Notes under the pieces: model-generated
Told to the model about the DNA's origin: nothing
The model's input: only the letters and a program-made list of their open reading frames with translations
Databases searched by the model: none
Made by a program: the position numbers and the translations under genes
Shown: piece by piece, positions 1 through 59,795 of the stretch
How the letters are laid out: the number at the start of each line of letters is the position of its first letter
Numbering within the stretch: the first letter of the stretch is position 1
Source: an uncultured Candidatus Saccharibacteria bacterium
GTDB taxonomy: Bacteria > Patescibacteriota > Minisyncoccia > Minisyncoccales > GWA2-38-27
NCBI GenBank assembly: GCA_964391095.1
Contig: CAYMJA010000001.1
Coordinates: 1 to 59,795, forward strand
Length of the DNA stretch: 59,795 nt
Reading direction: 5' to 3'

Positions 1-157
1 GCTAACTAAGGCGAGTTGCTTTAATGGTCATTTCTTTGTAATCCCTACCCAGTGGATAAGGTAAGGGTGCTGTAATTTTGATGAGATAGTTCTTCATGTT
101 TTCTTGCTTTTAAGCTTTTCTAACTTGCTTGTCTTAGTGCCAACTCGACCTTTGATA

Positions 158-192
158 ATAAAAAATCGGCAGACCTATATGGGTCTGCCGAT
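158..192 (-). terminator. Rho-independent terminator after rpmG
   Basis: 11-bp perfect stem ATCGGCAGACC/GGTCTGCCGAT (165-175 / 182-192), followed on the minus strand by a T-run. Confidence 0.75.
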
Positions 193-219
193 TTAAGCTG
201 TTTTTACCGTGTTTATGTG

Positions 220-378
220 CTATTTCGTCTCTTTGTGCAGGGTATGTCGCCTGCACCATTTGCAGAATTTTTTCAATTCTAACTTCTCCTCAACTGATTC
301 TTTTGATTTGTGAGTAAAATAATTTATTCTTTTACACTCCTGGCACTGAAGTTTTACAAAAGCTTTTCTTTTTGCCAT
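220..378 (-). CDS. rpmG: 50S ribosomal protein L33 (52 aa, below ORF-track cutoff)
   Basis: Manual translation gives MAKRKAFVKLQCQECKRINYFTHKSKESVEEKLELKKFCKWCRRHTLHKETK, with two CxxC pairs (zinc-ribbon L33). A terminator follows. Confidence 0.85.
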   Translation of the reverse strand: MAKRKAFVKLQCQECKRINYFTHKSKESVEEKLELKKFCKWCRRHTLHKETK

Positions 379-381
379 ATG

Positions 382-456
382 AGCCTAGAGGCGGAGTTGC
401 ACCGCCGACCTCGTCTTTACCAAAGACGTGCTCTAACTAAACTGAGCTATCTAGGC
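382..456 (-). tRNA. tRNA-Thr (anticodon GGT)
   Basis: Cloverleaf read by hand: acceptor GCCTAGA/TCTAGGC, anticodon loop TTGGTAA, T-loop region GGTGCAACTCC. CCA is not encoded. Confidence 0.85.
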
Positions 457-1053
457 ATATTTATTTTCTGATACCATTTTAATCATCTTATCTATTTGTT
501 TTTTAAGTTTAGTATTATTGAATTCCATTATTAACACTCCCGTCATACTTTTCTTCTTGTATGTCCCTTTTCCTCTAGGTTTCAAAGAAGTAATTGAACC
601 TATTTGGCTTTTAGTAAGTTCAAGTGCTCTTGTCCAAAAGTTTATCGCTTTATTTTTATCTGCATCGTTAAATAAAAGTAAACTATATTTCAATTTTTCT
701 TGTTTAATTTCACATATCTTAATTAAAAATTCACGGAATAATCTTATAAGATTTGGGTCAGAATTACCCAACCTTACAGCAGTTTTACTATTTTTATTCC
801 CTTCTCCCCAAAAAATACCCAATCCTAAAGCCTTAAGTTCTACTTCTTTTAAGTTTAATTTCTTTTTAATTTTAAATGGATCGCCGTCAGGATTATATTT
901 AATATAGTTGGCTTCACTACGATTTCTTCTTGGGATATTATATCTATTTATCCAATAAGTTATCTGGTGATAACTCCAACTTGTCCTATCAGAAATTTCT
1001 TGCATTGACAGCCCCTTTTTATATAATTTTTCTAATTTCTTTTTTGGCAACAT
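451..1053 (-). CDS. HTH plus LAGLIDADG-like (homing-endonuclease-like) protein, 200 aa
   Basis: N-terminal HTH-like segment (LSMQEISDRTSWSYHQITYWINRYNI). A LAGLIDADG-like motif (LGLGIFWGEGNK) is followed by V.LGNSD..LI..F..FL, as in single-motif LAGLIDADG folds. The ORF sits exactly between two tRNA genes. Confidence 0.5.
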   Translation of the reverse strand: MLPKKKLEKLYKKGLSMQEISDRTSWSYHQITYWINRYNIPRRNRSEANYIKYNPDGDPFKIKKKLNLKEVELKALGLGIFWGEGNKNSKTAVRLGNSDPNLIRLFREFLIKICEIKQEKLKYSLLLFNDADKNKAINFWTRALELTKSQIGSITSLKPRGKGTYKKKSMTGVLIMEFNNTKLKKQIDKMIKMVSENKYA

Positions 1054-1138
1054 TGGGTGCGGTCGGAGTCGAACCGACGGGGCCTAAATAGACGACTGTT
1101 TTACAGACAGATCCCACCCCCTATGGGACTACGCACCC
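1054..1138 (-). tRNA. tRNA-Tyr (anticodon GTA), long variable arm
   Basis: Acceptor GGGTGCG/CGCACCC, anticodon loop CTGTAAA, long variable arm, T-arm GTCGG-TTCGACT-CCGAC. Confidence 0.85.
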
Positions 1139-1197
1139 TCTAATTGTTTACCTATCTCATACCACAAAAATTATTATTTTTCAATCCTTCGATGAAC

Positions 1198-1872
1198 TCA
1201 GGACGAGATGATTGTTCGGTGTTTTTTCCGCCACTCTTCAATTTTTTTATGGTTGCCGGATAATAAAACTTTTGGAACCTTCCAGTTCGTTCTCATTCTC
1301 GGAGAAAATATTTCCGGCCTTGTGTACTGAGGATATTCAATAAAACCTCTTTGCTTGGTGATTCTCTCTTTTAGAAGTTGGGGTTTCCCTAAAACGCCGG
1401 GAATTAATCTTGCCATTGTTTCCATCACTACCATAGCCGGCAATTCCCCACCCATAAGAACATAGTTCCCTATTGATAATTCAATATCAGCAATATATTT
1501 TGCTACTCTTTCATCCACCCCTTCATATCTGCCGCAAATTAAAATCATTTGATCTAATTTGCTGAATTGATAAGCCATTTTTTGATTGAACTTTCTGCCG
1601 CGAGGAGTAAATAAAATAACTTTAGTTTTTCTTTTTTTCCCTTTTTGAAGATCGCTTACGGCTTTGAAGATTGGCTCTATTTTCATAACCATCCCGAGTC
1701 CCCCGCCGAAAGGGCGATCATCAACGGTTTTATGTTTATCAGAAGTCCAATTTCTTAAACTGTGAATGTTGACTTTTATTAATTTTTTTTTCTGAGCACG
1801 GGCAATTAAGCTCTCAGATAAATAAGAATTAAAAATCTCAGGGAAAATTGTAATGATATCAAATTTTATCAT
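1198..1872 (-). CDS. trmD: tRNA (guanine37-N1)-methyltransferase TrmD
   Basis: MIKFDIITIFPE...DDRPFGGGLGMVMK, typical TrmD SPOUT motifs. Confidence 0.95.
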   Translation of the reverse strand: MIKFDIITIFPEIFNSYLSESLIARAQKKKLIKVNIHSLRNWTSDKHKTVDDRPFGGGLGMVMKIEPIFKAVSDLQKGKKRKTKVILFTPRGRKFNQKMAYQFSKLDQMILICGRYEGVDERVAKYIADIELSIGNYVLMGGELPAMVVMETMARLIPGVLGKPQLLKERITKQRGFIEYPQYTRPEIFSPRMRTNWKVPKVLLSGNHKKIEEWRKKHRTIISS

Positions 1873-1966
1873 GAAACTTAAGTCTGTTGGGCAAATAAAT
1901 GAAAACAGCGCTATTGATGAATAATAGCACTGTTTTCTGTTAACGTAAACGCAGTTTTGAACGCGC

Positions 1967-2299
1967 TTAAATCTTCAAATCTTCTAAACTCTCTTCAGGT
2001 GAAACTTTTTTTCCTTGAGCAGGTTTTCTACCGCCTTCTGGCTCTTCAATCTTCAAGTTCACTCTGGCATGGTTTTTAAGGCCAACAATTCGAACTAAAG
2101 ACCTAATAGCTCTGGCAGTAGAACCTTCTCGACCAATAATTTGTCCCATATCTTCTGGATTTACTTTCAAAGAAAGTAAAACCCCCATCTCGTCAACTGT
2201 TCTGTCAATTTTGACATCTTCAGGATTATCAACTAAGGCCTTAACAATATACTCAAGCAATTCCTTGTCATTAGTTTCTTTTGCCATAAAATCTTGCAA
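1967..2299 (-). CDS. KH-domain RNA-binding protein (YlqC/UPF0109-like)
   Basis: Has the IIGREGSTARAIRSLV GxxG KH motif and lies in the conserved rpsP-KH-trmD context. Confidence 0.85.
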   Translation of the reverse strand: MQDFMAKETNDKELLEYIVKALVDNPEDVKIDRTVDEMGVLLSLKVNPEDMGQIIGREGSTARAIRSLVRIVGLKNHARVNLKIEEPEGGRKPAQGKKVSPEESLEDLKI

Positions 2300-2323
2300 G
2301 TTAATTTTCTTAAATCTTTTTGA

Positions 2324-2441
2324 ACAGTAGCCCGACCTTTTCTCTCGCTCTGATTCTCTATCAATCAGAGAACTGGTTTACCCTGCACCTTTTTCCAGAA
2401 AAGGTGAAGAGTTTATTCAGCGAGTCCAAACAGCTACTATC
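2324..2441 (-). ncRNA. Unclassified structured RNA or long structured leader between rpsP and the KH gene
   Basis: A near-consensus promoter lies immediately upstream. A terminal helix (AGTAGC/GCTACT, CTCGCT/AGCGAG) encloses two 8-bp hairpins (2348-2370 and 2386-2406). Confidence 0.4.
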
Positions 2442-2444
2442 CAT

Positions 2445-2472
2445 ATTATATTCTAATTAAAAAATATGTCAA
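2445..2472 (-). promoter_or_regulatory. Sigma70-like promoter (TTGACA-16-TATAAT)
   Basis: Minus strand reads GGGGTTGACAtattttttaattagaaTATAAT, starting 5 nt after the rpsP stop. Confidence 0.6.
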
Positions 2473-2477
2473 CCCCT

Positions 2478-2942
2478 TTAAGATTCTTCTTTGGTCTTTT
2501 GGGTTTTATCTTCTTTAGGTTCTTGCTTTTCTTTTTTCTTCTCTTCGGAGGATTGTTCTTTCTTTTCTTCTGATTTTTTAATCTCTTTTTCGGGTTCTGA
2601 TTTTAGCCCTTCACCTTTAGCTAAAGGTGAAGGGCTTACCTTTTCTTTGGTCTCTACTTTCTCTTTTTTCTTCTTTTTCTTTTTGTGGACCGGAATTTTT
2701 GCTCCTTCTAAAATCTTTTCTCGAACCAGCAGATTATAAACGCTATCTGATGGTTTAGCTCCTTTCGAGAGCCAATATTCAATCCTCTCTTTTTTCAAAA
2801 CTTTTTTCTTTTTTAAAGGATTCCAAAATCCAACCTCTTCCACAAAACGACCGCCTTTCGGGGGTTTCCTTTTATCTGTGACCACAATTTTAAATAAAGG
2901 TTGATGTTTTTTACCTACTCGAAAAAAACGAATTTTTAACAT
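2478..2942 (-). CDS. rpsP: 30S ribosomal protein S16 with about 70-aa Lys/Glu-rich C-terminal extension
   Basis: MLKIRFFRVGKKHQPLFKIVV is an S16 N-terminus. The tail is K/E-rich and contains a 32-nt perfect palindrome. Confidence 0.95.
   Translation of the reverse strand: MLKIRFFRVGKKHQPLFKIVVTDKRKPPKGGRFVEEVGFWNPLKKKKVLKKERIEYWLSKGAKPSDSVYNLLVREKILEGAKIPVHKKKKKKKEKVETKEKVSPSPLAKGEGLKSEPEKEIKKSEEKKEQSSEEKKKEKQEPKEDKTQKTKEES
2605..2636. repeat. CCCTTCACC-family palindrome (perfect 16+16 nt) inside the rpsP tail
   Basis: AGCCCTTCACCTTTAG|CTAAAGGTGAAGGGCT, encoding SPSPLAKGEGL. Confidence 0.9.
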
Positions 2943-2982
2943 ACATTTTATTAAACTGTTAAAGCAAGGAAATTTGTTTTTA

Positions 2983-3012
2983 GGAGTACCGCAGGCAAAA
3001 TTGCTTGGCTAC
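2983..3012. repeat. Partial copy of the rplF-rpsH GC-rich element
   Basis: GGAGTACCGCAGGCAAAATTGCTTGGCTA matches GGAGTACCGCAGGCAAGTTAGCTTGGTTA at 59076-59104. Confidence 0.75.
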
Positions 3013-3698
3013 CAGCCCTTTACTTTTAATGCCTCTTTTGCTGCTTTTTCTTCTGCTTCTTGTTTTGAAAACTCCTCGCCTTTCGCTACTAAATCTTTAC
3101 CAAGAAAAACACCCACAATAAAGTGTTTGGCATGATCCGGTCCCCATTCTTTTAAAACATTATAAGTAGGAGTAATCCCTGCTCTTTCCTGGGCCTTTTC
3201 TTGAAAATGCGATTTAGCATCTTTAAAAAGACCATTTTTAATAATATAAGGTAATTCTTTGAGCAGATGCTTTTTAATAAAATCTTTACAAGAATTTAGT
3301 CCCTGGTCAAGATACAGGCTTCCAATAAAGGCCTCGAAAGCATCAGCTAAAATATATTGCCGCGCCTTACCTGTTTCTTGTAATTCTCCCTGAGAAAGCA
3401 AAATAAAATTATTAAAACTTAAATTTTGAGCAATTCTTGCCAATATTTTAGAATTTACTAATGCCGCTCGCCAACTGGTCAACACTCCTTCTGATTTTTC
3501 TGGGTAATTCAAAAACAGATACTCTGTAACTACATGTTCTAATACTGCATCTCCTAAAAATTCTAATCTTTCATTATGAGAAAGTTTAAAATCAGGATTT
3601 TCGTTTAAAAAAGAACGATGAACAAAGGCCTGAGTAAGCAGATCTTTATTTTTAAATTTTAAATTCAGCTTTTTCTCAAGCAAAGAAAGATTCTTCAT
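3009..3698 (-). CDS. rnc: Ribonuclease III
   Basis: Has the NERLEFLGDAVL RNase III signature and a C-terminal dsRBD. Confidence 0.95.
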   Translation of the reverse strand: MKNLSLLEKKLNLKFKNKDLLTQAFVHRSFLNENPDFKLSHNERLEFLGDAVLEHVVTEYLFLNYPEKSEGVLTSWRAALVNSKILARIAQNLSFNNFILLSQGELQETGKARQYILADAFEAFIGSLYLDQGLNSCKDFIKKHLLKELPYIIKNGLFKDAKSHFQEKAQERAGITPTYNVLKEWGPDHAKHFIVGVFLGKDLVAKGEEFSKQEAEEKAAKEALKVKGW

Positions 3699-3702
3699 TT
3701 TT

Positions 3703-3776
3703 CTAATTCAAGATCATATGATAAATTCCTTAGCGAATCAAGGTTCTGACGAGCATCAACGAGTCAGGTTCTTATT
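3703..3776 (-). repeat. Intercistronic repeat (copy A), homologous to 35960-36046
   Basis: The two copies share CCTTAGCGAATCAAGGTTCTGACGA...GGTTCTTA and TAATTCAAGAT. Confidence 0.8.
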
Positions 3777-4186
3777 TCTTTGTAAACTGTTCCTAATACT
3801 CCGTTAATGAATTTTCCAGAACTTTCCCCTCCAAAAGTTTTAGCCAACTCAATTGCTTCATTCATAGCTACCTTGGGAGGAACTTCTTCTTTATCTGCAT
3901 ATAAAAGTTCGTATAACCCTAATCTCAAAATATTTCTATCAACAATAGTTATCTGGTCTATCGGCCATTCAGGAGCTGCTTTCTCAATAATTTTATCAAG
4001 ACCAGAACGTTTGGAAACAATACCATTAATTAACTGCCAAATAAAAGTTTCATCCTCGAGCCCCGGCCCAAATTCTTTAATATTCTTTTTAACAATTCTT
4101 TCTAAACTCTCTGGTTTTTTCCCAAAAAAATCCCATTCATACAAACTCTGTAGAACTATGCTTCTTGAAAGGTGTCTTGATGCCAT
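3764..4186 (-). CDS. nusB: Transcription antitermination factor NusB
   Basis: [17 protein letters not shown]...INGVLG is NusB-like. Confidence 0.9.
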
Positions 4187-4191
4187 AACAT

Positions 4192-4488
4192 TTACTTCTT
4201 GGATAATTCTTCCATGCTTAATGGTTTGCCTGATGGCTTAGCCCTTGTTTCTTCCCTACCCTTGGCTGCTATTTCTTTCTCTCTCCGTTTTTTTTCTTTC
4301 TTGGTTAATTTTTTCAAAACATCAATGACTTCTTCTTTTTTATAATATCCGCAGTTCCAGCAGACGGTATGAGGACGAACCTTTTTACCGCACTTTGGAC
4401 AGATACCTAAAACAGGCTGCTCTAAATAAATATGCATCCTTCTATTATCTCTCCTTGATTTTGTTTTTCTCTGTTTTGGTACCGCCAT
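4192..4488 (-). CDS. rpmF: 50S ribosomal protein L32 with Lys-rich C-terminal extension
   Basis: [17 protein letters not shown] plus CPKCG...CWNCG zinc ribbon. Confidence 0.9.
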
Positions 4489-4498
4489 ACTTTGTTAC

Positions 4499-4527
4499 AA
4501 TATACATTGTTGCTTAAAAAAAATCAA
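4499..4527 (-). promoter_or_regulatory. Sigma70-like promoter for rpmF operon (GGGTTGATT-17-TATATT)
   Basis: Minus strand reads cagGGTTGATTttttttaagcaacaatgTATATT, about 11 nt before the rpmF ATG. Confidence 0.55.
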
Positions 4528-4620
4528 CCCTGCCAGAGATTTGTGGGCTTTATACTTTATTCTTGCTTTCAAATCTCTAACGGAGTAAAATGATTTAATC
4601 AATAGACCTAAGAAAATTCT

Positions 4621-7600
4621 ATGAAGTTTACCCACCTCCATGCCCATAGCCATTATAGCCTACTTGACGGTTTACCTAAAATCGATGAACTTTTAGATTA
4701 TACTAAAGAATTAGGAATGGACTCCTTAGCTTTAACCGACCACGGGGTTTTATATGGAGCAGTAGAGTTCTTTCAAAAAGCCAAGAAAAAAGGAATTAAG
4801 CCAATAATAGGGGTGGAAGCATATGTTGCTTTTGAGAAGATGACCCAGAAAAGACCAAATATAGATAATAAAAGATATCATTTGGTTCTGCTGGTAAAAA
4901 ACGAAGAGGGCTATAAAAATTTAGTCAAACTTATAACTAAAGCCCATTTAGAGGGTTTTTATTATAAGCCGAGAATAGACGAAAAACTTTTGGCAAAACA
5001 TTCTAAGGGTCTAATTGCTTTAACCGCTTGTTTGGCAGGAAAAATTCCTCGTTTAATTTTGGCGAAAAAATTTGAAGAAGCCGAAAATACGGCTCTAAAA
5101 TACCAAAATATTTTTGGTAAAGATAACTTTTATTTAGAACTTCAACATCATCCTCATATAGCGAAGCAAAAAATTGTTAACAAAGCACTAATCTCTATCT
5201 CAAAAAAATACGGCATTCCTTTGGTAGCAACAAATGATGTTCACTATCTAAAGCCAGAAGATGCCGAAGCTCAGGATACTTTGATGTTAATTAACACTGG
5301 AGCTGACCCCAATGACCCAGAAAGGGTAACTATGAAAGCAGATGATTTTTCTCTAAAAACTCCAAAAGAAATGATAGAAGATTTCAAAGAAGTTCCTGAA
5401 GCTATTGAGAATACACAAAAAATTGCCAATGCCTGCGATTTTCAATTTGAACTGGGGAAAGTCAAGCTACCCTATTTTGAAGTGCCTAATGGAAAAACCC
5501 CGAATGAATACTTAGAAGAACTTTGCTGCCAGGGATTAAAAAATCGATACGGCTCAAATCCCAGCAAAGAGATTATAGACAGATTTAATTACGAGCTTTC
5601 GGTTGTTAAACAAACTGGCTTTGCTTCTTATTTTTTAATAGTTCAAGATTTTGTTAATTGGGCTAAAGAAAACAGAATTATTGTCGGTCCAGGTCGAGGA
5701 TCAGTTGGAGGCTCTTTGGTAGCTTACTTATTAAACATTACAAACATCGACCCCTTAAAGCATAATCTCTTATTTCAGCGTTTTCTGAATCCCGAACGAA
5801 TCTCAATGCCTGACATTGACCTCGATTTTACCGACCGAAGAAGAGATGAGGTTATAGATTACATCGCCCAAAAGTATGGACGGGATAAAGTGGCTCAAAT
5901 TATTACTTTCGGAACAATGGCGGCCCGAGCAGTAATAAGAGATGTTGGCAGGGCTTCAAATTATACTTATAGTTACTGCGATAAAATCGCTAAAATGATC
6001 CCTTCTGGATTTAATTTAAATAGGGCTTTAAAAAACATTAAAGAGTTTAGGGATATTTATGAAACCGATGAACAGGCGAAAAAATTGATTGACTTAGCAA
6101 AAAAATTGGAAGGCGTAGCCCGCCACGCTTCAACTCACGCCTGCGGTATAGTAATATCTGAACAGCCCCTCTCAAACTTAATTCCCCTACAACATCCTAC
6201 TCAAAATGATAAAAATATCATTACCCAATACGAGATGCATTCAATTGAAAACCTGGGACTTTTAAAAATAGACCTTTTGGGCCTAAAAAATTTAACTGTT
6301 ATTGAAGACACTCTATCTAGAATTTATGTAGTTCGGGAAGGGAAAAAGGTTAACATTGAAAATATCCCTTTTGATGATAAAAGGGTTTATAAACTCTTAC
6401 AAAGGGGCGATACCACCGGTGTATTCCAACTGGAATCATCGGGTTTCCAAAGATATTTAAAGCAACTAAAACCCACTGAATTTGAAGATATTGTGGCTAT
6501 GGTTGCTCTTTATAGGCCGGGTCCAATACAGTTTATTCCAGATTACATTGACAGAAAACATAAAAGAAGAAAAATAGAATATTTACATCCAAAACTAAAA
6601 CCAATATTAGAAAAAACCCAAGGGATTTGTATTTTCCAGGAACAGTTGATGCAAATTGCTCAGCAATTAGCCGGTTTTACTCTTTCAGAGGCAGATGTTT
6701 TAAGAAAAGCAGTTGGAAAAAAAATAAAGAGTCTACTTTTAGAGCAAAAAGATAAAATGATGCAGGGGATGTTAAAAAACGGAATAAATAAAGAAGTCGC
6801 TCAAAAAATCTGGGAGTGGGTTTTGCCATTCGCTAAGTATGGCTTTAACCGCGCTCATTCAACTGCCTACGCTATTATTGCCTATCAAACTGCCTATCTA
6901 AAAGTTCACTATCCAGTAGAATTTATGGCTGCTCTTCTAACTTCTGAGAGGGCCGATATTGAAAGAATTGCTGTTTTAATTGAAGAATGCAAAAAAATGG
7001 GAATTGAAGTTCTTCCTCCAAATATCAACGAGAGTTTAAAAAACTTCACCGTTGTTCTTTCCCCCACCCCAATTTTGTCAAAGGTCCTTGATGGCAAGGC
7101 GATCGGGACCATTTTTCCTCGAAAAATGACGGGAAGCAAAATAAGATTCGGACTCTTGGCTATAAAAAATGTCGGCCAGAATATCATTGATGTTATTATT
7201 GAAGAAAGAAAAAATAACGGTTCTTTTCAAAGCATTGGAGATTTCCTTCAGAGGGTTAACTCAAAAGACCTAAACAAAAAATCTCTGGAAAGCTTAATTA
7301 GGACTGGGGCTTTCGATGGCTTAGCAGAAAGAAATCAACTTTTAGACAACTTAGAAAGGCTGCTTGAATGGGCACGAGAAACTCAAAAAGCAAAAATGAA
7401 TGGACAAAAAGGACTTTTTGATGATAATCCAAAATCTAACAAGAATGAAATCTCTCTCCTTCCTGCTCCTCCGGCTACAAATTTTGAAAAGTTAAATTGG
7501 GAAAAAGAACTTTTAGGTCTTTATGTAACCTCCCATCCTTTGGAGGAGTTCAAGGAAATTTTAGAAAAGAAAACTTTATCTCTAGTTAATATTAACAATG

Positions 7601-7866
7601 CTTTAATAAATAGTAGAATTAGAGTCGGCGGGATTATTTCTGGAATTAAAAAAATTATTACCAGAACTGGAAAACCAATGCTTTTTCTAAAATTAGACGA
7701 CCTAACAGATAAGACCGAAGTTGTTGTCTTTCCTGGAATAATAGAAAAAAATCCTGCGGTTTTCCAAGAAAATAAAATTGTTCTTATTGCAGGAAGAGTT
7801 GATAATCGAGACGGAAGTCCAAAAATAATAGCCGAACAAGTTGAAGAACTTATAAACACTTCTTGA
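4621..7866 (+). CDS. dnaE: DNA polymerase III alpha subunit
   Basis: PHP domain (HLHAHSHYSLLDG), palm and fingers, OB fold; 1081 aa. Confidence 0.97.
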   Translation: MKFTHLHAHSHYSLLDGLPKIDELLDYTKELGMDSLALTDHGVLYGAVEFFQKAKKKGIKPIIGVEAYVAFEKMTQKRPNIDNKRYHLVLLVKNEEGYKNLVKLITKAHLEGFYYKPRIDEKLLAKHSKGLIALTACLAGKIPRLILAKKFEEAENTALKYQNIFGKDNFYLELQHHPHIAKQKIVNKALISISKKYGIPLVATNDVHYLKPEDAEAQDTLMLINTGADPNDPERVTMKADDFSLKTPKEMIEDFKEVPEAIENTQKIANACDFQFELGKVKLPYFEVPNGKTPNEYLEELCCQGLKNRYGSNPSKEIIDRFNYELSVVKQTGFASYFLIVQDFVNWAKENRIIVGPGRGSVGGSLVAYLLNITNIDPLKHNLLFQRFLNPERISMPDIDLDFTDRRRDEVIDYIAQKYGRDKVAQIITFGTMAARAVIRDVGRASNYTYSYCDKIAKMIPSGFNLNRALKNIKEFRDIYETDEQAKKLIDLAKKLEGVARHASTHACGIVISEQPLSNLIPLQHPTQNDKNIITQYEMHSIENLGLLKIDLLGLKNLTVIEDTLSRIYVVREGKKVNIENIPFDDKRVYKLLQRGDTTGVFQLESSGFQRYLKQLKPTEFEDIVAMVALYRPGPIQFIPDYIDRKHKRRKIEYLHPKLKPILEKTQGICIFQEQLMQIAQQLAGFTLSEADVLRKAVGKKIKSLLLEQKDKMMQGMLKNGINKEVAQKIWEWVLPFAKYGFNRAHSTAYAIIAYQTAYLKVHYPVEFMAALLTSERADIERIAVLIEECKKMGIEVLPPNINESLKNFTVVLSPTPILSKVLDGKAIGTIFPRKMTGSKIRFGLLAIKNVGQNIIDVIIEERKNNGSFQSIGDFLQRVNSKDLNKKSLESLIRTGAFDGLAERNQLLDNLERLLEWARETQKAKMNGQKGLFDDNPKSNKNEISLLPAPPATNFEKLNWEKELLGLYVTSHPLEEFKEILEKKTLSLVNINNALINSRIRVGGIISGIKKIITRTGKPMLFLKLDDLTDKTEVVVFPGIIEKNPAVFQENKIVLIAGRVDNRDGSPKIIAEQVEELINTS

Positions 7867-7938
7867 TGATAAAAGGAGCTAAGCTCCTTAGGGTAACTTA
7901 TCGAAAAATTAAAATGAAAAAAATTAATTAAATGAATT

Positions 7939-9690
7939 ATGGTAAAAATTGAAACAATTCGTCATTCTTTAGCTCATATCTTGGCTTATGCGGTTCAGGA
8001 ATTATATCCCGGAACTAAATTCGGCATTGGGCCGGCTATTGAAAACGGGTTCTACTACGATTTTGATTTGCCAAAGAGTCTAACCCTTAAGGATTTGCCA
8101 AGAATAGAGAAAAAAATGCGGGAAATCATTAAGAAAGATTTGCCTTTTAAAAAAGAAATTATTTCGAAAGAAAAAGCAAAAAAAATATTCCGAGACCAAC
8201 CTTATAAGTTAGAATTAATAAAAGAAATTGAACGGGTCACACTCGTTAAAGTTTATCAGGTTGGAAATTTTATTGATTTATGTAAGGGACCTCATCTAAG
8301 GTCAACCCTTCAGTTACATTCAGGGCAAGCAAAAGAAGCAATTGATGCTTTCAAATTAACAAAAATTGCCGGTGCTTATTGGAAAGGTGATGAAAAACAG
8401 CCAATGCTCACTCGTATCTATGGAATAGCTTTTAAAACAAAAAAAGAATTGGCTCAATATCTTAAAATCCAAGAAGAAGCAGGAAAAAGAGACCATCGAA
8501 AATTAGGACAAAAATTAGAATTATTCAGCATCAACGAAGAAATTGGAGCAGGTCTTCCTCTGTGGCATCCAAGAGGAGCAATTTTACGAAAAATTATTGA
8601 AGATTATCTTTATAAAGAATTAATTTCTCAAGGCTATCAATGGATAGTCACTCCTCATATCGGCAAACTTTCTCTCTGGAAAACTTCAGGTCATTGGAAC
8701 TTTTACAGAGAAAATATGTACTCCCCTATTAAAATTGATGAAGAAGAATACCTGTTAAAACCAATGAATTGTCCTTTCCATATTAAAATTTATCAATCAA
8801 AAATTAGAAGTTATAAGGACTTGCCTATAAAATTCGCAGAATTAGGAACTGTCTATAGATATGAAAAATCAGGAGTTTTACATGGATTAACCAGAGTTCG
8901 GGGTTTTACCCAAGACGATGCCCACATCTTCTGCACCCCAGACCAAATGACAAAAGAACTAACTTCTATTTTACAATATGGTTTAAATATTCTAAAAACT
9001 TTTGGTTTTAAAGATTACGAAATTTATCTATCTACCCGCCCTAAAAAATTTATGGGTACATTAAAAATGTGGCAAAAAGCAACTAATTCCCTAAAATATG
9101 CTTGTGAAAAATTGAAATTAAAATATCAAGTAGATCCTGAAGGAGGAATTTTTTACGGTCCTAAAATTGATATTAAAATAAAGGACTCATTAGGAAGGCC
9201 TTGGCAGTGCAGTACTTTCCAAATCGACTTCAATTTACCAAAAGCTTTTAATGTTCTCTATATCGATAAAAAAGGTAAAAAGAAAGAGCCGATTATGATT
9301 CATAGGGCTTTATTGGGTTCTCTGGAAAGATTCATTGGAATTTTACTCGAACACTATGCCGGCGCTTTGCCAATATGGCTGTCTCCCATTCAAGTCTGGG
9401 TAATTCCAGTTGGCTCTCCTCATAAAAATTATGCAAAAGAAATATCTTCTCAATTCATCGAGAACAAGGTTCGATGTGAATTGAAAGATAAAAATGAAAC
9501 TGTCTCAAAGAAAATAAGAGAAGGAGAACTTCAAAAAATTCCCTATCTTTTAGTAGTTGGTGATAAAGAAATGAAAACAAAATCTGTTAGGGTAAGAGTA
9601 AGAGAAAAGGGCGACATTGGTAAGATGAAAATAGATAAGTTTATTGAAAAGATTAGAAAGGAAACAGAGAACAAAAAAACAACAAACTAA
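7939..9690 (+). CDS. thrS: Threonyl-tRNA synthetase (no N-terminal TGS domain)
   Basis: Starts at the editing-domain motif IRHSLAHILA...GFYYDF. Class II core and anticodon-binding domain are present. Confidence 0.95.
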   Translation: MVKIETIRHSLAHILAYAVQELYPGTKFGIGPAIENGFYYDFDLPKSLTLKDLPRIEKKMREIIKKDLPFKKEIISKEKAKKIFRDQPYKLELIKEIERVTLVKVYQVGNFIDLCKGPHLRSTLQLHSGQAKEAIDAFKLTKIAGAYWKGDEKQPMLTRIYGIAFKTKKELAQYLKIQEEAGKRDHRKLGQKLELFSINEEIGAGLPLWHPRGAILRKIIEDYLYKELISQGYQWIVTPHIGKLSLWKTSGHWNFYRENMYSPIKIDEEEYLLKPMNCPFHIKIYQSKIRSYKDLPIKFAELGTVYRYEKSGVLHGLTRVRGFTQDDAHIFCTPDQMTKELTSILQYGLNILKTFGFKDYEIYLSTRPKKFMGTLKMWQKATNSLKYACEKLKLKYQVDPEGGIFYGPKIDIKIKDSLGRPWQCSTFQIDFNLPKAFNVLYIDKKGKKKEPIMIHRALLGSLERFIGILLEHYAGALPIWLSPIQVWVIPVGSPHKNYAKEISSQFIENKVRCELKDKNETVSKKIREGELQKIPYLLVVGDKEMKTKSVRVRVREKGDIGKMKIDKFIEKIRKETENKKTTN

Positions 9691-9701
9691 TTAAGTGTCT
9701 T

Positions 9702-11327
9702 ATGTCTCAGTTATCTCAACCTACCCAAAAATTATTACAACAATATCAACTTTGGTATCAATCTATTCAGCTTAAAGAGGAAATAGCAACTATTCATGTT
9801 GATGAAGTGGCCTCAAGGGTTGCGGCTTTCTATGAAAAAATAAGAGGAATTATAGATTGGAAAGAAGAACATCTTTTAAAAAGAAGAGCAATTGAAAGAA
9901 TGCTCAAAAGAAGACTTTTTTCCCAAATAGATGTAATCAATGGAAGTTTTTCTAAAAATTTAATTGCTACACCCTTAATTTTAGAGTTAATTCGGGGAGG
10001 ACATTTTCCAAACGACAAAATTGCAGAGACAAAAATTAAAGAGGTTCAAAAAACAATTGATAAATATGTCTTTATTCTAAATCACAGTTCTTCTCTACAA
10101 AAAAAATCAAAAATTCAGCTTTATGCCTGGCTATCTTCAATTGCCGCCTGCGAAATAGAGGAAATTATCAGTCCTTCTTTAAAAGAAAGGGCCTTAATAA
10201 ACTATATGTTTGAATTGATGAAAGAACGGGTTAAATTAAACGAAGGAACCTTAGCAATAAAAGGAATGAATGAAAAAGAAAAAAATATCCAAACCTATAT
10301 CGCAGTCCAACAGGCCTTATTTAAATTGGATTGGCCGATAATTAGTTATCATCTTTTAAAATATCAATATCCGGAGTGGAGAAATTCTTCTGAAACCGAG
10401 GTTGAGGAAATTGCCAGGAACATTTATTCAATCCGGGAAACAATAGAAAAACATTTAAGTCATCCCTTGGCAGGCAAATTCTATCAAATCTGTGAAAAAT
10501 ATGATACTCCTTACTTGCTTTTAGGAGATATTATCTCTGAAGAGCCAATGGAGATAAAAGAAAAAATCTCAAAACCAGAAGTTTTAGAAACTTTAATCAG
10601 AAAAGTTTATAACAAAAGAGTTAAAACCTTAAAATCACGACTGGCGAGAGCTGCTTTTTACTCTACTTTATCTATTTTTCTTACCAATATTATTGCCCTC
10701 TTGGTTATAGAAATACCCTTTAACAAATATGTAACCGGTTACTATTTTAATTTTCTGGCTATGGGAATAGATATCTTCATTCCTACTCTTTTAATGTTCT
10801 TCTTGGTTGTCACCATTAAACCCCCAAAAAAAGGAAACCTTGAACAGACAATAATGGAAATTATGAAAATTGTCTATCAAAGAGAAAAAAAAGATGTCTA
10901 CGAGATAAGAACTTTCCCAAAAAAAAGTTTTGTTTTTAATGTAATAATAAAGCTCTTCTATCTTCTGGGTTTCTGTATTATTATCGGCTTAATAATGTGG
11001 GGGCTTTATCAAATACACTTTCCTCCTCTCTCTTACTTAATTTTTATTATCTTCTTCTCTTTAATTGCTTTTGCCGGGGCTAAAATCCGACAAAGAGCTA
11101 AAGAATTAGAGGTGATTGAAGAAAAAGAAACGTTTTCTTCTTTTCTTGTCGACTTATTTGCTGTGCCTGTGATTCAATTAGGAAAATGGCTGACAAGCCA
11201 TTGGAAAAAATATAACATCATAGCTGTTTTTTTCACTGCTTTAATCGATATGCCCTTTGTAGTTTTTGTAGAGTTCTTAGAACAATGGAGATACTTTTTA
11301 AAAAAGAAAAAAGAAAAAATTCATTAA
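9702..11327 (+). CDS. Hypothetical multi-pass membrane protein (541 aa)
   Basis: Long ORF with a soluble N-terminal half and several hydrophobic helices in the C-terminal half. No recognisable motif. Confidence 0.6.
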   Translation: MSQLSQPTQKLLQQYQLWYQSIQLKEEIATIHVDEVASRVAAFYEKIRGIIDWKEEHLLKRRAIERMLKRRLFSQIDVINGSFSKNLIATPLILELIRGGHFPNDKIAETKIKEVQKTIDKYVFILNHSSSLQKKSKIQLYAWLSSIAACEIEEIISPSLKERALINYMFELMKERVKLNEGTLAIKGMNEKEKNIQTYIAVQQALFKLDWPIISYHLLKYQYPEWRNSSETEVEEIARNIYSIRETIEKHLSHPLAGKFYQICEKYDTPYLLLGDIISEEPMEIKEKISKPEVLETLIRKVYNKRVKTLKSRLARAAFYSTLSIFLTNIIALLVIEIPFNKYVTGYYFNFLAMGIDIFIPTLLMFFLVVTIKPPKKGNLEQTIMEIMKIVYQREKKDVYEIRTFPKKSFVFNVIIKLFYLLGFCIIIGLIMWGLYQIHFPPLSYLIFIIFFSLIAFAGAKIRQRAKELEVIEEKETFSSFLVDLFAVPVIQLGKWLTSHWKKYNIIAVFFTALIDMPFVVFVEFLEQWRYFLKKKKEKIH

Positions 11328-11336
11328 AAGTGACTT

Positions 11337-11894
11337 ATGAATTTTGGCCTAAAAAAAGAAAAGGAATTAGTAAAAAGGGCTCAAAAAGAGCCCGAGGCTT
11401 TTTCTGAACTTTATGATCAAAATTATTCAAAAATTTTCGGCTACACTCTAAAAAGAACCGCTAATATTGAAACTGCTCAAGATATTACTTCGGAAACTTT
11501 CTTAAAAGCATTAAAAAATATCAAAAAATTTAAATGGAAGGGTGTTTCTTTTTCTTGTTGGCTTTATCGAATCGCTTCAAATGAAATAGCGAATTATTTC
11601 CGGAAAAACAAATATAGAGCAATTTCTTTTGAGAAAATCTCAGAACCGATTTCTCTCTCTAACCCATCTCAAGAACTCATTGAAGCCGAAGAACAGCTAA
11701 AAAGACAAAAAGATTTTTTAGAATTACAACAAAAAATTACTAAACTTCCCGATGTTTATCAAGAAGTAATTGTTCTAAAATTCTTTGAAAAAAAGAAAAT
11801 CAAAGAAATTGCTAAAATTTTAGGGAAAAAAGAAGGAACAGTAAAATCTTTACTTCACCGAGGAGTAAAGAAATTAAGAAAATTAATGGAATAA
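11337..11894 (+). CDS. ECF-type RNA polymerase sigma factor
   Basis: Region 2 (FSELYDQNYSKIFGY...AQDITSETFLKA) and region 4 HTH (IKEIAKILGKKEGTVKSLLHRG). Confidence 0.9.
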   Translation: MNFGLKKEKELVKRAQKEPEAFSELYDQNYSKIFGYTLKRTANIETAQDITSETFLKALKNIKKFKWKGVSFSCWLYRIASNEIANYFRKNKYRAISFEKISEPISLSNPSQELIEAEEQLKRQKDFLELQQKITKLPDVYQEVIVLKFFEKKKIKEIAKILGKKEGTVKSLLHRGVKKLRKLME

Positions 11895-11928
11895 TGAAAC
11901 CTTTTTAGATAAAAAATGTTTTACTAAT

Positions 11929-12726
11929 ATGAAAGATGAAGATGTAATCAAAAAATTAGAGAAAATTAAACTCCCTCAAATTGAAATCCCCAGCCATAAA
12001 AAGCGGCTTAAAATGGCTTTATTTAATTGGAAATACGGCAAAGAAAAAAAAGCTGAGAGCATCTTCCTTGGACTAAGAAAAGTATTAATCCCTTTAGGTA
12101 CGGTAGCTGTCGTTTTTGTAATCATTTTAATTGTCAGTAATTTAATTGCCCCTCAATATACTTTAGCTGAGGTTAAAAAAATCGCTATGAAAGACCCCCA
12201 AGTCAAAGAATTGATAGAAAAAGGAGCTGAAATAAAAGATATAGAAATAATCAAAAATAAAGCTTATGTTTTAATTAGCCCTAAAGAAGTTTCTGAAGAC
12301 AGTCCAATCGAAACCCAAATTGAAAAAAGAAAGATTAAAGGGGCTTTAGTTGAAATAGGGCTTAAAGAAAAAGAAGTAGTAAAAATTAAAGAAATTACCC
12401 CAAAAGTTATTTCTCTAACCCAGCAGGAAAAAGAAAAAATTAAAAACATAATCAAAGAGTCGGAATTTCCCCAAATTGCCGGAGAAACTTTAGAAATTGA
12501 AAAAATAGAACCGCTCTCTACTTATCAGTTAGATTTGATTAAAAAAGACGATACAGTGGAAGTTTTACAAAAGGAAAAAGAAGATAAAAAAGTTATAATA
12601 ATTTATAAGATTGAAGATAAAACAAAGCAAGGAAAAATTGATTTAATTAAGAGAGAAATAGAAAAAGTTGAAATTTTAGAAAAAAGCGAGAAATTAGAGG
12701 GGAGTTCAGAAAGAACCGAGAAGTAA
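11929..12726 (+). CDS. Membrane-anchored protein downstream of ECF sigma (possible anti-sigma factor)
   Basis: Single TM (VLIPLGTVAVVFVIILIV) after a short cytoplasmic N-terminus. Assignment rests on gene position only. Confidence 0.4.
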   Translation: MKDEDVIKKLEKIKLPQIEIPSHKKRLKMALFNWKYGKEKKAESIFLGLRKVLIPLGTVAVVFVIILIVSNLIAPQYTLAEVKKIAMKDPQVKELIEKGAEIKDIEIIKNKAYVLISPKEVSEDSPIETQIEKRKIKGALVEIGLKEKEVVKIKEITPKVISLTQQEKEKIKNIIKESEFPQIAGETLEIEKIEPLSTYQLDLIKKDDTVEVLQKEKEDKKVIIIYKIEDKTKQGKIDLIKREIEKVEILEKSEKLEGSSERTEK

Positions 12727-12818
12727 AAAAAACAAAAGAAAAAAACAAAAACGCAACCTTTTCAAAGAGGCTGCGTTTTGCTATAAAAGGTCGAAAAAAA
12801 GATTAAAAAAGCAAAAAC

Positions 12819-13826
12819 ATGAAAAAAATAATATCTATTTTGTTCTTATCAAGCTTTATTTTTACCAATCTCGGAGTAATTGGTACTGTTCATGCTATGG
12901 CAATGAATCGTCCACCCGGGACTGTTGTAGGCGTATCAAGAAACCTCCCGCCAGTTATTGACGGTCTTACTGCTCCAAGTCAATTAAAGGTTAATGAAAC
13001 AGGTACTTGGACAATTAGGGCTCATGACCCGGAAAACGGTATCTTAACTTATTCAATCAATTGGGGAAACGAAATTCCAGTATATCCTCTTAAAGAAGGG
13101 AAAATGACCCAGCAAACCACTACCTTTACCCATAGTTATAGTAACCCTGGCAATTATACTATTGTTTTTACTATAACAGACGACCATCAACAAACGGCTA
13201 AAACATCCACCACTGTTAGAGTAATCTCAAAAGAAAAATCCCTCATAGTCATCTCGCCTAATGGAGGGGAAATCTGGCACCGAGATAAAATACAGACCAT
13301 CCGTTGGACAAGTAAGGTAAAATTTCTAAAAACAAGCCCTGATTTCAATTTCAACCCAAAAGTATCGATTGATTTGTATAAAAGAAGCCCCAATGTTTGT
13401 GTCCCCGAAGCAAACTATTGTCCTTCCTACAAATCAACCTTTGTCAGACATATTGCCTATGCGAATCTCTTTGACGGAAGCTATTCTTGGAAAATCAGCC
13501 AAGATATCCCTGATAGAGATGATTACGTAATTAGAATTAGTTTTAGCAACATCCATCCTATTTTTCCCTGTAAAGAAGATACTTGTGCCAGTGAAAAAAT
13601 CGAGGAAATAATGCCTTTTCCTCCTTATTATCACTGGGATGAAAGTGATGGGGATGAAAGTGATGGACCATTCGAAATCACTGGGAAAACAATTCCTTTA
13701 CCTCCTCAGCCACCCTGGCCAGCAGATTCAACAGAAATAATTGAGGTGCTTAAAAAAGTAAGTTTGGAACTTAGCAAAGTAATTAACCTTTTAGCAGAAA
13801 TGACCGTGATTTCTTCAACAAGATAG
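12819..13826 (+). CDS. Secreted PKD-domain protein
   Basis: Signal peptide plus a PKD-like module (GTWTIRAHDPENG...FTHSYSNPGNYTIVFTITDD). Confidence 0.7.
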   Translation: MKKIISILFLSSFIFTNLGVIGTVHAMAMNRPPGTVVGVSRNLPPVIDGLTAPSQLKVNETGTWTIRAHDPENGILTYSINWGNEIPVYPLKEGKMTQQTTTFTHSYSNPGNYTIVFTITDDHQQTAKTSTTVRVISKEKSLIVISPNGGEIWHRDKIQTIRWTSKVKFLKTSPDFNFNPKVSIDLYKRSPNVCVPEANYCPSYKSTFVRHIAYANLFDGSYSWKISQDIPDRDDYVIRISFSNIHPIFPCKEDTCASEKIEEIMPFPPYYHWDESDGDESDGPFEITGKTIPLPPQPPWPADSTEIIEVLKKVSLELSKVINLLAEMTVISSTR

Positions 13827-13837
13827 ACAAAAAGTCA

Positions 13838-13875
13838 GTCAAAAAGGCGGGAGAACCCGCCTTTTTGACTATAAT
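13838..13875 (+). terminator. Rho-independent terminator
   Basis: 14-bp stem GTCAAAAAGGCGGG/CCCGCCTTTTTGAC. Confidence 0.8.
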
Positions 13876-13951
13876 TTACTTTTTTTAAAAAAAGGGTACA
13901 ATTAAAAAAAGGCCGAAAAAATAAAATAAATTATTAAAATTAATTAACACT

Positions 13952-15040
13952 ATGTTATTGAAAACAAAACCTATTTTAACTCTAATGATAATTTGTTTTG
14001 GATTAGGAATAGGGTTAGTTACCCTTGCTCAAGAAACTTCAGTTGTTGAAGACGTAGCTCTCGACGAAGAAGTTTCAGCTGAAGATTTAGAAATTGAACA
14101 GCCCCAACTTTTGCCAGACAGTCCTTTTTATTTCCTAAAAAATTGGAATAGGGGCATCCGTTCTTTCTTTACTTTCAACAAAACAAGGAAAGCCGAATTG
14201 AAAGCAAAATTTGCTAATGAAAAACTGATGGAAGTTAAGAAAATGGTCGAAGAGAAAAAGGACGCTCAAGCTGTTAAAAAAGGTCTGGAAAATTATCAAA
14301 AAGAAGTAGAAAAAGTTAAGACTACAGCAAACCAAATAGAAGAGAAGGCAGCCGAAAGCCCAAGGGTAGATAGTTTCCTGAATAAATTTATCAAACACCA
14401 ACTTTTGCACCAGAAACTCCTTCAGAAATTAGAAACCCAGGTTCCTTCAGAGGTTTTTGAAAAAATAGAAGAAGTAAGAGAAAGACATTTGGAGACATTT
14501 GGTGGGGTAATGATAAAACTTGAAGATAGAAAAGAAAAAATTGGAGAAAAATTAGAAAAAAACATGGAAGAAACAAAAGGAAGCAAGTATAAGAACTTTA
14601 AGAATTTAGAAGTTTTGATTGAACTCGAGGAAAAAATCCCCGAAGTTGCCAAAGAGGCGGTCCAAAAAGCTCAGCAAAATTCTTTAAAGGGGTTGCAGGG
14701 CAACTTAGAGAAAATGTCTCCCGAAGACCAAGAAAAATTTAAAGAATATGTAGACAAAATATCTGGTAATAAAGGCAAGCAACTGGAAATCTTAGAAGAC
14801 CTAAAATTTGAAATGGGGGAAAAACCAGAATTCAAAGAAATAAAAGCAAATGTAATAAAAGCAAGGGAAAAGATTTTAGAAAAAGTCGGAGAGGGTGTCC
14901 AAGAAAGAGTAAAAACCTGTCCGAAAATAGAAAAACCTGCTCCTGGATTCTGTGAAGAAGGAAGAATCATTATCAAAAGAGATGAAAAGGGTTGTATCAC
15001 AGATTTTAAATGCCTGATTCCGGCTAAGGTTATTAAGTAA
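13952..15040 (+). CDS. Secreted coiled-coil protein (CPR-typical, LPDSPFYFLK motif; DUF5667-like from memory)
   Basis: Signal anchor, LPDSPFYFLKNW motif, long K/E coiled-coil, Cys-rich C-terminus. Confidence 0.55.
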   Translation: MLLKTKPILTLMIICFGLGIGLVTLAQETSVVEDVALDEEVSAEDLEIEQPQLLPDSPFYFLKNWNRGIRSFFTFNKTRKAELKAKFANEKLMEVKKMVEEKKDAQAVKKGLENYQKEVEKVKTTANQIEEKAAESPRVDSFLNKFIKHQLLHQKLLQKLETQVPSEVFEKIEEVRERHLETFGGVMIKLEDRKEKIGEKLEKNMEETKGSKYKNFKNLEVLIELEEKIPEVAKEAVQKAQQNSLKGLQGNLEKMSPEDQEKFKEYVDKISGNKGKQLEILEDLKFEMGEKPEFKEIKANVIKAREKILEKVGEGVQERVKTCPKIEKPAPGFCEEGRIIIKRDEKGCITDFKCLIPAKVIK

Positions 15041-15053
15041 ATCAGGAATAAAC

Positions 15054-15095
15054 ACAACATAAAAACAGTCCTTGAGGGGACTGTTTTTATGTTGT
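15054..15095 (+). terminator. Strong hairpin terminator (18-bp perfect stem)
   Basis: ACAACATAAAAACAGTCC-ttgagg-GGACTGTTTTTATGTTGT. Confidence 0.8.
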
Positions 15096-15128
15096 AAAAT
15101 GAACCCCGTGAAACAAAAATTAACGAAA

Positions 15129-16454
15129 ATGACTAAAAAATACTTCATAATTACATATGGATGTCAGATGAACCATTCGGATAGTGAACGGATTGTTGCT
15201 GTTTTGGAAAAAGCAGGATATAAACCGGCTTCAAAAATAGATAAAGCTGATTTCATTGTGGCTAATATGTGCTCGGTGAGGCAGTCAGCAGTAGATAGGG
15301 TATATGGCAAAATCAGAGATTTTGCTAAACTGAAAACTCAAAACTTAAAACTTAAAACTGTATTAACCGGATGTATTCTAAAAAAAGATAGGAAAAAATT
15401 TAAAGAAAAATTCGACTTTATTCTCAATATTAAAAATTTAGCGAAATGGCCAAAAATTTTATCAAACTCCCCTAATCAAATAGCTGACTATCATTCATTA
15501 TTAGAAACAGGCGATTATCTTAAAATTCAATCAAAATATTCAAATAACTTTTCGGCTCTTGTTCCTATCTCCAGTGGCTGCAATAATTTTTGCGCTTATT
15601 GTGTCATTCCTCTCACTCGAGGACCTTTAATTTGTAGGCCCCACAAAGATATACTAAAAGAAGTTCAAGGTTTAATCAAAAATAAATATAAAGAAATTTG
15701 GCTTTTAGGCCAGAATGTTAACGATTATCACTCCTCTGTTGATATTTCTGTTGATTTTCCAAAATTGTTAAAAATGGTAAATGATATTCCAGGGGACTTT
15801 TGGCTTCGATTTACTTCTCCTCACCCAAAAAATTTTTCAGATGAATTAGTTAATGTTATGGCAAAATCTCAAAAAGTTACTCCTTATTTAAATCTGCCAG
15901 TTCAATCAGGAGATGACGAAATTTTAAAGAGAATGAACCGTTCTTATACTGTGAAACAATACAAGAGTTTAGTTAAAAAAATTCGGAAAAAAATTCCAAA
16001 TATTGCCTTATCCACCGATGTAATTGTTGGTTTTCCCGGAGAAACAAAAAAACAATTTCAAAATACTGTAAAATTATTTAAACAGATTAAATTTGATATG
16101 GCTTATATTTCCAAATACTCTCCAAGACCGGGAACAGCCGCGGCAAAAATGGAAGATAATATCCCCTGTCAGGAAAAAGAAAGAAGATGGAAAATTTTAA
16201 CAGAAATCCTAAAAGAAACAGCCCTTGAGAAGAATAAAAAATATATTGGAAAAACCGTTGAGGTTTTAATTGATGAAATTAAAAATGGCTTTATTTTTGG
16301 AAAAACAAGAAGTTTTAAGACAGTAAAAATTAAACAAAAAATAAACACTAGAAATGATAAATTAAAAAACGGAGATATTATCAGGGTAGAGATCGTCGGA
16401 ATCGACTCCTTCGGGTTATACGGAGAATTGTTGGTATTAAATACTAAAAAATAA
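15129..16454 (+). CDS. miaB: tRNA-i6A37 methylthiotransferase MiaB (radical SAM)
   Basis: YFIITYGCQMNHSDSE, CNNFCAYCVIP radical-SAM Cys triad, TRAM C-terminus. The start is placed after the upstream terminator hairpin. Confidence 0.9.
   Translation: MTKKYFIITYGCQMNHSDSERIVAVLEKAGYKPASKIDKADFIVANMCSVRQSAVDRVYGKIRDFAKLKTQNLKLKTVLTGCILKKDRKKFKEKFDFILNIKNLAKWPKILSNSPNQIADYHSLLETGDYLKIQSKYSNNFSALVPISSGCNNFCAYCVIPLTRGPLICRPHKDILKEVQGLIKNKYKEIWLLGQNVNDYHSSVDISVDFPKLLKMVNDIPGDFWLRFTSPHPKNFSDELVNVMAKSQKVTPYLNLPVQSGDDEILKRMNRSYTVKQYKSLVKKIRKKIPNIALSTDVIVGFPGETKKQFQNTVKLFKQIKFDMAYISKYSPRPGTAAAKMEDNIPCQEKERRWKILTEILKETALEKNKKYIGKTVEVLIDEIKNGFIFGKTRSFKTVKIKQKINTRNDKLKNGDIIRVEIVGIDSFGLYGELLVLNTKK
15332..15359 (+). 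repeat. In-frame heptamer array (NAAAACT)x4 in miaB
   Basis: GAAAACT CAAAACT TAAAACT TAAAACT, encoding KLKTQNLKLK. The same peptide occurs in pheT. Confidence 0.85.
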
Positions 16455-16474
16455 TAGTTTGTACAGAAATAAGA

Positions 16475-16508
16475 AAAGCTCTGACATATAGTATTTATCA
16501 GAGCTTTT
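16475..16508. terminator. Bidirectional hairpin between convergent miaB and the GC-rich ORF
   Basis: AAAAGCTCTGA...TCAGAGCTTTT (11-bp stem). Confidence 0.6.
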
Positions 16509-16531
16509 GTTCAGGAAGTCAAGAACCTTTT

Positions 16532-17047
16532 CTATTTGCGAGGACGGACAAAGACCCAGAGAACCGCAGGGCCCCAAAGAATGTCAGTAAAGCCATATTG
16601 ACAGTCCAGCCGTAGCCCAATAAAGTCACTGGGGTTCTCCACCTCGAACACGCGCAGGTAACCGTGAGAATCGGCAATCGGCTCCATAGCGACGAGAATG
16701 CTTTCGCCAATGGGCTGGTTCTCGTATTGTAATCGCAATTGAGGACCGACCTCTGCCGGACAGAGTTCGAGTCCCAACGATTGCTTGGCTCGTTTATAAA
16801 TCTTGTAGCTCGTGGCGTTCTGAAGAAAACCAAGCTCGGCGACCGTGACTATGACTAAATCCACTTCGCTCTCTTTGGAAGCCACCGTGAAGGCAGAATC
16901 TTCAAGGATGTCTTTGGCCCGTTTGATGACAAAGAATTTCTTATTCTCATTCAAGGTTTCATAGAGGTCAGCGCCCTTGAGACCAGTGCCAATCTTGATG
17001 GTCTTCCATAACTTAACTCCCCGTCTTAGGTTCGATTCTCGTCCCAT
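16532..17047 (-). CDS. Hypothetical protein, compositionally foreign (about 50% GC)
   Basis: 171-aa ORF with AAGGAG RBS. GC is far above the surrounding sequence. No motif recognised. Confidence 0.7.
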   Translation of the reverse strand: MGRESNLRRGVKLWKTIKIGTGLKGADLYETLNENKKFFVIKRAKDILEDSAFTVASKESEVDLVIVTVAELGFLQNATSYKIYKRAKQSLGLELCPAEVGPQLRLQYENQPIGESILVAMEPIADSHGYLRVFEVENPSDFIGLRLDCQYGFTDILWGPAVLWVFVRPRK

Positions 17048-17316
17048 GATTCTTCATCTCCTTTCTTGATTCTGTTCTCTCTATTTAAGATTATAGGAAC
17101 TAACTACCAATTGTAAGTAATTAATATGTAAAAGAACTATTTTCTATTACGATTGGATAATAGCAAATTATCTAATTTCTGTCAAGAGATTGACAAAATT
17201 CCAAAAATACGATTTATATAAAGATATAATAGTGATAGGCCAAGAATCGTATCTTTAATGTGTTGACGGGATGCCCTGGGGATTAAAAGGGTTGTTATAA
17301 TTAAAAGAAACAAAAT

Positions 17317-17345
17317 TTGACAAAAAATTAAATTTATTCTAATAT
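17317..17345 (+). promoter_or_regulatory. Sigma70-like promoter (TTGACA-17-TAATAT) for the 204-aa ORF
   Basis: tTTGACAaaaaattaaatttattcTAATAT, with a strong RBS AAAGGAGGT before the ATG at 17400. Confidence 0.6.
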
Positions 17346-17399
17346 AAAATAAATAAAATTTTTCTGCTCATTAAAAATTTATAAAAAGGAGGTAAAAAA

Positions 17400-18014
17400 A
17401 TGGCGGAAAGTGAAGAAAATACTGGTTATGAAATAGGAAAATGGTATATGGTTGAGATCGATCGTAAGGTTTTTATCCCGGCAAAATTCATTGGTCTCAG
17501 AAAACCTTGCCCCTTACCAATTGAGCTCTCTCATGATTTTCCTCATCCAGGGCAAGCAGTATTTGAAAACGTAAAAATCTACAGCGGATGCGGATTCAAG
17601 GGTGCTGACTGGAAAGAAGATTCAGGATATAGAAACCTAGGAATAGGAGGAAGATATACTAACTTTGCACCTACTTTTAGACCGGTAACTGAAAATGAAT
17701 TATGGGCTGTTAGAGCAATTGAAAAATTCCAGGAAATTGTAGCTGGCAGAGAAAAATCTTTCAGTATCACTATGAACAATGGTTGTCGGCTTGAAGGAAA
17801 AATCCAGCCGCCAAAAAAGAAAGACAACCTAGCTGGTGAATATTACAGCAAGGTAATCAACCCAAAAACTAGAGAATCAAAAGAGGGAAAATTTGATTAT
17901 GACGGCAAAAGTGAGTCGGTTCAAGTTTATCTTTTATCGAGGCTACCAGGGTGGCATATCATTGAAGTAAAACAACAAAAAATCTTTTTTGGCATACCGC
18001 AAAAAAGTAACTAA
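17400..18014 (+). CDS. Hypothetical protein (204 aa)
   Basis: Strong RBS, own promoter and terminator. No motif recognised. Confidence 0.7.
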   Translation: MAESEENTGYEIGKWYMVEIDRKVFIPAKFIGLRKPCPLPIELSHDFPHPGQAVFENVKIYSGCGFKGADWKEDSGYRNLGIGGRYTNFAPTFRPVTENELWAVRAIEKFQEIVAGREKSFSITMNNGCRLEGKIQPPKKKDNLAGEYYSKVINPKTRESKEGKFDYDGKSESVQVYLLSRLPGWHIIEVKQQKIFFGIPQKSN

Positions 18015-18021
18015 AACATAT

Positions 18022-18057
18022 GAGGTAATCTTAATGATAGGTTACCTCTTTTTTTTC
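18022..18057 (+). terminator. Rho-independent terminator
   Basis: GAGGTAA...TTACCTC followed by T9. Confidence 0.75.
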
Positions 18058-18079
18058 TTTAAAATGTTATAATTATAGT

Positions 18080-19054
18080 GTGAAAAAAAATAAAAGAGAA
18101 AAACTTATTGTTATCTTGGGACCAACAGCTAGCGGGAAAACCGCGCTTTCTATTAAACTCGCTAAAAATTTTAATGGCGAGATTGTTTCTGCGGATTCAA
18201 GACAAGTCTACAAAGGAATGGATATTGGTACTGGCAAAATAACCAAAAAAGAAATGAAAGGTATCCCCCATTATCTTTTAGGTGTCGCTTCCCCAAAAAG
18301 GAAATTTTCTGTTGCTCAATATCAAAAATTAGCTCAAAGGGCTATAGAGAAAATTCTCAAAAAGCAAAAAATTCCTTTCTTGGTTGGAGGATCCCCTTTT
18401 TATATTTACTCGGTTGTTGAAGGTTGGATTTTTCCGAAAATGAAGCCAAATTGGCAGTTAAGAAAAAAATTAGAAAAACAATCTAAAGAGAAACTTTTTT
18501 CAACTTTGAAAAAACTTGACCCTCAAAGGGCTAAAACCATTGAAAAAGAAAATAAAAGAAGATTAATCCGAGCAATTGAAATTGCCAAAACCCTTGGAAA
18601 GATACCGAAACTTAAAAAAAATCCTCAATTTGATGTTTTAATGCTTGGTATTAAAAAAGACCCTGAAGGGCTTAAAAAATTAATAAGAAAAAGGTTGTTA
18701 AAGAGGTTAAAAACAAGCCCGCCCGCAACGCTTCGCAAGCGAGCTTGCTCGCGTAGCGATGCGGACGGGGGAATGATTAAAGAAGTAGAAACACTTCACA
18801 AAAATAATATTAGTTGGAAAAGATTAGAAGAATTTGGTTTAGAATACCGATACATTGCTTTATACCTTCAGGGAAAATTAGGGAAAGAAGAAATGCTGGA
18901 AAAATTACAAAAAGAAATTGAACATTTCGCTAAAAGACAAATGACCTGGTTTAGGAAAGACAAACGAATTAAGTGGGTAGAAAATTACCAAGAGACAGAA
19001 AAATTAATAAAAGGATTTCTAAAAAAAGGAGGAAGAAAAATTCTTCCTCTTTAA
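18080..19054 (+). CDS. miaA: tRNA dimethylallyltransferase MiaA (GTG start) with in-frame GC-rich insert
   Basis: ILGPTASGKT P-loop, SADSRQVYKGMDIGTGK, FAKRQMTWFR. Confidence 0.93.
   Translation: MKKNKREKLIVILGPTASGKTALSIKLAKNFNGEIVSADSRQVYKGMDIGTGKITKKEMKGIPHYLLGVASPKRKFSVAQYQKLAQRAIEKILKKQKIPFLVGGSPFYIYSVVEGWIFPKMKPNWQLRKKLEKQSKEKLFSTLKKLDPQRAKTIEKENKRRLIRAIEIAKTLGKIPKLKKNPQFDVLMLGIKKDPEGLKKLIRKRLLKRLKTSPPATLRKRACSRSDADGGMIKEVETLHKNNISWKRLEEFGLEYRYIALYLQGKLGKEEMLEKLQKEIEHFAKRQMTWFRKDKRIKWVENYQETEKLIKGFLKKGGRKILPL
18717..18771. repeat. GC-rich palindromic element (core CGCCCGCAACGCTT) in-frame in miaA
   Basis: GCCCGCCCGCAACGCTTCGCAAGCGAGCTTGCTCGCGTAGCGATGCGGACGGGGG. The same core occurs in gyrB and rpsD. 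Confidence 0.9.
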
Positions 19055-19362
19055 GTAGGACCGTTGATTAATTTAAAATAATCTTTCCATCCTACCCAAG
19101 TTATTTTCCGAGATTCAGGAAAAGAAGATTGAACAATTTTTTTAGGGATTAAAATTCTGCCCTTTTTATCAATCCTTACCAACCATAGTTGTCCCATTTG
19201 TTCTGCTGAAAATTGTCTAATCTTTTTTCCCGGATATACTGAAACATCCTTTCCATTTTGAATAATTATTACCCCTACTCCTAAGGCTTTCCTAAATTTG
19301 CTCAGAACGCATACTCTGTTTCTAGAGTCTAAGGTAACATCCCATTGGCCATAGAACAACAT
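19051..19362 (-). CDS. MraZ/AbrB-like small DNA-binding protein (orphan, short)
   Basis: Two DxxGR-like repeats (LDSRNRVCV, IDKKGRILIP), as in MraZ. Strong RBS GAAGGAGG. Confidence 0.55.
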   Translation of the reverse strand: MLFYGQWDVTLDSRNRVCVLSKFRKALGVGVIIIQNGKDVSVYPGKKIRQFSAEQMGQLWLVRIDKKGRILIPKKIVQSSFPESRKITWVGWKDYFKLINGPT

Positions 19363-19493
19363 CTGTCTCGCCTCCTTCAGATAGAGCTGGAACTTCAGCT
19401 GGAATTTTCACGTTAGTATTCTCCTTTCTCCTCAGGTTTTTAATGTACAAGCGTTAGAGATTATATTATATAGCATTGTTTAGCTTTTAGTCA

Positions 19494-19527
19494 ACCCTTC
19501 ACCTTTAATCTGTTAAAGGTGAAGGGT
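19494..19527. repeat. CCCTTCACC-family inverted repeat at the gatB 3' end
   Basis: ACCCTTCACCTTTA-atctgt-TAAAGGTGAAGGGT. The right arm encodes the last residues and the stop of gatB. Confidence 0.9.
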
Positions 19528-21003
19528 CAAGAATTCTTGGATTAAGCGGTTAACTATTTCGGGATTAGCTCTTCCTTTAGTAGCAGCCATTACCTGTCCT
19601 ACTAAAAATTGAAGGGCATTTTTTTTACCTTTTTTATAATCTCCAACTACTTTTTGATTTTTTGAGAGAACATTTTTTATTACTTTTTTAATCTCTTCTT
19701 CATTAGTTAATTGGGTCCAACCCTTTTCTTTAATAATATGGGAAGGGTCAGCGCCTGTTCCGAACATTTCTTCTAAAACTTGTTTTGCTATTTTGCTTGT
19801 TATTTTTCCTTCATAAATTAAAGTAACGAACTCAGCGAAATTCTCCGGAGTGATTAAAAAATCTTCGCCAGAAACCAGGGCCCTCTTAAGTAATCTTTGA
19901 AGGTCGGTGATAATATAATTTGAAGCAAGTTTAATCAATTGATTCTTTTCCTGTTCAGCAATTTTTGTCTTAAATTCAATTACCTTTAGCCAGTTTCTCA
20001 ATTCTGAAACTACTTTTTCAAAATATTCGCCGAGGTCTTTATTTGCGATAAAGATATTAGAACTTTTCTCTTCTAAATTATACTCTCTAACAAACCTTTC
20101 TCTCTTTTGTTGGGGCAACTCAGGGATTTCTGCCCTTATTTCTTGAATAAAATTCTTATCTAAATGAAGAGTTGGTAAATCGGGTTCGGGAAAGTATCTA
20201 TAATCATAAGCTTCTTCTTTTTCTCGCTGGCTAACCGTTGCTTTTTTTATGTCATTCCATCCTCGGGTTTCCTGAACAATCTTTTTGCCGGCATTTAAAA
20301 TTTCTTTTTGTCTTTTGATTTCATAGTTAACTGCCCCTTCTACCGCCCTAAAAGAGTTCAAGTTCTTAATTTCAACTTTGGTTCCTAACTTATCTAAAGT
20401 TTTATTCTCCGGCAAAAGAGAAATATTTACCTCCACACGCAACTGTCCTTTCTCCATATCAGCATCGGAGACACCGAGATATCTTAAAATTAGTTTTAAT
20501 TCTTCAGCAAATTTTCTTGCCTCTTTAGCTGTTCTCAAATCTGGCTCAGTAACTAACTCCATTAAAGGAATACCCGCTCTATTGAAATCAACTAAAGAAT
20601 AATTTTCCCTTTCGGGGTGAATTAATCTTCCAGTGTCTTCTTCAAGATGAACCCTTGTTATGCGAATTTTTCTATTCTCAGTCTGTAAAAAACCATTTTT
20701 ACAAAGAGGTTTATCATATTGAGAAATCTGGTATCCTTTTGGTAGGTCAGGGTAAAAATAATTTTTCCTATCAAATTTTGAATCTTCAGGAATTTGGCAA
20801 TTTAAAGCTAACCCTGTTTTGATTACTTTTCTTACCGCGTCTTTATTAATAACAGGAAGTGTTCCTGGATGTCCAAAACATATTGGGCATATATTAGTAT
20901 TCGGACGATGCTCGTTAGGATCGTTCTTACAAGAACAAAACATTTTACTCCTGGTTTTTAACTCAGTATGTATTTCAAGACCAATAATGGATTGGTAGTT
21001 CAT
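19513..21003 (-). CDS. gatB: Asp/Glu-tRNA amidotransferase subunit B
   Basis: MNYQSIIGLEIHTEL...CPICFGHPGTLP, GatB/YqeY C-terminus. Confidence 0.95.
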   Translation of the reverse strand: MNYQSIIGLEIHTELKTRSKMFCSCKNDPNEHRPNTNICPICFGHPGTLPVINKDAVRKVIKTGLALNCQIPEDSKFDRKNYFYPDLPKGYQISQYDKPLCKNGFLQTENRKIRITRVHLEEDTGRLIHPERENYSLVDFNRAGIPLMELVTEPDLRTAKEARKFAEELKLILRYLGVSDADMEKGQLRVEVNISLLPENKTLDKLGTKVEIKNLNSFRAVEGAVNYEIKRQKEILNAGKKIVQETRGWNDIKKATVSQREKEEAYDYRYFPEPDLPTLHLDKNFIQEIRAEIPELPQQKRERFVREYNLEEKSSNIFIANKDLGEYFEKVVSELRNWLKVIEFKTKIAEQEKNQLIKLASNYIITDLQRLLKRALVSGEDFLITPENFAEFVTLIYEGKITSKIAKQVLEEMFGTGADPSHIIKEKGWTQLTNEEEIKKVIKNVLSKNQKVVGDYKKGKKNALQFLVGQVMAATKGRANPEIVNRLIQEFLTLHL

Positions 21004-21115
21004 AATTTTAGCAGAGGCTCGTCCTCTGCCTAATTTAACGTCGGGTGTTAAACATAGGGTTCTACGCGCCTTATTATATCAAAGTTATTATAAAAAATGA
21101 AAAAGCTCCTAATTG

Positions 21116-21811
21116 TCAGGAGCTTTTTAAGGTCGCGCTTTGACCGTCTTCGTTTATTTCAAAATCATCAAAAACTACCGGTACCCTTTTTTGAACATCT
21201 TTTAAAAGATTTACCATGACTCTTCTTATTTCCCAATGGGCATGAGAATCACACCTCAGTTTAAAAATATGACGCCATTCTCTAAAATTAGCGGTAATTA
21301 CAATTTGAGCTTTTATACCTATTGGCAAAACCTGCCTGGCGTCTTGAGAAACCCAATCTGCCCCCCTTAAACCTCTATACATTTGCTCATTTAAATCCAT
21401 CCAATCCTGAAAAGAAACCTTAATAGTGTTACCATCTGAAAGATTTAATGAAACTAATTTTTCATCTGGATTTTTATCAGGCGGAATTACAACCTGAAAA
21501 TTGCTCTCATCAACATATCTGGTTGATTCTTGAGTATAAGAAGCTAATCTATGACGGACTAACTCATGGGTAAAACCGCGGCAAACATTATTAAACTCAA
21601 CTGTCATACAAGAATGCTCAATTACTGACTCATGCCCTCTTTTCCTAAGCATCTCAACGAATTTTGCTGCTGACTCATCAGTAATCTTATCTCTACTTTG
21701 ATAAGAGGTGCGACCGGCAACCTCAATCAACTGCAAAGGATTTTCCCCTTCCAATCCGGCCATAATTGATAAAATCCGATGAGAGCCTGCGTTTTTTAAA
21801 ATCTCTGCCAT
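21116..21811 (-). CDS. thyX: FAD-dependent thymidylate synthase ThyX
   Basis: ThyX motif RHRLASYTQESTRY. Confidence 0.93.
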   Translation of the reverse strand: MAEILKNAGSHRILSIMAGLEGENPLQLIEVAGRTSYQSRDKITDESAAKFVEMLRKRGHESVIEHSCMTVEFNNVCRGFTHELVRHRLASYTQESTRYVDESNFQVVIPPDKNPDEKLVSLNLSDGNTIKVSFQDWMDLNEQMYRGLRGADWVSQDARQVLPIGIKAQIVITANFREWRHIFKLRCDSHAHWEIRRVMVNLLKDVQKRVPVVFDDFEINEDGQSATLKSS

Positions 21812-21878
21812 TTTAATTCTCCTTTCTTAATTTTAAAAGAACGACCTTTTTTTAATTCTTTTAAATTTTAACATATTT

Positions 21879-22601
21879 TTACAACTTGTACAACTTGTTT
21901 TTAATCGATTTCCAAATCTTCTGATGAATTTCATCGGGAGACAGTAACCTATTGTTTTCTATGCATTCTATAACTTTAAATTCTCTTGGAAATTCTTTAG
22001 CTGTTTCCAAATAAGAACTAAGGGCTCGGGTTAAATGCTTTACATCTTTTTCGTGAATATCTCTTTTTTTCTTTCCCAGATAAGCTTTCCTTTTTTTCTT
22101 TTTTTCTTCATCGGTTATTTTGTGAGCTAATTTTAGAGAAAATTTAGGGGAAGTTTTGAGAATAAAAGTAAAGTTGGGCCTTGGAATTTTAAAAATTTCA
22201 TATTCCAGACAATATAACCATTTTAGAAATTCTTTTCTCTCTCTTTTATTACTTATTTTTCCTCCCTGGTGTCCAATGTTCGAAGCAATATATCTATCAG
22301 AAACAACTACTCTCCCCTCTCCAAGCCACTTCTTTATCTTAAAACTCGCATCATATCTATCGCAAGCATAAAAAACAGAGGCCCGATAAGGACCAACTTC
22401 CTCTGAACTGCCGTATTTACCATTTAGATATTCTTCAACAAGACCAGCCGATTTCTTTCCGTATTGAGGGAAATCTATTTTCATCACCCTATATCTTTCT
22501 TTTCTTAAATGTTTAATCAACAATTTAGTTTGAGTCGATTTACCTGACCCATCAAGTCCCTCAATAACTATAAATTTTCCTGGATGAGAGTTTTTATTCA
22601 T
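21879..22601 (-). CDS. tmk: Thymidylate kinase
   Basis: FIVIEGLDGSGKSTQ P-loop. The ATG at 22601 overlaps the stop of the upstream deaminase (ATGAATAA); the track ORF extends to 22649. Confidence 0.88.
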   Translation of the reverse strand: MNKNSHPGKFIVIEGLDGSGKSTQTKLLIKHLRKERYRVMKIDFPQYGKKSAGLVEEYLNGKYGSSEEVGPYRASVFYACDRYDASFKIKKWLGEGRVVVSDRYIASNIGHQGGKISNKRERKEFLKWLYCLEYEIFKIPRPNFTFILKTSPKFSLKLAHKITDEEKKKKRKAYLGKKKRDIHEKDVKHLTRALSSYLETAKEFPREFKVIECIENNRLLSPDEIHQKIWKSIKNKLYKL

Positions 22602-23127
22602 TTTTATTAGAATCTTGGTTTTGGTCTTCGCCATATTGATGCCGGTCATCTATAATGTCCTTCTCCTGCCAATCTTGAACCCAACCTTTAACATAGAATA
22701 TTTTTATCCCCTTGTCTTTAGTGGAACAAATTATCCTGTTTAAACCGGCGTTAATAATCATTTTTTTGCAGATAAAACAGGGGAAAGCATCAACATCTCT
22801 TTTGTTTTTAGGATTCGATGCATAGATATACATATCACCCCCTAAAAGGCTCACCCCAGCCCTGGCGGCATTGATAATACAATTTTGTTCTGCGTGAACG
22901 CTTCTGCAAAGTTCATATCTCTGACCATGAGGAATTTTTAATTTATCTCTTAGACAATAACCCCTCTCAAGGCTATCTTTTGTTCCCCTGGGGGCTCCAA
23001 TATATCCGGTAGAAATAATCTGATCGTTTCTAACAATAATAGCCCCGGCTTTTAATCTATAACAAGTGCTTCTTTCAGCAACTTCTTTGGCAATATTTAA
23101 ATAATATTCGTCTTTTGAGGGCCTCAT
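22594..23127 (-). CDS. dCMP deaminase (ComEB/Dcd family)
   Basis: HAEQNCI and PCFICKKMI zinc motifs. Confidence 0.9.
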
Positions 23128-23555
23128 AAATGCTTCTCTATTTCTATGCCCATATTCTTCGCTGTCCCTTCAATTATTTTCATTGCTTGTTCAATATCCT
23201 TAGTATTCAAATCTGGCATTTTCTTTTGGGCAATTTCTTTTAATTGGGCTTTGGTAATTTTAGCAACTTTAGTTTTATTTGGCACACCCGAACCCTTTTC
23301 AATCCCAGCTGCCTTTTTTAAAAGTTCAGATGCAAGGGGTTGTTTTATTCTAAATTCATAACTGTTGTCCTCATAAATTGTAATTACTACTGAAACAGTA
23401 AAACCTGATTGATTTTTTGTCATGTCATTAAACTCCTGGCAAAACTTAGCAATATTTATTCCATATTGAGCTAAAGTCGGCCCAACTGGTGGAGCTGGAG
23501 TGGCTTTACCTGCCGGGATTTGAAGTTTTACAATAGCTTTAATTTTTTTAGGCAT
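23124..23555 (-). CDS. rplK: 50S ribosomal protein L11
   Basis: [26 protein letters not shown]. Confidence 0.96.
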
Positions 23556-23635
23556 GTTATTGTGACTTCGTCACATAATTACTTCGTTCGGTTGAAGAAT
23601 GAAAGCAATCTTTCCTTCTTCTCCCTCACTTGTAA

Positions 23636-24181
23636 TTATAGTTTCTTTATCTGTAATGAGTCCAACTCTATGGGCGTATCTCTACCAAACATATTTATTA
23701 ATACTTTCAATTTTCCTCTTCCTTCATCTATTTTTGAAACTTTTCCATCAAAATCTTTAAAGGGGCCGTCAATAATTTTTACGCTATCTCCTACTTTAAC
23801 CTCAATTTTATATTGAGGCGTTTCCACTTCCACTATTTTCTTCAAGGTCTCAATTTCTTTTCCTGAAACCGGCACTGGTGTAGTCCCTACCCCGACAAAA
23901 CCAGTTACATTGGGAGTGTTTCTGACAATATACCAAGAATCATCAGTTACAATCATTTCAACTAAAACGTAACCAGGATAAATCTTTTCTTCGACCACTT
24001 TTCTTTTGCCATTCTTAATCTTAATTTTTTTCTCTTTTGGTACTAAAACGTTAAAAATCTTATCTCCCATATCAAGAGATTCAACCCTTTGCTTTAGGTT
24101 TTTGGCAACTGCATCTTCATATCCGGAGTAAGTATGGATGACATACCAATTTTTTTGCTGAGGTAAACGTTGCTTAGGCAT
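23636..24181 (-). CDS. nusG: Transcription elongation factor NusG
   Basis: WYVIHTYSGYE NGN domain and KOW motif (GDSVKIIDGPFKDFDGKV). Confidence 0.95.
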   Translation of the reverse strand: MPKQRLPQQKNWYVIHTYSGYEDAVAKNLKQRVESLDMGDKIFNVLVPKEKKIKIKNGKRKVVEEKIYPGYVLVEMIVTDDSWYIVRNTPNVTGFVGVGTTPVPVSGKEIETLKKIVEVETPQYKIEVKVGDSVKIIDGPFKDFDGKVSKIDEGRGKLKVLINMFGRDTPIELDSLQIKKL

Positions 24182-24252
24182 ACGAACGAAGTGAGCACCC
24201 CGCTCTCTAAGCTAAATGAATTTTACATACGCCTAGAGGGCAGGGTTATTCT

Positions 24253-24453
24253 TTACAGAATAAATTTATTCAATATTGTTGTAAAAATGAAATCACAGGC
24301 ACCTAAAAATGCGGCTACCCCTAGAGAAACTCCAATAACAATTGAAGTATATTTTATAGTCTCCTGTCTTGTCGGCCAGTTAACTTTTTTCATTTCCAAC
24401 TTAACTTCTTTGAAGAAGGTACTAATTTTTTTTGGGAGATTACTAATTTTCAT
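24253..24453 (-). CDS. secE: Preprotein translocase subunit SecE
   Basis: FFKEVKLEMKKVNWPTRQE plus a single TM; lies upstream of nusG. Confidence 0.9.
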   Translation of the reverse strand: MKISNLPKKISTFFKEVKLEMKKVNWPTRQETIKYTSIVIGVSLGVAAFLGACDFIFTTILNKFIL

Positions 24454-24494
24454 AATATAGACCCCTCGGCCATTATCTGGCCTACGAGAGTCGA

Positions 24495-24523
24495 ATAATA
24501 GCCAAAAAGAATCTAAATGTCAA
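24495..24523 (-). promoter_or_regulatory. Sigma70-like promoter for secE-nusG-rplK (GGGTTGACA-17-TATTAT)
   Basis: The -35 box immediately follows the arm of the 24523-24608 inverted repeat. Confidence 0.55.
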
Positions 24524-24608
24524 CCCTTCACCTTTCGGTAGTCATTTAGCATGAAATCAAACTCTATCTATTCCTTCATACAGTAAACATTCCCGAAAGG
24601 TGAAGGGT
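24523..24608. repeat. CCCTTCACC-family element: 16-bp perfect inverted repeats flanking 54 nt
   Basis: ACCCTTCACCTTTCGG ... CCGAAAGGTGAAGGGT, with TCAA on both outer flanks. Confidence 0.9.
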
Positions 24609-24615
24609 CAAGATA

Positions 24616-28819
<4,204 letters not shown>

Positions 28820-28854
28820 AACTACTAATCAGCGCGGGAACGGTTCTCGCACTA

Positions 28855-29883
28855 TTAAAACTGTTCTAAAAATCGCAAATCCCCTGAATAAAATAGTCGA
28901 ATGTCATTGATTTTATATTTCATCATAGCTAATCTATCCATTCCTATTCCAAAAGCAAATCCGGGCCAATTTTTAGGATTTATCCCAGCTGCTTTTAAAA
29001 CGTTCGGATGGACCATTCCTGCTCCCATTAATTCTACCCAACCAGTTTGGGCACAAACTTTACAGCCCCTGCCTTTGCAAACCAAACAGCCTATATCTAC
29101 TTCAAAACTTGGTTCGGTAAAAGGGAAAAAGCTGGGTCTCAAACGAATCTTAACTTCCTTCTCAAAAAATCTGGAAAAGAATTCTTCAATAATTGCTTTA
29201 AAGTTGGCTGCTGAAATATCTTTTCCGAGCATCAATCCTTCTAATTGATAAAAATTAATTTCATGAGAAGCATCAGTTGCTTCGTGACGAAAAATCCGTC
29301 CCGGAACAATCATCCTTAAAGGAGGATTGTTCTTTTCCATATATCTTATCTGAACCGGGCTTGTATGGGTCCGTAATAATAACTTTTGACTTTGTGGCTC
29401 TTTGAGCCACAAAGTATCCCAGACATCTCGAGCCGGATGGTCTTTGGGAATGTTTAAGGCGTCAAAATTATACCATTCATTTTCAACTTCCGGTCCCTCA
29501 ATTACTGAAAAACCCATTGCCTCAAAAATTTCCTCAGTTTTTCTTTTGATTAAAGTTAAGGGATGTAAATGACCCAGAGCAGGCTTTTTCCCGGGAACCG
29601 TAACATCAAGCCACTCTTTTGGAAACTTGGAACTCGAAGATTGGAACTTTTCTCTCCCCACCCTAACAGTTTTCTCTATATCTTGTTTAATTTGGTTTGC
29701 CAATTCTCCTCTTTTTTTTCTTTCTTTCTCTGGAAGATCTTTCAAAGACCGTAAAATCTGAGTAATTTCACCTTTTTTACCTAAATATTTCTTAAAGATT
29801 TCATCCAGTTCCTTTAAATCTTTTGCCCTTTTTACCCTTTTCTCAATCTCAATTTTAAGATTTTCTAAATTAATTTTTGTCAT
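28855..29883 (-). CDS. pheS: Phenylalanyl-tRNA synthetase alpha subunit
   Basis: Class II motifs: HPLTLI, FRHEATDASH, GFAFGIGMDRLAM. Confidence 0.96.
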   Translation of the reverse strand: MTKINLENLKIEIEKRVKRAKDLKELDEIFKKYLGKKGEITQILRSLKDLPEKERKKRGELANQIKQDIEKTVRVGREKFQSSSSKFPKEWLDVTVPGKKPALGHLHPLTLIKRKTEEIFEAMGFSVIEGPEVENEWYNFDALNIPKDHPARDVWDTLWLKEPQSQKLLLRTHTSPVQIRYMEKNNPPLRMIVPGRIFRHEATDASHEINFYQLEGLMLGKDISAANFKAIIEEFFSRFFEKEVKIRLRPSFFPFTEPSFEVDIGCLVCKGRGCKVCAQTGWVELMGAGMVHPNVLKAAGINPKNWPGFAFGIGMDRLAMMKYKINDIRLFYSGDLRFLEQF

Positions 29884-29896
29884 GCTTAATTATTTC

Positions 29897-29925
29897 ATTT
29901 TACCTTATTCCTAAACTAAAATCAA
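29897..29925 (-). promoter_or_regulatory. Sigma70-like promoter for pheST (TTGATT-17-TAAAAT)
   Basis: Minus strand reads TTGATTttagtttaggaataaggTAAAAT. Confidence 0.5.
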
Positions 29926-29970
29926 CAAAAATCTGTGGGTAAAGACAAGATTAAAACTATCAGAAATAAA

Positions 29971-30002
29971 TAAAAAAATCGCTAAATATTAAAATTTAGC
30001 GA
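29971..30002 (-). terminator. Rho-independent terminator after the 116-aa ORF
   Basis: TCGCTAAAT/ATTTAGCGA stem followed by T7 on the minus strand. Confidence 0.75.
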
Positions 30003-30039
30003 CTAAGATAAAGCTCCCTTGTTATTTGTGTTACTTTCA

Positions 30040-30390
30040 CTACATCTCTACATATACCTCTTCCGATTGGAAGTTTAATCCTGCTTTGCTTGCCATCTCA
30101 AAAAAATCCTTCTTCAGTTTCGAGCGAGATGAAAATTCCGCAATCACAACTACATTTGTTGAAACACCATTTATGAATGTATCAAGGCCTACCAAGACGC
30201 GGTAACCTTTAGTTTTCATCTCCTCTATTAGGTCTCTAAAGGAAAATTTATAAGCTGAGAGATTAACTTTAGTCGGAAGATCCATATGAGGAAAATCCCT
30301 TTTCAGCTGTGATAGGTCATCTTCGGTTATTACAAGGTCACTTCCTTCCATTAACCCAAACCTTTGGTAAATCAACGACATTTTCTCCAC
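30040..30390 (-). CDS. Hypothetical protein (116 aa)
   Basis: RBS AAAGGAGGTGGAG, own promoter and terminator. No motif recognised. Confidence 0.65.
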   Translation of the reverse strand: MEKMSLIYQRFGLMEGSDLVITEDDLSQLKRDFPHMDLPTKVNLSAYKFSFRDLIEEMKTKGYRVLVGLDTFINGVSTNVVVIAEFSSRSKLKKDFFEMASKAGLNFQSEEVYVEM

Positions 30391-30488
30391 CTCCTTTTCT
30401 ATTCTTTCAATGTTTTCATTTAATTTTTTAATGTGCTTAATTTATAATGCTTAATTTATAATAAATTATGTAAGAAGTCAAATCTTTG

Positions 30489-30562
30489 CGGGGACGATGG
30501 GACTCGAACCCACAACCACTGGATCGACAATCCAGTGCTCTAACCAATTGAGCTACGCCCCC
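30489..30562 (-). tRNA. tRNA-Asp (anticodon GTC)
   Basis: GGGGGCGTAGCTCAATTGGTTAGAGC, anticodon loop TTGTCGA, T-loop TTCGAGT. Confidence 0.9.
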
Positions 30563-30573
30563 TTATCTGTATA

Positions 30574-30647
30574 TGCCGGTGGTGGGACTCGAACCCAACG
30601 ACCTAATGCTTATGAAGCATCCACTCTAACCACTGAGCTACACCGGC
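30574..30647 (-). tRNA. tRNA with CAT anticodon (elongator Met or Ile2), canonical
   Basis: GCCGGTGTAGCTCAGTGGTTAGAG, loop TTCATAA, T-loop TTCGAGT. Position 1:72 is paired and the anticodon stem is not initiator-like. Confidence 0.85.
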
Positions 30648-30648
30648 G

Positions 30649-30719
30649 TTGCGGGGCCGGGATGTGCGCCCGGGTCTCGAGGTTATGGGCCTCGCAAGAT
30701 ACTACTTCTCCACCCCGCA
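30649..30719 (-). tRNA. Atypical tRNA-like gene, CAT anticodon, degenerate D and T loops (71 nt)
   Basis: Cloverleaf: TGCGGGG-TG-GAGA-AGTAGTA-TCTT-G-CGAGG-CCCATAA-CCTCG-AGAC-CCGGG-CGCACAT-CCCGG-CCCCGCA-A. GC-rich and located 1 nt from the next tRNA. Confidence 0.5.
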
Positions 30720-30724
30720 ATTGT

Positions 30725-30753
30725 ATTATATTATAACACTTGGGAAAAATCAA
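30725..30753 (-). promoter_or_regulatory. Sigma70-like promoter for the tRNA cluster (GGGTTGATT-17-TATAAT)
   Basis: The -10 box ends about 5 nt before the first tRNA 5' end. Confidence 0.6.
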
Positions 30754-30779
30754 CCCTGATAAAAATCTATCTAAAATAG

Positions 30780-30823
30780 GGCTATGACAAAAATCCCGCG
30801 ATCGCGGGATTTTTGTCATAGCC
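30780..30823. repeat. Perfect 44-nt palindrome (22-bp stem, GATC centre)
   Basis: GGCTATGACAAAAATCCCGCGA|TCGCGGGATTTTTGTCATAGCC. Confidence 0.9.
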
Positions 30824-30849
30824 TCTCCTGGAATTTTAAGACAATTCTT

Positions 30850-31359
30850 CTAAAGCAACTCTAGATTTCGCAAGGTCTTTTCATAAACTTCTAATACTCT
30901 TTTTGCCTGGTCCAAGGTTAATCGATAATCAGGGTCGTGGACAATGTTGTCGCGGGTTTTGTGGGCTTTCCAAACTTCTTCCAGATTAGGTAAAACAGAT
31001 AGGTCTATTTGCTCCAACCTTTGAGCAGAACTATCCCCTTTATACCCCATCTTCTTTAAAACAGCATCTAATAAACCGTCTGCCTCAATTACCGCCAGCT
31101 TGTATTCGGCCTCTCTATCGGTCTCTAATCTTTTAATAATCTTATTCCAGTGTTTAAAGGTCTCCTTTACCCCAAAGGGTCGATAAGTGACAAACTCTGT
31201 TAGTGCTTCTAAATAACGACTCCTCATCCAGCTGCTTTTTAGGAGAAGAATAATAAGACCTATTAGAAGAATTAAAGAAATAAGTATAAAAATAATTTTG
31301 AGATATAGGAAATGTCCCGTAAATTCAGGATGTACAATGAAATAAATTATATTTTCCAT
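30850..31359 (-). CDS. Hypothetical membrane protein
   Basis: One or two N-terminal TM helices followed by a helical soluble domain. The internal ATG was chosen because the longer ORF overlaps gatA. Confidence 0.6.
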   Translation of the reverse strand: MENIIYFIVHPEFTGHFLYLKIIFILISLILLIGLIILLLKSSWMRSRYLEALTEFVTYRPFGVKETFKHWNKIIKRLETDREAEYKLAVIEADGLLDAVLKKMGYKGDSSAQRLEQIDLSVLPNLEEVWKAHKTRDNIVHDPDYRLTLDQAKRVLEVYEKTLRNLELL

Positions 31360-31378
31360 TTTAGTTAAATTATGTAGT

Positions 31379-32818
31379 TTAAGTTGCAATTACTTGACCA
31401 ATTTTTAAAATTTTATTCTCCTCAAACGGTTTTCCAATAATCTGTAAACCAACGGGCAACTTTCCTACAAAGCCGACTGGGATAGAAACGGCTGGCAAGC
31501 CAACTAAGTTTGGGGAAACAGTAAAAATATCAGAAAGATACATTAAAAGAGGGTCTTTAATTTTTTCACCGATTTTAAATGCCGGGGTTGGTGAGGTCGG
31601 GGTTAAAATAATGTCAACCTTTTGAAATGCCTTATCAAAATCTTCTTTAATTAATGTCCTAACCCTCTGGGCTCTTAAATAATAAGCATCATAATAACCA
31701 GCAGAAAGAGCATAAGTGCCAAGCATAATTCTTCTTTTAACCTCATCTCCAAAACCCTCTGCTCTACTTTGTAAATAAACGTCTAATAAAGTTTTGACAT
31801 TCGACCCCTCGCCCTGGCTAAGAGACAAAGAGCTTGATAGTCCGTATTTTATCCCGTCGTATCTGGCCAAATTGGCTGATGCTTCAGAGTTAGTAATAAG
31901 ATAATAAGTAGCCAAAGCGTATTTTGTATGGGCTAAACTAACTTTTTCAATTTTCGCCCCAAGATTTTCAAATTTTTTAATAGCTGTTTTAATTACTTTT
32001 TCGACTTCAGGGTCCATACCTTTAATAAAATATTCTTTTGGAACACCAATCTTTAATTTCGGAATTTGGGGTTTGGGATTTGGAGTTTTAGATTCGACGC
32101 TAGTTGAATCTTTTGGGTCTTTCCCGGAAATTGCTTCAAATACAATTTTAGCATCTTCGGCTGTTTTTGTTATTGGTCCTATCTGATCCAAAGAAGAAGC
32201 AAAAGCAACTAAGCCATAGCGAGAAACTGCTCCATAAGTTGGCTTTAATCCTACCACGCCGCAAAAAGAAGCCGGTTGCCTAATTGAACCACCAGTATCA
32301 GAACCCAGGGCATAGCAACATAAGTCAGCGGCTACGGCAGCCGCTGACCCTCCAGAAGTTCCGCCAGGCACCCGGGTTAAATCATAAGGATTTTTTGTTG
32401 GAAAAAATGCTGAATTTTCAGTCGAAGACCCCATAGCAAATTCATCTAAATTTGTTTTTCCTAAAATTACTGCTCCGAGTTTTTTAAGTTTTTCTATACA
32501 GGTAGCATCATAAGGCGCAATATAATCTTCAAGGATTTTGGAAGCACAGCTTAGCTTAATTCCCTCAATTAAAATATTATCTTTAACAGCTAAAGGAATT
32601 CCAGCCAGAACCGAAATATTTCTACCAACAGAGATTAAATCATCAATTTTTTTTGCCTGGGAAAGAGCTAATTTTTCTGTAACTGTTAAATAGGCGGAAA
32701 TTTCTTTATCGACTTTTTTAATTCTATCCAAAAATGCTTTAGTCAACTCTAAAGCAGAGAACTTTTTTTTCAATAGTCCCTGATGAGCTTGGCTTATGGT
32801 TAATTTACGAAGTTCCAC
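31379..32818 (-). CDS. gatA: Glutamyl-tRNA(Gln) amidotransferase subunit A (GTG start)
   Basis: Amidase signature [25 protein letters not shown]. Confidence 0.95.
32061..32089. repeat. In-frame TTTGGGN heptamer array in gatA
   Basis: GGAATTTGGGGTTTGGGATTTGGAGTTTT, encoding [11 protein letters not shown]. Confidence 0.8.
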
Positions 32819-32821
32819 AAT

Positions 32822-32869
32822 TCAGCGAACAACGAACAGTATCTAATTCATTTTGTCCATTGTTTATTG
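32822..32869 (-). repeat. Intercistronic repeat (copy A), homologous to 58444-58498
   Basis: TCAGCGAACAACGAACAGTATCTAATTCATTTTGTCCATTGTTTATTG. Confidence 0.85.
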
Positions 32870-33169
32870 AAAAATTGCTTTGACCTTAATATGTCTATTC
32901 TTTCTCTGTGGGGCTGCTTCTACTAATTCATTCTTTACTTCGCTTTTTTGGGGTTTTTCTATATCTTCTCTTGTGATATTTAGCTTTCTATTTAAAAAAT
33001 GTTCAGCCGGATGAAAGGTCGGTTCAACTCTGGAAACATTAACCCCTTTTAACAAATTAAAATAATCTAAAATCGAAGAAAGCTCTTTTCTGAATTTTCC
33101 TTCCTCTTTTTTAGTAACACCTAATCTAGCAAGTTTAGCAATATGTTGAACATCTTTTTTCGAAATCAT
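32864..33169 (-). CDS. gatC: Glutamyl-tRNA(Gln) amidotransferase subunit C
   Basis: VQHIAKLARLGVTKKE...SILDYF, upstream of gatA. Confidence 0.9.
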   Translation of the reverse strand: MISKKDVQHIAKLARLGVTKKEEGKFRKELSSILDYFNLLKGVNVSRVEPTFHPAEHFLNRKLNITREDIEKPQKSEVKNELVEAAPQRKNRHIKVKAIFQ

Positions 33170-33204
33170 ACTTAATACCTAATAGTTAATACTTAATACT
33201 TAAT
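33170..33204. repeat. Heptamer array (ACTTAAT)x5 filling the gatC-mreB spacer
   Basis: ACTTAAT ACCTAAT AGTTAAT ACTTAAT ACTTAAT. Confidence 0.9.
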
Positions 33205-34256
33205 TAACGAGGCGCTTCCATATCCTCTGTTCCTGTCAATACTTCGTGTAACTCATCAAGTTTTTCTAAAACCATTCCCGCCCCTCTAACCATGGCTGTT
33301 ATTGAATCTTCAATAATTTGAGTAGGAATTCTTACTTCTTGTTGAATTAAAATATCCAATCCTCTTAAAAGACCACCGCCACCAGCAAGATAGATTCCTT
33401 TTGACATAATGTCAGCTAAAAGCTCAGGAGGGGTTTCTTCTATTGTGGTCTTTACGGCTGTAACAATTTGTCCTATTGATTTTTCCAAAGCATGTCTTAT
33501 GTCCTCATCAGAAATCAAAATTTCTTCTGGAAGTCCGGTTATTATATTTCTGCCTCGTAAGGGAAGCTCTTTTCTCTCTTTTAAAGGAAAAGCGGAACCA
33601 ATTTCAATTTTAGTCCTCTCAGCTGTCCTCTCACCAATTAATAACTTATATTCTTCTTGAACAAATTGAATTATATCTTCGTTAAGTTTATCTCCAGCAA
33701 CACGAATACTTTTGGCAATAACTATTCCGCCAAGAGAAATTACTGCTACTTCGGTGGTCCCTCCTCCGATATCAACGATAAAATTACCTCCTGCTTCCTG
33801 AACAGCTAATCTTGCCCCGATAGCAGCTGCCATTGGCTCTTCTATTAAAAACACCCGCCTGGCACCAGCATTTTTTGCAGCATCGCAAACCGCTTTTCTC
33901 TCAACCTCGGTCACTCCATAGGGAATTCCAATAATAACCCTGGGGCGAGGTCCCAAAACAAATTTCCCCTTGTGAACTTTCTCAATAAAATATCTTAGCA
34001 TTTGCTCTGTAACTTCAAAATCAGAAATTACTCCATCACGCAAGGGCCTGGTGGCAACAATATAAGCCGGGGTTCGACCAACCATTTTTTGGGCCTCTTC
34101 ACCAATTGCCAAGATTTGACCCGTTTTTTGATTTATGGCTACCACCGAGGGCTCATTAATAACTATCCCTCTACCTTTAACATAAACCAATGAGGTAGCG
34201 GTTCCCAAATCAATAGCTATATCGTCTGAAAAATAGGAAAAAAATTTATTAATCAT
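33204..34256 (-). CDS. mreB: Rod-shape protein MreB (paralog 1)
   Basis: IAIDLGTATSLVYV, DIGGGTTEVAVISLGG actin-fold motifs. Confidence 0.93.
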   Translation of the reverse strand: MINKFFSYFSDDIAIDLGTATSLVYVKGRGIVINEPSVVAINQKTGQILAIGEEAQKMVGRTPAYIVATRPLRDGVISDFEVTEQMLRYFIEKVHKGKFVLGPRPRVIIGIPYGVTEVERKAVCDAAKNAGARRVFLIEEPMAAAIGARLAVQEAGGNFIVDIGGGTTEVAVISLGGIVIAKSIRVAGDKLNEDIIQFVQEEYKLLIGERTAERTKIEIGSAFPLKERKELPLRGRNIITGLPEEILISDEDIRHALEKSIGQIVTAVKTTIEETPPELLADIMSKGIYLAGGGGLLRGLDILIQQEVRIPTQIIEDSITAMVRGAGMVLEKLDELHEVLTGTEDMEAPR

Positions 34257-34289
34257 AGAAGGATGACACCTTAAATTATAAAATTTGAA

Positions 34290-35375
34290 TTAGAAAATTC
34301 TGGCGATATCTTTTATTGTTACACAAATCATTAAAGCAATTAATAGAAAAAAGAAAAAGACAGTAATTTTTTGCTCAATCTTTTGACTTACTGGCTTTCC
34401 TCTTATTTTTTCAACAATAAGAAACAACAGCCACCCACCATCCAGGGCAGGAATAGGTAAAATATTAATTAAAGCTAAACAAATAGAGATTACAGCTATA
34501 AAGTGTAAAAAATAACTTATTCCTAAAATTCCTACTTGAGCGAATAGTTCAAAAATTCCTACCGGTCCCCTTAATTCAACACCAGGGGGCATTCCTTCGC
34601 CCTGAACCAAACTTGCAATAGTCATTCCCCATCCCTTCATTACAATCACAGTCAAGTTACTGGTAGCTAAAATTCCTTGAATTGGAGCTTGGTACCAAGG
34701 ATAGGACTTCAGGGCCGTTCTAATCAAAGATACTCCCATCGGACCTTCATCTTTAGGAGGTACCTCTCGCGGAATCAAGGAAACATCAAAAATTTCTTTC
34801 CCTCGTTGAATTGTTAAAGTAATCTCTTGACCTTTGTACTTTTCTGTAAGTTTTTGAACCTCATTTGTTTTATTTATTGAAAATTGGTCATTGAGAATTG
34901 AAAATTCTCTGATAGTGTCTCCAATTCTTATCCCCGCTTCTTCTGCCGGAGAAGCCGGGGAAACGGTCATAATTTGAACTTTCGGGTTAACTAAATTACC
35001 ATTATCATCATCTCCTATCTGCATGGGAACGCCCAGATACATTACAATGGTTAGTAAAATTGCGGCAACCACCCAAAAGGAGATAACACCGCCCAAAATA
35101 ATTAAAGCTTTTTGCCAAAAAGGTTTAGTGCTAAAACTCCGAGGATTATCAATTCTTTCCTCGTGTCCGTAAATCTTAACAAAAGCTCCGAATGGTAAAA
35201 GGTTTAAAGAATAAATTGTCTCCCCTATTTTTTTTCCAAAAAGCCGGGGAGGATAACCTATGCCAAACTCTTCAACTTTTACTCCAAATTTCTTTGCCAA
35301 AGCAAAGTGCCCTAACTCATGAAGAACTACTAAGCAGATGAGACTAAAAAATGCAATAAGAATAGTTAAAAGCAT
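34290..35375 (-). CDS. rseP: Site-2 (M50) zinc metalloprotease RseP-like with PDZ domain
   Basis: HELGHF, PDZ (PAEEAGIRIGDTI), NILPIPALDGG. Confidence 0.9.
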   Translation of the reverse strand: MLLTILIAFFSLICLVVLHELGHFALAKKFGVKVEEFGIGYPPRLFGKKIGETIYSLNLLPFGAFVKIYGHEERIDNPRSFSTKPFWQKALIILGGVISFWVVAAILLTIVMYLGVPMQIGDDDNGNLVNPKVQIMTVSPASPAEEAGIRIGDTIREFSILNDQFSINKTNEVQKLTEKYKGQEITLTIQRGKEIFDVSLIPREVPPKDEGPMGVSLIRTALKSYPWYQAPIQGILATSNLTVIVMKGWGMTIASLVQGEGMPPGVELRGPVGIFELFAQVGILGISYFLHFIAVISICLALINILPIPALDGGWLLFLIVEKIRGKPVSQKIEQKITVFFFFLLIALMICVTIKDIARIF

Positions 35376-35398
35376 AAATTTTTATTTTGCGGAGACGT

Positions 35399-35956
35399 TT
35401 ACTCCATTATTTCCTTCTTTTTTCTTTCCCCTATTTCCCCAATTTTTTTATTATATTCATCGATTAAATCTTGAAGTTCATCTTTTGCTCGAAATTTATC
35501 ATCCTCGCGGATTTCTCCTGCTCCGAATCTTTCCTGTATTTCTCGCCAGGCTTCTTCTCGCCATCGCCTTATTGTTTTTCGAGCTTCTTCTTGTTTCACC
35601 GACAAAACTCGAAGTAAATCTTTTCGATATTCCTCGCTTAAAAGAGGTAAAGAAATACGAATTACATCTTTATCAACCACCGGAGACATTCCTATACCCG
35701 ATTGTAGAATTGCTTTCTCAATTGATTCAATGTATGATTTATCCCAGGGTTGAACAAGAATCTGCCGAGAGCCTGGTAAAGATATGGCAGCCAATTGTTT
35801 TAAAGAAAACTTTTCTCCAAAACAATCAACAATGATATTTTCAACCAAAGAAGGCGAAGCCCTGCCTGTTCGAAGTTTCATCAATTCCCTCTCTAAAAAA
35901 TTGATGGCTTTATCAAATTCAGGTCTAATTTTGTCAATGATTTCTTTGTAAGACAC
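35399..35956 (-). CDS. frr: Ribosome recycling factor
   Basis: LRTGRASPSLVENI. The GTG start at 35956 gives an N-terminus matching the length of E. coli RRF; the track ORF starts at a TTG inside a GC hairpin at 35995. Confidence 0.88.
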   Translation of the reverse strand: MSYKEIIDKIRPEFDKAINFLERELMKLRTGRASPSLVENIIVDCFGEKFSLKQLAAISLPGSRQILVQPWDKSYIESIEKAILQSGIGMSPVVDKDVIRISLPLLSEEYRKDLLRVLSVKQEEARKTIRRWREEAWREIQERFGAGEIREDDKFRAKDELQDLIDEYNKKIGEIGERKKKEIME

Positions 35957-35959
35957 GTT

Positions 35960-36046
35960 GATTAATTCAAGATTATAATTGCGGCGAAGCCGCAATATGT
36001 TTTTTATACCTTAGCGAATCAAGGTTCTGACGAAGTCGGGTTCTTA
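35960..36046 (-). repeat. Intercistronic repeat (copy B), homologous to 3703-3776, with an extra GC hairpin
   Basis: Shares CCTTAGCGAATCAAGGTTCTGACGA and TAATTCAAGAT with copy A, and contains ATTGCGGC-gaa-GCCGCAAT. Confidence 0.8.
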
Positions 36047-37006
36047 CATTTCCATTAATAAAATTTCAAGAGCTAATTTTGAATTAACGTTAGTAGTTGA
36101 AACCAAAAAATTCGTTGATTGAATAAGTTTAAGAATGTTTTTAAGTTTAGATAAAGAGCAATAGTGAAAAGCATCAGTCTTTTTTATGGTAGAACTTGAA
36201 CGGCATTCGGTCAATCTAAAAAGAAATATATTTCTAAGATATCTCAACCAAGTATCCAAAATTTTTTTGAAATTGTCTATTGGAATGTTAGACAAATCTT
36301 TAGCATATTTAAAACGAAACGCCAATTCCGAATTACTAATTTTAATAAGATCTGAAATAAGTTTCTGTTGATTTTTAAGTTTCTGAGAATCCAAAAGAAA
36401 ATTTATAGCCATTCCCGGCCTTCCTAAGGAAAGCAAGGCAAGATACTCTGCCTCGCTTTGTGAAACCCCTCGATTTATGAGATAATCTTCAATCTCTTCA
36501 CTTTCAACCGGCAAAAATCTAAGTTTTTGAACTCGAGAAAGAATAGTTGGCAGCAAGATTTCAGGATATTCGGTTATCAAAATTAAAAGGGTTTTACCTT
36601 TTGGTTCTTCAAGTATCTTTAAAAAAGAGTTTTGAGCCTCCCGAGTCATTAAATGAGCTTTATCTATAACCACCGCCTTGAAGAAAGTTGAATAGGAACG
36701 GAGAGATAGTTTCCAAATAAGGTCTCTTATTTGAGATATTTGAATTCCCTCCTCAGCAATTTTTGGTTCTATTAAATTGAAATCAGGGTGTAGCCCTTTT
36801 TGAACGTCCCGGCAACTTCTGCAAATCTGACAAGGCCTTTTAGAAATATCTTTCTCTTCACAATTTAAATATTTAACAAATTCAATGGCTAAAGTTTTTT
36901 TCCCTAATTGCTCCTGTCCATAAAATAAAAGAGCATGAGGAATTTTTCCCATTTTTTCTAACTTTCTTAAAAACTGTCTTTGTTTTTGATGACCAATAAT
37001 TTTCAT
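36044..37006 (-). CDS. holB: DNA polymerase III delta' subunit
   Basis: IPHALLFYGQEQLGKKT, Zn module CQICRSC, AQNSFLKILEEP. Confidence 0.88.
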   Translation of the reverse strand: MKIIGHQKQRQFLRKLEKMGKIPHALLFYGQEQLGKKTLAIEFVKYLNCEEKDISKRPCQICRSCRDVQKGLHPDFNLIEPKIAEEGIQISQIRDLIWKLSLRSYSTFFKAVVIDKAHLMTREAQNSFLKILEEPKGKTLLILITEYPEILLPTILSRVQKLRFLPVESEEIEDYLINRGVSQSEAEYLALLSLGRPGMAINFLLDSQKLKNQQKLISDLIKISNSELAFRFKYAKDLSNIPIDNFKKILDTWLRYLRNIFLFRLTECRSSSTIKKTDAFHYCSLSKLKNILKLIQSTNFLVSTTNVNSKLALEILLMEM

Positions 37007-37012
37007 TGTTAT

Positions 37013-37095
37013 AATGTTAGAATGTTAGAATGTTAGATCGCTCGCTCCGCTCGCTTATTCTAATGTTGTAATGTAACATTAGAATATTAGAACAT
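37013..37095. repeat. Composite intergenic repeat: (AATGTTAG)x3, GC-rich core, 11-bp hairpin
   Basis: AATGTTAG x3 (37013-37036); CGCTCGCTCCGCTCGC; ATTCTAATGTT/AACATTAGAAT (37057-37085). Confidence 0.85.
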
Positions 37096-37096
37096 C

Positions 37097-38140
37097 TTAC
37101 TTTTTCGCCATTATACTCTTTTTATAGACCTCAAGGTTTTCAAGCACTACCCCTGTTCCCTTAGCTACGCAAAATAAAGGTTCATCAGCTAAAAAACAAG
37201 GAACACCAGTAGATCGAGCAATAAGTTCATCAATCCTTCTAAGCATTGCTCCCCCTCCAGAAAGAACCATTCCTTTATCTATGATATCAGCTGAAAGTTC
37301 AGGGGGCGTATCTTTCAAAACCGTCTTAATTATTTGAACAATTTCATTAAGTCGGTCGAAAATTGCCTCTTGAATTTCATTAGATGAAATTTTAAGATTT
37401 CGGGGCAATCCTGAAATTAAATCTCGACCTCGAATTTCTAACCTCTTCTCAGAAATCTGTTCACCCTTAGAAGAGCCGGAAAATGCAACCTTTTCTGGTA
37501 AAGCTGTGCCGATTTTTATTTTTATTTCTTCGGCAGTTTGCTCGCCGATAGCCAAATTATGCTTTTGTTTGATGTAATTTGAAATTGCCTGGTCTATTTT
37601 ATCTCCACCCGCTCTCAAAGAAGAAGAGGTTACTATTCCTCCAAGAGCAATTACAGCCACCTCTGAAGTTCCTCCCCCAATGTCAACAATCATATGGCCC
37701 GAACAAGAATCAATAGGAATACCAGCACCAATCGCAGCTAAAATAGGTTCTTTGGCAACGTATACTGCTTGAGCACCCGCTGCCATCCCGGCTTCAATCA
37801 CCGCTCTTTTTTCAGTTGAGGTAATACCAGCCGGAACTCCGATTAATAATTCCGGTTTCAAAAAACTGAAAGACCCTGTTGTTTTTTTAATAAAATATTT
37901 CATCATTGCCTCGGTGACACGATAATCAGCAATCACCCCATCTTTTAATGGTCGATAAACCCTTATAGTATCTGGAGTCCGACCAGTCATTTTTTTGGCT
38001 TCTTGTCCTACTGCTAAAATTCTATTTTCAGAGACCCCAACTGCTACTACCGACGGTTCGTTCAAAACCACTCCTTTATGGGGGATAAAAACTATAGAAT
38101 TACAAGTCCCAAGATCAATGCCGATTTTTTTAGAAAACAT
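37097..38140 (-). CDS. mreB: Rod-shape protein MreB (paralog 2)
   Basis: IGIDLGTCNSIVF, DIGGGTSEVAVIALGG. Has about a 12-aa insert (VAFSGSSKGEQIS) relative to paralog 1. Confidence 0.9.
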   Translation of the reverse strand: MFSKKIGIDLGTCNSIVFIPHKGVVLNEPSVVAVGVSENRILAVGQEAKKMTGRTPDTIRVYRPLKDGVIADYRVTEAMMKYFIKKTTGSFSFLKPELLIGVPAGITSTEKRAVIEAGMAAGAQAVYVAKEPILAAIGAGIPIDSCSGHMIVDIGGGTSEVAVIALGGIVTSSSLRAGGDKIDQAISNYIKQKHNLAIGEQTAEEIKIKIGTALPEKVAFSGSSKGEQISEKRLEIRGRDLISGLPRNLKISSNEIQEAIFDRLNEIVQIIKTVLKDTPPELSADIIDKGMVLSGGGAMLRRIDELIARSTGVPCFLADEPLFCVAKGTGVVLENLEVYKKSIMAKK

Positions 38141-38145
38141 AAATA

Positions 38146-39414
38146 TTACGCCTTTATTCTCTTAATATTTGCCCCTAATTTCTGCAGGCGTTCCTCAATC
38201 CGTTCGTATCCCCTATCAATCTGATAAACATTGCCAATAATGCTTTGCCCCTTAGCGATTAAAGCCGCAGCTATTAAAGAAACCCCACCTCTTAGATCGG
38301 GAGAGGCTACCTCAATGCCATAAAGGGGGGTAGGGCCGGAAATTATTGCTCGGTGAGGGTCAGCAAAAATAATTTGTCCCCCCATTTTATTTATCTCTTC
38401 CAGATACTTTAATCTTCCTTCGTATAAAGGATCGTGAATTAAAGTTGGGCCCTTTATCTGGGTCGCTAAAACACCAAAAAGGGGAAGTAAATCAGTGGCT
38501 AAGCCAGGATAAGGCAAACTTTGAATTTTATCAATTTTTAAAGAGGTCCAGGGTTTTACTCCAATTGAGTTTTTGGAAACTCTCTGATAAGGAAGACCAA
38601 AATCTCTTAATCTTTTAAGAAAAAATTCTAAAAAGGAAAACTCTACATTTTTTACCAAAACTCTTCCTTTGGCACAAGCCGTCATTAGAATAAAGGTCCC
38701 GGCTTCAATAGGGTCTGAGATTAATTTATGCTTCACTCCTCTTAACTGTTTTTTGCCTTTCACTTCTAAGATATGAGTTCCGACCCCTTTGATTCTAACC
38801 CCCATTTTCTTCAAAAATTTACTTAATTCTTGAACGCTGTAATCGGCATCAGCATTTTTAATTATAGTCTTTTTAGGAATTAAACTGGCAAATAGTAAAA
38901 GGTTTTCGGTGGCAGTAACGCTAAATTCATTTAAAATAATTCTCCCTCCTTTTGAAAGACGGGGGAGTTCTAATTTAAAACTATTGCCCTCCGAAGAAAC
39001 CTTAACGCCCAACTGAGAAAAAGCATCCAAGTGAGTATCAACCGGCCTAGCTCCAATTAGACAACCTCCGGGCTGAGGCAATTTGGCTTTATGAAATCTA
39101 GCCAGTAAAGGCCCAAAGAATAACACTGAACCTCTAAATTTTGAAATCAAATCTTTTCTAATTTTGTCAGGATTTATGTTTTTAGCTCTAATTTTCAAAG
39201 TTCTTTTTCCCTCCCAAGAAATTTCAGCTCCTAAGCTTTCTAAGATCTTGATACTCAAAAAAACATCTTCAATTAAGGGAAGATTTTCAATAAGACAGTC
39301 CTCTTTGGTTAAAAGGGTGGCTGCTAAAAGAGGAAAGGCAGCATTCTTTGCTCCCCTCACCTCAACAATTCCTTTTAAAGGTTTTTTCCCTTGGATGATA
39401 AATTTCTCGAACAT
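38146..39414 (-). CDS. murA: UDP-N-acetylglucosamine 1-carboxyvinyltransferase
   Basis: VRGAKNAAFPLLAA, GGCLIGARPVDTHL (catalytic Cys). Confidence 0.95.
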   Translation of the reverse strand: MFEKFIIQGKKPLKGIVEVRGAKNAAFPLLAATLLTKEDCLIENLPLIEDVFLSIKILESLGAEISWEGKRTLKIRAKNINPDKIRKDLISKFRGSVLFFGPLLARFHKAKLPQPGGCLIGARPVDTHLDAFSQLGVKVSSEGNSFKLELPRLSKGGRIILNEFSVTATENLLLFASLIPKKTIIKNADADYSVQELSKFLKKMGVRIKGVGTHILEVKGKKQLRGVKHKLISDPIEAGTFILMTACAKGRVLVKNVEFSFLEFFLKRLRDFGLPYQRVSKNSIGVKPWTSLKIDKIQSLPYPGLATDLLPLFGVLATQIKGPTLIHDPLYEGRLKYLEEINKMGGQIIFADPHRAIISGPTPLYGIEVASPDLRGGVSLIAAALIAKGQSIIGNVYQIDRGYERIEERLQKLGANIKRIKA

Positions 39415-39480
39415 AATTTTATGTTAAACCAAAACTCAGAAATTGGCAAGCCCTTTAAATTAAGGTAAGATAAAAATAAT

Positions 39481-40929
39481 ATGACTAAAACAGTGCGAAC
39501 CATTTTACTTTTATCTCTAGTAATTTTGTTTTTAATAGTTGCTCCTCTAACTATTTTATATTCTTTGGGCTGGCGTTTTGACTGGGAAACAAAAAAAATT
39601 ATCCAACCAGGGGTTTTTTATTTCAAAACTTGGCCTAAAAATGCCCGAATTTACCTTAACACTGAATTTAAAAAGAAAACTGACTTTTTCTTCGGTTCAG
39701 CTCTTATTGAAAATCTTCCACCCAAGCAATATGCTGTAGAAATCAGAAAACAAGGATTTCATAGTTGGAGAAAAACTTTGGAAATAAAAAAAAGACAGGT
39801 TACAGAGACAAAAAATATTACTTTAATCCCAGAAAATCCTAACTTTACAATTATATCCCAAGGAATAGAAAATTTTTATTTTTCTCCTGATAATAAAAAA
39901 ATAATTTCAAAGGAGAGAATAAATACGAATCCTGAAAATCCTGAAAACCCAAGCTGGGCTTTAAAACTCTTTGATTTAGAAAAAAATGTCAAAAGTCACT
40001 TAATTGAGGAAAAAGATATATCTTCTAAACAGGTTCAACTAATTGATTTAAAGTTTTCTCCCGACTCAAAAAAAATATTGCTTGAAGTTGGGATAGAGGA
40101 AAAACCAATCTATTTTCTTTTAGAAATAGATAGAACTCCTGCAGTTTTAACTCCTCTTGATTTCTTAGACAGAGATATAAGAGAAATCTATTTTATTCCC
40201 AGAGATTCCCAAAAATTATTAATACTATTCTCCTTTGACGAAGACAAGGGGAAAGTAAGAAAATTAAGCGAGGTAGATTTAATGAACAAAAAAATCTCTT
40301 CACCCTATCTTGAGAATATAATTACTTGCTCGGTCCTTAAAGACAATATTTATTGTCTTGATAACTTAGGTTTTGTTTTTAGAACTGATTTCTCTTTCTC
40401 TTCTGAAGAAAAATTAAATACAACTCCTCTTTCTCTAAGGGTGGAAACTGAATACAAAATATCTGGAATAAACTCCCATATTTTCCTGAAAGAAGGTAAT
40501 GTTTTATATTTTTTCAATAAAGATAAAAAAATTTTCAAAAAACTTTTTGAACCGGTTAAAAATTTAAGATTTTCACCAAATTCTAAAAAAATAGTTTATT
40601 TCAATAATTATGAAATCTGGATTTTGTTTTTGGAACAAACATACGACCAGCCTCAAAAAGGAGCAGGAGAACAAGTATTTTTAACTCGTTTTTCAGAAAA
40701 AATTGATGAAGTTTTTTGGTACACAAATCATTATTTAGTATTCAATGTCGGGGATAAAATAAAAATCGCCGAAATCGACGACCGAGATAAAATAAATATT
40801 GTTAATTTCGTTGAGTTTCCTTCCTCTAAAGAAGATAAAACCTCTAAGATATTCTGGAATCAAGATAATAAAAAGTTATATATTTTATCTGAAAAAATTT
40901 TATACACTTCGAAAAAATTAGTTCCTTGA
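39481..40929 (+). CDS. Membrane-anchored PEGA-domain / beta-propeller-like protein
   Basis: N-terminal TM, a PEGA-like segment (ARIYLN...YAVEIRKQGFHSW), and repeated FSPD/FSPN..KKI motifs. Confidence 0.6.
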   Translation: MTKTVRTILLLSLVILFLIVAPLTILYSLGWRFDWETKKIIQPGVFYFKTWPKNARIYLNTEFKKKTDFFFGSALIENLPPKQYAVEIRKQGFHSWRKTLEIKKRQVTETKNITLIPENPNFTIISQGIENFYFSPDNKKIISKERINTNPENPENPSWALKLFDLEKNVKSHLIEEKDISSKQVQLIDLKFSPDSKKILLEVGIEEKPIYFLLEIDRTPAVLTPLDFLDRDIREIYFIPRDSQKLLILFSFDEDKGKVRKLSEVDLMNKKISSPYLENIITCSVLKDNIYCLDNLGFVFRTDFSFSSEEKLNTTPLSLRVETEYKISGINSHIFLKEGNVLYFFNKDKKIFKKLFEPVKNLRFSPNSKKIVYFNNYEIWILFLEQTYDQPQKGAGEQVFLTRFSEKIDEVFWYTNHYLVFNVGDKIKIAEIDDRDKINIVNFVEFPSSKEDKTSKIFWNQDNKKLYILSEKILYTSKKLVP

Positions 40930-40990
40930 CCCCGCCCTCTATGCATATATATACTTCATTCAGCTTAGAGGGTGGGATTGATTATTCGTT

Positions 40991-41695
40991 TTAATCTTGA
41001 GATTCTATCTTTGCTCTTAAATTATCCCATTTCATTTCAGTTGCTTCTCCTATATTACAAATTTCTCTAAATTGGCAATATTGACATTGCCAGTTATTTG
41101 GATAATTAGGGATACGCGAAGGGATAATATTGGAATCAACCTGTTTTTTAAGGTTGGCTAATTCTTCTAAAAGAGACCTAGCTTGAGCTTGATTATAATG
41201 AACCATAAATTCTTTTAATTGTTGGTTGTCTTTATTGACATAAAGTAATATCCCTTTTGGAATTTTAAAATAATGCAAATAGAGTTGAATTTGATTAATA
41301 TTTTCTTCTTTAGCTTGACTTAAATATCTAAAACCCGTACTATTTATGCTTTTAATATCGAGGACATACAACTCTTTACCATCACTAATGACTGCGTCGG
41401 CTCTTCCTGAAATCAATTCTTGAGGAGGGATATTTACCTCTGAGGCTATTACATGAATATCCTTAGTGCTGAGAAGAGAATTCATAATGAGTTCATGAAT
41501 ATGATTGCCGTGGTCAAACAATCTTAAAATATTTGCTTCCATTTCTTTTCTGGGAGCATTTTTAAATTTAAAAAATATTGAGCGGGGACATTTTCCAGCA
41601 TCTGAAATATAAAAATGATGCTGCTCTTTATCTTTTTGCCTGTCTAAATAAAATTTATCGATGATTTCTCTCAACATGATTATCTTTTTTTCCAC
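40991..41695 (-). CDS. Cas4-like PD-(D/E)XK nuclease with 4-Cys cluster (orphan)
   Basis: N-terminal Cys (GKCPRS), D...DIK catalytic core, QIQLYLHY, C-terminal CQYCQFREIC. Confidence 0.7.
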   Translation of the reverse strand: MEKKIIMLREIIDKFYLDRQKDKEQHHFYISDAGKCPRSIFFKFKNAPRKEMEANILRLFDHGNHIHELIMNSLLSTKDIHVIASEVNIPPQELISGRADAVISDGKELYVLDIKSINSTGFRYLSQAKEENINQIQLYLHYFKIPKGILLYVNKDNQQLKEFMVHYNQAQARSLLEELANLKKQVDSNIIPSRIPNYPNNWQCQYCQFREICNIGEATEMKWDNLRAKIESQD

Positions 41696-41723
41696 TGGGA
41701 AGCTAATTTCATACCTCTAAAAC

Positions 41724-41752
41724 TTGACAAGAATTTAGTTTGGGTGTATAGT
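41724..41752 (+). promoter_or_regulatory. Sigma70-like promoter (TTGACA-17-TATAGT)
   Basis: Lies upstream of the RBS AAAGGAGGTGG and the ATG at 41778. Confidence 0.6.
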
Positions 41753-41777
41753 GTATAACAGAAAGGAGGTGGGGAAA

Positions 41778-41978
41778 ATGAAGATCTTTGAAAACAAGCT
41801 AGTTACATTTCTCTTGAGTATCGTTGTACTATTACTGGTAGAGGGTATTCTTGTGAATCTATTCCTTCCTCTTCGAGAGATGAGTGAAGGTACAAGGCTC
41901 GGGATTGGTATGATGTTACTGATAATAACGGCTTTTGCTGCGGTTGGAATAACCGCCCTCATCTCAGCCGACTCGTGA
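41778..41978 (+). CDS. Small two-TM membrane protein (66 aa)
   Basis: Strong RBS, two hydrophobic helices, elevated GC. Confidence 0.6.
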   Translation: MKIFENKLVTFLLSIVVLLLVEGILVNLFLPLREMSEGTRLGIGMMLLIITAFAAVGITALISADS

Positions 41979-42057
41979 GAATAACCCTTCTTAAAGGCAC
42001 CGAAAGTCAAATCCTTCAAAAGATAATTGACCATAAGTGCCTTTTTTTTATTTTCTC

Positions 42058-42084
42058 TTTACCTCTTCTGCCATTGGGGAGCAC
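42058..42084. repeat. Direct repeat 1: duplicate of the rpsI 3' end
   Basis: TTTACCTCTTCTGCCATTGGGGAGCAC is identical to 42697-42723. Confidence 0.95.
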
Positions 42085-42100
42085 AACTTTGCTCGCCAAT

Positions 42101-42129
42101 TTGACAAATCTTTTAAGATACGCTATAAT
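42101..42129 (+). promoter_or_regulatory. Consensus sigma70 promoter (TTGACA-17-TATAAT)
   Basis: Lies immediately after direct repeat 1 and upstream of the 148-aa ORF. Confidence 0.65.
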
Positions 42130-42174
42130 CTTTTAGAATAGGATTACCAATTCAACAAGGAAAGGAGAATAGAA

Positions 42175-42621
42175 ATGATTGCGTTCCTGGTTTATCTGGT
42201 GGCGATGGCTGTTGTTCTCGCCTTCTGGGAAATCCAGATCGAAAGCAAGGACGGTTGGGCAGAGAAACTGCCATGCTGGCGAGTGAAGAAAGGATGGATC
42301 GTAAGAATTCTGGGAGGACGACCTTTAACAGGGTATCATTTCTTTATGGTCGTTTTCCTAGTAGCTATAATCCACCTACCAGTATTCTTTGCTTCTTGGA
42401 GCTGGCAACTGGAGAGTCTTCTTATCGGTAGCTTAATAGGGTTACTGGTAATGGAGGATTTTCTCTGGTTTGTCTTTAATCCCCATTGGGGATTAAGAAA
42501 CTTCAAAAGAGGAAAGATTTGGTGGCATCCTACTTGGTGGGGGCCAATACCAGATTTTTACTGGTGGTTCTTGATTGTCGCTGGCTTGCTAATTTATTTC
42601 GGGAAGTCAGCAACGGTATGA
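42175..42621 (+). CDS. Hypothetical Trp-rich 4-TM membrane protein (148 aa)
   Basis: RBS GGAAAGGAG, four hydrophobic segments, elevated GC. No motif recognised. Confidence 0.65.
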   Translation: MIAFLVYLVAMAVVLAFWEIQIESKDGWAEKLPCWRVKKGWIVRILGGRPLTGYHFFMVVFLVAIIHLPVFFASWSWQLESLLIGSLIGLLVMEDFLWFVFNPHWGLRNFKRGKIWWHPTWWGPIPDFYWWFLIVAGLLIYFGKSATV

Positions 42622-42696
42622 ACCTCCTTTCTCTTCTACTCGCTATCTCAAAGAGCTCTGGTTAAAAACTGGGGCTCTCTCTTTATCATTTTCAAG

Positions 42697-42723
42697 TTTA
42701 CCTCTTCTGCCATTGGGGAGCAC
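42697..42723. repeat. Direct repeat 2: authentic rpsI 3' end (stop plus last 8 codons)
   Basis: Identical 27-mer, encoding APQWQKR* on the minus strand. Confidence 0.95.
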
Positions 42724-43267
42724 GGCGAGCGCGCTTTAAGCCAAATTTCTTTCTTTCTCTGACTCTTGGGTCCCTCGTTAAATAACCTGCTTTACGTAAT
42801 CTCTTGCGAAAATCAGGGTTAAACTTTACTAATGTCCGAGCTATCCCGTGTCTTACAGCTTCAGCTTGGGCATAAATTCCTCCTCCTCTTACTTTGACCA
42901 AAACCTTAAACTTATCAAGGGATTTCATCTTCCTGAGAGAATCGGTAGCAACTTGCTGAAGTTCAGGAGTAAAAAAATAATTCTGATAAGGTTTTGCATT
43001 AACTAAAATCTCCTTTTTCCCTTTAGTAAAAATTCTCACCCGAGCCAGCGCTGTTTTTCGTTTGCCAATACTCTCAAGATATCGCGCCGGTTTGATAGCT
43101 TTCTTCTTAACTTCTTTTTTCTCAACCTTCTTCTTGGTAGTTGTTTTCTTTTCTACTTTCTTTATTTTTTCACCCCCCCGCACCTTTTCTGCAGAAATGG
43201 TGCTGGGTTTAGCCTTCTTGGGTTTCTTCCTGGCAGATTTTTTGGTTTTAGTTATTACTTTCTTCAT
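42698..43267 (-). CDS. rpsI: 30S ribosomal protein S9 with about 60-aa Lys-rich N-terminal extension
   Basis: GKRKTALARVRI...GGGIYAQAEAVRHGIARTL...RERKKFGLKRARRAPQWQKR. Confidence 0.95.
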   Translation of the reverse strand: MKKVITKTKKSARKKPKKAKPSTISAEKVRGGEKIKKVEKKTTTKKKVEKKEVKKKAIKPARYLESIGKRKTALARVRIFTKGKKEILVNAKPYQNYFFTPELQQVATDSLRKMKSLDKFKVLVKVRGGGIYAQAEAVRHGIARTLVKFNPDFRKRLRKAGYLTRDPRVRERKKFGLKRARRAPQWQKR

Positions 43268-43274
43268 AAATTGA

Positions 43275-43622
43275 TTATTCTATTTTAAGTCGTTTAATTT
43301 GTCTGGTTCTCAACTTATTCTTAGGCAGCATTCCAAAAACTGCTTTTTTTAAAACTTCTCCAGGATTTTTTCTAAAAAGTTTTTCAAAAGGAACCTCTTT
43401 TAACCCTCCCAAGTAGCCGGTATGATGGTAATAAATTTTCTTTTCGTTTTTTTTACCCGTCAATTTGATTTCATTAATATTTTTAACAACAACAAAATCT
43501 CCCATATCTTGATTAGGGACAAAGTCCGGTCTCTGCTTACCGCGTAAAAGAACTGCGATTTCAGTTGCTAATCGTCCCAAAACTTTATTGCTGACATCAA
43601 TGGTGTGGGTTTTGCGTTCCAT
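43275..43622 (-). CDS. rplM: 50S ribosomal protein L13
   Basis: LGRLATEIAVLLRGK...YYHHTGYLGGLK. Confidence 0.93.
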   Translation of the reverse strand: MERKTHTIDVSNKVLGRLATEIAVLLRGKQRPDFVPNQDMGDFVVVKNINEIKLTGKKNEKKIYYHHTGYLGGLKEVPFEKLFRKNPGEVLKKAVFGMLPKNKLRTRQIKRLKIE

Positions 43623-43626
43623 AAAT

Positions 43627-43986
43627 TCATTTAACAAGTTCAATTATTGCCATTTTCGCCCCGTCGCTTTTTCTTGGCCCCAGTTTGATAATTCTAGTAT
43701 ATCCTCCTTTTCTCTCCCTATATCTTGGAGCAATTTCGTTAACTAATCTCTTAACTAATTTTTTTGAAAAATATTTTGCTAAAATCCGTCTCGAGGCTAA
43801 ATCCCCTTTTTTTGCCCGGGTTATAAGTTTATCTGCGAATACTGAAATTTCCTTAGCTTTTGCCTCATTAGTCCTCATTTTCTCCCTTAAAAAAAGGGCT
43901 CTGGTCAAAGATTTTAACAGGGCTTTTCGCTGGTCTTTTTTTCTTGAAAATTTTCTTCCTCGTTTTTGCTTACGCATATTGCTCAC
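43627..43986 (-). CDS. rplQ: 50S ribosomal protein L17
   Basis: RKALLKSLTRALFLREKMRTNEAKAKE...GGYTRIIKLGPRKSDGA. Confidence 0.93.
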   Translation of the reverse strand: MSNMRKQKRGRKFSRKKDQRKALLKSLTRALFLREKMRTNEAKAKEISVFADKLITRAKKGDLASRRILAKYFSKKLVKRLVNEIAPRYRERKGGYTRIIKLGPRKSDGAKMAIIELVK

Positions 43987-44837
43987 TTTTTTGATTTCTT
44001 CTTTGGCTTTTTTTGTTTCTTTTTGACCACCGTAGCCTTTTTGGCTGCCGTAACTTTACCCTTCACTTTTCTTTTAGAAAGGGTGAAGGGTTTAACAGAA
44101 GCGGATTTCTTTTTGGAAACCTTCTCTTCAAAAACCTTCTTTTCTTCCGGGACCTTAAAGCTTTCTCTAAACAAGGAAAAGTGTTTTACTAAAATTTCCG
44201 ATGCCCGATAGAACGCTTCTTTGGGAGTAACTGTTCCGTCGGTTTTAATTTCTAAATATAATCTGTCAAAATCTGTCCTTTCTCCTACCCGCATATTTTC
44301 TACTTTATAACTTACTCTTCTGATTGGGGTAAAAATAGCATCAATGGGTATAACGCCAATTTCTAATTTCTCCTGTTTCTTTCTCCGTTCAATCGGTTCA
44401 TATCCAATCCCTTTTTTGATTTGAATTTCCATCTCTAATTCTGCTTTTTTATCAGTTAAAGTAGCAATATGACAGGATTTATTTATTAATTCAACCTGAC
44501 TGGGATAATCGAAATCAGAACCCTTAACTTCTTTTTCTCCTTTAACTTTCAATAATGCTTTTTGGGGCTCATCAGCATATATTTTAAATCTCATTTGTTT
44601 CAAATTCATCATAATCACAATTACATCTTCTAAAACCCCAGGTATTGTTGAAAATTCGTGCTGTACTCCTTTTATTTTCATTTGGGTTACAGCTGCTCCC
44701 GACAAAGAAGAAAGCAAAACTCTTCGAAGACAGTTCCCGATAGTTACTCCATAACCAGGGTATAAGCCCTCAATTTCAAAACGAGCCCAATTATCTTTTT
44801 TGCTAATAATTTTAGATTGCCGTGGTAAAAGTATCAT
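43983..44837 (-). CDS. rpoA: RNA polymerase alpha subunit, N-terminal domain only, plus Lys-rich tail
   Basis: GYGVTIGNCLRRVLLSSL, PIRRVSYKVENMRVGERTDFDRL. No alpha-CTD helix-hairpin-helix sequence is present. Confidence 0.92.
   Translation of the reverse strand: MILLPRQSKIISKKDNWARFEIEGLYPGYGVTIGNCLRRVLLSSLSGAAVTQMKIKGVQHEFSTIPGVLEDVIVIMMNLKQMRFKIYADEPQKALLKVKGEKEVKGSDFDYPSQVELINKSCHIATLTDKKAELEMEIQIKKGIGYEPIERRKKQEKLEIGVIPIDAIFTPIRRVSYKVENMRVGERTDFDRLYLEIKTDGTVTPKEAFYRASEILVKHFSLFRESFKVPEEKKVFEEKVSKKKSASVKPFTLSKRKVKGKVTAAKKATVVKKKQKKPKKKSKK
44058..44091. repeat. CCCTTCAC-family inverted repeat in the rpoA tail
   Basis: ACCCTTCAC...GTGAAGGGT with TTTA on both flanks, encoding KPFTLSKRKVKGK. 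Confidence 0.8.
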
Positions 44838-44953
44838 AATATTTGCTTCGCAAACATCGCTGATTTATACTGATGGAACTGATTTACACAGATGCATTAT
44901 CGGCATTGATTAGCTAAAATCAGCATTAATTAGCGTTTTCACGAAGTGAAAAA

Positions 44954-45619
44954 TTAACGTGAGTAAAATTCGAAAATAGCAGAAATTTCTGCTGGCGGAA
45001 TTATTTCTTCTGAAGACGGTTCGCTAATAATTTCTCCCTCCAATTTTTCAATATTAACTTTAATCCAAGAAGGAGGTTTATACTTTTTTAAAACTGTAGG
45101 AAGGTTTTGAAAAATAATTTTTTTACGGGAACGAGGATTCAAACTAATCTTATCGCCCTTTTTTGTCTGAAAAGAGGGAATATTAACCATCTTTCCATTA
45201 ACTAAAAAATGATTATGGTTAATAATTTGATGGGCTTGACGACGAGAAGGAGTAAACCCCATTCTAAAAACCACATTATCTAAACGGCTTTCTAATTTTT
45301 TCACCAATAAAGCGCTTGTATCTTCCCCGCCCGCAACGCTTCGCGAAGCGATGCGGGTGGGTACCTTTCCTCGTTTTTCAAGAACTTCTTTTATATATTT
45401 TCTAAATTGTTTTTCTTCCAAATTATACCAAGCTTTTAATTTCTGTTTTTCTCTTAATTCCCTTCCATATTCAGAAATCGTCCTTCTTCTTCTCTTGCTT
45501 TTTATTCCTGGCGAATACGGTCTTGTTACCATTGAACACTTTGGCGATAAGCATCTCTCGCCTTTAAGAAAAAGTTTCTGCCCTAACTTTCTACAAATTT
45601 TACATTTATTACTTTTCAT
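44954..45619 (-). CDS. rpsD: 30S ribosomal protein S4 with in-frame GC-rich insert
   Basis: Zn-ribbon N-terminus (CKICRKLG...CLSPKC), LESRLDNVVFRMGF, S4 domain. Confidence 0.95.
   Translation of the reverse strand: MKSNKCKICRKLGQKLFLKGERCLSPKCSMVTRPYSPGIKSKRRRRTISEYGRELREKQKLKAWYNLEEKQFRKYIKEVLEKRGKVPTRIASRSVAGGEDTSALLVKKLESRLDNVVFRMGFTPSRRQAHQIINHNHFLVNGKMVNIPSFQTKKGDKISLNPRSRKKIIFQNLPTVLKKYKPPSWIKVNIEKLEGEIISEPSSEEIIPPAEISAIFEFYSR
45325..45361. repeat. GC-rich palindromic element (core CGCCCGCAACGCTT) in-frame in rpsD
   Basis: CCCCGCCCGCAACGCTTCGC|GAAGCGATGCGGGTGGG, encoding PTRIASRSVAGG. Confidence 0.92.
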
Positions 45620-45620
45620 A

Positions 45621-46073
45621 TCAAACTCTCCTCGCCTTAGGCGGTCTACAACCGTTATGTGGTATTGGAGTTACATCTATAACAGAAGAAATACCTAAAC
45701 CATGAGTAGCTAAAGACCTGATAGCTGATTCCCGACCAGACCCTATTCCTTTTACTAAAACCGTTACCTGTTCTACTCCTAATTTTTTAGCAGCTAAGGT
45801 TAATGCTTCAGCTACTTTTGAGGCAGCAAAAGGTGTAGCTTTTTTTGTTCCCTTAAACCCAATAGAACCTGCACTAGCCCAAGTTAAAACATTTCCCTGT
45901 AAATCGGTTAAAGTAATTATGGTGTTATTGTAAGAGGAAGAAATATAAATTTTTCCCTCTTTTGTTTCGGGGATAACTGAAACCTTGGGCTCTTTTTTCA
46001 TTCCCGCCTCTATAGTTTCTCTTTCTTTTAATATCTCTTCTTTGGTTTTTTCTACTATACGTTTCTTACCCAT
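45621..46073 (-). CDS. rpsK: 30S ribosomal protein S11
   Basis: [36 protein letters not shown]. Confidence 0.95.
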
Positions 46074-46075
46074 GT

Positions 46076-46465
46076 TTATTTGGGTTCTGGAGCAGCTCTT
46101 TTCCCTGATCCCACTGTCTTTCTTATATTTCCCCGAACAGTCCTGTTGTTAGTTCTGGTCCTTTGACCTCTAACCGGCAATCCTTTGGCATGACGAATTC
46201 CCCGCCAAGAACCAATCTCGCGCAATCTTTTAATATTCAACATTACTTCTCTTCGAAGTTCTCCTTCGGTTTTATATTTCTTTTCAATAATATCTTTTAG
46301 TCTATTGATTTGCTCCGGGGTCAAGTCAGAAGCACGTTGATTAGGCTTAATACCCGCTTCTGCTAAAATTTTCCTACTCAAAACTAACCCTATACCATAT
46401 ATATGAGTTAAAGCCGTCTCTATTTGTTTTTGTTCAGGAATATTAATCCCAGCAATACGCGGCAT
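46076..46465 (-). CDS. rpsM: 30S ribosomal protein S13
   Basis: [13 protein letters not shown]...IYGIG. The longer track ORF overlaps rpmJ. Confidence 0.93.
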
Positions 46466-46469
46466 AGAT

Positions 46470-46583
46470 TTATCCTTGGCGCTGTTTATGTTTAGGGTTT
46501 TTACAAACCACATATACCCTTCCTTTACGCCTCACAATTTTGCAACTTTTGCAAATTTTTTTTACTGAAGAGCGAACCTTCAT
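46470..46583 (-). CDS. rpmJ: 50S ribosomal protein L36 (37 aa, below ORF-track cutoff)
   Basis: Manual translation gives [37 protein letters not shown]. Confidence 0.9.
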
Positions 46584-46587
46584 ATTT

Positions 46588-46812
46588 TTACTTGCCTCTA
46601 TAGACTATTCTGCCTCGATTCTCATCATAGGGGCTTATTTCAACTATTACTTTATCACCGGGTAAAATCTTAATTCGATAAATTCTTAATCTTCCGGCTA
46701 AATGAGCGATTATTTCTTTTCCTTCATCTAACCTTACTCGAAAATGAGTACTTGGTAAGGACTCTAAAACAACACCGTTTTTTCGATAAACATTTTTATT
46801 AGACTTTCCCAT
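46588..46812 (-). CDS. infA: Translation initiation factor IF-1
   Basis: [31 protein letters not shown]...[11 protein letters not shown]. Confidence 0.95.
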
Positions 46813-46826
46813 TTAGATAATTGATT

Positions 46827-46855
46827 AGTTTAACAAGGTTCTTTTGACTAGTCAA
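46827..46855 (-). promoter_or_regulatory. Sigma70-like promoter for infA operon (GGGGTTGACT-17-TAAACT)
   Basis: The -35 box overlaps the stop region of the upstream ORF. Confidence 0.5.
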
Positions 46856-48152
46856 CCCCGTTAGAAATCCTTAAATTTAATTCAATTTTATCAAGGTTTT
46901 CTGGAATCTTTTTTCTCCAAATAGGCCAAGATTTTATCTCAATTTTAGTTATCTGAGAATGGTTTTCCAAAAATATTTTGGCTTCTTTAAAAGATTTGCC
47001 TAAGAGAGCTTTTTTAATTTCTGTGAGGTTAACATCTGAATAAATTTTAGCTCTAATTTTTAAATTTAGAATAACCTTCTCCGATTTTACATCCACTGAT
47101 TCAGGGGAATAATTGATTTCTAAGCTTTCTTCCTGAAGTTTTTTACCTTCAGGAATATTTAAACTAATAAAACTTTTAGCAAACCCTTCTATATCTGCTT
47201 TCTGAAATCCCAGTCCTTTGGAGCTAATTCTAACTTGGTAATTAAAGAATTCGGCTTCGGTATTGGCTTCCACAGAAGTACTGCTTTCTATAATTTCTTG
47301 AGATATTGTTTCGTCTAATGAGATAAAATCTAAAGGAAGAGCTGCTTTTAAAAAATCCCTGCTTTCTTTTTTCAATTTCTCAGTTAAAGCATTCTCAGCT
47401 TTTTCCAGGTCCTCTTGAGTAACTTGAGAAACTTTGCCCCTAAAACCGCCAGTCATCGAAGTAAAAGATTTTCCATAAAAACTAGTATATCTTGGGGTTC
47501 CGGCAAATCCAGGAATAGAAAAGGTGGAAGGACCGATGCTATATTCTTCCCCTGCTTCGGCTGCTCGAACCTTTATATCAGTATAACTCGGAATAAGCTT
47601 TCCTTTTTCGTATATTCCCCCTGGAATTATCTCTCTCTTAACCGACCTAAATAATTTTCCCTCAGTAGAAACAAATCGAGTATTAGAAAGCAAGGCCTGA
47701 GAAAGCGTAGAATAAGCATTATAAACCCGAATTACGCCTTCTGCTTTTTCTTCTTTCAATGTTTTACCGGAAGCGGAAAATTCTTGAGAAGAAAATTTTT
47801 CATCCATCAAAACCTTTCCAGGGATAACTCTATCTTTTACCCAGATAGAGGGTTGAAACTGATCATAATTTGAATCAATAGTACCCGTCTCTTCAAAGTT
47901 TAAAGTTTCGGCTTCTGGCCAAATGTCAATCTTTGCTTTAGAAAAAAAGAAAAAACCTGAAACTCCTATCAAGATTAAAATAAAAGAACATAAAATAAAA
48001 CCCCTTAAAAGAAATCTTTTATCTCCAAAAATTTTAGGGGAAATTTTAGGCCCGTGCCTTTTTTCCAAGTTTTTTTCTGCCACTTTCTTCCGTTTAAAAT
48101 CTTGAGAGGTTTTTATTTTTTGAGGAGGTATAATATCAAAAAATTTCTTCAT
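46848..48152 (-). CDS. Hypothetical membrane-anchored protein (434 aa)
   Basis: N-terminal TM (ILCSFILILIGVSGFFFF) followed by a large extracytoplasmic domain. No motif recognised. Confidence 0.65.
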   Translation of the reverse strand: MKKFFDIIPPQKIKTSQDFKRKKVAEKNLEKRHGPKISPKIFGDKRFLLRGFILCSFILILIGVSGFFFFSKAKIDIWPEAETLNFEETGTIDSNYDQFQPSIWVKDRVIPGKVLMDEKFSSQEFSASGKTLKEEKAEGVIRVYNAYSTLSQALLSNTRFVSTEGKLFRSVKREIIPGGIYEKGKLIPSYTDIKVRAAEAGEEYSIGPSTFSIPGFAGTPRYTSFYGKSFTSMTGGFRGKVSQVTQEDLEKAENALTEKLKKESRDFLKAALPLDFISLDETISQEIIESSTSVEANTEAEFFNYQVRISSKGLGFQKADIEGFAKSFISLNIPEGKKLQEESLEINYSPESVDVKSEKVILNLKIRAKIYSDVNLTEIKKALLGKSFKEAKIFLENHSQITKIEIKSWPIWRKKIPENLDKIELNLRISNGVD

Positions 48153-48196
48153 AACTTAATTTTACCTTGTTAAAAATTTGCTGACAAGTTCATGTA

Positions 48197-49897
48197 TTAG
48201 GCAACAGAACGATTTTCTAAAATCGCTCGGATTCTTCTTACGCCTCCGCCGGAGCTTTCCTCTTTTATAATTTTAAAATGGCCTAATTCTGAGGTTCTTT
48301 TTATATGAGGTCCGGCACAAATCTCTTTTGAGAAACTCCCAATTGAATAAACTGTTACTCTCTCAGGATACTTTTCCTTGAAAAATGCCAGAGCTCCAGA
48401 TTTTAAGGCATCCTTATAGGACATTTCCTCTTTTTTTACCTCTAAATCTTCTTTAATTTTCTGATTGACAATATTCTCAACTTTTTTAATTTCTTTTTCA
48501 TTCATTTTCTGAGGATGAGAAAAATCAAAACGAAGTCGTTGAGGAGTAATATCAGAACCCATCTGTTTAATATGCCTTCCCAAAACCTCTCTCAATGCCT
48601 GGTGTAATAAATGAGTGGCAGTATGCAGTTTTGTTGCTTCATAGGCTGCTTCTTTTCCCACCCCGCCAAATTTACTTTTAGCCCCAGCCCGTGAGATTTC
48701 TTGGTGTCTTTTAAACGCTTCTTGAAACTCTTTGTCATCAACCCTTAAACCCTTTTCTTCTGCCAATTCTTCGGTAAGCTCCCAAGGAAATCCATAACTC
48801 TGATAAAGGTTAAATGCTTCCTCCCCGGTAATGTCCTTGTTCTTTTTAATTAGTTTATCAAATTCTTTCAGTCCCTTTTCTAAGGTCATTCCGAATTTTT
48901 CCTCCTCTTTCTGAATAACAGTCAAGATATCTGCCTCATTAGATTTAACCTCGGGATAAATATCTTGATACATCTCTATAACTTTCTGAGCCAAAGGAAT
49001 TAAGAAGCCCTTTGGCGTCTTTAAAAGTTTTCCATAACGAATCGCTCTTCTCAATAATCTCCTTAAAACATAACCCTGCTCAACATTTGAAGGAAAAACC
49101 CCTTCGGCCGCTAAAAAAACTGAACTTTTAATATGGTCGGCAATAATACGAAAAGGTTTAGGATTAAGCTTATAGGATTTAGTGGCATTTTTTTTAATTT
49201 CAGAAATAATCGGCTCAAATAAATCTGTTTCGAAAACAGACGGCTTTTGTTGAACAACCATAGCTAATCTCTCAAGGCCCATTCCAGTATCAACTCCTTT
49301 TTGTTTCAAAGGTGTCAGTTTTTTATCTCGGCTTTGATAGTATTCGTTAAAAACTAAATTCCACAATTCTACGCCATTTACATAAATTTCAGTTGTCGGA
49401 CCACAGGGTCCTTCTCTTCCGGTGGGACCCCAGAAATTATCTTCTCTGCCAAATTTTTTGATTTTTGTTTTTGAAATGCCTAAATCCTGCCAGATTTTCT
49501 CCGATTCTTTATCCTCCGGAATTTGCCCATCACCTGCAAAAACAGAAACATAATCAATTTTCAAACCAACCTCTTTTGTTATAAATTGGTAGGCAAATTC
49601 AATGGCTTCTTTTTTAAAGTAATTTCCGAAACTAAAATTTCCCAGCATTTCAAGAAAGGTTAAATGGGTTTCATCCCCTACTTCTTCTATATCCGAAGTC
49701 CTAAAACATTTCTGGCAGGATGTAACTCTATTTCCATAAGGAGATGGCTCTCCTAAAAAATATTTTTTAAATTGCTGCATTCCAGCCGTAACAAACAAAA
49801 CACTAGAGTCGATGGGTAATAAAGAAGATGAGGACACAATCTTATGCCCTCTTTTTTCAAAAAAGTCTAAAAAAGATTTACGAAGTTCATTGTTCAT
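48197..49897 (-). CDS. alaS: Alanyl-tRNA synthetase, short form (566 aa, no C-Ala domain)
   Basis: FVTAGMQQFK, GNFSFGNYFK, editing motifs HTATHLLHQAL and CAGPH. Ends right after GGGVRRIRA. Confidence 0.92.
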   Translation of the reverse strand: MNNELRKSFLDFFEKRGHKIVSSSSLLPIDSSVLFVTAGMQQFKKYFLGEPSPYGNRVTSCQKCFRTSDIEEVGDETHLTFLEMLGNFSFGNYFKKEAIEFAYQFITKEVGLKIDYVSVFAGDGQIPEDKESEKIWQDLGISKTKIKKFGREDNFWGPTGREGPCGPTTEIYVNGVELWNLVFNEYYQSRDKKLTPLKQKGVDTGMGLERLAMVVQQKPSVFETDLFEPIISEIKKNATKSYKLNPKPFRIIADHIKSSVFLAAEGVFPSNVEQGYVLRRLLRRAIRYGKLLKTPKGFLIPLAQKVIEMYQDIYPEVKSNEADILTVIQKEEEKFGMTLEKGLKEFDKLIKKNKDITGEEAFNLYQSYGFPWELTEELAEEKGLRVDDKEFQEAFKRHQEISRAGAKSKFGGVGKEAAYEATKLHTATHLLHQALREVLGRHIKQMGSDITPQRLRFDFSHPQKMNEKEIKKVENIVNQKIKEDLEVKKEEMSYKDALKSGALAFFKEKYPERVTVYSIGSFSKEICAGPHIKRTSELGHFKIIKEESSGGGVRRIRAILENRSVA

Positions 49898-49901
49898 TGC
49901 T

Positions 49902-50423
49902 TTAGCTGTATCTGTCCGCTACTACTGAGGCAATATAGGCCTCTGGTTTAATTTTGGGCTCAAATCCATTGCCCCGAATAAGTCCGGTTAATTCTTTTAT
50001 CATATCTTTTGTTTGACCATTTTCACCAATATCAGCATGGATGTAACGGAATTGATAACGAAAATCTTTGCTTTTCAATTTCTGGATTTTCTTCGTGAAA
50101 TTCTCTCTTAAAAACAAAGCAAAATCACAAGATAATAAAACCTCTTGTAAAATGCGATTTCTCCAATTAACAAATCTTTTATTAAAGTTAGAAGAATATT
50201 TTACTTTCTTAAGAAAAAATCTTCCTCCTTCGCCTACTCTCAAAATCGCCACAGCTACCGGAAAATGCGGCTCATTTCCCGAGGAAGAATCACAGCCGAC
50301 AATAATATCATAGAATTTCTCTGGTTTTTCTAACATATAATTTATCATCTCCTCCATCACTTTTTCGGCTGTTAAATTTCCTCGGGTTGGATTAAAAAAA
50401 TGACCTTGCAAAGTTTTTTCCAT
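49902..50423 (-). CDS. YkuK/DUF458-like RNase H-fold protein
   Basis: DIIVGCDSS...AVAILRVGEGGRFF resembles the YkuK family. This is from memory; moderate confidence. Confidence 0.5.
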   Translation of the reverse strand: MEKTLQGHFFNPTRGNLTAEKVMEEMINYMLEKPEKFYDIIVGCDSSSGNEPHFPVAVAILRVGEGGRFFLKKVKYSSNFNKRFVNWRNRILQEVLLSCDFALFLRENFTKKIQKLKSKDFRYQFRYIHADIGENGQTKDMIKELTGLIRGNGFEPKIKPEAYIASVVADRYS

Positions 50424-50432
50424 AACAAAAAC

Positions 50433-50460
50433 ACTTTAACATATCTTAAGAAAAAATCAA
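50433..50460 (-). promoter_or_regulatory. Sigma70-like promoter (GGGGTTGATT-16-TAAAGT)
   Basis: Located 10 nt upstream of the ATG at 50423. Confidence 0.45.
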
Positions 50461-50530
50461 CCCCGCTCTCTATAGTATATTTTATATCAATAATTAAATA
50501 TGTTTAAAACCTCAATTTAAACACTCACTT

Positions 50531-51313
50531 TTAAACACTCACTACTTTGATTATCTCAATAAACTCTTTGGCGTTTAAAGAGGCTCCTCCGACAAGAAGC
50601 CCTTGAAGATGGGCTTCTTTTATATAAGCAGCGGCATTTTTACTATTTACACTACCTCCATAAAGAATTCTAATCTTTTTAGCAATTGGAGAACTATAAA
50701 GTTTAGTAATAATCTTTCTAATAAGCAAACCTATTTTCTGGCTTTCTTCAACACCACAAGCTTTCCCTGTCCCAATGGCCCAAATAGGTTCATAAGCAAT
50801 AATGATTTTAGAAAATTTAGCTTTTGAAACGCCCTTAAGGTTAAAAATGAGCTGATTCCTTAAAACTTTTTCAGTATTTCCTTGCTCTCTCTCTTTTTTG
50901 GCTTCACCAATACATAAAATAGGACTCATTTTAGCTTTAATGACAGCCCTTAATTTTTTGTTTATTATTTCGTCGGTTTCCTGAAAATATCTTCGCCTCT
51001 CAGAATGGCCGATAATAACATATTGACAAGCTAAATCCAAAAGCTGGTCCGGAGAAATTTCACCCGTATAAGCCCCTTTTTGTTCCCAAAAACAATTCTG
51101 CGAGCCAAGGACAAGTTTTCCTCCGCCCGTTTTTTGACGGGCGGAGGAAAGGGCTCCTAAAATAGGAAGGTAAATAAAGGGCGGACAAATAACTACCTCG
51201 ACTTTTTTGAAATCTCTCAACCCTTTTTTAACTGAATTAAAGAGACATTTAGCTTCACTTACGGTTAAGGGATTCATTTTCCAGTTGGCAATAACTAAGG
51301 GTTTCATATTCAT
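50531..51313 (-). CDS. tpiA: Triosephosphate isomerase with in-frame GC hairpin insert
   Basis: IANWKMN, IIGHSERR, AYEPIWAIGTG, GGASL. Confidence 0.95.
   Translation of the reverse strand: MNMKPLVIANWKMNPLTVSEAKCLFNSVKKGLRDFKKVEVVICPPFIYLPILGALSSARQKTGGGKLVLGSQNCFWEQKGAYTGEISPDQLLDLACQYVIIGHSERRRYFQETDEIINKKLRAVIKAKMSPILCIGEAKKEREQGNTEKVLRNQLIFNLKGVSKAKFSKIIIAYEPIWAIGTGKACGVEESQKIGLLIRKIITKLYSSPIAKKIRILYGGSVNSKNAAAYIKEAHLQGLLVGGASLNAKEFIEIIKVVSV
51120..51147. repeat. GC-rich hairpin (CCTCCGCCCGT/ACGGGCGGAGG) in-frame in tpiA
   Basis: 11-12-bp stem around a T-rich loop, encoding SARQKTGGG. Confidence 0.85.
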
Positions 51314-52374
51314 TGTTTGCGTAAATAGGCTGCTGCTGCTTCTGGCTCAATCGTTGAAATTTCCATTTGGGTTCCGATTTCAAACCCAGCCAAAACAGCT
51401 GTTTTTGGTAAAATCGTCCAATGCCAATGATAACAGTCGTATTTTCTGTTATCAGAAGGAGCGGTATGCAAATAAAAATTATAAGGGGGATTATTGAGGG
51501 CTTTAAAAAGTTTACTCAAGGTTTTCTGAAAGGCCTCGGCAAGGCTCCACTTTTCTTCTTCTGTTATCTGTTCAAAATAAGATAAGTGCTTTTTTGGTGA
51601 AACAATAACTTGAAAAGCGGTTTTGGAAGCAAAAGGACATACTACTAAAAAATCTTTATTTTCAAAAACAATTCTTTTTTTAACTTTCCTTTCCCATTCG
51701 TTCATTTGACAATAAACACATTTTTCATGTTTTTTATAATAATTTTGAGAATTTGAGAGTGCCCCTTGAAGGTCAACATCAATAAGGGGAGTAGTAATTA
51801 TTTGAGAATGAGGATGGGCAATAGAAGCCCCTGCTTCTCTGCCATGATTATGAAAAATAGAAATATGGTTAACAAATTTTTTAGGCATTAAATCTAAATA
51901 TCGGAACTGATAAGCATCAAATACTTCTTTTATTTGGTCTATTGAAAATTGAGCCATTTGTTTTTCGTGGTCGCGAGTAACTATCACCTCATGATAACCA
52001 ACGGCATTCATCTTCTGATATAACTTCCCCTCGGTCTGCTTATCTAACTTATGGAAAGGCATAAAAGCTGGATATTTATTAGGAAAAACAATAACTGTCC
52101 AATTTTTAGGAATCTCTTGCCAGTTTTTAAAGGAAAATTTTTTTCCTTTGGCAATAATTAGGGTCGGTTTTGCTTGAGTAGTAATTTGGCAAAAGGGACA
52201 AGTTTTTTTGGAAACTTTTTCGCTGGTTGTTTTCTCTTTTTTAAAACTTTCCGGCCTTTTAGCCCTACCGGTAGCGATAACAACCCAATTTCCGCTTGCT
52301 AAATCCAGTCTTAGTTCTGAAGAAAATTTTGGTTCTTTGCCCTCTGCTTTTTTTAATTTAGATTTTTTTGACAT
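51310..52374 (-). CDS. galT: Galactose-1-phosphate uridylyltransferase-like HIT-family enzyme
   Basis: CPFCQ zinc motif and HPHSQI (HxHxQ) active site. Confidence 0.8.
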   Translation of the reverse strand: MSKKSKLKKAEGKEPKFSSELRLDLASGNWVVIATGRAKRPESFKKEKTTSEKVSKKTCPFCQITTQAKPTLIIAKGKKFSFKNWQEIPKNWTVIVFPNKYPAFMPFHKLDKQTEGKLYQKMNAVGYHEVIVTRDHEKQMAQFSIDQIKEVFDAYQFRYLDLMPKKFVNHISIFHNHGREAGASIAHPHSQIITTPLIDVDLQGALSNSQNYYKKHEKCVYCQMNEWERKVKKRIVFENKDFLVVCPFASKTAFQVIVSPKKHLSYFEQITEEEKWSLAEAFQKTLSKLFKALNNPPYNFYLHTAPSDNRKYDCYHWHWTILPKTAVLAGFEIGTQMEISTIEPEAAAAYLRKQ

Positions 52375-53110
52375 ATTTATGAGTGATTAAGTTCCACCTT
52401 ATCTTAAGTAAATCAAATCCCATTTTTATCATCCCTTTGAATTTCACCTTACTCTCGGGATCATTTACCCAAACAACTGGAATCTCTTTAATTCTATAGC
52501 CTAATTTTTTTCCGATTATTAAAATTTCAGGGTCAAAAGCCCAGCGATTAATTTTGCATCTTGGAAAAATATCGTTTACTGCTTTAAGAGTAAATCCCTT
52601 AAAACCACATTGACTATCCCAAACTCCCCAAAGACCAACAATTATTTGAACCAGTAAGTTAAATACATTCCCCACTACTCTTCTAGACCATGACTGAGGA
52701 TTAGCAATAACGGCTTCTTTCACATCTCTAGAGCCGATTACAATGTCATAACCTTTTTCAAAATAAGGTAATATCTTTTCGACCTGATCGATTGAGGTTG
52801 AATTATCAGCATCAATAAATAACCGATATTTTCCTTTTGCTTTTAGCATTCCCTGCCGAACAACAAAACCCTTGCCATGATTTTCTTTATTGTCAATCAA
52901 TTCCAAATTCCTAATTCTTGATTTCAAATCTCTCACAACCTTAGCTGTTTCATCTTTTGAGCCGTCATTAACAACAATAATTTCGTAAGAAGCTTGTCCT
53001 GAGCCCGATGAAGGATAAGTTTGTTTTCTTAAATATTTATCAATTTCAATTAGAGTTTTAGGCAAGCGCCTTTCTTCATTATAAGCTGGAATAATAATTG
53101 ATAAGTACAT
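52358..53110 (-). CDS. GT2 glycosyltransferase (polyprenyl-phosphate hexosyltransferase-like)
   Basis: LSIIIPAYNEE, YEIIVVNDGSKDET, FIDADNS. Confidence 0.85.
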   Translation of the reverse strand: MYLSIIIPAYNEERRLPKTLIEIDKYLRKQTYPSSGSGQASYEIIVVNDGSKDETAKVVRDLKSRIRNLELIDNKENHGKGFVVRQGMLKAKGKYRLFIDADNSTSIDQVEKILPYFEKGYDIVIGSRDVKEAVIANPQSWSRRVVGNVFNLLVQIIVGLWGVWDSQCGFKGFTLKAVNDIFPRCKINRWAFDPEILIIGKKLGYRIKEIPVVWVNDPESKVKFKGMIKMGFDLLKIRWNLITHKYVKKI

Positions 53111-53162
53111 ATCCTATTGTTTAATCTATTATAACAAAAAAAAGAATAAAGAGTAGTGGAAA

Positions 53163-53199
53163 TAAATAAAAAAAGGGGGCTCTTTTGATTGAGCCCCTT
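53163..53199 (-). terminator. Rho-independent terminator after the 128-aa ORF
   Basis: GGGGCTC/GAGCCCC stem followed by a T-run on the minus strand. Confidence 0.75.
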
Positions 53200-53250
53200 A
53201 TTGTTGGGTTAGAGAAAATGGGTTTTATTAGGGAAGAAATTGCGTTTCTA

Positions 53251-53637
53251 TCAGCGAACTATTTGTAGTACTTGCACTTTCGTCTTCTCTGTCGCCAGAC
53301 CCCTCAGAAGTGGACCTACTACTGTTTTCAAGGTTTGTCTCAACCTCTTGTCATTGTCAAAGTCCTCAGGACCCAGGACCAAAGACATCCCTCTTTTTGA
53401 AGCTCCGGCAAAAACCCCTTTTTCTGAGATTTCCACCCGGCTAGTTTCTGCTATTCCTGCTGTCTTGGCATCCCACCCACTCGCTGGATAAATATCAATC
53501 TCTATTCCATCCTTGGCCATTTGGATTAGTCCGGAGAAGAGTTTCTTCAGCTCTTCTACCTTCTTTGTACTTGTTAGCCCCTTTTCCTCACCAATCATTT
53601 CATTAACCCCATTAAGTATTTCGGCTACGCTTTTCAT
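53251..53637 (-). CDS. Hypothetical protein, compositionally foreign (about 50% GC)
   Basis: 128-aa ORF with own consensus promoter, RBS GAAGGGGGGG and terminator. Confidence 0.65.
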   Translation of the reverse strand: MKSVAEILNGVNEMIGEEKGLTSTKKVEELKKLFSGLIQMAKDGIEIDIYPASGWDAKTAGIAETSRVEISEKGVFAGASKRGMSLVLGPEDFDNDKRLRQTLKTVVGPLLRGLATEKTKVQVLQIVR

Positions 53638-53677
53638 AATTTTCCCCCCCTTCTCTTATTAAATTGTTAATATCTAT

Positions 53678-53705
53678 ATTATACACCTACATCTAAATTT
53701 GTCAA
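53678..53705 (-). promoter_or_regulatory. Consensus sigma70 promoter (TTGACA-16-TATAAT) overlapping the map 3' end
   Basis: Minus strand reads cTTGACAaatttagatgtaggtgTATAAT. Confidence 0.6.
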
Positions 53706-54437
53706 GACCCTGGGGCCATTTTCAGTGACAGCTATTGTATGCTCAAAATGGGCTGACAAAGAATCATCTCTTGTTTGATAACCATAACTGTCTTTGGTTT
53801 TTTTTAACCGCCAATCCCCTACTACGACCATAGGTTCAATACAAAAAACCATACCTTTCTTGATTTTAGCTCCTGTTTTTCTTTTTCCATAATTCAAAAC
53901 TTGAGGGTCTTCGTGTAATTCTCTACCAATTCCGTGACCGCAAAGATCCCGAACCACATTATACCCCTGGTCTTCAACATATCTTTGGATAGTATTGCCG
54001 ATATCACCAAAGGTATTTCCAATACGAACTTTTTTTATTCCTCTTTTCAGGGCTTTTTTTGTCACTCTAATCAATCTTTGGGCCTCTGGAGAAATTTTCC
54101 CTACCGGAACTGTTATGGCCATATCGCTGTGAAAACCTTTAAAAATAAGGCCAGCATCCAAAGAAATAATATCTCCTTCTTTTAAAATTCTTTCGGAAGG
54201 CACAGTATGGACAATTTCTTCATTGACGGAAGTACAAAGGGCGGCTGGATAACCTTGATGTCCTTTAAAATTAGGTTTAGCTCCGGATTTTAAAACTAGG
54301 CTCTCAAAGAGCCTGTCTAATTCCATGGTTCTAACCCCTGGTTTTACTTTTTCTGCCACTTCTTTCATAATTTGAGCCAGAATTTTCCCACCCTTAGCCA
54401 TTGCTTGAATTTCTTTTGCTGATTTTATGGTTATCAT
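53679..54437 (-). CDS. map: Methionine aminopeptidase type I
   Basis: Metal ligands are in context (DAGLIFKGFHSD, GHGIG, FCIEP, EHT). Confidence 0.95.
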   Translation of the reverse strand: MITIKSAKEIQAMAKGGKILAQIMKEVAEKVKPGVRTMELDRLFESLVLKSGAKPNFKGHQGYPAALCTSVNEEIVHTVPSERILKEGDIISLDAGLIFKGFHSDMAITVPVGKISPEAQRLIRVTKKALKRGIKKVRIGNTFGDIGNTIQRYVEDQGYNVVRDLCGHGIGRELHEDPQVLNYGKRKTGAKIKKGMVFCIEPMVVVGDWRLKKTKDSYGYQTRDDSLSAHFEHTIAVTENGPRVLTNLDVGV

Positions 54438-54438
54438 C

Positions 54439-55011
54439 TCATTTGATTGCCTTTAAAATATCTTTAACTTTTTCTTTTAACTCGTCTATTGTTCCGGTAT
54501 TAATAATAGTGAAATCTGCCATTACAATAGGCCCACCTTTTTCTATATTTTCAATCTCCGAATAATCGCGTGTTCTTGCTTCTTCTTCTGCGAGAGACCT
54601 AAAGCGTTGATTATAATCATCTTTAACATTTCTATTTTTTAATCTTTCATACCTTACTTTCGGCGGGGCATATACTGCTATAATATACATTGAATCACTA
54701 TACTTTTCTTTAAGAATTTTATATTCTGACCAACTATAAAGTCCATCAACCACTACATTAGATTTCTCTAATAATTCATCCAATTTAGGTATATTAAGAA
54801 TAGCAAGCGCGGCCATTCCGTGTTTTCTCCTCAGGTCCTCTCTTGTCTTTCTTTCATGGGCTTCGTTAGTCTCCAGACCGTTTTCCTTGATTTTATCGAT
54901 AATAATCTGACCAAATCTCAAATAAGAAAAACCTTGCTTTACTAATTCATCAGAAACTATACTTTTACCCGCTCCAGGCATTCCCACAACAGAGATAATT
55001 TTATTTGGCAT
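54439..55011 (-). CDS. P-loop nucleotide/nucleoside kinase-family protein
   Basis: ISVVGMPGAGKS Walker A; small (190 aa); sits between adk and map. Confidence 0.6.
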   Translation of the reverse strand: MPNKIISVVGMPGAGKSIVSDELVKQGFSYLRFGQIIIDKIKENGLETNEAHERKTREDLRRKHGMAALAILNIPKLDELLEKSNVVVDGLYSWSEYKILKEKYSDSMYIIAVYAPPKVRYERLKNRNVKDDYNQRFRSLAEEEARTRDYSEIENIEKGGPIVMADFTIINTGTIDELKEKVKDILKAIK

Positions 55012-55017
55012 AAAAGA

Positions 55018-55677
55018 CTATTTAATATTTTTCAAAATTTCTTTAAATACATCTTCAATCGGTTGTTCACCATTGATTTTTATTAATCTTCTTTGTTTTT
55101 TATAATAGTTTATTGATTTTAAGGTTTCTTTTTTATATTCTTCGAGACGTTTTTCTATTGACGGAATAGTATCATCGGCTCGAGTCACAAGCTCGCCACC
55201 ACACTGATAACATTTTTTGAGTTTTTTAAATTCTCCCACCCAGGGAATCAGTCTACCACATTTTTTACACTGCCTTCTCTTCGTCAAACGATTAAAGGAT
55301 TCTCTCCTCCGAATATTAATAAGAAATACTTTTACTTTTTTGTCCCATTCATACCAATTTAAAGCCTCATCAACCAATATGGCTTCATGAATTATCCTTG
55401 TGCAGCCATCTAAAACAAAACCGTTAATTTTTGGCTGTTTTTTTAATTTTTCTAATTGATCTCCTAAAAGTTTAATAACAACAAAACTGGGCGCCAACCC
55501 TCCTTTATTCAGAACCTTAATAAGCTTTTCCCCGGTAAAATCACTCACCTTCTGACGGGCTCGCAGGGTTTTACCGCTTCCAATATATTTTAATTTAAAC
55601 TTCTTACAAAGAAGTTTTGCCTGAGTGCCCTTTCCAGAACCCGGTGGTCCTAATAAAATTATGACTTGTTTACTCAT
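55018..55677 (-). CDS. adk: Adenylate kinase (zinc-lid type)
   Basis: LLGPPGSGKGTQA; lid CKKCGR...CYQCGG. Confidence 0.93.
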   Translation of the reverse strand: MSKQVIILLGPPGSGKGTQAKLLCKKFKLKYIGSGKTLRARQKVSDFTGEKLIKVLNKGGLAPSFVVIKLLGDQLEKLKKQPKINGFVLDGCTRIIHEAILVDEALNWYEWDKKVKVFLINIRRRESFNRLTKRRQCKKCGRLIPWVGEFKKLKKCYQCGGELVTRADDTIPSIEKRLEEYKKETLKSINYYKKQRRLIKINGEQPIEDVFKEILKNIK

Positions 55678-55691
55678 AAATCGCTAATCAA

Positions 55692-55746
55692 TCTCTAATT
55701 CATTCGCGAATATTCGCGAATTTAAAAATTCGCCATTAATTAGAGA
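55692..55746. repeat. Nested palindrome in the secY-adk spacer
   Basis: Outer stem TCTCTAATT/AATTAGAGA, enclosing the perfect 20-nt palindrome ATTCGCGAATATTCGCGAAT (55702-55721). Confidence 0.85.
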
Positions 55747-55749
55747 AAG

Positions 55750-57027
55750 CTAAAATGTTTCATATTCTCGCATCTGCAACTGGGCGTTAATTTGTCGGAT
55801 TGTTTCCAAAACCACGCTAACCACAATAAGTAGAGCAGTTCCTCCTATTAAAAATCTAAAAACCATTACCCCGGTTATTCCCCCAACGATAGAAGGCATT
55901 ACGGCTATTATGGCTAAAAACAAAGCCCCAATACATAGAACCCGGTTCAAAATATGATGGATAAATTTAGCAGTTGACTCCCCTGGTCTAATTCCTGGAA
56001 CAAAACCACCCATTTTTTGAAGGTTCGTAGAAACCGCTTTTGGGTCAAAAGTAACAGCAGTGTAAAAATAAGTAAAAAGGATAACCAATAGGAAATATAA
56101 AATTCCGTAAATCCAGGGGTTTTGAAAAAAAGCAGCTATACTTATAGCGATATTTCCTACTGTTCCCCCTGTTCCGGCAAGAAAATTAGCAATCATTCCG
56201 GGAAAAAGCAAAATTGACATAGCAAAAATTATAGGAATTACTCCGGCAGGATTAATATTCAAAGGCAGATAAGTAGAAACCCCTCCATACATTTTCATTC
56301 CTCTAACTCTTTTAGCATAAGAAACCGGTATATTGCGCCTGCCTTCGGTAATTAAAACTACTCCGGTAATAATAATTAAAGCCATACCAACAAAAAGCAA
56401 ATAAGAAGGAATCTGAGCCGGGTCCCAAGTAAAAATTATCTGACGGATGTTGCTAGGGAAATCAGCAATAATGCCAGCAAAAATCAAAAGAGAAACCCCG
56501 TTGCCAATTCCTTTCTCTGTGATTAATTCTCCTAACCACATTAAAAAAAGAGTTCCAGCCGTAATAGTCAAAAGCGAACCCAGAAGAGCAAAAGGAGTCA
56601 GTGTAGAAATAATATTTTGATGTTGAAACAAAGTCAACATTCCATAACCTTGCAGTACAGCCAGGGGGATAGTTAATAATCTTCCATATTGATTAAATTT
56701 TTGTCGCCCGGCTTCCCCCTCTTCTTTATACATTTTCTCTAATTGGGGAAAAATCATCGTTAAAAGTTGAAGAATAATAACGGCAGTAATATAGGGACCA
56801 AGTCCTAACATTATAATGGAAAATCTATCTAATGCTCCGCCGGTGAAAACATTTAAGAGACCAAACATCTGAAATTGCTCAAAGAAGTTCTTTAAATTTT
56901 CAATATTCATTCCCGGCATAGGAATATTAGCCATTAATCTAAAAACAACAAAAATTCCTAAAACAAAAAGAATTTTTTTACGAAGATCGCGAATTTTGAA
57001 TACTTGAATGATTTTGTGATACCACAT
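55750..57027 (-). CDS. secY: Preprotein translocase subunit SecY
   Basis: Ten-TM SecY pattern (GIGNGVSLLIFAGI). The ATG at 57027 is preferred over the TTG inside the heptamer repeat at 57048. Confidence 0.95.
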   Translation of the reverse strand: MWYHKIIQVFKIRDLRKKILFVLGIFVVFRLMANIPMPGMNIENLKNFFEQFQMFGLLNVFTGGALDRFSIIMLGLGPYITAVIILQLLTMIFPQLEKMYKEEGEAGRQKFNQYGRLLTIPLAVLQGYGMLTLFQHQNIISTLTPFALLGSLLTITAGTLFLMWLGELITEKGIGNGVSLLIFAGIIADFPSNIRQIIFTWDPAQIPSYLLFVGMALIIITGVVLITEGRRNIPVSYAKRVRGMKMYGGVSTYLPLNINPAGVIPIIFAMSILLFPGMIANFLAGTGGTVGNIAISIAAFFQNPWIYGILYFLLVILFTYFYTAVTFDPKAVSTNLQKMGGFVPGIRPGESTAKFIHHILNRVLCIGALFLAIIAVMPSIVGGITGVMVFRFLIGGTALLIVVSVVLETIRQINAQLQMREYETF

Positions 57028-57033
57028 CGTGTT

Positions 57034-57112
57034 AGTATCAAGTATCAAGTATTAGGTATTAAGTATTTTTTTAAATTTAAATTATACTTAATACTTGACA
57101 CTAAATACTTAA
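57034..57112. repeat. Inverted heptamer arrays (AGTATNA)n / (ATACTTN)n in the rplO-secY spacer
   Basis: AGTATCA AGTATCA AGTATTA GGTATTA AGTAT - AT loop - ATACTTA ATACTTG ACACTAA ATACTTA. Confidence 0.9.
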
Positions 57113-57541
57113 TGCTATCTTTCCGCTGACTTTTTCTATTTTTTCTTTGGCAACTTTTGAAACATCACAATTCTGAATAGTTAGAGCTTTAGTTATTTCG
57201 CCTTTACCCAAAATTTTCACTTTAGGTATCTTACCTTTCATTTTACGGATTATTTTCTTTTCAAGCAAAATTTTCGGAGTAACCAGCTCTAAATTATTAA
57301 ATTTCTTATCTAAAACCTCGACATTAACAACTGCTAAATTTTTTTCTTTTGGCTTGAATCTATAGCCTCTTAATTTTGGATATCTTTTTATCAATCCTCG
57401 GATAATCGGAACCAACTTTCTGCCAGCCCGTGATTTCTGACCCTTAACCCCTCTCCCAGAATAAGTCCCTCGCTTTCCGCCACGACCAATTCGTTTCTTC
57501 TTCTTTAATTTATGTTTGGGACGTAATTGATGCAATTGCAT
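57101..57541 (-). CDS. rplO: 50S ribosomal protein L15
   Basis: MQLHQLRPK...RIGRGGKRGTYSGRGVKGQKSR. Confidence 0.93.
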   Translation of the reverse strand: MQLHQLRPKHKLKKKKRIGRGGKRGTYSGRGVKGQKSRAGRKLVPIIRGLIKRYPKLRGYRFKPKEKNLAVVNVEVLDKKFNNLELVTPKILLEKKIIRKMKGKIPKVKILGKGEITKALTIQNCDVSKVAKEKIEKVSGKIALSI

Positions 57542-57565
57542 AATTTTTGCTTCGCAAAACACTGA

Positions 57566-58060
57566 TTAATACGGATTTCGGCGCAGCTTTTCTAAAGCTC
57601 TGATAGTAACCTTAGCATTATTTAATTTATTCCTTGTTTTACCCAATACTTTTGAGGAAATATCTTTTATCCCGGCTAAGGTGCAAATAACTCGAACTAC
57701 CCCCCCTGCTACCAATCCTCTTCCTTTTCTTTGGGGTTTAAGTAAAATTTTAGCTGCTCCAAATTTTGCTTCCACTTGATGAGAAATTGTTCCATTGACA
57801 ATTGGTACCTCTATTAAATCCTTCTTTGCCTTCCGTGTTGCTTTTTCTACTGCTTGAGCAACATCCATTCCTTTGGCAACGCCTAATCCAACCTTTCCTT
57901 TTCTATTTCCAGTTACTACTACCGCCCGAAACCTAAAACGCCGACCCCCAGCGGTCATTCGTACAACTCTTGCCAGACCAAGTAACTTGGACTCAAACTC
58001 CTCCTTCTTTCTCTCAACCCTAAATCCTCTTTTTGTTATTTTGTTTTTTTGAATAACCAT
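57566..58060 (-). CDS. rpsE: 30S ribosomal protein S5
   Basis: VVRMTAGGRRFRFRAVVVTGN..GKVGLGVAK. Confidence 0.95.
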   Translation of the reverse strand: MVIQKNKITKRGFRVERKKEEFESKLLGLARVVRMTAGGRRFRFRAVVVTGNRKGKVGLGVAKGMDVAQAVEKATRKAKKDLIEVPIVNGTISHQVEAKFGAAKILLKPQRKGRGLVAGGVVRVICTLAGIKDISSKVLGKTRNKLNNAKVTIRALEKLRRNPY

Positions 58061-58062
58061 AT

Positions 58063-58440
58063 CTAAAACTCCAGTCCTCCTTCTCTCGCTCCTTCAGCCA
58101 CTGCTTTCACTCTGCCGTGATATTTATAACCCCCTCTATCAAATATTACTTTTTTAATCTTCTTTCCCTGAGCTTTCTCGGCAATTAACTTTCCTATCTC
58201 GTAAGCTCTTTTTACCTTACCAGTAAGCCCTTCAGTTCTTTTTTCTTTTAAAATTTTTACTTTTTTAAGTTCCTTTTCGTCAGCGGCAATTAAAGTTTGG
58301 GCTTTTTCGTCATCAATTAACTGGGCGTAAATATGCTTTGCCGACCTAAAAACACAGAGCCGAGGAACTTCAGCGGTTCCTTTTATTTTCACTCGAACCT
58401 TCTTATGACGTCTATATCTTTTTTGTTGTTTTACTAACAT
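58063..58440 (-). CDS. rplR: 50S ribosomal protein L18
   Basis: [19 protein letters not shown]...[23 protein letters not shown]. Confidence 0.95.
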
Positions 58441-58443
58441 AAA

Positions 58444-58498
58444 TCAGCGAACAGCGAACAGTATCTAATTTATTTTGTTCATTGTTCATTGTTTATTG
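58444..58498 (-). repeat. Intercistronic repeat (copy B), homologous to 32822-32869
   Basis: TCAGCGAACAGCGAACAGTATCTAATTTATTTTGTTCATTGTTCATTGTTTATTG. Confidence 0.85.
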
Positions 58499-59044
58499 TT
58501 ATGTTGTTGCCGTCACCACTTTTTTGCCGGCTTTTCTTCGAACTCGCTCTCCCAAATATCTTATTCCCTTTCCCTTGTAGGGCTCTGGTGGACGAATCGA
58601 CCTTATTTTAGCAGCCACTTGACCAACTAATTCCTTATTAATTCCCGAGACGGTAATGATATTTTTCTCTATTAAAAAATTTATGCCCTCAGGCTTTTTT
58701 ATTTTAACAGGATGAGAAAATCCAATATGTAAAACTAAATTTTCTCCCTCTAAATTCGCCTTATAACCTACGCCTTGTATTTGCATTTTTTTTTCATATC
58801 CTTCAGTAATTCCTTTCACCATATTAAAAATAAGGGTCCTGGTTAATCCCCAAAAAGCTTCAGTTCGTTTAGTTTCTCTCTGAGGACTGATAAAAATCTT
58901 TCCTTCCCTTTCCTCAACCTTAATTTCGGGCCGAATCTTCTTTTGAAGTTCACCTTTAGGACCTTTAACAATTACTGTCTGGCCTTCAATTTTTACCTTT
59001 ACGCTTTCTGGTATTAAAATTGGTTTTTTGCCTACACGTGACAT
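58499..59044 (-). CDS. rplF: 50S ribosomal protein L6
   Basis: MSRVGKKPILIPESVKV...GVGYKA. Confidence 0.95.
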   Translation of the reverse strand: MSRVGKKPILIPESVKVKIEGQTVIVKGPKGELQKKIRPEIKVEEREGKIFISPQRETKRTEAFWGLTRTLIFNMVKGITEGYEKKMQIQGVGYKANLEGENLVLHIGFSHPVKIKKPEGINFLIEKNIITVSGINKELVGQVAAKIRSIRPPEPYKGKGIRYLGERVRRKAGKKVVTATT

Positions 59045-59059
59045 AGTTTTTTGAAGTGA

Positions 59060-59188
59060 GGGAATATGACTTTCGGGAGTACCGCAGGCAAGTTAGCTTG
59101 GTTATGCCGAAGGCGGATAACTTGCCGAGGAACTAAGCTCGTTTTGCCGCTGGAAGCAAAACGAGCGGCTCCCGAAAGTCATATTCCC
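59060..59188 (-). ncRNA. 129-nt GC-rich structured element with 20-bp perfect terminal inverted repeats (MITE-like or structured RNA)
   Basis: Terminal repeats GGGAATATGACTTTCGGGAG (59060-79) / CTCCCGAAAGTCATATTCCC (59169-88). Inner 9-bp stem GGCAAGTTA/TAACTTGCC and 11-bp stem GCTCGTTTTGC/GCAAAACGAGC. Confidence 0.6.
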
Positions 59189-59195
59189 GAACGAA

Positions 59196-59609
59196 TCACC
59201 ATATTTCACAAATAACCTCCCCGCCCAGTTTCTTTTTCCTGGCTTCTTTATCTGTCATTAGTCCTTTCGGCGTGGAAACTATTGTTGTTCCATAACCTCC
59301 CTGAACTCTTTTAATTTCTTTAGCCCGAGCATAAATTCTCTGCCCAGGTTTTGAAATTCTTTTTAAACCGGAAATAGCAGAACCCATTTGCTCTTTTCTG
59401 TCTTTGACAAAACTCTGGTATTTTAAGGTAATCTCAAGAATCTTTTTGGTTTTTCTTCCTTTTCTCTCGACTTTTTCAATAAATCCTTGTTTTTCTAAAA
59501 TCTTAGCAATTTCATATTTTAAATTAGAAAAAGGAATAGAAACCGTTGGATGTAAAACGGCCTGGGCATTACGTATTCTATTGAGCATATCTGTAATGGG
59601 ATCGGTCAT
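59196..59609 (-). CDS. rpsH: 30S ribosomal protein S8
   Basis: MTDPITDMLNRIRNA...GGEVICEIW. Confidence 0.95.
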   Translation of the reverse strand: MTDPITDMLNRIRNAQAVLHPTVSIPFSNLKYEIAKILEKQGFIEKVERKGRKTKKILEITLKYQSFVKDRKEQMGSAISGLKRISKPGQRIYARAKEIKRVQGGYGTTIVSTPKGLMTDKEARKKKLGGEVICEIW

Positions 59610-59613
59610 ATTT

Positions 59614-59686
59614 AGTATTAAGTATTAAGTATGAGGTATTAGATATGTTAAAAAAATTATACTTGATACTTGATACTTTTTACTTG
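59614..59686. repeat. Inverted heptamer arrays (AGTATTA)n / (ATACTTG)n filling the rpsN-rpsH spacer
   Basis: AGTATTA AGTATTA AGTATGA GGTATTA - AT loop - ATACTTG ATACTTG ATACTTT TTACTTG. Confidence 0.9.
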
Positions 59687-59795
59687 CTACCAGCTACTTT
59701 TTTTTACTCCGGGTATTTCGCCCTCGTTTGCTAATTCTCTAAAACAGATTCTACACAAGCCAAATTTTGTATATATTCCTCTCGACCTGCCGCAT
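59687..59795 (-). CDS. rpsN: 30S ribosomal protein S14 type Z, 3' part (5' end outside the window)
   Basis: Manual translation gives [35 protein letters not shown]. Confidence 0.88.

Follow-up and report, generated by a model that had tools for sequence, protein, structure and literature searches.

What is a reading frame of 200 codons doing between two tRNA genes, in a space that it fills completely? The question arises on the minus strand of the window, by which we mean the whole 59,795-nucleotide stretch of Candidatus Saccharibacteria DNA that was analyzed. The initial annotation had fitted this open reading frame (ORF) exactly between tRNA-Tyr and tRNA-Thr, and had placed the start of rpmG 3 nucleotides beyond the 3' end of the tRNA-Thr. 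Every one of these coordinates proved correct to the base. In the direction of transcription, the features are as follows.

1156 to 1184, minus strand: candidate promoter of the tRNA-Tyr operon (TTGAAA, a 17-nucleotide spacer, then TGG-TATGAG, extended -10-like), tentatively read by eye
1054 to 1138, minus strand: tRNA-Tyr(GUA), class II, 85 nucleotides, without encoded CCA, discriminator A1054
451 to 1053, minus strand: the 200-amino-acid ORF, its ATG (1053-1051) beginning with the first base after tRNA-Tyr, its stop a TAG (453-451)
943 to 1044, minus strand: N-terminal three-helix helix-turn-helix (HTH) of the ORF, amino acids 4-37
454 to 870, minus strand: C-terminal domain of about 135 amino acids (62-200), putatively catalytic
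793 to 852, minus strand: helix resembling a LAGLIDADG motif, amino acids 68-87 (...LKALGLGIFWGEGNK)
382 to 456, minus strand: tRNA-Thr(GGU), Rfam tRNA 62 bits, without encoded CCA, discriminator U382
220 to 378, minus strand: rpmG, ribosomal protein L33 (Pfam Ribosomal_L33, 8e-20), ATG at 378-376
163 to 194, minus strand: intrinsic terminator of the tRNA-Tyr / ORF / tRNA-Thr / rpmG unit, a 13-bp stem and then a T-run

A scan for consensus promoters omitted the candidate at the head of this list because its second hexamer ends in G. ARAGORN labels the first tRNA Phe(aaa). This is a register error: the anticodon loop is CUGUAAA, which gives GUA, the sequence folds into a cloverleaf whose variable arm is long, and its orthologs L002, L003 and L007 are called Tyr(gta). 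At the other end of the ORF, the TAG forms nucleotides 4-6 of tRNA-Thr(GGU), and only three nucleotides (CAU) separate the discriminator U382 from the ATG of rpmG; in relatives, the spacer between tRNA-Thr and rpmG is AT-rich and about 19-26 nucleotides long.

Is the ORF a gene? It is: purifying selection acts on it (dN/dS 0.13 in its clade by the NG86 method), and it keeps all 33 residues that are invariant in the clade. A public gene call (P0001, 184 amino acids) starts the protein at M17. This is an unlikely start, as the conserved first helix of the HTH lies upstream of it. Nor does the AAGGGG that precedes M17 rescue it, M17 not being conserved among homologs. The HTH itself had been claimed from the outset, and the claim holds: Pfam HTH_23 matches at E 1e-4 (below the cut-off), a PDB profile search matches the region to the repeated HTH protein 2lvs (E 7e-5), and the AF2 model has helices at residues 4-12, 17-24 and 28-37. 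The C-terminal domain is modeled with confidence (pLDDT 89) as a long helix ending in YWGEG, followed by beta-alpha-beta-alpha-beta-beta-alpha; the model of a paralog has the same topology. Residues E84, G85, N97, W140 and G172 are invariant across the superfamily. With its odd start and stop contexts, the ORF might be taken for a chance or decaying frame that does nothing in its own genome, but the full length, the 33 of 33 invariant residues, the dN/dS of the clade and the confident model make this very improbable.

Judged by its sequence, the ORF, carried by an ultra-small bacterium, belongs in intact form to a large family of the Patescibacteria (CPR) that has no name and is built from an N-terminal HTH and the domain of about 135 amino acids that carries the invariant YWxEG...NSDP. 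At least 244 close and at least 813 distant homologs were found, all from CPR, and they belong to no named family. What these homologs have in common is a neighbor. In relatives, about 28 of 30 loci of the superfamily have a same-strand tRNA immediately downstream of them, in contrast to the non-tRNA context that, if shared by all relatives, would have spoken against the initial annotation. Throughout the phylum, 76 of 79 loci examined in the clade to which we refer as the Thr clade (at least 548 loci in all) adjoin tRNA-Thr(GGU), their commonest stop being a TAG at tRNA nucleotides 8-10 (U8-A9-G10), and sister clades adjoin other tRNAs. When tRNA identity is laid on the protein clades, its 12 states need 11 changes, the minimum possible. 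This arrangement is not chance, since only 12 of the 427 long ORFs in the window's own genome (2.8%) end between -45 and +100 nucleotides from the 5' end of a same-strand tRNA.

The upstream side is different. The distance from Thr-clade ORFs to whatever lies upstream ranges from 0 to 1500 nucleotides, and an ATG placed 0-2 nucleotides past tRNA-Tyr was seen in just four other genomes (L002/L062 in G005, L003/L063 in G029, L007 in G020, and L064). The family-wide anchor is the downstream tRNA-Thr; only a few close relatives are fitted exactly to tRNA-Tyr as well. A single genome may hold up to five paralogs, at different tRNAs, while the window's own genome yielded no further copies or remnants, leaving the ORF a single copy there. 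Many Thr-clade loci adjoin a tRNA-Thr that contains an intron; Rfam at its gathering threshold assigned these introns to no intron family in 18 loci. One ORF that might have been taken as intron-encoded (L076) is not, as it reads through the 5' half of the tRNA into the intron. On IMG/VR viral contigs of 45-500 kb, tRNA gene arrays contain or border ten distant members. Last, in relatives of the host, ORFs that join an HTH to a double LAGLIDADG_3 (above the Pfam cut-off) adjoin or overlap tRNA-Ser and tRNA-Asp (L174-L184). The literature was searched for LAGLIDADG or homing-endonuclease genes beside tRNAs of CPR, and for tRNA punctuation in bacteria; no description of the family came up.

Does the ORF come and go? 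The order Tyr-Thr-rpmG-Trp is conserved across the host family, which allows the site to be compared with and without it. The comparison had been proposed with empty sites in mind, and these exist: the ORF occupies the Tyr-Thr site in five genomes (G000, G005, G029, G030 and G020), and 3-15 nucleotides separate tRNA-Tyr from tRNA-Thr in 14 relatives, some of them congeners of occupied genomes (genera g6, g19 and g22). Metagenome contigs gave 0 matches to an empty junction from the same species. Decay at the site fits a cycle of gain, degeneration and loss. In G027, a 166-nucleotide spacer encodes a remnant of the C-terminal part of the ORF (tblastn 1e-6). Internal stop codons interrupt 5 of about 50 superfamily matches. 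The G020 site holds a chimera of two family members.

Four kinds of data suggest, and only suggest, that the ORF has spread horizontally with co-conversion of its flank. First, occupancy tracks the tRNA-Thr allele. All five occupied alleles, and the one beside the remnant, are of types C or D, and 0 of 17 alleles of types A and B are occupied; the types cut across genera, and the window's own allele type recurs in G030, an occupied genome of a different genus. Second, identity drops at the site. Between G029 and its congener G035, the upstream flank is 84.5% identical, tRNA-Tyr 100% and rpmG 87%, but tRNA-Thr only 72.6%. Third, dS, computed by simple NG86 on AT-biased genes, is 0.67-0.72 for the ORF versus 1.4 for rpmG and 1.7 for a KH-domain gene (for trmD it could not be computed and is presumably saturated). 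Fourth, the GC content of the ORF is 28.5%, versus 35.1% for the genome. Against this stands the observation that the locus recombines even without the ORF, since two empty congeners, G035 and G018, also differ in tRNA-Thr allele type. Further, the protein is about 60% identical between genera, which is within the range of host proteins, so that vertical descent with frequent loss is possible for much of the distribution. On balance, the ORF is apparently a free-standing, dispensable and mobile gene in the spacer of a tRNA operon.

Such behavior is like that of a homing-endonuclease gene, and the initial annotation had found the ORF, with its LAGLIDADG-like motif, consistent with a homing endonuclease, or a domesticated derivative, that invaded this spacer. 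The free-standing and apparently mobile character stood, as the empty sites and the G027 remnant attest; a LAGLIDADG fold could not be shown. Searches of Pfam, NCBIfam and PHROGs with the ORF and 17 diverse paralogs returned HTH matches only, the PHROG matches called "HNH endonuclease" being restricted to the HTH region (amino acids 4-51 and 8-84), and a profile search of PDB sequences with the ORF likewise returned HTH proteins only. One paralog matches LAGLIDADG_3 below the cut-off, at E 0.005. Under hhalign, the C-domain was not significantly similar to CPR LAGLIDADG_1 (3 columns aligned), to CPR LAGLIDADG_3 (P 0.007 at 5% probability) or to the tRNA-adjacent LAGLIDADG groups, in a test whose power is low, its positive control, LAGLIDADG_1 versus LAGLIDADG_3, reaching only 55%. 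Structure gave no more. Foldseek, run against the PDB with two models of pLDDT 89, found nothing better than E 0.012-0.03 and no LAGLIDADG structure among the top 50; its best matches, IspF and OmpA-like domains, are topological look-alikes and are not taken as homology. Compared with the core fold alpha-beta-beta-alpha-beta-beta-alpha, both models show the helix with EG at its end, then a beta1 that is very short, beta2 and alpha2; after beta3 they add a helix and a strand.

The leads that remain toward LAGLIDADG are weak ones. The motif helix resembles the canonical motif in that an acidic residue and a glycine, E84-G85, invariant superfamily-wide, come at the end of a helix (68-84), and hhalign does align it with the LAGLIDADG_3 motif, if only at the P of 0.007; YWxEG is, however, two residues longer than the canonical motif. 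Foldseek against BFVD retrieved several LAGLIDADG phage endonucleases, weakly (E about 0.01-0.02, probability 0.89-0.93). A full-length profile of the family aligns colinearly, over HTH and motif, with the HTH plus double LAGLIDADG_3 ORFs (87% probability, E 4e-6). Thus, what suggests the word "endonuclease" for this protein is its genomic context, one invariant Glu and the weak BFVD matches.

With these realities in view, we think it rather probable that the ORF is a free-standing selfish gene of the homing-endonuclease type, belonging to a clade specific for the 5' boundary of tRNA-Thr(GGU). In a genome without the ORF, the protein would recognize the Tyr-Thr junction, or the tRNA-Thr gene, and would cut the DNA there. 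Recombinational repair from an occupied copy would then import the ORF and, with it, the tRNA-Thr allele next to it. The nuclease activity, the site of cleavage and the homing are all things that we infer.

A larger hypothesis is possible, and we hold it much more tentatively. It is that the family represents a new, phylum-wide superfamily of tRNA-gene-specific homing endonucleases, whose nuclease fold would be new or else derived from LAGLIDADG and diverged beyond recognition. Each clade would be adapted to the 5' edge of a single tRNA gene, in CPR and in the tRNA arrays of large viral contigs. Expression would depend on how the tRNAs mature: cleavage by RNase Z would yield the leaderless start, while cleavage by RNase P would take away the stop, sending copies translated late to tmRNA.

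Candidate parts for such gating are in the genome. RNase P RNA, an RNase Z-like MBL protein and tmRNA are present, and 36 of 39 tRNAs lack an encoded CCA. The ORF would be transcribed as part of the tRNA-Tyr / ORF / tRNA-Thr / rpmG unit, filling the whole Tyr-Thr spacer. As the initial annotation said, no Shine-Dalgarno sequence precedes it, but this is ordinary here; SD-like cores are not enriched genome-wide upstream of long ORFs (12%, versus a background of 10%). Since the AUG comes first after tRNA-Tyr, the most likely template for translation is an mRNA that has no leader and whose 5' end stems from 3' processing of the tRNA. It had further been supposed that processing would release mRNAs that are essentially leaderless. 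This needs revision, since the UAG lies inside tRNA-Thr, and cleavage by RNase P would remove it to leave a non-stop mRNA. Maturation of the tRNA and expression of the ORF would therefore compete, and the protein would be kept scarce. Leaderless initiation, like the involvement of tmRNA, is part of what we infer.

Other explanations must be weighed. The one that survives best, although we consider it unlikely, makes the protein a domesticated regulator with an HTH, perhaps of endonuclease origin like WhiA, which the host keeps to control or protect its tRNA/rpmG operon and which has passed by vertical descent with repeated loss. The strong purifying selection (dN/dS 0.13) would suit a regulator, as would one copy per site in a fixed position, presence phylum-wide, an identity between genera similar to that of host proteins, and a nuclease fold that is not recognizable. 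Against it, most genomes of the host family lack the gene, as do congeners with intact empty sites, and decayed copies are known. A genome may have up to five paralogs at different tRNAs, GC content and dS are below those of flanking genes, and members occur in the tRNA gene arrays of viral contigs. The invariant Glu-Gly and Asn also seem to speak for catalysis.

Less probable again is a new kind of site-specific insertion element, whose transposase- or integrase-like enzyme would insert its own gene at the 5' ends of tRNAs without homing by repair. Precise placement at the 5' ends of many different tRNAs fits this, the HTH is of the resolvase/transposase kind (matches to HTH_7, HTH_23 and HTH_Tnp_1), and the catalytic fold matches no known one. 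Yet what is inserted is approximately the ORF alone, with no terminal repeats, target duplications or non-coding ends at the boundaries, and the upstream boundary varies by the 0-1500 nucleotides already noted. Domain searches found no DDE, serine or tyrosine recombinase signature. Further, the linked tRNA-Thr allele appears to travel with the ORF, which fits the co-conversion that repair would mediate.

We give still less credence to a role at the level of RNA, in which a protein encoded in the 5' leader of a pre-tRNA would have the neighboring tRNA or pre-tRNA as its substrate (for example in processing, modification or cleavage) rather than DNA. Such a role would account for the strict linkage of each clade to one tRNA species, for an ORF that lies physically within the pre-tRNA, and for the intron-containing tRNA-Thr beside many Thr-clade loci. 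But the HTH is of the DNA-binding type, domain searches matched no family of RNases or RNA-binding proteins, the same tRNAs mature in most genomes although the protein is missing there, and canonical DNA homing endonucleases sit at equivalent sites.

If the reading as a homing-endonuclease-type gene is true, the boundaries of tRNA genes would be a further major niche of selfish nucleases in CPR, beside inteins and the introns of rRNA. It would also explain why tRNA alleles cross genus lines at the Tyr-Thr locus. It would, moreover, offer hundreds of natural, compact proteins (about 200 amino acids) whose DNA targets are long and conserved and whose catalytic domain is unclassified.

How does the locus compare with systems already known? 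In animal mitochondria, coding regions are butted against tRNAs, and RNase P and RNase Z make the ends of the mRNAs. These mRNAs are leaderless, and their stop codons are not fully contained in them. Here also, as the sequence shows, a coding region is butted against tRNAs, and the ends of its mRNA are predicted to be made by processing; the setting, however, is bacterial, and the arrangement is found at one putatively selfish gene and rpmG. We know of no polyadenylation here that could complete a stop codon. The start/stop geometry, in which the mRNA would begin right behind one tRNA and have its stop codon within the following one, offers a concrete bacterial case for putting to the test the "tRNA punctuation" idea reviewed for mitochondrial transcripts (PMC3790967).

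The model for the domesticated alternative shares with this family an HTH joined to a scaffold that, by resemblance of motif, may be LAGLIDADG-like. WhiA has two degenerate LAGLIDADG domains and a C-terminal HTH. It occupies a conserved housekeeping locus, and is not known to be linked to tRNA genes or to be patchy in its distribution. WhiA, a domesticated LAGLIDADG and HTH regulator, is discussed in PMC3384342.

From the same host phylum come the LAGLIDADG homing endonucleases with a single domain, such as I-ShaI, that are found in rRNA insertions of CPR (PMC11270868). They too are small proteins that target highly conserved RNA genes, with a patchy distribution and clades specific for insertion sites. 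Unlike the present family, they are encoded in introns or insertions inside rRNA genes, are recognized by Pfam LAGLIDADG_1/2/3, and carry no HTH; the C-domain studied here matches none of their LAGLIDADG models. The paper describing them does not mention tRNA (PMC11270868).

Closer in arrangement are the HTH plus double LAGLIDADG_3 ORFs of the relatives, which also place the HTH first and lie directly 5' of a tRNA, often reading into it. They differ in being about 340-360 amino acids long, with two canonical LAGLIDADG motifs that score above the Pfam cut-off, where this family has one atypical motif (YWxEG, with its two extra residues) and another predicted order of strands and helices.

Finally, phage T4 has SegB, a free-standing homing endonuclease of the GIY-YIG type in its tRNA gene cluster (PMC2330249). 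Its fold is different, it is borne by a phage, and its nuclease activity was shown by experiment; it does not adjoin the 5' end of a tRNA, and shares no start or stop codon with tRNAs. Like the ORF, however, it is free-standing between tRNA genes, and distant members of the present family lie in viral tRNA arrays as well. SegB is inherited preferentially, and the neighboring tRNA genes are inherited along with it (PMC2330249).

The 200-aa ORF lies in a tightly packed minus-strand array:

1198-1872, minus strand: trmD
1139-1197, minus strand: 59-nt spacer with a weak promoter-like TTGAAA-17-TGGTATGAG, read by eye
1054-1138, minus strand: tRNA-Tyr(GUA)
1053-451, minus strand: ORF, 200 aa
382-456, minus strand: tRNA-Thr(GGU)
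378-220, minus strand: rpmG
194-163, minus strand: strong intrinsic terminator

The geometry described in the initial annotation is confirmed. The ATG follows discriminator A1054 of tRNA-Tyr with a gap of 0 nt, the TAG stop is nt 4-6 of tRNA-Thr, and 3 nt separate discriminator U382 of tRNA-Thr from the rpmG ATG. ARAGORN's call for the tRNA at 1054-1138, "Phe(aaa)", is out of register: the tRNA has a CUGUAAA loop, and orthologues are called Tyr. For this tRNA the best Rfam model, tRNA-Sec, falls under threshold. Given these two results, automatic annotation of this genome (G000) may miss the tRNA-Tyr. The public gene call begins the ORF at M17 (184 aa). M17 is not conserved in the alignment, whereas the conserved helix 1 of the helix-turn-helix (HTH) lies upstream of it; the ATG at 1053 is therefore taken as the start.

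The downstream tRNA is the hallmark of the family to which this ORF belongs. Homologue searches returned at least 244 close relatives and at least 813 superfamily clusters, all from Patescibacteria, with no family name and no Pfam domain other than the HTH. Members occur in 33 of 61 related genomes, with at most five copies each; close orthologues were found in only 4 of 37 same-family genomes (the window's own and three others). Approximately 28 of 30 superfamily loci lie directly 5' of a same-strand tRNA, in the contexts Tyr/Thr, Phe/Gly, x/Ile-UAU, x/Ala-GGC, x/Gln, Met/Met, Pro/Gly, x/Arg, x/Trp and x/Thr-UGU. In 10 of the 30 loci the stop codon coincides with tRNA nt 8-10, and in another two it is shifted one base deeper into the tRNA; thus, the conserved U8-A9-G10 of the tRNA serves as TAG. 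On a tree of 27 paralogues, the 12 tRNA identities take 11 changes, the minimum needed.

The same holds within the ORF's own clade, the Thr clade. With each species represented by one genome, a scan gave at least 548 relatives; among the best 80, which were inspected, 79 were evaluable and 76 of these abut tRNA-Thr(GGU). By way of control, a same-strand tRNA start lies near the end of 2.8% of long ORFs in the genome of the window. Of the inspected loci, 30 have tRNA-Tyr upstream (in one case miscalled Phe, like that of the window) and 8 have tRNA-Thr-UGU; the others show no tRNA in the 400 nt upstream. Upstream gaps run from 0 to ~1500 nt. Besides the window, only four other genomes have an ATG 0-2 nt after tRNA-Tyr, at loci L002/L062 (genome G005), L003/L063 (G029), L007 (G020) and L064.

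About 20 of the 76 abutted tRNA-Thr(GGU) genes carry a ~200-nt intron in the anticodon loop. These inserts, right after the anticodon (L069, L076, L104, L105, L118, L119, L124, L127, L130, L136, L138 and others), have a common block, ...GAATCCCGAAUUACGGUUAA.... ARAGORN and Rfam at its gathering threshold miss the intron-bearing genes, and no Rfam intron family matches the insert.

How, then, did the ORF come to occupy its site? The order Tyr-Thr-rpmG-Trp is kept across the family. G000, G005 and G029 have the ORF in the Tyr-Thr interval; G030 has a zinc-ribbon-extended form there, and G020 a chimeric one. This last (L007, G020:C2:49745-50527) encodes 270 aa from an ATG directly after tRNA-Tyr; residues 1 to ~55 correspond to the N-terminus of the Thr clade, and the remainder is an in-frame, complete member of a clade otherwise found 5' of tRNA-Tyr (L006). 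Empty spacers, sought in related genomes, are indeed present: the interval is 3-15 nt in 14 genomes, including congeners of occupied ones in three genera, g6 (G032), g19 (G018, G035) and g22 (G036, G021). In nine genomes it is 41-166 nt. In G027 the spacer, 166 nt long, still opens with ATG, one base past the end of tRNA-Tyr, and the last ~50 residues of the protein remain encoded there (tblastn 1e-6). The 118-166-nt spacers of L144, L157, L160, L164 and L169 hold no ORF remnant. These five contain a long AT-rich palindrome (ATAAAACTTTAATACC...GGTATTTAAAGTTTTAT) and then a GC-rich stretch; at the end of this stretch, L157, L160 and L164 repeat the tRNA-Tyr 3' end.

Signs of transfer accompany this pattern. 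The types into which tRNA-Thr alleles fall do not follow genus boundaries: types C/D include the remnant and every one of the five occupied alleles, and the 17 alleles of types A/B are all unoccupied. In the congeners G029 and G035, identity is 84.5% upstream, 100% for tRNA-Tyr and 87% for rpmG but drops to 72.6% for tRNA-Thr; the tRNA-Thr of G029 resembles that of G005, which is occupied and belongs to another genus. Between G005 and G029, dS is 0.67-0.72 for the ORF (dN/dS 0.13) versus 1.4 for rpmG and 1.7 for the KH-domain gene; for trmD it was not computable, presumably through saturation. The ORF has 28.5% GC against 35.1% for the genome, and 24% GC3 against 35% in trmD. The G000 protein groups with that of G030 (SH-aLRT 89), even though the rpmG and def of G030 are the family's most divergent. 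Taken together, these signs favour repeated gain with co-conversion of tRNA-Thr, then decay and loss, without proving homing. A homing-type explanation appears to us reasonably probable, and context supports well the earlier reading of an invading, free-standing endonuclease-like gene.

The neighbourhood shows other traces. Short remnants of the 3' end of rpmG, still in frame (aa ~30-52, 60-85% identity), occur 0.7-1.2 kb downstream from the full gene, at G000:C10:1467-1526, G017:C2:70723-70788, G020:C2:51813-51872 and, in three copies, G035:C5. The pattern points to insertions in the rpmG/tRNA-Trp interval that duplicate the rpmG end. In G000 the remnant (on C10, a contig other than the window) is directly upstream of tRNA-Trp; just upstream of it are a tyrosine-recombinase-like ORF (10-918) and a 100-aa HTH/NUMOD3-like ORF (1046-1348).

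Whether the protein belongs to the LAGLIDADG family is a separate matter. The N-terminus matches HTH_23 (E 1e-4); beyond it, domain libraries and a PDB sequence profile search recognized nothing. Thr-clade invariants include NPxGDPF, GxGxxWGEG, NxD and GKGTYKKK, and only E84, G85, N97, W140 and G172 are invariant across all superfamily clades. Two independent AlphaFold models, of the window protein and of a Met-clade paralogue 22% identical to it, share a pLDDT of 89 and one architecture: HTH, linker, a long helix ending in YWxEG, then beta-alpha-beta-alpha-beta-beta-alpha. Foldseek against the PDB found no match below E 0.01 for either model; IspF and OmpA-like domains rank first, and the top 50 contain no LAGLIDADG structure. 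With hhalign, the C-domain aligned only "GEG" with LAGLIDADG_1 ORFs of related CPR genomes; with LAGLIDADG_3, the motif and the next strand and helix match up (P 0.007, 5% probability), on a scale where the positive control, LAGLIDADG_1 against LAGLIDADG_3, reaches only 55%. These results speak against membership, and the label is unproven. Conversely, Foldseek against BFVD returned several LAGLIDADG phage endonucleases (E ~0.01-0.02, probability 0.89-0.93), and the alignment of the full-length profile with genuine LAGLIDADG proteins encoded next to tRNAs is colinear (87%, E 4e-6), the HTH giving much of that score; these matches weakly suggest a relationship. The motif, the single invariant Glu-Gly at the helix end and the modelled architecture would fit a strongly derived LAGLIDADG protein, although membership is not demonstrated. 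A different fold for the C-domain is equally possible.

Expression would depend on tRNA processing. The missing Shine-Dalgarno sequence ahead of the ORF is ordinary, because G000 barely uses one: 52 of 423 long ORFs (12%) are preceded by an SD-like core, and a control window gives 42 of 423 (10%). The genome has RNase P RNA (122 bits), tmRNA, and a 253-aa RNase Z-like metallo-beta-lactamase whose match to the RNase Z model covers positions 1-124 and scores below cut-off; 36 of 39 tRNAs lack an encoded CCA. A cut after A1054 would leave an mRNA beginning with AUG; four other genomes keep this geometry, which speaks for a leaderless start of translation, as yet unproven. An RNase P cut at G456 would separate the UAG at 453-451 from the ORF, leaving a non-stop mRNA, and stops at tRNA nt 8-10, as in most of the Thr clade, would be lost likewise. 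Released protein would come only from transcripts translated ahead of tRNA-Thr 5' maturation. We infer that this could plausibly be a way to keep a nuclease scarce. The 3 nt between tRNA-Thr and rpmG, against ~19-26 AT-rich nt in relatives, are the extreme of a family-wide habit rather than a separate oddity.

Genes of recognised homing-endonuclease families occupy this niche too. In related genomes, ORFs of 330-363 aa that combine an N-terminal HTH with two canonical LAGLIDADG motifs, exceeding the Pfam LAGLIDADG_3 cut-off, adjoin tRNA-Ser and tRNA-Asp. Such ORFs stand directly 5' of a tRNA at L174, L175, L177, L178, L179, L181, L182 and L184. In several the reading frame extends into the tRNA or all the way through it, and one has its start 5 nt downstream of tRNA-Met. 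No published description of the ORF's own family was found in the literature, and the paper on CPR rRNA-insertion LAGLIDADG enzymes (PMC11270868) does not mention tRNA. Ten distant family members (L187-L196; 20-30% identity, YWGEG and NSDP retained) come from IMG/VR viral contigs of 45-500 kb, where they are located within or next to arrays of tRNA genes. For L188, L189, L190 and L194 the closest tRNA has the opposite orientation, and most of these four ORFs overlap it with their tails. Family members within viral tRNA arrays recall SegB of the T4 tRNA cluster (PMC2330249).

Follow-up and report, generated by a model that had tools for sequence, protein, structure and literature searches.

The stretch of DNA analysed here (59,795 nucleotides, hereafter the window) has a G+C content of about 35% and is dense with housekeeping genes, and by protein similarity its nearest relatives carry the labels Patescibacteria, Nealsonbacteria or Pacebacteria. 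An open reading frame of 154 amino acids on the minus strand (2478-2942) encodes ribosomal protein S16 (rpsP), with the Pfam domain Ribosomal_S16 covering residues 8-65, and in the Lys/Glu-rich C-terminal tail of this protein sits a perfect 32-nt palindrome, AGCCCTTCACCTTTAG|CTAAAGGTGAAGGGCT, which is translated there as SPSPLAKGEGL and contains a 28-nt core (12-nt arm, AGCT, 12-nt arm). Both the palindrome and its host reading frame match the original prediction, which had also correctly named S16, GatB, GyrB and RpoA as host or neighbouring genes. Searching the window for CCCTTCACCTTT with at most one mismatch gave 10 matches where 0.63 were expected, all of them paired as five inverted pairs (Table 1), and none of 100 shuffles of the window reached 10 matches (the highest had four); the five copies counted in the original prediction are therefore real. 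A repeat search revealed a sixth, diverged copy in rpsI, which encodes S9, with the sequence CCCCGCACCTTTTCTGCAGAAATGGTGCTGGG. Two of the window copies are intergenic, one in the rpsP-khpA spacer and the other between gyrB and secE-nusG.

Table 1. Copies of the palindrome in the window, with their flanks and setting.
Copy	Span	Inverted pair of CCCTTCACCTTT	Flanks and setting
rpsP-khpA spacer copy, degenerate, 31 nt	2377..2415	2381-2411	TTTA target-site duplication at 2377-2380 and 2412-2415
S16 copy	2605..2636	2607-2634 (28-nt core)	flanks TAAG/CTAA, no clean duplication
gatB-end copy, 32 nt	19491..19530	19495-19526	flanks TCAA/TCAA; minus-strand mraZ -35 TTGACT adjoins
gyrB/secE-nusG copy, 84 nt	24520..24611	24524-24607	flanks TCAA/TCAA; between gyrB stop codon and -35 TTGACA
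S9 copy, diverged, 32 nt	43176..43207		sister subfamily CCCCGCACC...GGTGCTGGG; N-terminal extension of S9
rpoA copy, 32 nt	44055..44094	44059-44090	TTTA target-site duplication; in frame, Lys-rich tail

In its master form, CCCTTCACCTTT-AGCT-AAAGGTGAAGGG, the palindrome is perfect over 28 nt and consists of two 12-bp terminal inverted repeats and four central bases. These arms are perfect in three window copies and in about 50 copies of MAGs of the Patescibacteria (CPR), a conservation that is partly an ascertainment effect because our genome scan demanded exact arms. Variants range from 26 to 84 nt and contain no open reading frame. The largest, at gyrB/secE-nusG, has the 12-nt terminal repeats with pairing that extends to 15-16 bases (TTTCGG/CCGAAA) and a unique interior, and the 60 nt between its 12-nt arms have no match in about 1 Mb of related DNA. 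The copy in the rpsP-khpA spacer had been described as a degenerate copy lying in a structured RNA; it is indeed a degenerate copy, but neither a gathering scan of the window nor a permissive scan of positions 2250-2500 found an Rfam family for the palindrome or for this spacer, which is highly conserved in relatives. Two further half-copies had been suspected in coding sequence and did not hold up: the one in gatA (31806-31826) has no arm match even at three mismatches, and the one in mreB2 (37457-37468) matches only at three mismatches, a chance-level result, since at that tolerance 83 matches are expected in the window and 98 are found.

When one genome per species (596 Gb) was scanned for exact occurrences of CCCTTCACCTT-N0-30-AAGGTGAAGGG, 66 stretches were obtained, about two thirds of them in some 22 low-GC Patescibacteria MAGs, several of which carry three to five loci each (up to five loci in a single fragmentary MAG, and five to six copies in the 60-kb window). 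Nearly all of the Patescibacteria stretches have the same 28-nt architecture, the commonest being the exact perfect palindrome CCCTTCACCTTTAGCTAAAGGTGAAGGG. The dispersed palindromic family with coding and intergenic members that had been proposed from the window is thus borne out, since it is multicopy in about 22 related MAGs. Matches outside the CPR (Meiothermus, Streptomyces, Bacteroides and others) are single hairpins, mostly in high-GC genomes, and Meiothermus has a longer repeat of its own. We regard these matches as unrelated hairpins, the high-GC ones having no direct-repeat flanks and four of them flanks that extend the stem, and the same applies to the match in a Runella MAG (L021), whose only flank is the self-complementary AGCT. 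No palindrome was found in 2.9 million viral contigs, which yielded 16 single-end matches, none of them with a partner end.

Comparison with relatives that lack individual copies revealed the sites as they would have been before insertion. On the minus strand the rpsP-khpA spacer of the window reads GCTGAA-TAAA-[CTCTTCACCTTTTCTGGAAAAAGGTGCAGGG]-TAAA-CCAG against GCTGAA-TAAA-CCAA in L070, the closest relative available for this comparison (S16 88% identical); the two spacers are otherwise nearly identical and the gain is 35 nt, that is 31 nt plus the duplicated TAAA. The second empty site lies in rpoA, where the window (minus strand) has GCTTCTGT-TAAA-[CCCTTCACCCTTTCTAAAAGAAAAGTGAAGGG]-TAAA-GTTACGGC and L169/L170, whose RpoA is 84% identical, have GCTCCTGT-TAAA-ATTAGGGC, a gain of 36 nt (32 + 4) or exactly 12 codons, which adds PFTLSKRKVKGK to the protein. 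The S16 tails that are closest to that of the window show an 11-codon gap in the alignment at the palindrome, with a net gain of 33 nt. L167 is without approximately 36-39 nt at the position of the S9 copy, and the edges have decayed so that no clean boundary is visible; elsewhere the sister subfamily to which this copy belongs is flanked by TAAA on both sides (L069:1286-1320) or has TTGA duplicated (L143).

The same signature is seen across the family. In low-GC loci, most of which belong to the approximately 22 Patescibacteria MAGs, the same 4 nt stand as a direct repeat on both sides of 24 of 55 copies, compared with 6 on average and 14 at most in permutations, and when TCAA/TTGA is left out identical flanks persist in 6 of 26 where 0.57 would be expected (one of these six is the AGCT of L021, itself palindromic). 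At least six exact flank types occur, namely TCAA/TTGA, which form the majority, TAAA/TTTA, CAAG, CTGG, TCAG and TGTAA. None of 15 copies in high-GC genomes has identical direct flanks, and the flanks there extend the stem. A generic search for any palindrome with 4-nt direct-repeat flanks proved too noisy in AT-rich DNA (8 matches against 7 in a shifted-flank control), and the only family that stood out from it was the CCCTTCACC family. The filled and empty sites show that the palindrome inserts with a 4-bp target-site duplication, mostly of TCAA/TTGA and TAAA/TTTA, and we place high confidence in both its mobility and this duplication. About half of the copies have no identical flanks, a lack for which decay may account, together with changes that restored the reading frame in coding copies.

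Approximately 12 of 56 copies (about 20%) are read through by open reading frames of 120-1,505 amino acids, one of which, of 854 amino acids, contains two copies. The frame in which the palindrome is read differs between hosts, giving SPSPLAKGEGL in S16, KPFTLSKRKVKGK in RpoA and PSTISAEKVRG in S9, so the conserved unit is the DNA and not the peptide; the end of gatB, final codons and stop included (...EFLTLHL*, stop at 19513-19515), comes from the palindrome. Peptides of the PSPLAKGEG type recur, because the AGCT centre leaves only one of the three frames open. Orthologous tails that carry the peptide without the palindrome, against which the original prediction had set its claim, were not found: none of the 119 other closest S16 homologues has the peptide or the palindrome footprint, and among 120 RpoA matches the peptide occurs only in the window's own protein and in a near-identical variant. 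As 28 nt and a 4-bp duplication amount to 32 nt and would shift the frame, surviving coding copies should need a compensating change near one edge, and the frame would be kept without further change only by the 32-nt form with its 4 bp (36 nt). The coding copies of 28 nt, that in S16 among them, have no clean flanks, whereas the 32-nt copy in RpoA (36 nt in all) has a perfect duplication, and this difference in flanks between 28-nt coding copies and the RpoA copy fits a putative compensating change.

Copies flanked by TTGA are closely associated with promoters. When copies were oriented so that TTGA comes after the palindrome, the 3' flank ran on as a -35 hexamer in 19 of 23 (17 of these with TTGACA) and was followed at 16-19 nt by a -10-like box, against a background of 8%. 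In the window, a promoter scan placed TTGACT-18-TATAAT upstream of mraZ (19494->19465) and TTGACA-17-TATTAT upstream of secE-nusG (24523->24495), each of which agrees with the consensus at 11 of 12 positions and starts at the base next to the palindrome. The palindrome has no promoter hexamers of its own and only TTGA is duplicated, the empty orthologous sites already carrying TTGACA. This was seen most clearly when we compared 80 orthologous nusG loci from metagenomes (70-87% identical), which were the source of the empty sites at this promoter and of the sister families. None of these 80 relatives carries the CCCTTCACC family upstream of nusG; about 50 relatives have a bare TTGACA at the gyrB/secE-nusG site, with the same spacing to the -10 box, and the spacer of L120, which is empty at this site, closely matches that of the window. 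Four others (L074, L075, L083 and L143) have other palindromes, 28-130 nt long, at precisely this point, bracketed as TTGA[...]TTGAC, with the ends CCCCGTAGAG, CCTCCGCAC, CCCCCCACC and CCCCGCACC, and in L018, L026 and L050 a 28-nt form of the CCCTTCACC family occupies the site that holds the 84-nt copy in the window. The -35 box must therefore be older than the insertion, as about 50 orthologous promoters are bare and others are filled by different palindromes. The secE-nusG site has been hit repeatedly by related elements, members of a superfamily with the ends CCCnnCACC...GGTGnnGGG.

Insertion into the TTGA of a -35 box duplicates these four bases and so regenerates the hexamer; the promoter, of sigma-70 type, stays whole and has the palindrome immediately upstream of its -35 box, and this is the setting of most surviving copies. 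The gatB copy would fit the same model, since removal of the element together with one TTGA would give a GatB ending in ...QEFLTKS* and an mraZ -35 box that overlaps the end of gatB. Our confidence that the -35 box is genuinely preferred is moderate, and the bias towards TTGA at this position could reflect survivorship instead of a choice made by the enzyme.

The palindrome has terminal inverted repeats, a target-site duplication that is visible against empty sites, and a small, non-coding, dispersed and multicopy form. On these grounds we consider that it is probably a non-autonomous, MITE-like transposable element of the Patescibacteria, belonging to a wider set with the ends CCCnnCACC...GGTGnnGGG. 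The transposase that mobilizes such an element in trans would make staggered cuts 4 bp apart, and the most likely candidate for it would be a DDE enzyme of the IS1380/piggyBac superfamily. The enzyme class is deduced from the insertion footprint alone, because a search of about 1 Mb of related DNA and of the viral contigs yielded neither an autonomous copy nor a transposase with these termini, and our confidence in an IS1380/piggyBac-like identity is low. Approximately 660 kb of CPR loci contained no long element with these termini, and no transposase domain was detected by Pfam in the 30 window open reading frames scanned. The size of the unit weighs against the MITE-like model, as 28 bp is far below the sizes of reviewed MITEs and synapsis would be needed of ends that lie 4 bp apart. 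In these compact genomes insertions would be tolerated only at promoter-proximal sites and in disordered Lys/Glu tails. A bolder version, which we regard as less likely than not, is that these are the smallest transposable units yet seen with a target duplication (28 bp, in essence two transposase-binding ends back to back), that they form a Patescibacteria-wide superfamily with the above ends which homes to the TTGA of the -35 box, and that they may be mobilized by a prokaryotic piggyBac/IS1380-like enzyme. In this version the DNA immediately upstream of the -35 box may offer a safe harbour, since in these lineages RNA polymerase alpha is without its C-terminal domain and would no longer contact upstream promoter DNA.

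Other origins of a dispersed palindrome have to be weighed against the MITE-like element. One is a REP/REPIN-type sequence, a hairpin that is recognized as single-stranded DNA and spread by a genome-encoded RAYT (a Y1 HUH tyrosine transposase). The 28-mer does fold into a strong hairpin as single-stranded DNA (-11.8 kcal/mol, z = -7), and the close relative L167 encodes a RAYT-type Y1_Tnp (PF01797), a family with 2,441 matches across Patescibacteria. All five Y1_Tnp loci inspected (L167, L171, L173, L175, L181), however, are bordered by a hairpin of their own, TTACA(G/C)GGG-loop-CCC(C/G)TGTAA, and never by CCCTTCACC, while at the syntenic position the window has no Y1_Tnp but a gene for triosephosphate isomerase. 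To our knowledge, IS200/IS605 and RAYT (HUH) transposition generates no target duplication, and the variable exact 4-nt duplications seen here (TAAA, TCAA, CAAG, CTGG, TCAG), the frequent location of copies inside genes and the lack of a conserved 5' GTAG make this origin improbable. Template switching during replication at 4-nt microhomologies would require no staggered cut, with the flanking tetramer inherited from the donor copy. The dominance of TCAA and TAAA among the flanks would agree with it, as would a second palindrome family of the window, which is inserted in rpsD without any duplication, so that a transposase need not lie behind all palindromic insertions in this DNA (the predicted insertion peptide in S4 is PTRIASRSVAGG). 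Yet the range of exact flank types extends to at least six, and the length is always 4 nt in different subfamilies, a precision that is the classical footprint of a transposase; we judge template switching to be improbable too.

A different kind of explanation is that the palindrome does not move at all and is a fixed cis-regulatory site just upstream of the -35 box, serving either as a terminator or insulator or as a conserved operator that a dimeric regulator would bind. Its constant position directly 5' of TTGACA in the promoter-type copies is what such a site would show, and at the gyrB/secE promoter the arms are identical in four genomes whose GyrB proteins are 70-79% identical. An immobile site is difficult to reconcile with the empty orthologous promoters and those with unrelated palindromes at the same position, with the clean insertion footprints bearing a duplicated TAAA in a spacer and in a coding tail, or with the fifth of copies that lie in open reading frames. 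Nor does the sequence lend support to the hairpin-dependent transcript ends that had been suggested, as the stem has no T-run on its 3' side; the scan found no terminator-like site at the gatB-mraZ or the gyrB-secE copy, where the stem is followed by TTGACA or TCAAGA, and an intrinsic (Rho-independent) terminator was rejected for the want of a T-run at either of the window copies that adjoin promoters. The empty sites exclude a fixed operator or terminator as the primary explanation, which we rate as highly unlikely, and individual promoter copies may have been co-opted secondarily. The idea that selection for a peptide motif (KGEG/PSPL) in low-complexity tails produced the palindrome as a by-product draws on the three copies that ribosomal proteins and RNA polymerase carry in their Lys-rich tails or extensions. 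As these three are read in different frames as unrelated peptides, the intergenic copies have the same DNA sequence, and the peptide is absent from orthologues of S16 and RpoA apart from the near-identical RpoA variant, this reading is refuted and we leave it practically no probability.

The best description of the palindrome is therefore that of a putative MITE-like element of unusually small size which is associated with the -35 box in Patescibacteria. The genomes of this group rank among the smallest and most compact in bacteria, and little is known about the mobile DNA in them. A 28-bp element with a classical 4-bp duplication probes the lower size limit of transposition. Since its copies point directly at -35 boxes, it also serves to locate promoters in unculturable organisms, and the presence or absence of single copies provides fine-scale strain markers for metagenomes. 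Through insertions into disordered tails, essential proteins, among them S16, RpoA, S9 and large surface proteins, gain new peptide segments. If the piggyBac/IS1380 link is true, a footprint of eukaryotic style would reach into a deep bacterial lineage.

Neither elements of this kind in CPR bacteria nor a transposable element directed at the -35 hexamer turned up in a full-text literature search, though a gap in the library searched does not prove a gap in the literature. The palindrome resembles REP/REPIN sequences in being a short (~20-40 nt) dispersed hairpin in lineages where RAYT genes exist, but differs from them by its target duplications, its often intragenic position, the missing GTAG head and the different hairpin at the local RAYT genes. 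The termini of piggyBac most often start with CCCTT, their most conserved motif, and its insertion duplicates the 4-bp TTAA, with TCAA and TAAA as rare variants, while IS1380 is the prokaryotic sister group used as an outgroup for the piggyBac superfamily (PMC10813416). The CPR ends, CCCTTCACC...GGTGAAGGG, likewise start with CCCTT and end with AAGGG and are accompanied by a 4-bp duplication; unlike the canonical TTAA, the CPR targets are mostly TCAA and TAAA, the rare variants of piggyBac, and the likeness is one of footprint only.

The Rickettsia palindromic elements (RPEs) are palindromic repeats of a reduced genome, often lying in frame within protein-coding genes and translated with them (PMC10969869), as the CPR palindrome is in its coding copies. 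RPEs are about 150 bp long and each encodes a conserved peptide, whereas the CPR unit has 28-32 nt and is read in different frames as different peptides, most CPR copies lie at promoters with a clear 4-bp duplication, and both the sequence and the host phylum are unrelated. The examples of bacterial MITEs in a 2024 review measure approximately 150-235 bp (PMC10969869), against typically 28-32 nt for the CPR unit, which is a near-perfect palindrome with essentially nothing between its terminal repeats. Unlike Correia, it brings no promoter with it but lands in an existing -35 box and regenerates the hexamer. With Correia, RUP, Nezha, Chunjie and MITEAba12 it nonetheless shares a non-coding sequence, terminal inverted repeats, a target-site duplication and dispersed copies, as well as the habit of inserting near promoters and occasionally in frame in genes (PMC10969869).

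The spacer between rpsP and khpA (minus strand, approximately 2300-2470) is near-identical to that of a related locus with an empty site (L070:3390-3535), the insertion excepted, and the S16 proteins of the same two genomes share 88% identity. Our sequence analysis shows that the spacer carries its own promoter (TTGACA-17-TATAAT) and that its ends are complementary at long range (AGTAGC...GCTACT). In these respects it resembles a small RNA or a structured leader, yet it matched no Rfam family.

At the secE-nusG promoter, the -35 hexamer of many relatives lies within the final codons of gyrB (AAC CTT GAC ATT TAA, encoding NLDI*), so that the gyrB coding sequence overlaps the promoter. In one related locus (L073), four tandem copies of TTTTCAA stand directly upstream of the -35 box of this promoter, at the position where palindromic insertions occur in other genomes. 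Further copies of the 28-32-nt element are present in relatives, including two within a single 854-aa ORF of a related MAG (L046).

Features located in the window and in related loci (L-numbers)
Feature	Location	Details
tRNA-Thr(ggt)	window 381-456	ARAGORN
tRNA-Phe, unusual anticodon aaa	window 1054-1138	85 nt; ARAGORN
Hairpin	window 13837-13870	15-18-nt arms; 3' of gene
Hairpin	window 15054-15095	15-18-nt arms; 3' of gene
Second family, sister copy	window 18718-18769	52 nt; within miaA ORF
Perfect palindrome	window 30780-30823	44 nt; adjoins tRNA pair
rpoA	window 43983-44837	284-aa product, Lys-rich tail at end
Second family, copy 1	window 45326-45361	rpsD; minus strand; 36 nt, CCCACCCGCATCGCTTCGCGAAGCGTTGCGGGCGGG
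Arm pair	window 59060-59188	20 nt each, 89 nt between
Element copies	L046:5034-5061, 5865-5892	
Element variant	L169:5732-5759	CCCTTCACCCAAAGCTTTGGGTGAAGGG; TCAG/TCAG flanks
gyrB 3' ends with -35 hexamer inside	L084, L091, L095, L100, L109, L112, L145, L148	
RAYT-type Y1_Tnp gene	L167:736-1518	also in L171, L173, L175, L181

The RpoA of the window is without the alpha C-terminal domain (PF03118), as are those of most close relatives (246-290 aa). Since this domain is kept in some of the 120 homologues compared (P0121-P0240), in proteins of 306-329 aa, it has been lost in part of the lineage.

A second palindrome family is represented in rpsD, where the 36-nt copy is an exact in-frame insertion by which S4 gains PTRIASRSVAGG between KRGKV and EDT. 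The insertion is missing from three relatives, and no target duplication accompanies it. The 44-nt palindrome, the arm pair and the two hairpins of the window, all of them perfect palindromes, are unrelated in sequence to the 28-32-nt element. The only tRNAs reported by the Rfam gathering scan were the two at 30488-30647, neither of the ARAGORN calls being among them.

The five Y1_Tnp loci of the table encode RAYT-type proteins of approximately 253-263 aa with the HUH motif NHIHLL, and Y1_Tnp is widespread in Patescibacteria (2,441 matches). The genes at these loci are flanked by hairpins of their own, TTACA(G/C)GGG-loop-CCC(C/G)TGTAA, which are inverted relative to each other wherever both flanks are readable. 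Y1_Tnp and its hairpins are a REP-RAYT system, distinct from the 28-32-nt element.

Follow-up and report, generated by a model that had tools for sequence, protein, structure and literature searches.

Four genes in the window (the whole 59.8-kb stretch of DNA analyzed here), miaA, gyrB, rpsD and pheT, each carry an in-frame copy of a GC-rich palindrome, HP. This short mobile DNA palindrome inserts bare, without target-site duplication, in either orientation and into genes as well as intergenic DNA; that it is a mobile, translated and selfish palindrome is, in our judgment, very probable. The fuller reading, which adds that HP is the candidate cis partner of a GIY-YIG nuclease, appears likely. 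The adjacency of a GIY-YIG gene and the tRNA/tmRNA setting of HP are new here; the open-access literature and bioRxiv yielded no account of HP or of its pairing with such a gene.

In-frame copies in four genes

The miaA gene (tRNA dimethylallyltransferase; 18080–19054, plus strand; Pfam IPPT, E = 3e-62) was the starting point, with a 55-nt GC-rich string at 18717–18771 that is exactly as originally given, in a window whose GC content per kb is 0.29–0.42. The element proper within this string is a 52-nt long variant (18718–18769, plus strand), delimited by its sequence and by comparison with the empty site of locus L004, and consists of the 36-nt unit with a 16-nt inner hairpin, AAGCGAGCTTGCTCGC, at its center. 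Relative to empty alleles, the insertion comprises 54 nt (18716–18769), or 18 codons encoding SPPATLRKRACSRSDADG: the 52-nt variant alone would shift the frame, and two extra bases restore it (AG in the window, AA in L003). The covariance model assigns this copy 35.9 bits (E = 1.4e-6), and its RNA is predicted to fold with −32.9 kcal/mol (z = −5.0). MiaA of the window has 324 residues, compared with ~295 in most homologues, and the insert is missing in most of these as well as in the 77%-identical protein P0002 of L004. By these homologues, the host of the window would belong to the Patescibacteria/CPR. The notion that the insert forms an added loop is borne out by the predicted structure, in which residues 213–229 are a low-confidence coil (pLDDT <50) between two helices.

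The copy in gyrB (gene 24616–26646, minus strand; Pfam HATPase_c, DNA_gyraseB, Toprim and DNA_gyraseB_C) spans 72 nt (25906–25977, plus strand) and is composed of two nested 36-nt units. The outer unit (25906–25923 plus 25960–25977) harbors, exactly at its center, a diverged inner unit (25924–25959) that can be aligned with the nested copy of L077. Translated from the minus strand, the insert gives 24 residues without counterpart in E. coli GyrB; they fall in the linker that joins the ATPase domain to the transducer domain. In rpsD (ribosomal protein S4; 44954–45619, minus strand; Pfam Ribosomal_S4 and S4), a single 36-nt unit (45326–45361, plus strand) that departs from the consensus at two positions is codon-aligned and reads PTRIASRSVAGG from the minus strand; the insert separates the N-terminal domain from the S4 domain, where T. 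thermophilus S4 has a 15-aa gap. This copy scores 58.8 bits with the covariance model (E = 2.5e-12), and its predicted RNA fold reaches −24.1 kcal/mol. The fourth copy, in pheT (26651–28819, minus strand; Pfam B3_4, B5, tRNA_synthFbeta and FDX-ACB), is 42 nt long (27354–27395, plus strand), has the arms of the CCCGCCTGC...GGGCAGG subfamily and encodes 14 residues on the minus strand where T. thermophilus PheT has a gap. Its covariance-model score is weak (15.7 bits, E = 0.17) and its RNA fold reaches −24.5 kcal/mol (z = −3.2); the same arm type is found in the GIY-adjacent copies of L246 and L252. The pheT copy, the nested structure in gyrB and the 52-nt limits in miaA had all been missed by the original prediction.

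Pfam confirms the host genes first named, MiaA, GyrB and ribosomal protein S4. The 14-mer CGCCCGCAACGCTT, proposed as the shared core, is indeed exact in all three and nowhere else in the window, starting at 18720 in miaA; the coordinates assigned to gyrB and rpsD were off by one, the true starts being 25908 and 45328. Five matches with at most two mismatches were observed, a number reached by none of 100 dinucleotide shuffles. As to the peptides, SPPATLRKRACSRSDADG in miaA and ...SRSVAGGE in rpsD stand, whereas gyrB reads ...QSVAGE and not ...SVAGG. All copies score higher on the plus strand of the window with the covariance model, in agreement with the common absolute orientation that had been claimed; the chance of four copies sharing one orientation is 1/8, so this is not significant. 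Further GC islands were rejected as inserts: those in dnaE (6117) and gatA (32326) are conserved catalytic motifs, and that of the tRNA region corresponds to tRNA genes or conserved motifs.

Insert-free orthologues in L004 (miaA) and L260 (gyrB and pheT), and the recurrence of the same DNA in unrelated genes and at intergenic sites, uphold the central proposal of a selfish palindromic repeat that occupies reading frames without breaking them. In L260, whose GyrB protein is 86% identical, the empty gyrB site reads GAC GAA AGA followed directly by GAA GAA, and the gaps equal the palindromes exactly, with 72 nt in gyrB and 42 nt in pheT; its PheT is short by exactly 14 codons at the HP site. L260 carries a nested HP pair at another miaA site instead. 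The contrary explanation would be that the inserts are an accident of composition, a long-standing loop of the lineage or an artifact of assembly, the last two having been raised from the outset. Its one support is the general expectation that assemblies of metagenomes are sometimes chimeras, and it is scarcely credible given that relatives have empty sites and that exact DNA repeats recur across four genes and more than 150 public contigs. Moreover, L001 and L002, which come from two other metagenomes, show 100% identity with the window over the miaA insert, which is therefore not an assembly artifact.

The miaA copy is 51/52 identical to that of L037, from a different MAG labeled Bdellovibrionales. 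L003, with a MiaA only 65% identical, shares both the insert (51/54 positions identical) and its site, and yet it is missing in closer relatives; between the window and L003, the HP copy is 94% identical and the flanks ~73%. The common insert may stem from one old event followed by losses, from transfer between lineages or from a hot spot. Homing with co-conversion at this site was rejected, as the flanks adjacent to HP do not exceed the rest of the gene in similarity (~63–69%, window versus L003).

Unit, ends and nesting

The basic unit is a 36-nt palindrome, CCCGCCCGCAACGCTTCGCGTAGCGATGCGGGCGGG. In a profile over 148 distinct copies, its ends are sharply bounded (CCCGCCCGCAACGCTTCGC and GTAGCGATGCGGGCGGG) and show neither a target-site duplication nor a target motif, with a weak G/C bias 1–2 bases beyond them. 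Nested copies at palindrome centers are present in L077, L011, L090 and the gyrB gene of the window; fresh units can thus enter the center of older ones, which yields nested copies and long variants.

Five of the six frames of the unit are stop-free. An exact gain of 36 nt is seen in ValRS of L137 (LGW[PARNASRSDAGG]P), and, among copies within genes, all clear cases in low-GC loci are in frame and none clearly breaks the frame. Since the unit is a multiple of three, comes without duplication and is poor in stops, a bare unit would never shift the frame. Its usual effect would be a gain of 12 residues, small or polar ones such as PARNASRSDAGG or PARIATRSVAGG, and copies would persist wherever the added loop is tolerated; such tolerance would explain why a tiny, gene-dense genome has them in essential genes. 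All four copies in the window are best read as translated selfish passengers without a host function.

RNA folds of the HP hairpins range from −24 to −33 kcal/mol. Compensatory changes are scarce in the outer stem, and the hairpin form, as opposed to duplex inverted repeats, is thus a prediction. HP was rejected as a known RNA family, because Rfam 15 at the gathering score returned tRNAs only for the window and 20 HP-bearing loci. Copies in tRNA D- and T-arms, the nesting, and the palindromic flanks of L035, L067 and L090 had suggested that hairpin loops are targeted. As a general target they were rejected: the flanks of 145 distinct copies form 2.41 pairs per 10, versus 2.60 in shuffled pairs.

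The stability of these hairpins (−24 to −33 kcal/mol), together with the position of the rpsD and gyrB copies between domains and the better conservation of the miaA copy than of its flanks (94% identity between the window and L003 versus ~73%), could be taken to mean that in-frame hairpins are kept for a benefit to the host, by slowing ribosomes at domain boundaries, stabilizing mRNA or providing linker loops. We regard this as very improbable. Close relatives manage without the inserts, the loop in MiaA comes out as disordered in the structure prediction, and tolerance alone predicts placement between domains; furthermore, unrelated genes contain this sequence in either orientation and in several frames, and most of its copies, which extend across phyla, are intergenic.

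Distribution across genomes and phyla

More than 150 copies, a lower bound, were found in public contigs that stem from many different projects and sequencing methods. The scans yielded at least 119 loci from genome collections (~31 with a true palindrome) and at least 120 metagenome loci. Contigs with near-identical copies are labeled, among the matches listed, Patescibacteria, Verrucomicrobiota and other phyla; these phylum labels are taken from the titles of the MAGs, and mis-binning may account for some of them. About three-quarters of the copies with enough flank lie outside any spanning ORF (among the matches listed). As a family, HP is neither CPR-specific nor gene-specific. Phages and plasmids as the vehicle were rejected on the near-absence of HP from these collections: two matches in 2.9 million IMG/VR contigs, and none in GenBank phages or PLSDB plasmids.

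A GIY-YIG gene next to HP

A profile search identified a GIY-YIG gene at 7 of the ~31 genome loci with a true palindrome and at none of ~90 control loci with chance hits (among the matches listed). Such an ORF directly adjoins 17 of 113 copies flanked on both sides (~15%, among the matches listed), with a gap of 7–46 nt between HP and the start or stop of the gene. Conversely, when GIY loci were fetched by protein without reference to HP, all five had a copy at most 25 nt away; the covariance model detected no second copy at these five loci, which spanned 20 kb each if the contig permitted. The gene is thus accompanied by one complete HP on one side only, not by two flanking ends of the kind seen in classical transposons. 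No GIY-YIG gene is present within the window itself.

The encoded protein is small (77–88 aa, ~80 aa) and belongs to Pfam GIY-YIG (PF01541; E = 1e-16 to 6e-16), with no DNA-binding or other second domain found. Its similarity to PDB entry 1ZG2, annotated as UPF0213 (E = 3e-7; more exactly, 3.4e-7), together with the catalytic domain recognized by the profile, fits the UPF0213/YhbQ-like branch. Pairwise identities between these proteins span 48–99% (median 61%), and the neighboring HP is nearly invariant. A near-invariant palindrome beside divergent proteins indicates a constrained cis element.

The usual neighbor of a GIY module is a tRNA or tmRNA gene, and the adjoining HP then sits in a duplicated piece of tRNA. 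More generally, 31 of 164 copies have a gene of either type no more than 400 nt away, compared with 7.6 ± 2.1 when positions were drawn at random from these loci. The possibility of functional tRNAs that bear HP was examined by excision in silico and ARAGORN (72 boundary variants per copy) and rejected, with only L115 giving a tRNA that spanned the junction; the other tRNA-like carriers are duplicated tRNA fragments next to an intact tRNA.

The presence of HP in tRNA-like sequences, and the superficial resemblance of stable GC-rich hairpins in AT-rich genes to mitochondrial byp elements, might suggest that the hairpins are never translated, being either excised from the transcript or bypassed during translation, the latter as in T4 gene 60 and byp. 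This is even harder to maintain than a host benefit. The copies in the window and the clear within-gene copies at low-GC loci are all stop-free multiples of three, which counts against skipping and excision because neither process needs these properties. Matched take-off and landing codons are absent and the 5′ junction has no stop codon, and the HP-bearing tRNA pieces are duplicates next to an intact tRNA rather than functional genes.

A more substantial alternative concerns the role of the nuclease: another enzyme may move HP, with the small GIY-YIG gene as a separate parasite or tenant of the palindrome, either a homing-type endonuclease gene whose product recognizes the palindrome and which settles at a constant short distance from it, or a gene beside a tRNA for which the hairpin serves only to stabilize or delimit the transcript. 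The narrow range of distances (7–46 nt), on either side of a palindromic site, resembles the behavior of I-TevI-type enzymes, whose cleavage takes place at a fixed spacing from the site they bind. In addition, 85% of the copies (among the matches listed) have no GIY gene nearby, and, next to tRNA genes, the GIY message could be shielded after tRNA processing by a stable hairpin at one of its ends (5′ or 3′). Nevertheless, we consider this alternative unlikely. When flanking ORFs were viewed unsystematically, none by HP copies stood out as an alternative enzyme (a Y1 transposase or integrase, for instance), and dispersed sites would not offer the flanking homology that homing calls for. A separate tenant also accords poorly with the finding that 5/5 independently sampled GIY genes bear HP, and with the far stronger conservation of HP than of the GIY protein, which fits direct recognition.

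HP is probably the cis element of a GIY-YIG nuclease system of the REP/RAYT kind, the link being an associative one. On this reading of the selfish palindrome, HP would be the cis partner of a stand-alone ~80-aa GIY-YIG nuclease of the UPF0213/YhbQ type, and the two would form a REP/RAYT-like pair in which the nuclease gene is tagged by its own palindrome and many solo palindromes are served in trans. The specific statement that the nuclease moves HP is tentative, and we would place it just short of an even chance. Somewhat more doubtful is the wider idea that HP and the GIY-YIG gene constitute an undescribed bacterial mobile system that lodges at tRNA/tmRNA genes, crosses phyla and writes 12-residue loops into proteins; exchange between episymbiotic Patescibacteria and other bacteria would be a possible, similarly uncertain, example of such crossing.

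Discussion

If the proposed explanation is correct, not even the smallest and most gene-dense of bacterial genomes are free of active selfish DNA in core genes such as those for gyrase, S4, PheRS and MiaA, and they survive it through the design of the element: 36 nt, stop-poor and free of duplication. The REP/RAYT arrangement would then have arisen a second time, independently, with a GIY-YIG nuclease and its own hairpin, and a concrete biological role would emerge for the large UPF0213/YhbQ-like family, which numbers at least 1383 clusters at 90% identity. Near-identical copies across phyla would mark gene flow between Patescibacteria and other bacteria. In practical terms, HP would introduce spurious loops into protein alignments and break the detection of tRNAs and tmRNAs, and its GC-rich islands could pass for contamination in the quality control of MAGs.

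The original prediction likened the element to the Rickettsia palindromic elements (RPEs), which Ogata et al. reportedly described as palindromic DNA lying in frame in essential protein genes and also in RNA genes. RPEs are ~100–150 bp long, not especially GC-rich and confined to Rickettsia, and we know of no enzyme associated with them. The likeness holds as an analogy: HP is a palindromic repeat, in frame in ORFs for which insert-free orthologues exist, and shares with RPEs a selfish character, translation as extra surface segments and a patchy occurrence among relatives. Membership in an RPE family does not follow, as HP has a 36-nt unit (36–72 nt for the copies in the window), is GC-rich, occurs in several phyla, is mostly intergenic and is linked to a GIY-YIG gene; the distinction from RPE families is drawn from length and the Patescibacteria-like host, and a kinship in sequence would not be expected.

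Mitochondrial GC clusters, of which yeast var1 is a case, also enter genes (in frame as well) and nest in one another. Such clusters and hairpin repeats in fungal and sponge mitochondria are GC-rich palindromes in AT-rich genomes (PMC2800124). Unlike HP, they are organellar, are unrelated in sequence and have no known dedicated nuclease. T4 gene 60 and mitochondrial byp differ in another respect, as the HP copies in the window are stop-free multiples of three without matched codons.

Among GIY-YIG genes, T4 SegB is a free-standing homing endonuclease near tRNA genes. To our knowledge, no palindromic repeat has been described as a partner of Seg-type enzymes or of the GIY-YIG systems in CPR rRNA genes. 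Seg-type enzymes exceed 200 aa and have a DNA-binding domain, whereas the HP-linked protein is a bare catalytic domain of ~80 aa; the same lack of a DNA-binding domain in a 77–88-aa protein separates it from I-TevI and the Seg homing endonucleases in general. GIY-YIG ORFs occur in non-intron insertions of CPR rRNA genes (PMC11270868, a text that contains no word starting with 'palindrom'), and transfer of GIY-YIG genes out of Patescibacteria has been predicted (PMC12455944). The HP module resembles SegB and the CPR rRNA cases in that a GIY-YIG gene sits in or next to structured-RNA genes and has apparently undergone horizontal transfer.

The halves of HP are inverted repeats, as in a MITE, yet there is no target duplication at the flanks or at exact empty sites and no parent with two identical ends, the GIY gene having a single complete HP on one side. 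A further parallel is with REP/REPIN-RAYT systems (PMC2817692, PMC3337134, PMC3733652 and PMC8266576), in which short (20–40 nt) GC-rich dispersed palindromes are accompanied by a small nuclease gene. HP likewise is a GC-rich imperfect palindrome within the 20–40 nt range with many dispersed copies, and a small nuclease gene is marked by the palindrome, solo copies being the presumed targets in trans. By contrast, HP has the ends CCCGCCCGC...GCGGGCGGG (CCCGCC) in place of a GTAG/CGTC head, GTAG being only central, and its partner gene is Pfam GIY-YIG (PF01541) rather than an HUH/Y1 transposase. HP also differs from REP/RAYT in entering coding sequence in frame, in being near-identical across phyla and in having its modules at tRNA/tmRNA genes.

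Results

The 55-nt GC-rich string in miaA is present exactly as originally quoted, at 18717–18771, in a window with a GC content per kb of 0.29–0.42. Its exact 14-mer core, CGCCCGCAACGCTT, recurs in three genes as claimed (18720, 25908 and 45328), the gyrB and rpsD coordinates first given being off by one; the observed match count was not attained in any of 100 shuffles. Pfam supports the host assignments: MiaA (18080–19054, + strand), GyrB (24616–26646, − strand) and S4 (44954–45619, − strand). A scan for GC islands revealed a fourth hairpin, in PheT (27354–27395; gene 26651–28819, − strand). GC islands in dnaE and gatA were rejected as conserved catalytic motifs, and a further one as a tRNA. 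All four inserts keep the frame and contain no stop codons, and a covariance model of the GC-rich palindromic element (HP), trained on 17 variants, detects these four copies and no others in the window, each scoring higher on the + strand, in agreement with the common absolute orientation first noted.

These copies are insertions and not old loops. Window MiaA has 324 aa, most homologues ~295 aa, and their alignment places 18 additional residues between two conserved blocks. Insert-free alleles, which the original prediction had expected in sister genomes, were found for miaA in L004, the closest relative (77% protein identity), and for gyrB and pheT in L260, a relative with the gene order of the window (86% protein identity for GyrB, 81% DNA identity for gyrB). 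The L004 sequence AAG ATA GGA ATG corresponds to AAA ACA, 54 nt, GGA ATG in the window; the empty gyrB site of L260 reads GAC GAA AGA/GAA, and the extra DNA of the window consists of the palindromes themselves (72 nt in gyrB, 42 nt in pheT). L260 miaA harbors its own nested pair of the HP family at another site. The miaA insert is not an assembly accident, because contigs from two other metagenomes (L001 and L002) match the window with 100% identity across it. This copy is a 52-nt form plus two extra bases (AG); a more distant relative, L003 (only 65% MiaA identity), has the 52-nt form plus AA at the same site. Between these two, HP is identical at 51 of 54 positions versus ~73% in the flanks, and the insert is absent from closer relatives. 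Comparison with solved structures gives a 15-aa gap between the two domains of S4, a gap in the linker joining the ATPase and transducer domains of GyrB, and an 11–13-aa gap in PheT. In an AlphaFold model of MiaA, the insert maps to a low-confidence coil (residues 213–229, pLDDT <50) between helices 195–210 and 232–241.

Separately, MiaA of L003 (P0010) carries a second, unrelated in-frame hairpin at a different site (~1380–1420; CAGACACCCGATG-N14-CATCGGGTGTCTG, a perfect 13-bp stem of ~12 codons, DVCCSRHRVSDG), and MiaA homologues P0040, P0060, P0071 and P0080 contain further Pro/Ala/Arg/Gly-rich inserts at various sites. In the relative L259 (2737–4493), the threonyl-tRNA synthetase call comprises two overlapping ORFs of 391 and 207 aa, which suggests a frameshift or unusual junction; no GC island was seen at this locus.

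Across 148 distinct copies, the HP unit is a 36-nt sequence, CCCGCCCGCAACGCTTCGCGTAGCGATGCGGGCGGG, with abrupt conservation edges, and these copies display neither a target duplication at their ends nor a target motif at their sites. The unit is a near-perfect palindrome whose conserved asymmetries, A11/A26 and T16/T21, give it polarity; its RNA fold has −29 kcal/mol (z −5.3). The 36-nt form accounts for 129 of the 164 copies matching the scanning pattern, and others have an extra inner hairpin of 16–18 nt exactly at the center, giving 52–54 nt; units nested within units at the center occur in L077, L011, L090 and window gyrB. A small central hairpin, YGC-GTA-GCR, is hinted at by one covarying pair (C17:G25 to T17:A25). 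Outer-arm variation is mostly one-sided C-to-T change, which does not establish a folded structure over duplex inverted repeats.

Several other palindromes occur in the window. A second family, with core ACCCTTCACCTTT...AAAGGTGAAGGGT, is found at 2605–2636, in frame within the lysine-rich tail at the C-terminus of ORF 2478–2942 (which looks like ribosomal protein S16) and encoding SPSPLAKGEGL; at 19494–19527, at the 3′ end of ORF 19513–21003; and at 24523–24608, just 3′ of the gyrB stop codon, with arms 54 nt apart. An 11-bp GC hairpin at 51117–51149 (CCTCCGCCCGT-TTTTTG-ACGGGCGGAGG), in frame in the triosephosphate-isomerase-like ORF 50531–51313 (LSSARQKTGGGK), scores only 15.7 bits with the HP model and may be a small palindromic insert of a different family. 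Inverted repeats also lie in the N-terminal extension of the S9-like ORF 42698–43267 (43176–43207) and, with 25-nt arms, inside ORF 49902–50423 (50278–50386). A perfect 22 + 22 nt palindrome, GGCTATGACAAAAATCCCGCGA/TCGCGGGATTTTTGTCATAGCC, is intergenic at 30780–30823, upstream of a tRNA cluster. Directly upstream of the called tRNA-Met is a GC-rich tRNA-like sequence (~30648–30722, − strand) whose anticodon loop has CAT and whose T-loop is unusual (GCGGGGTGGAG...CCCGGGCGCACATCCCGGCCCCGCA); neither ARAGORN nor Rfam calls it. The 85-nt 'tRNA-Phe (aaa)' of ARAGORN at 1054–1138 (− strand), not reported by Rfam at gathering score, looks like a class II tRNA-Tyr(GTA) because of its CTGTAAA anticodon loop and long variable arm.

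Scanning one genome per species with a 17-mer yielded at least 119 loci. Among the genome matches listed, ~31 have the full palindrome, and ~90 are chance matches in GC-rich genomes, in which the second arm is absent. By record titles as deposited, some of which may reflect wrong bins, the full-palindrome loci among the matches listed come from Patescibacteria (Moraniibacteriota, Parcubacteria, Daviesbacteria, Giovannonibacteria, Gribaldobacteria, Falkowbacteria and Jorgensenbacteria), Verrucomicrobiota (at least eight MAGs), 'Bdellovibrionales' (four MAGs), Margulisiibacteriota, Blastocatellia and others. JGI metagenomes contain at least 120 loci with the two-arm pattern, most listed contigs having 50–60% GC. 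Just two IMG/VR contigs match HP, and there was no match in GenBank phages or PLSDB plasmids.

Among 131 copies with enough flank, 27 lie inside an ORF that extends at least 60 codons beyond them both ways, 18 are beside a GIY-YIG ORF, and the remainder are intergenic or adjoin one ORF only; a spanning ORF covers 51% of random positions in these loci. Low-GC loci, where ORF calls are reliable, gave no clear case of a gene frame-broken by HP, candidates L039 and L155 being left out; candidate L226 was rejected, its copy being intergenic on checking. Depending on phase, HP in one orientation encodes PARNASRSDAGG (the commonest peptide) or PPATLRVAMRAG, and in the opposite one PARIATRSVAGG or PPASLREALRAG; one of the forward frames has a TAG. 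In the ValRS of L137, an exact 36-nt addition turns the motif LGWP into LGW-PARNASRSDAGG-P. The bare 36-nt unit keeps frame by construction, and this, together with tolerance at loops, is enough to explain the copies in essential genes.

The flanks of non-coding copies include small ORFs of the form MFYTYVLKSEKDGNLYVGWT...EKQLKTGFGRAYLKRRL. Four of these served to build a profile, which matched 7 of the ~31 full-palindrome loci and 0 of the ~90 chance-match control loci among matches listed, and nothing in the window; over all loci, such an ORF directly adjoins 17 of the 113 copies that have flanking sequence on both sides. In Pfam the ORFs match GIY-YIG (E ~1e-16); they contain no other domain and resemble the UPF0213 structure 1ZG2. 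The family (GIY) comprises at least 1,383 clusters at 90% identity, typically of 78–81 aa, many labelled Patescibacteria. Conversely, when five independent GIY genes were chosen by protein identity alone (L246; L247–250; L251; L252–256; L257/258), HP lay 13–23 nt from the start or stop codon in all five; the covariance model found no additional HP in these loci (20 kb each, or less on shorter contigs). GIY proteins of different modules share 48–99% identity (median 61%), and their HP copies are nearly invariant.

A tRNA or tmRNA gene lies within 400 nt of 31 of the 164 copies versus 7.6 ± 2.1 expected. At tRNA-Gln and tRNA-Glu, a tRNA 5′ fragment with HP inside (at variable positions: 8/9, 11/12, 12/13 or 19/20) is followed by GIY and the intact tRNA (L011, L037, L082, L246, L252 and L257). 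At tRNA-Val, the tRNA gene is followed by GIY and a 3′ tRNA fragment whose T-stem contains HP, or these parts are mirrored (L026, L038, L115, L124, L206 and L239). At tmRNA, the order is smpB, GIY and HP abutting the ssrA 5′ end (L119, L157, L223 and L240), and in L247 glyS is followed by GIY and a diverged duplicate of its own 3′ end with HP inside. HP occurs in both orientations in modules, and its carrier is always the non-functional duplicate. Such duplications could arise if a small unit of target fragment, HP and GIY recombined with the intact target in one crossover. In L098 (~5640–5830), a partial tRNA 5′ half with HP after G19 of the D-loop immediately precedes an intact tRNA-Thr; a GIY gene is absent, and the arrangement may be a module remnant. 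L247, a Magasanikbacteria-like contig, also has a 23S_rRNA_IVP-family gene (17848–18201) between tRNA-Thr and tRNA-Tyr.

Discussion

HP is a palindromic repeat that was inserted recently, preserves the reading frame and differs in presence between close relatives; it is common to several phyla and, at tRNA-like genes, is physically coupled to a small gene of the GIY-YIG type. The original prediction of a selfish palindrome akin to Rickettsia palindromic elements was right in kind and the finding real; the fuller picture, open to direct testing, is of a hairpin that spans phyla, is neutral to the reading frame and is linked with a minimal GIY-YIG nuclease at genes for tRNA and tmRNA. No published description of HP or its pairing with GIY was found in the open-access literature and bioRxiv, and both look undescribed so far. 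In CPR rRNA genes, non-intron insertions with GIY-YIG ORFs have been reported, as have short insertions that lack ORFs and sit at the tips of stem-loops, with palindromes unmentioned (PMC11270868); GIY-YIG genes have been predicted to pass from Patescibacteria into other bacteria (PMC12455944).

The GIY protein would recognize HP and drive its spread, and solo copies, including the four in the window, would be acted on in trans. This scheme resembles REP/RAYT. HP has neither a GTAG or CGTC head nor a RAYT partner and does not qualify as a REP. Nor does it qualify as a MITE, lacking both a target duplication and a two-ended parent element, or as a translational bypass element. Although a member of neither group, HP behaves like Rickettsia palindromic elements and mitochondrial GC clusters.

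Follow-up and report, generated by a model that had tools for sequence, protein, structure and literature searches.

A putative initiator tRNA with A18 and G55 in place of the canonical elbow nucleotides in a CPR genome

A 71-nt gene with the anticodon CAU, located on the minus strand of the window (the whole stretch of DNA analysed here, 59,795 nt in length), is very probably the working initiator tRNA of its organism, of the tRNAfMet type. Its D and T loops depart from the canonical tRNA elbow, and comparison with related genes suggests that A18·G55 has taken the place of the contact G18·Ψ55, so that the elbow would be rebuilt rather than lost. At the level of sequence the gene appears to be a conserved, promoter-driven and structurally intact initiator-type gene, for which conservation, covariation and orthology can all be demonstrated. 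The features referred to below are as follows.

30649..30719, minus strand: initiator tRNA(fMet)-type gene, 71 nt, anticodon CAU (read directly; Rfam tRNA, 47 bits over the full length)
30725..30753, minus strand: sigma-70-type promoter match, -35 TTGATT (30753-30748), 17-nt spacer, -10 TATAAT (30730-30725) (promoter scan, 10/12)
30780..30823, minus strand: perfect 20-bp hairpin with a T-rich tail, terminator-like (sequence identical in contig L241)
[quoted passage not shown]
30488..30562, minus strand: canonical tRNA-Asp(GUC), third gene of the operon (ARAGORN; Rfam 73.4 bits)
381..456, minus strand: tRNA-Thr(GGU) with an A18/G55 elbow (ARAGORN; Rfam 62.2 bits with alignment; structural screen)

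Read on the minus strand from 30719 to 30649, the gene is UGCGGGGUGGAGAAGUAGUAUCUUGCGAGGCCCAUAACCUCGAGACCCGGGCGCACAUCCCGGCCCCGCAA, and it forms a gap-free cloverleaf with no mismatch in any stem. The acceptor stem of 7 bp (UGCGGGG with CCCCGCA) consists of U1-A72 and six G/C pairs and is followed by U8 and G9. The D arm has a 4-bp stem (GAGA/UCUU) and the loop AGUAGUA, numbered A14 G15 U16 A18 G19 U20 A21, and is followed by G26. The anticodon arm has a 5-bp stem (CGAGG/CCUCG, including A29-U41, G30-C40 and G31-C39) and the loop CCCAUAA with C33 and the anticodon CAU. After a variable loop of 4 nt (AGAC) comes the T arm, in which a 5-bp stem made up of G/C pairs only (CCGGG/CCCGG) closes the loop CGCACAU, numbered C54 G55 C56 A57 C58 A59 U60. 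The discriminator base is A73, and CCA is not encoded. The canonical elbow combination (G18 G19; T54 Ψ55 C56 R57 A58) is absent; of the elbow positions, G19, C56, A57 (R57), U60 (Y60) and the pair G53-C61 are kept.

A preliminary description of this DNA, which gave no strand for the gene, had reported the complete cloverleaf with these stem lengths, U8 and a 4-nt variable loop, the T loop CGCACAU, C33, and a weak U1-A72 pair together with two of the three G:C pairs of initiators (G30:C40 and G31:C39), and direct reading of the sequence bears out each of these. Its statement that the D loop lacks G18G19 holds in part: G18 is lost from AGUAGUA and G19 is retained. The word "degenerate", which it applied to both loops, is wrong, because G19-C56 is retained and the elbow would have been rebuilt rather than lost. 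The entire intergenic region of 459 nt is 100% identical in a contig (L241) from another JGI sample, and therefore the tRNA sequence is no assembly artefact. The thermodynamics of one sequence are uninformative for this cloverleaf: the minimum free energy is -28.3 kcal/mol vs -28.0 kcal/mol for the cloverleaf (z = -1.5), so the cloverleaf is neither preferred nor better than shuffled sequences.

The gene is the first of three tRNA genes in the order gatCA – [initiator – tRNA(CAU) – tRNA-Asp] – pheST, which is common to relatives. The canonical tRNA(CAU) starts 1 nt (a C) after the discriminator base of the initiator, an adjacency that ARAGORN and direct reading both confirm, and at 49 of the 66 G55-type loci whose downstream sequence is long enough, Met(CAU) comes right after the initiator, usually followed by Asp. 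Directly upstream lies a match to a sigma-70-type promoter (TTGATT-17-TATAAT, 10/12), in line with the consensus promoter claimed earlier, and the end of the -10 hexamer is 5 nt from nt 1 of the tRNA. Identical -35 and -10 hexamers at the same 5-nt distance are found upstream of the orthologues in contigs L156, L173, L178, L191 and L236, and also upstream of the diverged members L125, L179, L134 and L197; we regard 30725..30753 as a putative promoter. The terminator-like hairpin further upstream would close the preceding gene and set the tRNA operon apart as its own transcription unit.

The window as a whole has a GC content of ~35% and encodes GatCAB, PheST, GyrB, MreB, ThrRS, AlaRS, TrmD, MiaA and ribosomal proteins. 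In the ribosomal gene order S5 is directly followed by L15, with L30 absent between them, and nusG-rplK is followed by dCMP deaminase instead of rplA. A link of the elbow to loss of uL1 was considered and dropped, because a relative with a canonical elbow (L103) has the same nusG-rplK-dCMP deaminase order. Pfam scans of nearly all ORFs of ≥96 aa in the window, which covers about a tenth of the genome, found no fmt, def or truB. An exact-protein look-up of the upstream 179-aa ORF gave no match, and that of PheS returned near-identical contigs only.

Relatives of the gene were collected with two pattern scans. Scan A covered species-representative genomes with the pattern GCGGGGTGGAG–N18-22–CCCATAA–N26-29–CCCCGCA, which describes the initiator acceptor and D-stem together with C33 and is blind to the D- and T-loops, and it gave at least 120 matches. 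Scan B covered metagenomes with CNCATAA–N13–GCGCANNNC–N4–CCCCGCA, in which C54-G55-C56-A57 is fixed and the rest is free. Positions fixed in a pattern (the acceptor and C33, or C54-G55-C56-A57) are conserved in its matches by construction. The matches listed for scan A include canonical initiators of Priestia megaterium, Furfurilactobacillus curtus, Clostridia, Omnitrophota, Caldisericia, Uhrbacteria, Moranbacteria, Portnoybacteria and others, together with a large group of Patescibacteria initiators, 71-72 nt long, that read CGCGGGGUGGAGAAGUAGUAUCUUGCGAGGCCCAUAACCUCGAGACGnnGGUGCAAUUCCnnCCCCCGCAA. Scan B found the exact tRNA of the window in at least five further contigs (L156, L173, L178, L191 and L236), at least nine other distinct 71-nt sequences with the T-loop CGCAC-N-U, and further forms with CGCAA-N-U. 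It also returned a very abundant second initiator family with a short D arm. Among the matches listed, the closest relatives in both tRNA and synteny bear names such as Nealsonbacteria, Gribaldobacteria, Paceibacterota, Minisyncoccia and Parcubacteria. Together with the gene content, this assigns the window to a CPR/Patescibacteria genome of the Parcubacteria type. In the matches listed, the A18/G55 elbow spans Nealsonbacteria, Gribaldobacteria, Falkowbacteria, Paceibacterota and Minisyncoccia.

The elbow of a canonical tRNA contains a contact of U55 with G18 and a C56-G19 pair, with R57 sandwiched between them; U54·A58 stacks on G53-C61, and positions 59 and 60 are flipped out (PMC7912444). 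The positions retained in the window tRNA (G19, C56, R57, Y60 and G53-C61) are those from which a canonical tRNA forms its stacked elbow (PMC7912444), and because they are kept we infer that the elbow has been rebuilt rather than lost. It is evident from the 116 parseable scan A initiators among the matches listed that the two loops change together: 67 combine a GG D-loop with a UUC T-loop, 49 combine an AG D-loop with a UGC T-loop, and none is mixed (6.5e-34, Fisher's test, a statistic that ignores phylogeny). The 7-nt D-loops show the substitutions involved, since AGUGGUA goes with UUCAAAU or UUCGAAU and AGUAGUA goes with UGCAAUU, a difference of exactly G18→A and U55→G; the D-loop of the window tRNA likewise departs from AGUGGUA, the canonical 7-nt initiator loop of sister lineages, at one position only, G18→A. 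Every G55 T-loop among the matches listed for scan B occurs with an AG D-loop and never with GG. Since mixed combinations are absent, A18·G55 is likely to have replaced G18·Ψ55 in CPR initiators. The same paired switch was seen independently, in a structural screen, in the tRNA-Thr(GGU) of the window (D-loop AGUUUAGUUA, T-loop UGCAACU) and in the tRNA-Cys(GCA) of an Endomicrobia MAG. These results favour the earlier suggestion that loss of both partners of the interaction reflects co-evolution and not decay.

A second change in the T-loop concerns positions 54 and 58, which can be arranged in a putative series from U·A (UGCAAUU) through C·A (CGCAAAU, CGCAACU) to C·C (CGCACAU, the window). No combination of U54 with C58 occurs among the 49 loop-blind AG/UGC matches listed for scan A, and the C54/C58 step is shared by at least ten distinct sequences, with identity down to 70%. 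A reading of the T-loop as a GNRA tetraloop, on the ground that G55-C56-A57-A58 is GCAA in most relatives, was rejected in favour of a T-loop-like fold: no consistent pair would form at 54/59 to close it (U·U, C·C, U-A and U·G all occur), and the window tRNA reads GCAC.

It might be asked whether the rebuilt elbow is an adaptive signal, specific to initiators, that marks identity or prevents elongation, rather than a near-neutral, compensated replacement. The A18/G55 elbow was found in >160 initiator occurrences vs 2 of ~350 other tRNAs in the fetched loci, a sample taken around initiators and hence biased, and canonical elbows prevail by far among the remaining tRNAs of the fetched G55-type loci (UUC in 209 of 263 calls, parsed or unparsed, in two groups). 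The elbow is therefore nearly, though not strictly, confined to initiators in these loci; it persists across several Parcubacteria lineages, and if it acted as a signal, A54/A60 of eukaryotic initiators would be its counterpart. Nevertheless, the same elbow serves in an elongator, tRNA-Thr(GGU), of this genome and in the tRNA-Cys of the Endomicrobia MAG, and so it cannot by itself exclude EF-Tu or use in the A site; moreover, close CPR relatives manage with canonical elbows. An adaptive signal is thus unlikely in our view, and the occurrence in tRNA-Thr(GGU) suggests a tolerated alternative elbow instead of a strictly initiator-specific one.

The assignment as an initiator, put forward as a possibility in the preliminary description, gains support from the acceptor stem, from A11:U24, from similarity to known initiators and from the operon slot. 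Identity of the 71-nt tRNA is 74% to the initiator of P. megaterium and 74-76% to canonical initiators, vs 53% to the adjacent CAU tRNA. Nucleotides 2-12 (GCGGGGUGGAG) and 66-72 (CCCCGCA) are the strings that retrieve the canonical initiators of Priestia, Furfurilactobacillus and others. Both CAU and A73 are present, as are A11:U24 (44 of 48 family members) and the pairs G2-C71/C3-G70/G4-C69. Two further sites depart from the textbook initiator: two of the three consecutive G:C pairs (29-41, 30-40, 31-39) are found, and position 1:72 is a weak Watson-Crick pair, U1-A72, instead of the typical C1×A72 mismatch. Both departures appear typical of the clade. Of the 48 distinct G55-type sequences, 40 carry A29-U41, which is the majority state, and 42 have a mismatch at 1:72, where nt 1 is C, A or U against an invariant A72. 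C33 is found in the initiators of >120 species including cultured bacteria, C33 being part of the scan A pattern, and like A29-U41 it seems ordinary for this clade. CPR initiators with canonical elbows (L012 of Portnoybacteria, L016, L049, L095 and L103) occupy the identical fMet–Met–Asp slot, and the window gene matches them in slot and in sequence descent. The shared slot suggests that the G55-type gene is a descendant, in situ, of a canonical initiator and not an added paralogue.

The anticodon CAU, the Watson-Crick pair U1-A72 and the presence of two of three G:C pairs could also fit an elongator tRNA-Met or a tRNA-Ile2 (with lysidine), in which case the initiator would be the adjacent CAU tRNA or another gene elsewhere; the A18/G55 elbow of the elongator tRNA-Thr points in the same direction. 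This is very improbable, since the acceptor stem, UGGAG and the 3' CCCCGCAA match canonical initiators, with 74% identity to that of P. megaterium, A11:U24 is present, and nt 1 is mismatched to A72 in 42 of the 48 family members. Furthermore, the adjacent CAU tRNA has a strong G1-C72 pair and no initiator features, and the slot occupied by the 71-nt gene is the one held by the canonical initiators of sister lineages.

Conservation of the gene was assessed in a gap-free alignment of 48 distinct 71-nt G55-type initiators. Pairing is complete (100%) in the D, anticodon and T stems of all of them, and 11 pairs show changes on both sides; the covariation score is 0.445 vs 0.123±0.010 in shuffled alignments, none of 500 of which reaches 0.445, and slid partners score ≤0.10. 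RNAalifold recovers the cloverleaf unaided from these 48 distinct relatives. Acceptor pairs 2-7 are invariant in the alignment but were fixed by the search patterns. In the C54/C58 subset (at least ten distinct sequences, 70-97% identical), all stems remain paired via many compensatory changes, and the two loops hold to CGCAC-N-U (T-loop) and AG(U/C/A)AGUA (D-loop). The comparison of related loci that had been proposed for detecting covariation hence finds the stems compensated. In addition, the tRNA shows no difference over its 71 nt in L156, L173, L178, L191 and L236, where the flanking genes are ~72–78% identical to the window, and the tRNA-Met/Asp stretch is ~71% identical to it in L173, L191 and L236; the identical tRNA is thereby placed in at least three further genome contexts with diverged flanks. 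On these comparisons the gene is best regarded as being under purifying selection.

A redundant initiator copy with drifting loops, that is, a decaying pseudo-tRNA, would account for the joint alteration of several near-universal loop nucleotides, for the rejection of the gene by ARAGORN and by filtered cmscan, and for a fold no better than shuffles. Such decay is difficult to reconcile with 71 identical nucleotides in at least three other contexts whose flanks have diverged by ~25%, with a loop variant kept across at least ten sequences of 70-97% identity with compensated stems, or with a conserved promoter, a conserved operon position and stems without mismatch. A truly broken initiator-like copy looks different, as in L084 (Pseudomonas), where an insertion interrupts the anticodon loop and the T-loop is cut short. 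The locus, for which lack of conservation had been named as grounds to reject the earlier proposal, was found to be conserved, with an identical tRNA and synteny in relatives. The pseudo-tRNA reading is largely refuted by this conservation, and we consider it extremely improbable. Diversion of the tRNA to a non-ribosomal or regulatory job is scarcely credible: the non-proteinogenic tRNAGly of S. aureus is a precedent (PMC4574755) and the elbow here is likewise non-canonical, but G19-C56 is retained, all initiator determinants are conserved, and the gene would replace the canonical initiator in situ, with no second initiator in the window or in the fetched family loci.

If the 71-nt tRNA is the working initiator, it would be transcribed from its own sigma-70 promoter as the first member of the three-tRNA operon and be co-transcribed with tRNA(CAU) and tRNA-Asp. 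CAU and A73 would be read by MetRS for methionylation. Formylation would make use of G2-C71/C3-G70/G4-C69, the weak 1:72 pair and A11:U24, which may also discriminate initiator from elongator, and G30-C40 and G31-C39 would serve the 30S P site, in which the tRNA would be used. A18·G55 and C54·C58 are predicted to keep the T-loop fold and the L-shape, with G55 making the sharp turn of the T-loop in place of Ψ55. Because positions 54 and 55 are C and G, T54 or Ψ55 presumably cannot be carried by this tRNA. At the 3' end, the RNase P cut of the next tRNA would leave A73-C74, and the CCA-adding enzyme would then complete the terminus.

The distance between promoter and gene raises a further possibility for the 5' end. 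In the window, in the relatives with an identical tRNA and in about a dozen other distinct loci, 5-6 nt separate the end of the -10 hexamer from nt 1, and all U1 members of the CPR G55 family belong to this short-spacing class. Transcription usually starts at the 7th nucleotide after the -10 hexamer, with a pyrimidine at -1 and a purine at +1. At the 5-nt spacing of the window this rule would place the start at G2, and over the range of 5-6 nt at G2 or nt 1, so that RNase P would have almost no leader, or none, to remove. The initiator of this CPR lineage might then arise as a primary transcript with no leader and no need for cleavage by RNase P, an idea that we regard as quite unlikely. If true, the mature initiator would lack nt 1, carry a 5' triphosphate and have A72 unpaired, which would be a new route to the unpaired 1:72 signature of initiators, and it would explain why changes of nt 1 between C and U are confined to the short-spacing loci. 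Without RNase P and the enzymes for T54 and Ψ55, the elbow would be free to become a lineage-specific initiator identity.

That standard tRNA finders may miss the gene had been anticipated, and two of them do: it is unreported by ARAGORN, and a whole-window cmscan against Rfam loses it to the speed filters in both gathering and E-value modes. With permissive filters on a slice of 501 nt, the Rfam tRNA model (RF00005) scores it at 47.0 bits vs a gathering score of 29 (E = 5e-9, model positions 1-71), so that the full cloverleaf model lies above the gathering threshold. A family covariance model run with filters off gives the 71-nt gene 96 bits as its sole match in the 60-kb window; no second initiator-like sequence was thus found in the window by this unfiltered model, and no second initiator was found in the fetched loci of the G55-type family. 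In practice, the C54/C58 form is missed by ARAGORN and by filtered covariance scans, and therefore genomes that carry it may be annotated as being without an initiator tRNA, and inferences on completeness or coding that are based on tRNAs can be skewed.

Few nucleotides in biology are as conserved as G18·Ψ55 and T54·A58, and the elbow surface that they form part of is recognised by RNase P, the L1 stalk, uL5, T-boxes, TruB and TrmA. If the present assignment is correct, a set of Patescibacteria lineages would run initiation with a tRNA that lacks both G18·Ψ55 and T54·A58. The switch of G18→A and U55→G would amount to a natural and repeated experiment of isosteric replacement in the tRNA elbow, and the gene, with 71 nt and four substitutions, would offer a compact system in which to probe the role of the elbow nucleotides in initiation. 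No description of initiator or elbow variants of CPR/Patescibacteria, or of A18/G55, was found in the searchable literature, although the variant may already have been published. Ψ55 itself has been called the most universally conserved tRNA modification (PMC7912444).

Among known systems, canonical tRNAfMet (of the metZWV/metY type in E. coli; P. megaterium, L022; Furfurilactobacillus curtus, L098) shares with the window tRNA the GCGGGG acceptor, A72 and A73, U8-G9-G10-A11-G12, A11:U24, CAU with A37 and A38, G30-C40, G31-C39, G53-C61, C56 and G19, and in sister CPR lineages also the operon slot. The window tRNA differs in having A18 instead of G18 and C54 G55 ... C58 instead of T54 Ψ55 ... 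A58, a variable loop of 4 nt vs 5, U1-A72 vs C1×A72, and A29-U41 vs G29-C41; its C33 is also found in some canonical initiators. C33 is likewise present in plant and fungal initiators. Mycoplasma-type initiators studied by the Varshney laboratory reportedly have two of the three G:C pairs (AU/GC/GC), the pattern A29-U41/G30-C40/G31-C39 of the window family (40/48), and are said to have canonical D- and T-loops.

Two further systems lack part of the canonical elbow, eukaryotic initiators and staphylococcal tRNAGly, and the A18·G55 or C54·C58 arrangement is present in neither. The eukaryotic tRNAiMet (A54·A58, A60) is likewise an initiator without T54 in which the intraloop pair 54·58 is kept (PMC7566577, PMC7912444). 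Its A54·A58 is a purine-purine pair and Ψ55/G18 is retained, in contrast to C54·C58 and G55/A18 in the window, and its T-loop feature is specific to initiators, whereas A18/G55 occurs here also in tRNA-Thr. The non-proteinogenic tRNAGly of S. aureus, donors for the cell-wall pentaglycine, are without G18, G19, U55 and C56 and escape EF-Tu (PMC4574755). They resemble the window tRNA in the absence of G18 and U55; they act off the ribosome, however, whereas the window tRNA keeps G19-C56.

The A18/G55 elbow, the non-canonical D-loop/T-loop corner of the window's tRNA(fMet)-type initiator gene, is also found in elongator tRNA genes, one in the window and one in a locus fetched by the scan of species-representative genomes (L001-L120; metagenome loci are L121-L240):

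window 381-456, minus strand: tRNA-Thr(GGU), 62 bits with the Rfam tRNA model
L101, Endomicrobia MAG JANXDG010000050.1, offset 7229 on the reverse-complemented locus, minus strand: tRNA-Cys(GCA)

The tRNA-Thr has the D-loop AGUUUAGUUA (A18 G19) and the T-loop UGCAACU (G55), and despite its score it was not reported by the Rfam gathering run over the whole window. The tRNA-Cys has the D-loop AGUAGAUA and the T-loop UGCAAAU, and by these loop sequences the A18/G55 switch evidently occurs beyond CPR, in an elongator.

A G55 T-loop also characterizes a second, short-D-arm initiator family, which is very abundant, with at least about 89 metagenome contigs among the matches listed (for example L126:3344-3413, L136, L146, L163 and L164). 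Some of these contigs span 200-444 kb, and their GC content is about 39%. Members have a GUGU/GCAC D stem with U11:A24 rather than A11:U24, a D-loop ACAGU of 5-6 nt and a T-loop CGCAACU or CGCAAUU; U33 is present, and a tRNA-Ile(UAU) gene often lies close by. In loci of this family and of the CPR G55 family that includes the window gene, 34 elongator tRNAs, among them tRNA-Met and tRNA-Ile(UAU) genes adjoining the initiators, combine a normal GG D-loop with the T-loop UCCGA, in which C55 replaces U55. In these organisms position 55 is thus variable and can be U, C or G, a hint that their Ψ55 synthesis may be relaxed or absent.

The surroundings of the window initiator comprise:

window 30720-30753, minus strand: predicted promoter region (-35/17/-10) of the initiator
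window 30574-30647, minus strand: canonical CAU tRNA following the initiator, an elongator tRNA-Met or a lysidine tRNA-Ile2

When upstream regions were compared, 5 nt separated the end of the -10 element from tRNA nucleotide 1 in many distinct loci (besides the window, L037, L042, L048, L072, L075, L125, L134, L156, L173, L179, L191, L197 and L216), and every initiator with U1 that the CPR G55 family has among the matches listed belongs to this short-spacing class. The predicted transcription start falls at nucleotide 1-2 of the initiator tRNA, which may hence be leaderless.

Near the tRNA-Thr gene lie two further features:

window 451-1053: 200-aa ORF between the two tRNA genes, with no Pfam match
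window 1054-1138, minus strand: 85-nt tRNA, called tRNA-Phe(aaa) by ARAGORN

The CUGUAAA anticodon loop and the long variable arm of the latter make a class-II tRNA-Tyr(GUA) the more likely identity. It goes unreported by the general Rfam tRNA model, and the tRNA-Sec model scores it at 31.7 bits, under threshold.

The window also carries nusG-rplK-dCMP deaminase with rplA not adjoining rplK, and S5 followed directly by L15 without L30 (22594-24181 and 57101-58060). A tie between the nusG-rplK-deaminase order and the elbow variant finds no support, since L103 (6371-7991) has the same order and an initiator with a canonical elbow.

Nor is C33, replacing the universal U33, a CPR peculiarity, as it occurs in initiator genes of the cultured bacteria Priestia megaterium (L022), Parelusimicrobium proximum (L093) and Furfurilactobacillus curtus (L098, two copies). 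A useful contrast is provided by an initiator-like sequence in Pseudomonas:

L084, Pseudomonas sp. ML96, offset 6483 on the reverse-complemented locus, minus strand: broken initiator-like sequence

With a 2-nt insertion in its anticodon loop and a truncated T-loop, this copy is, judged from its sequence, genuinely broken, whereas the window initiator gene is intact.
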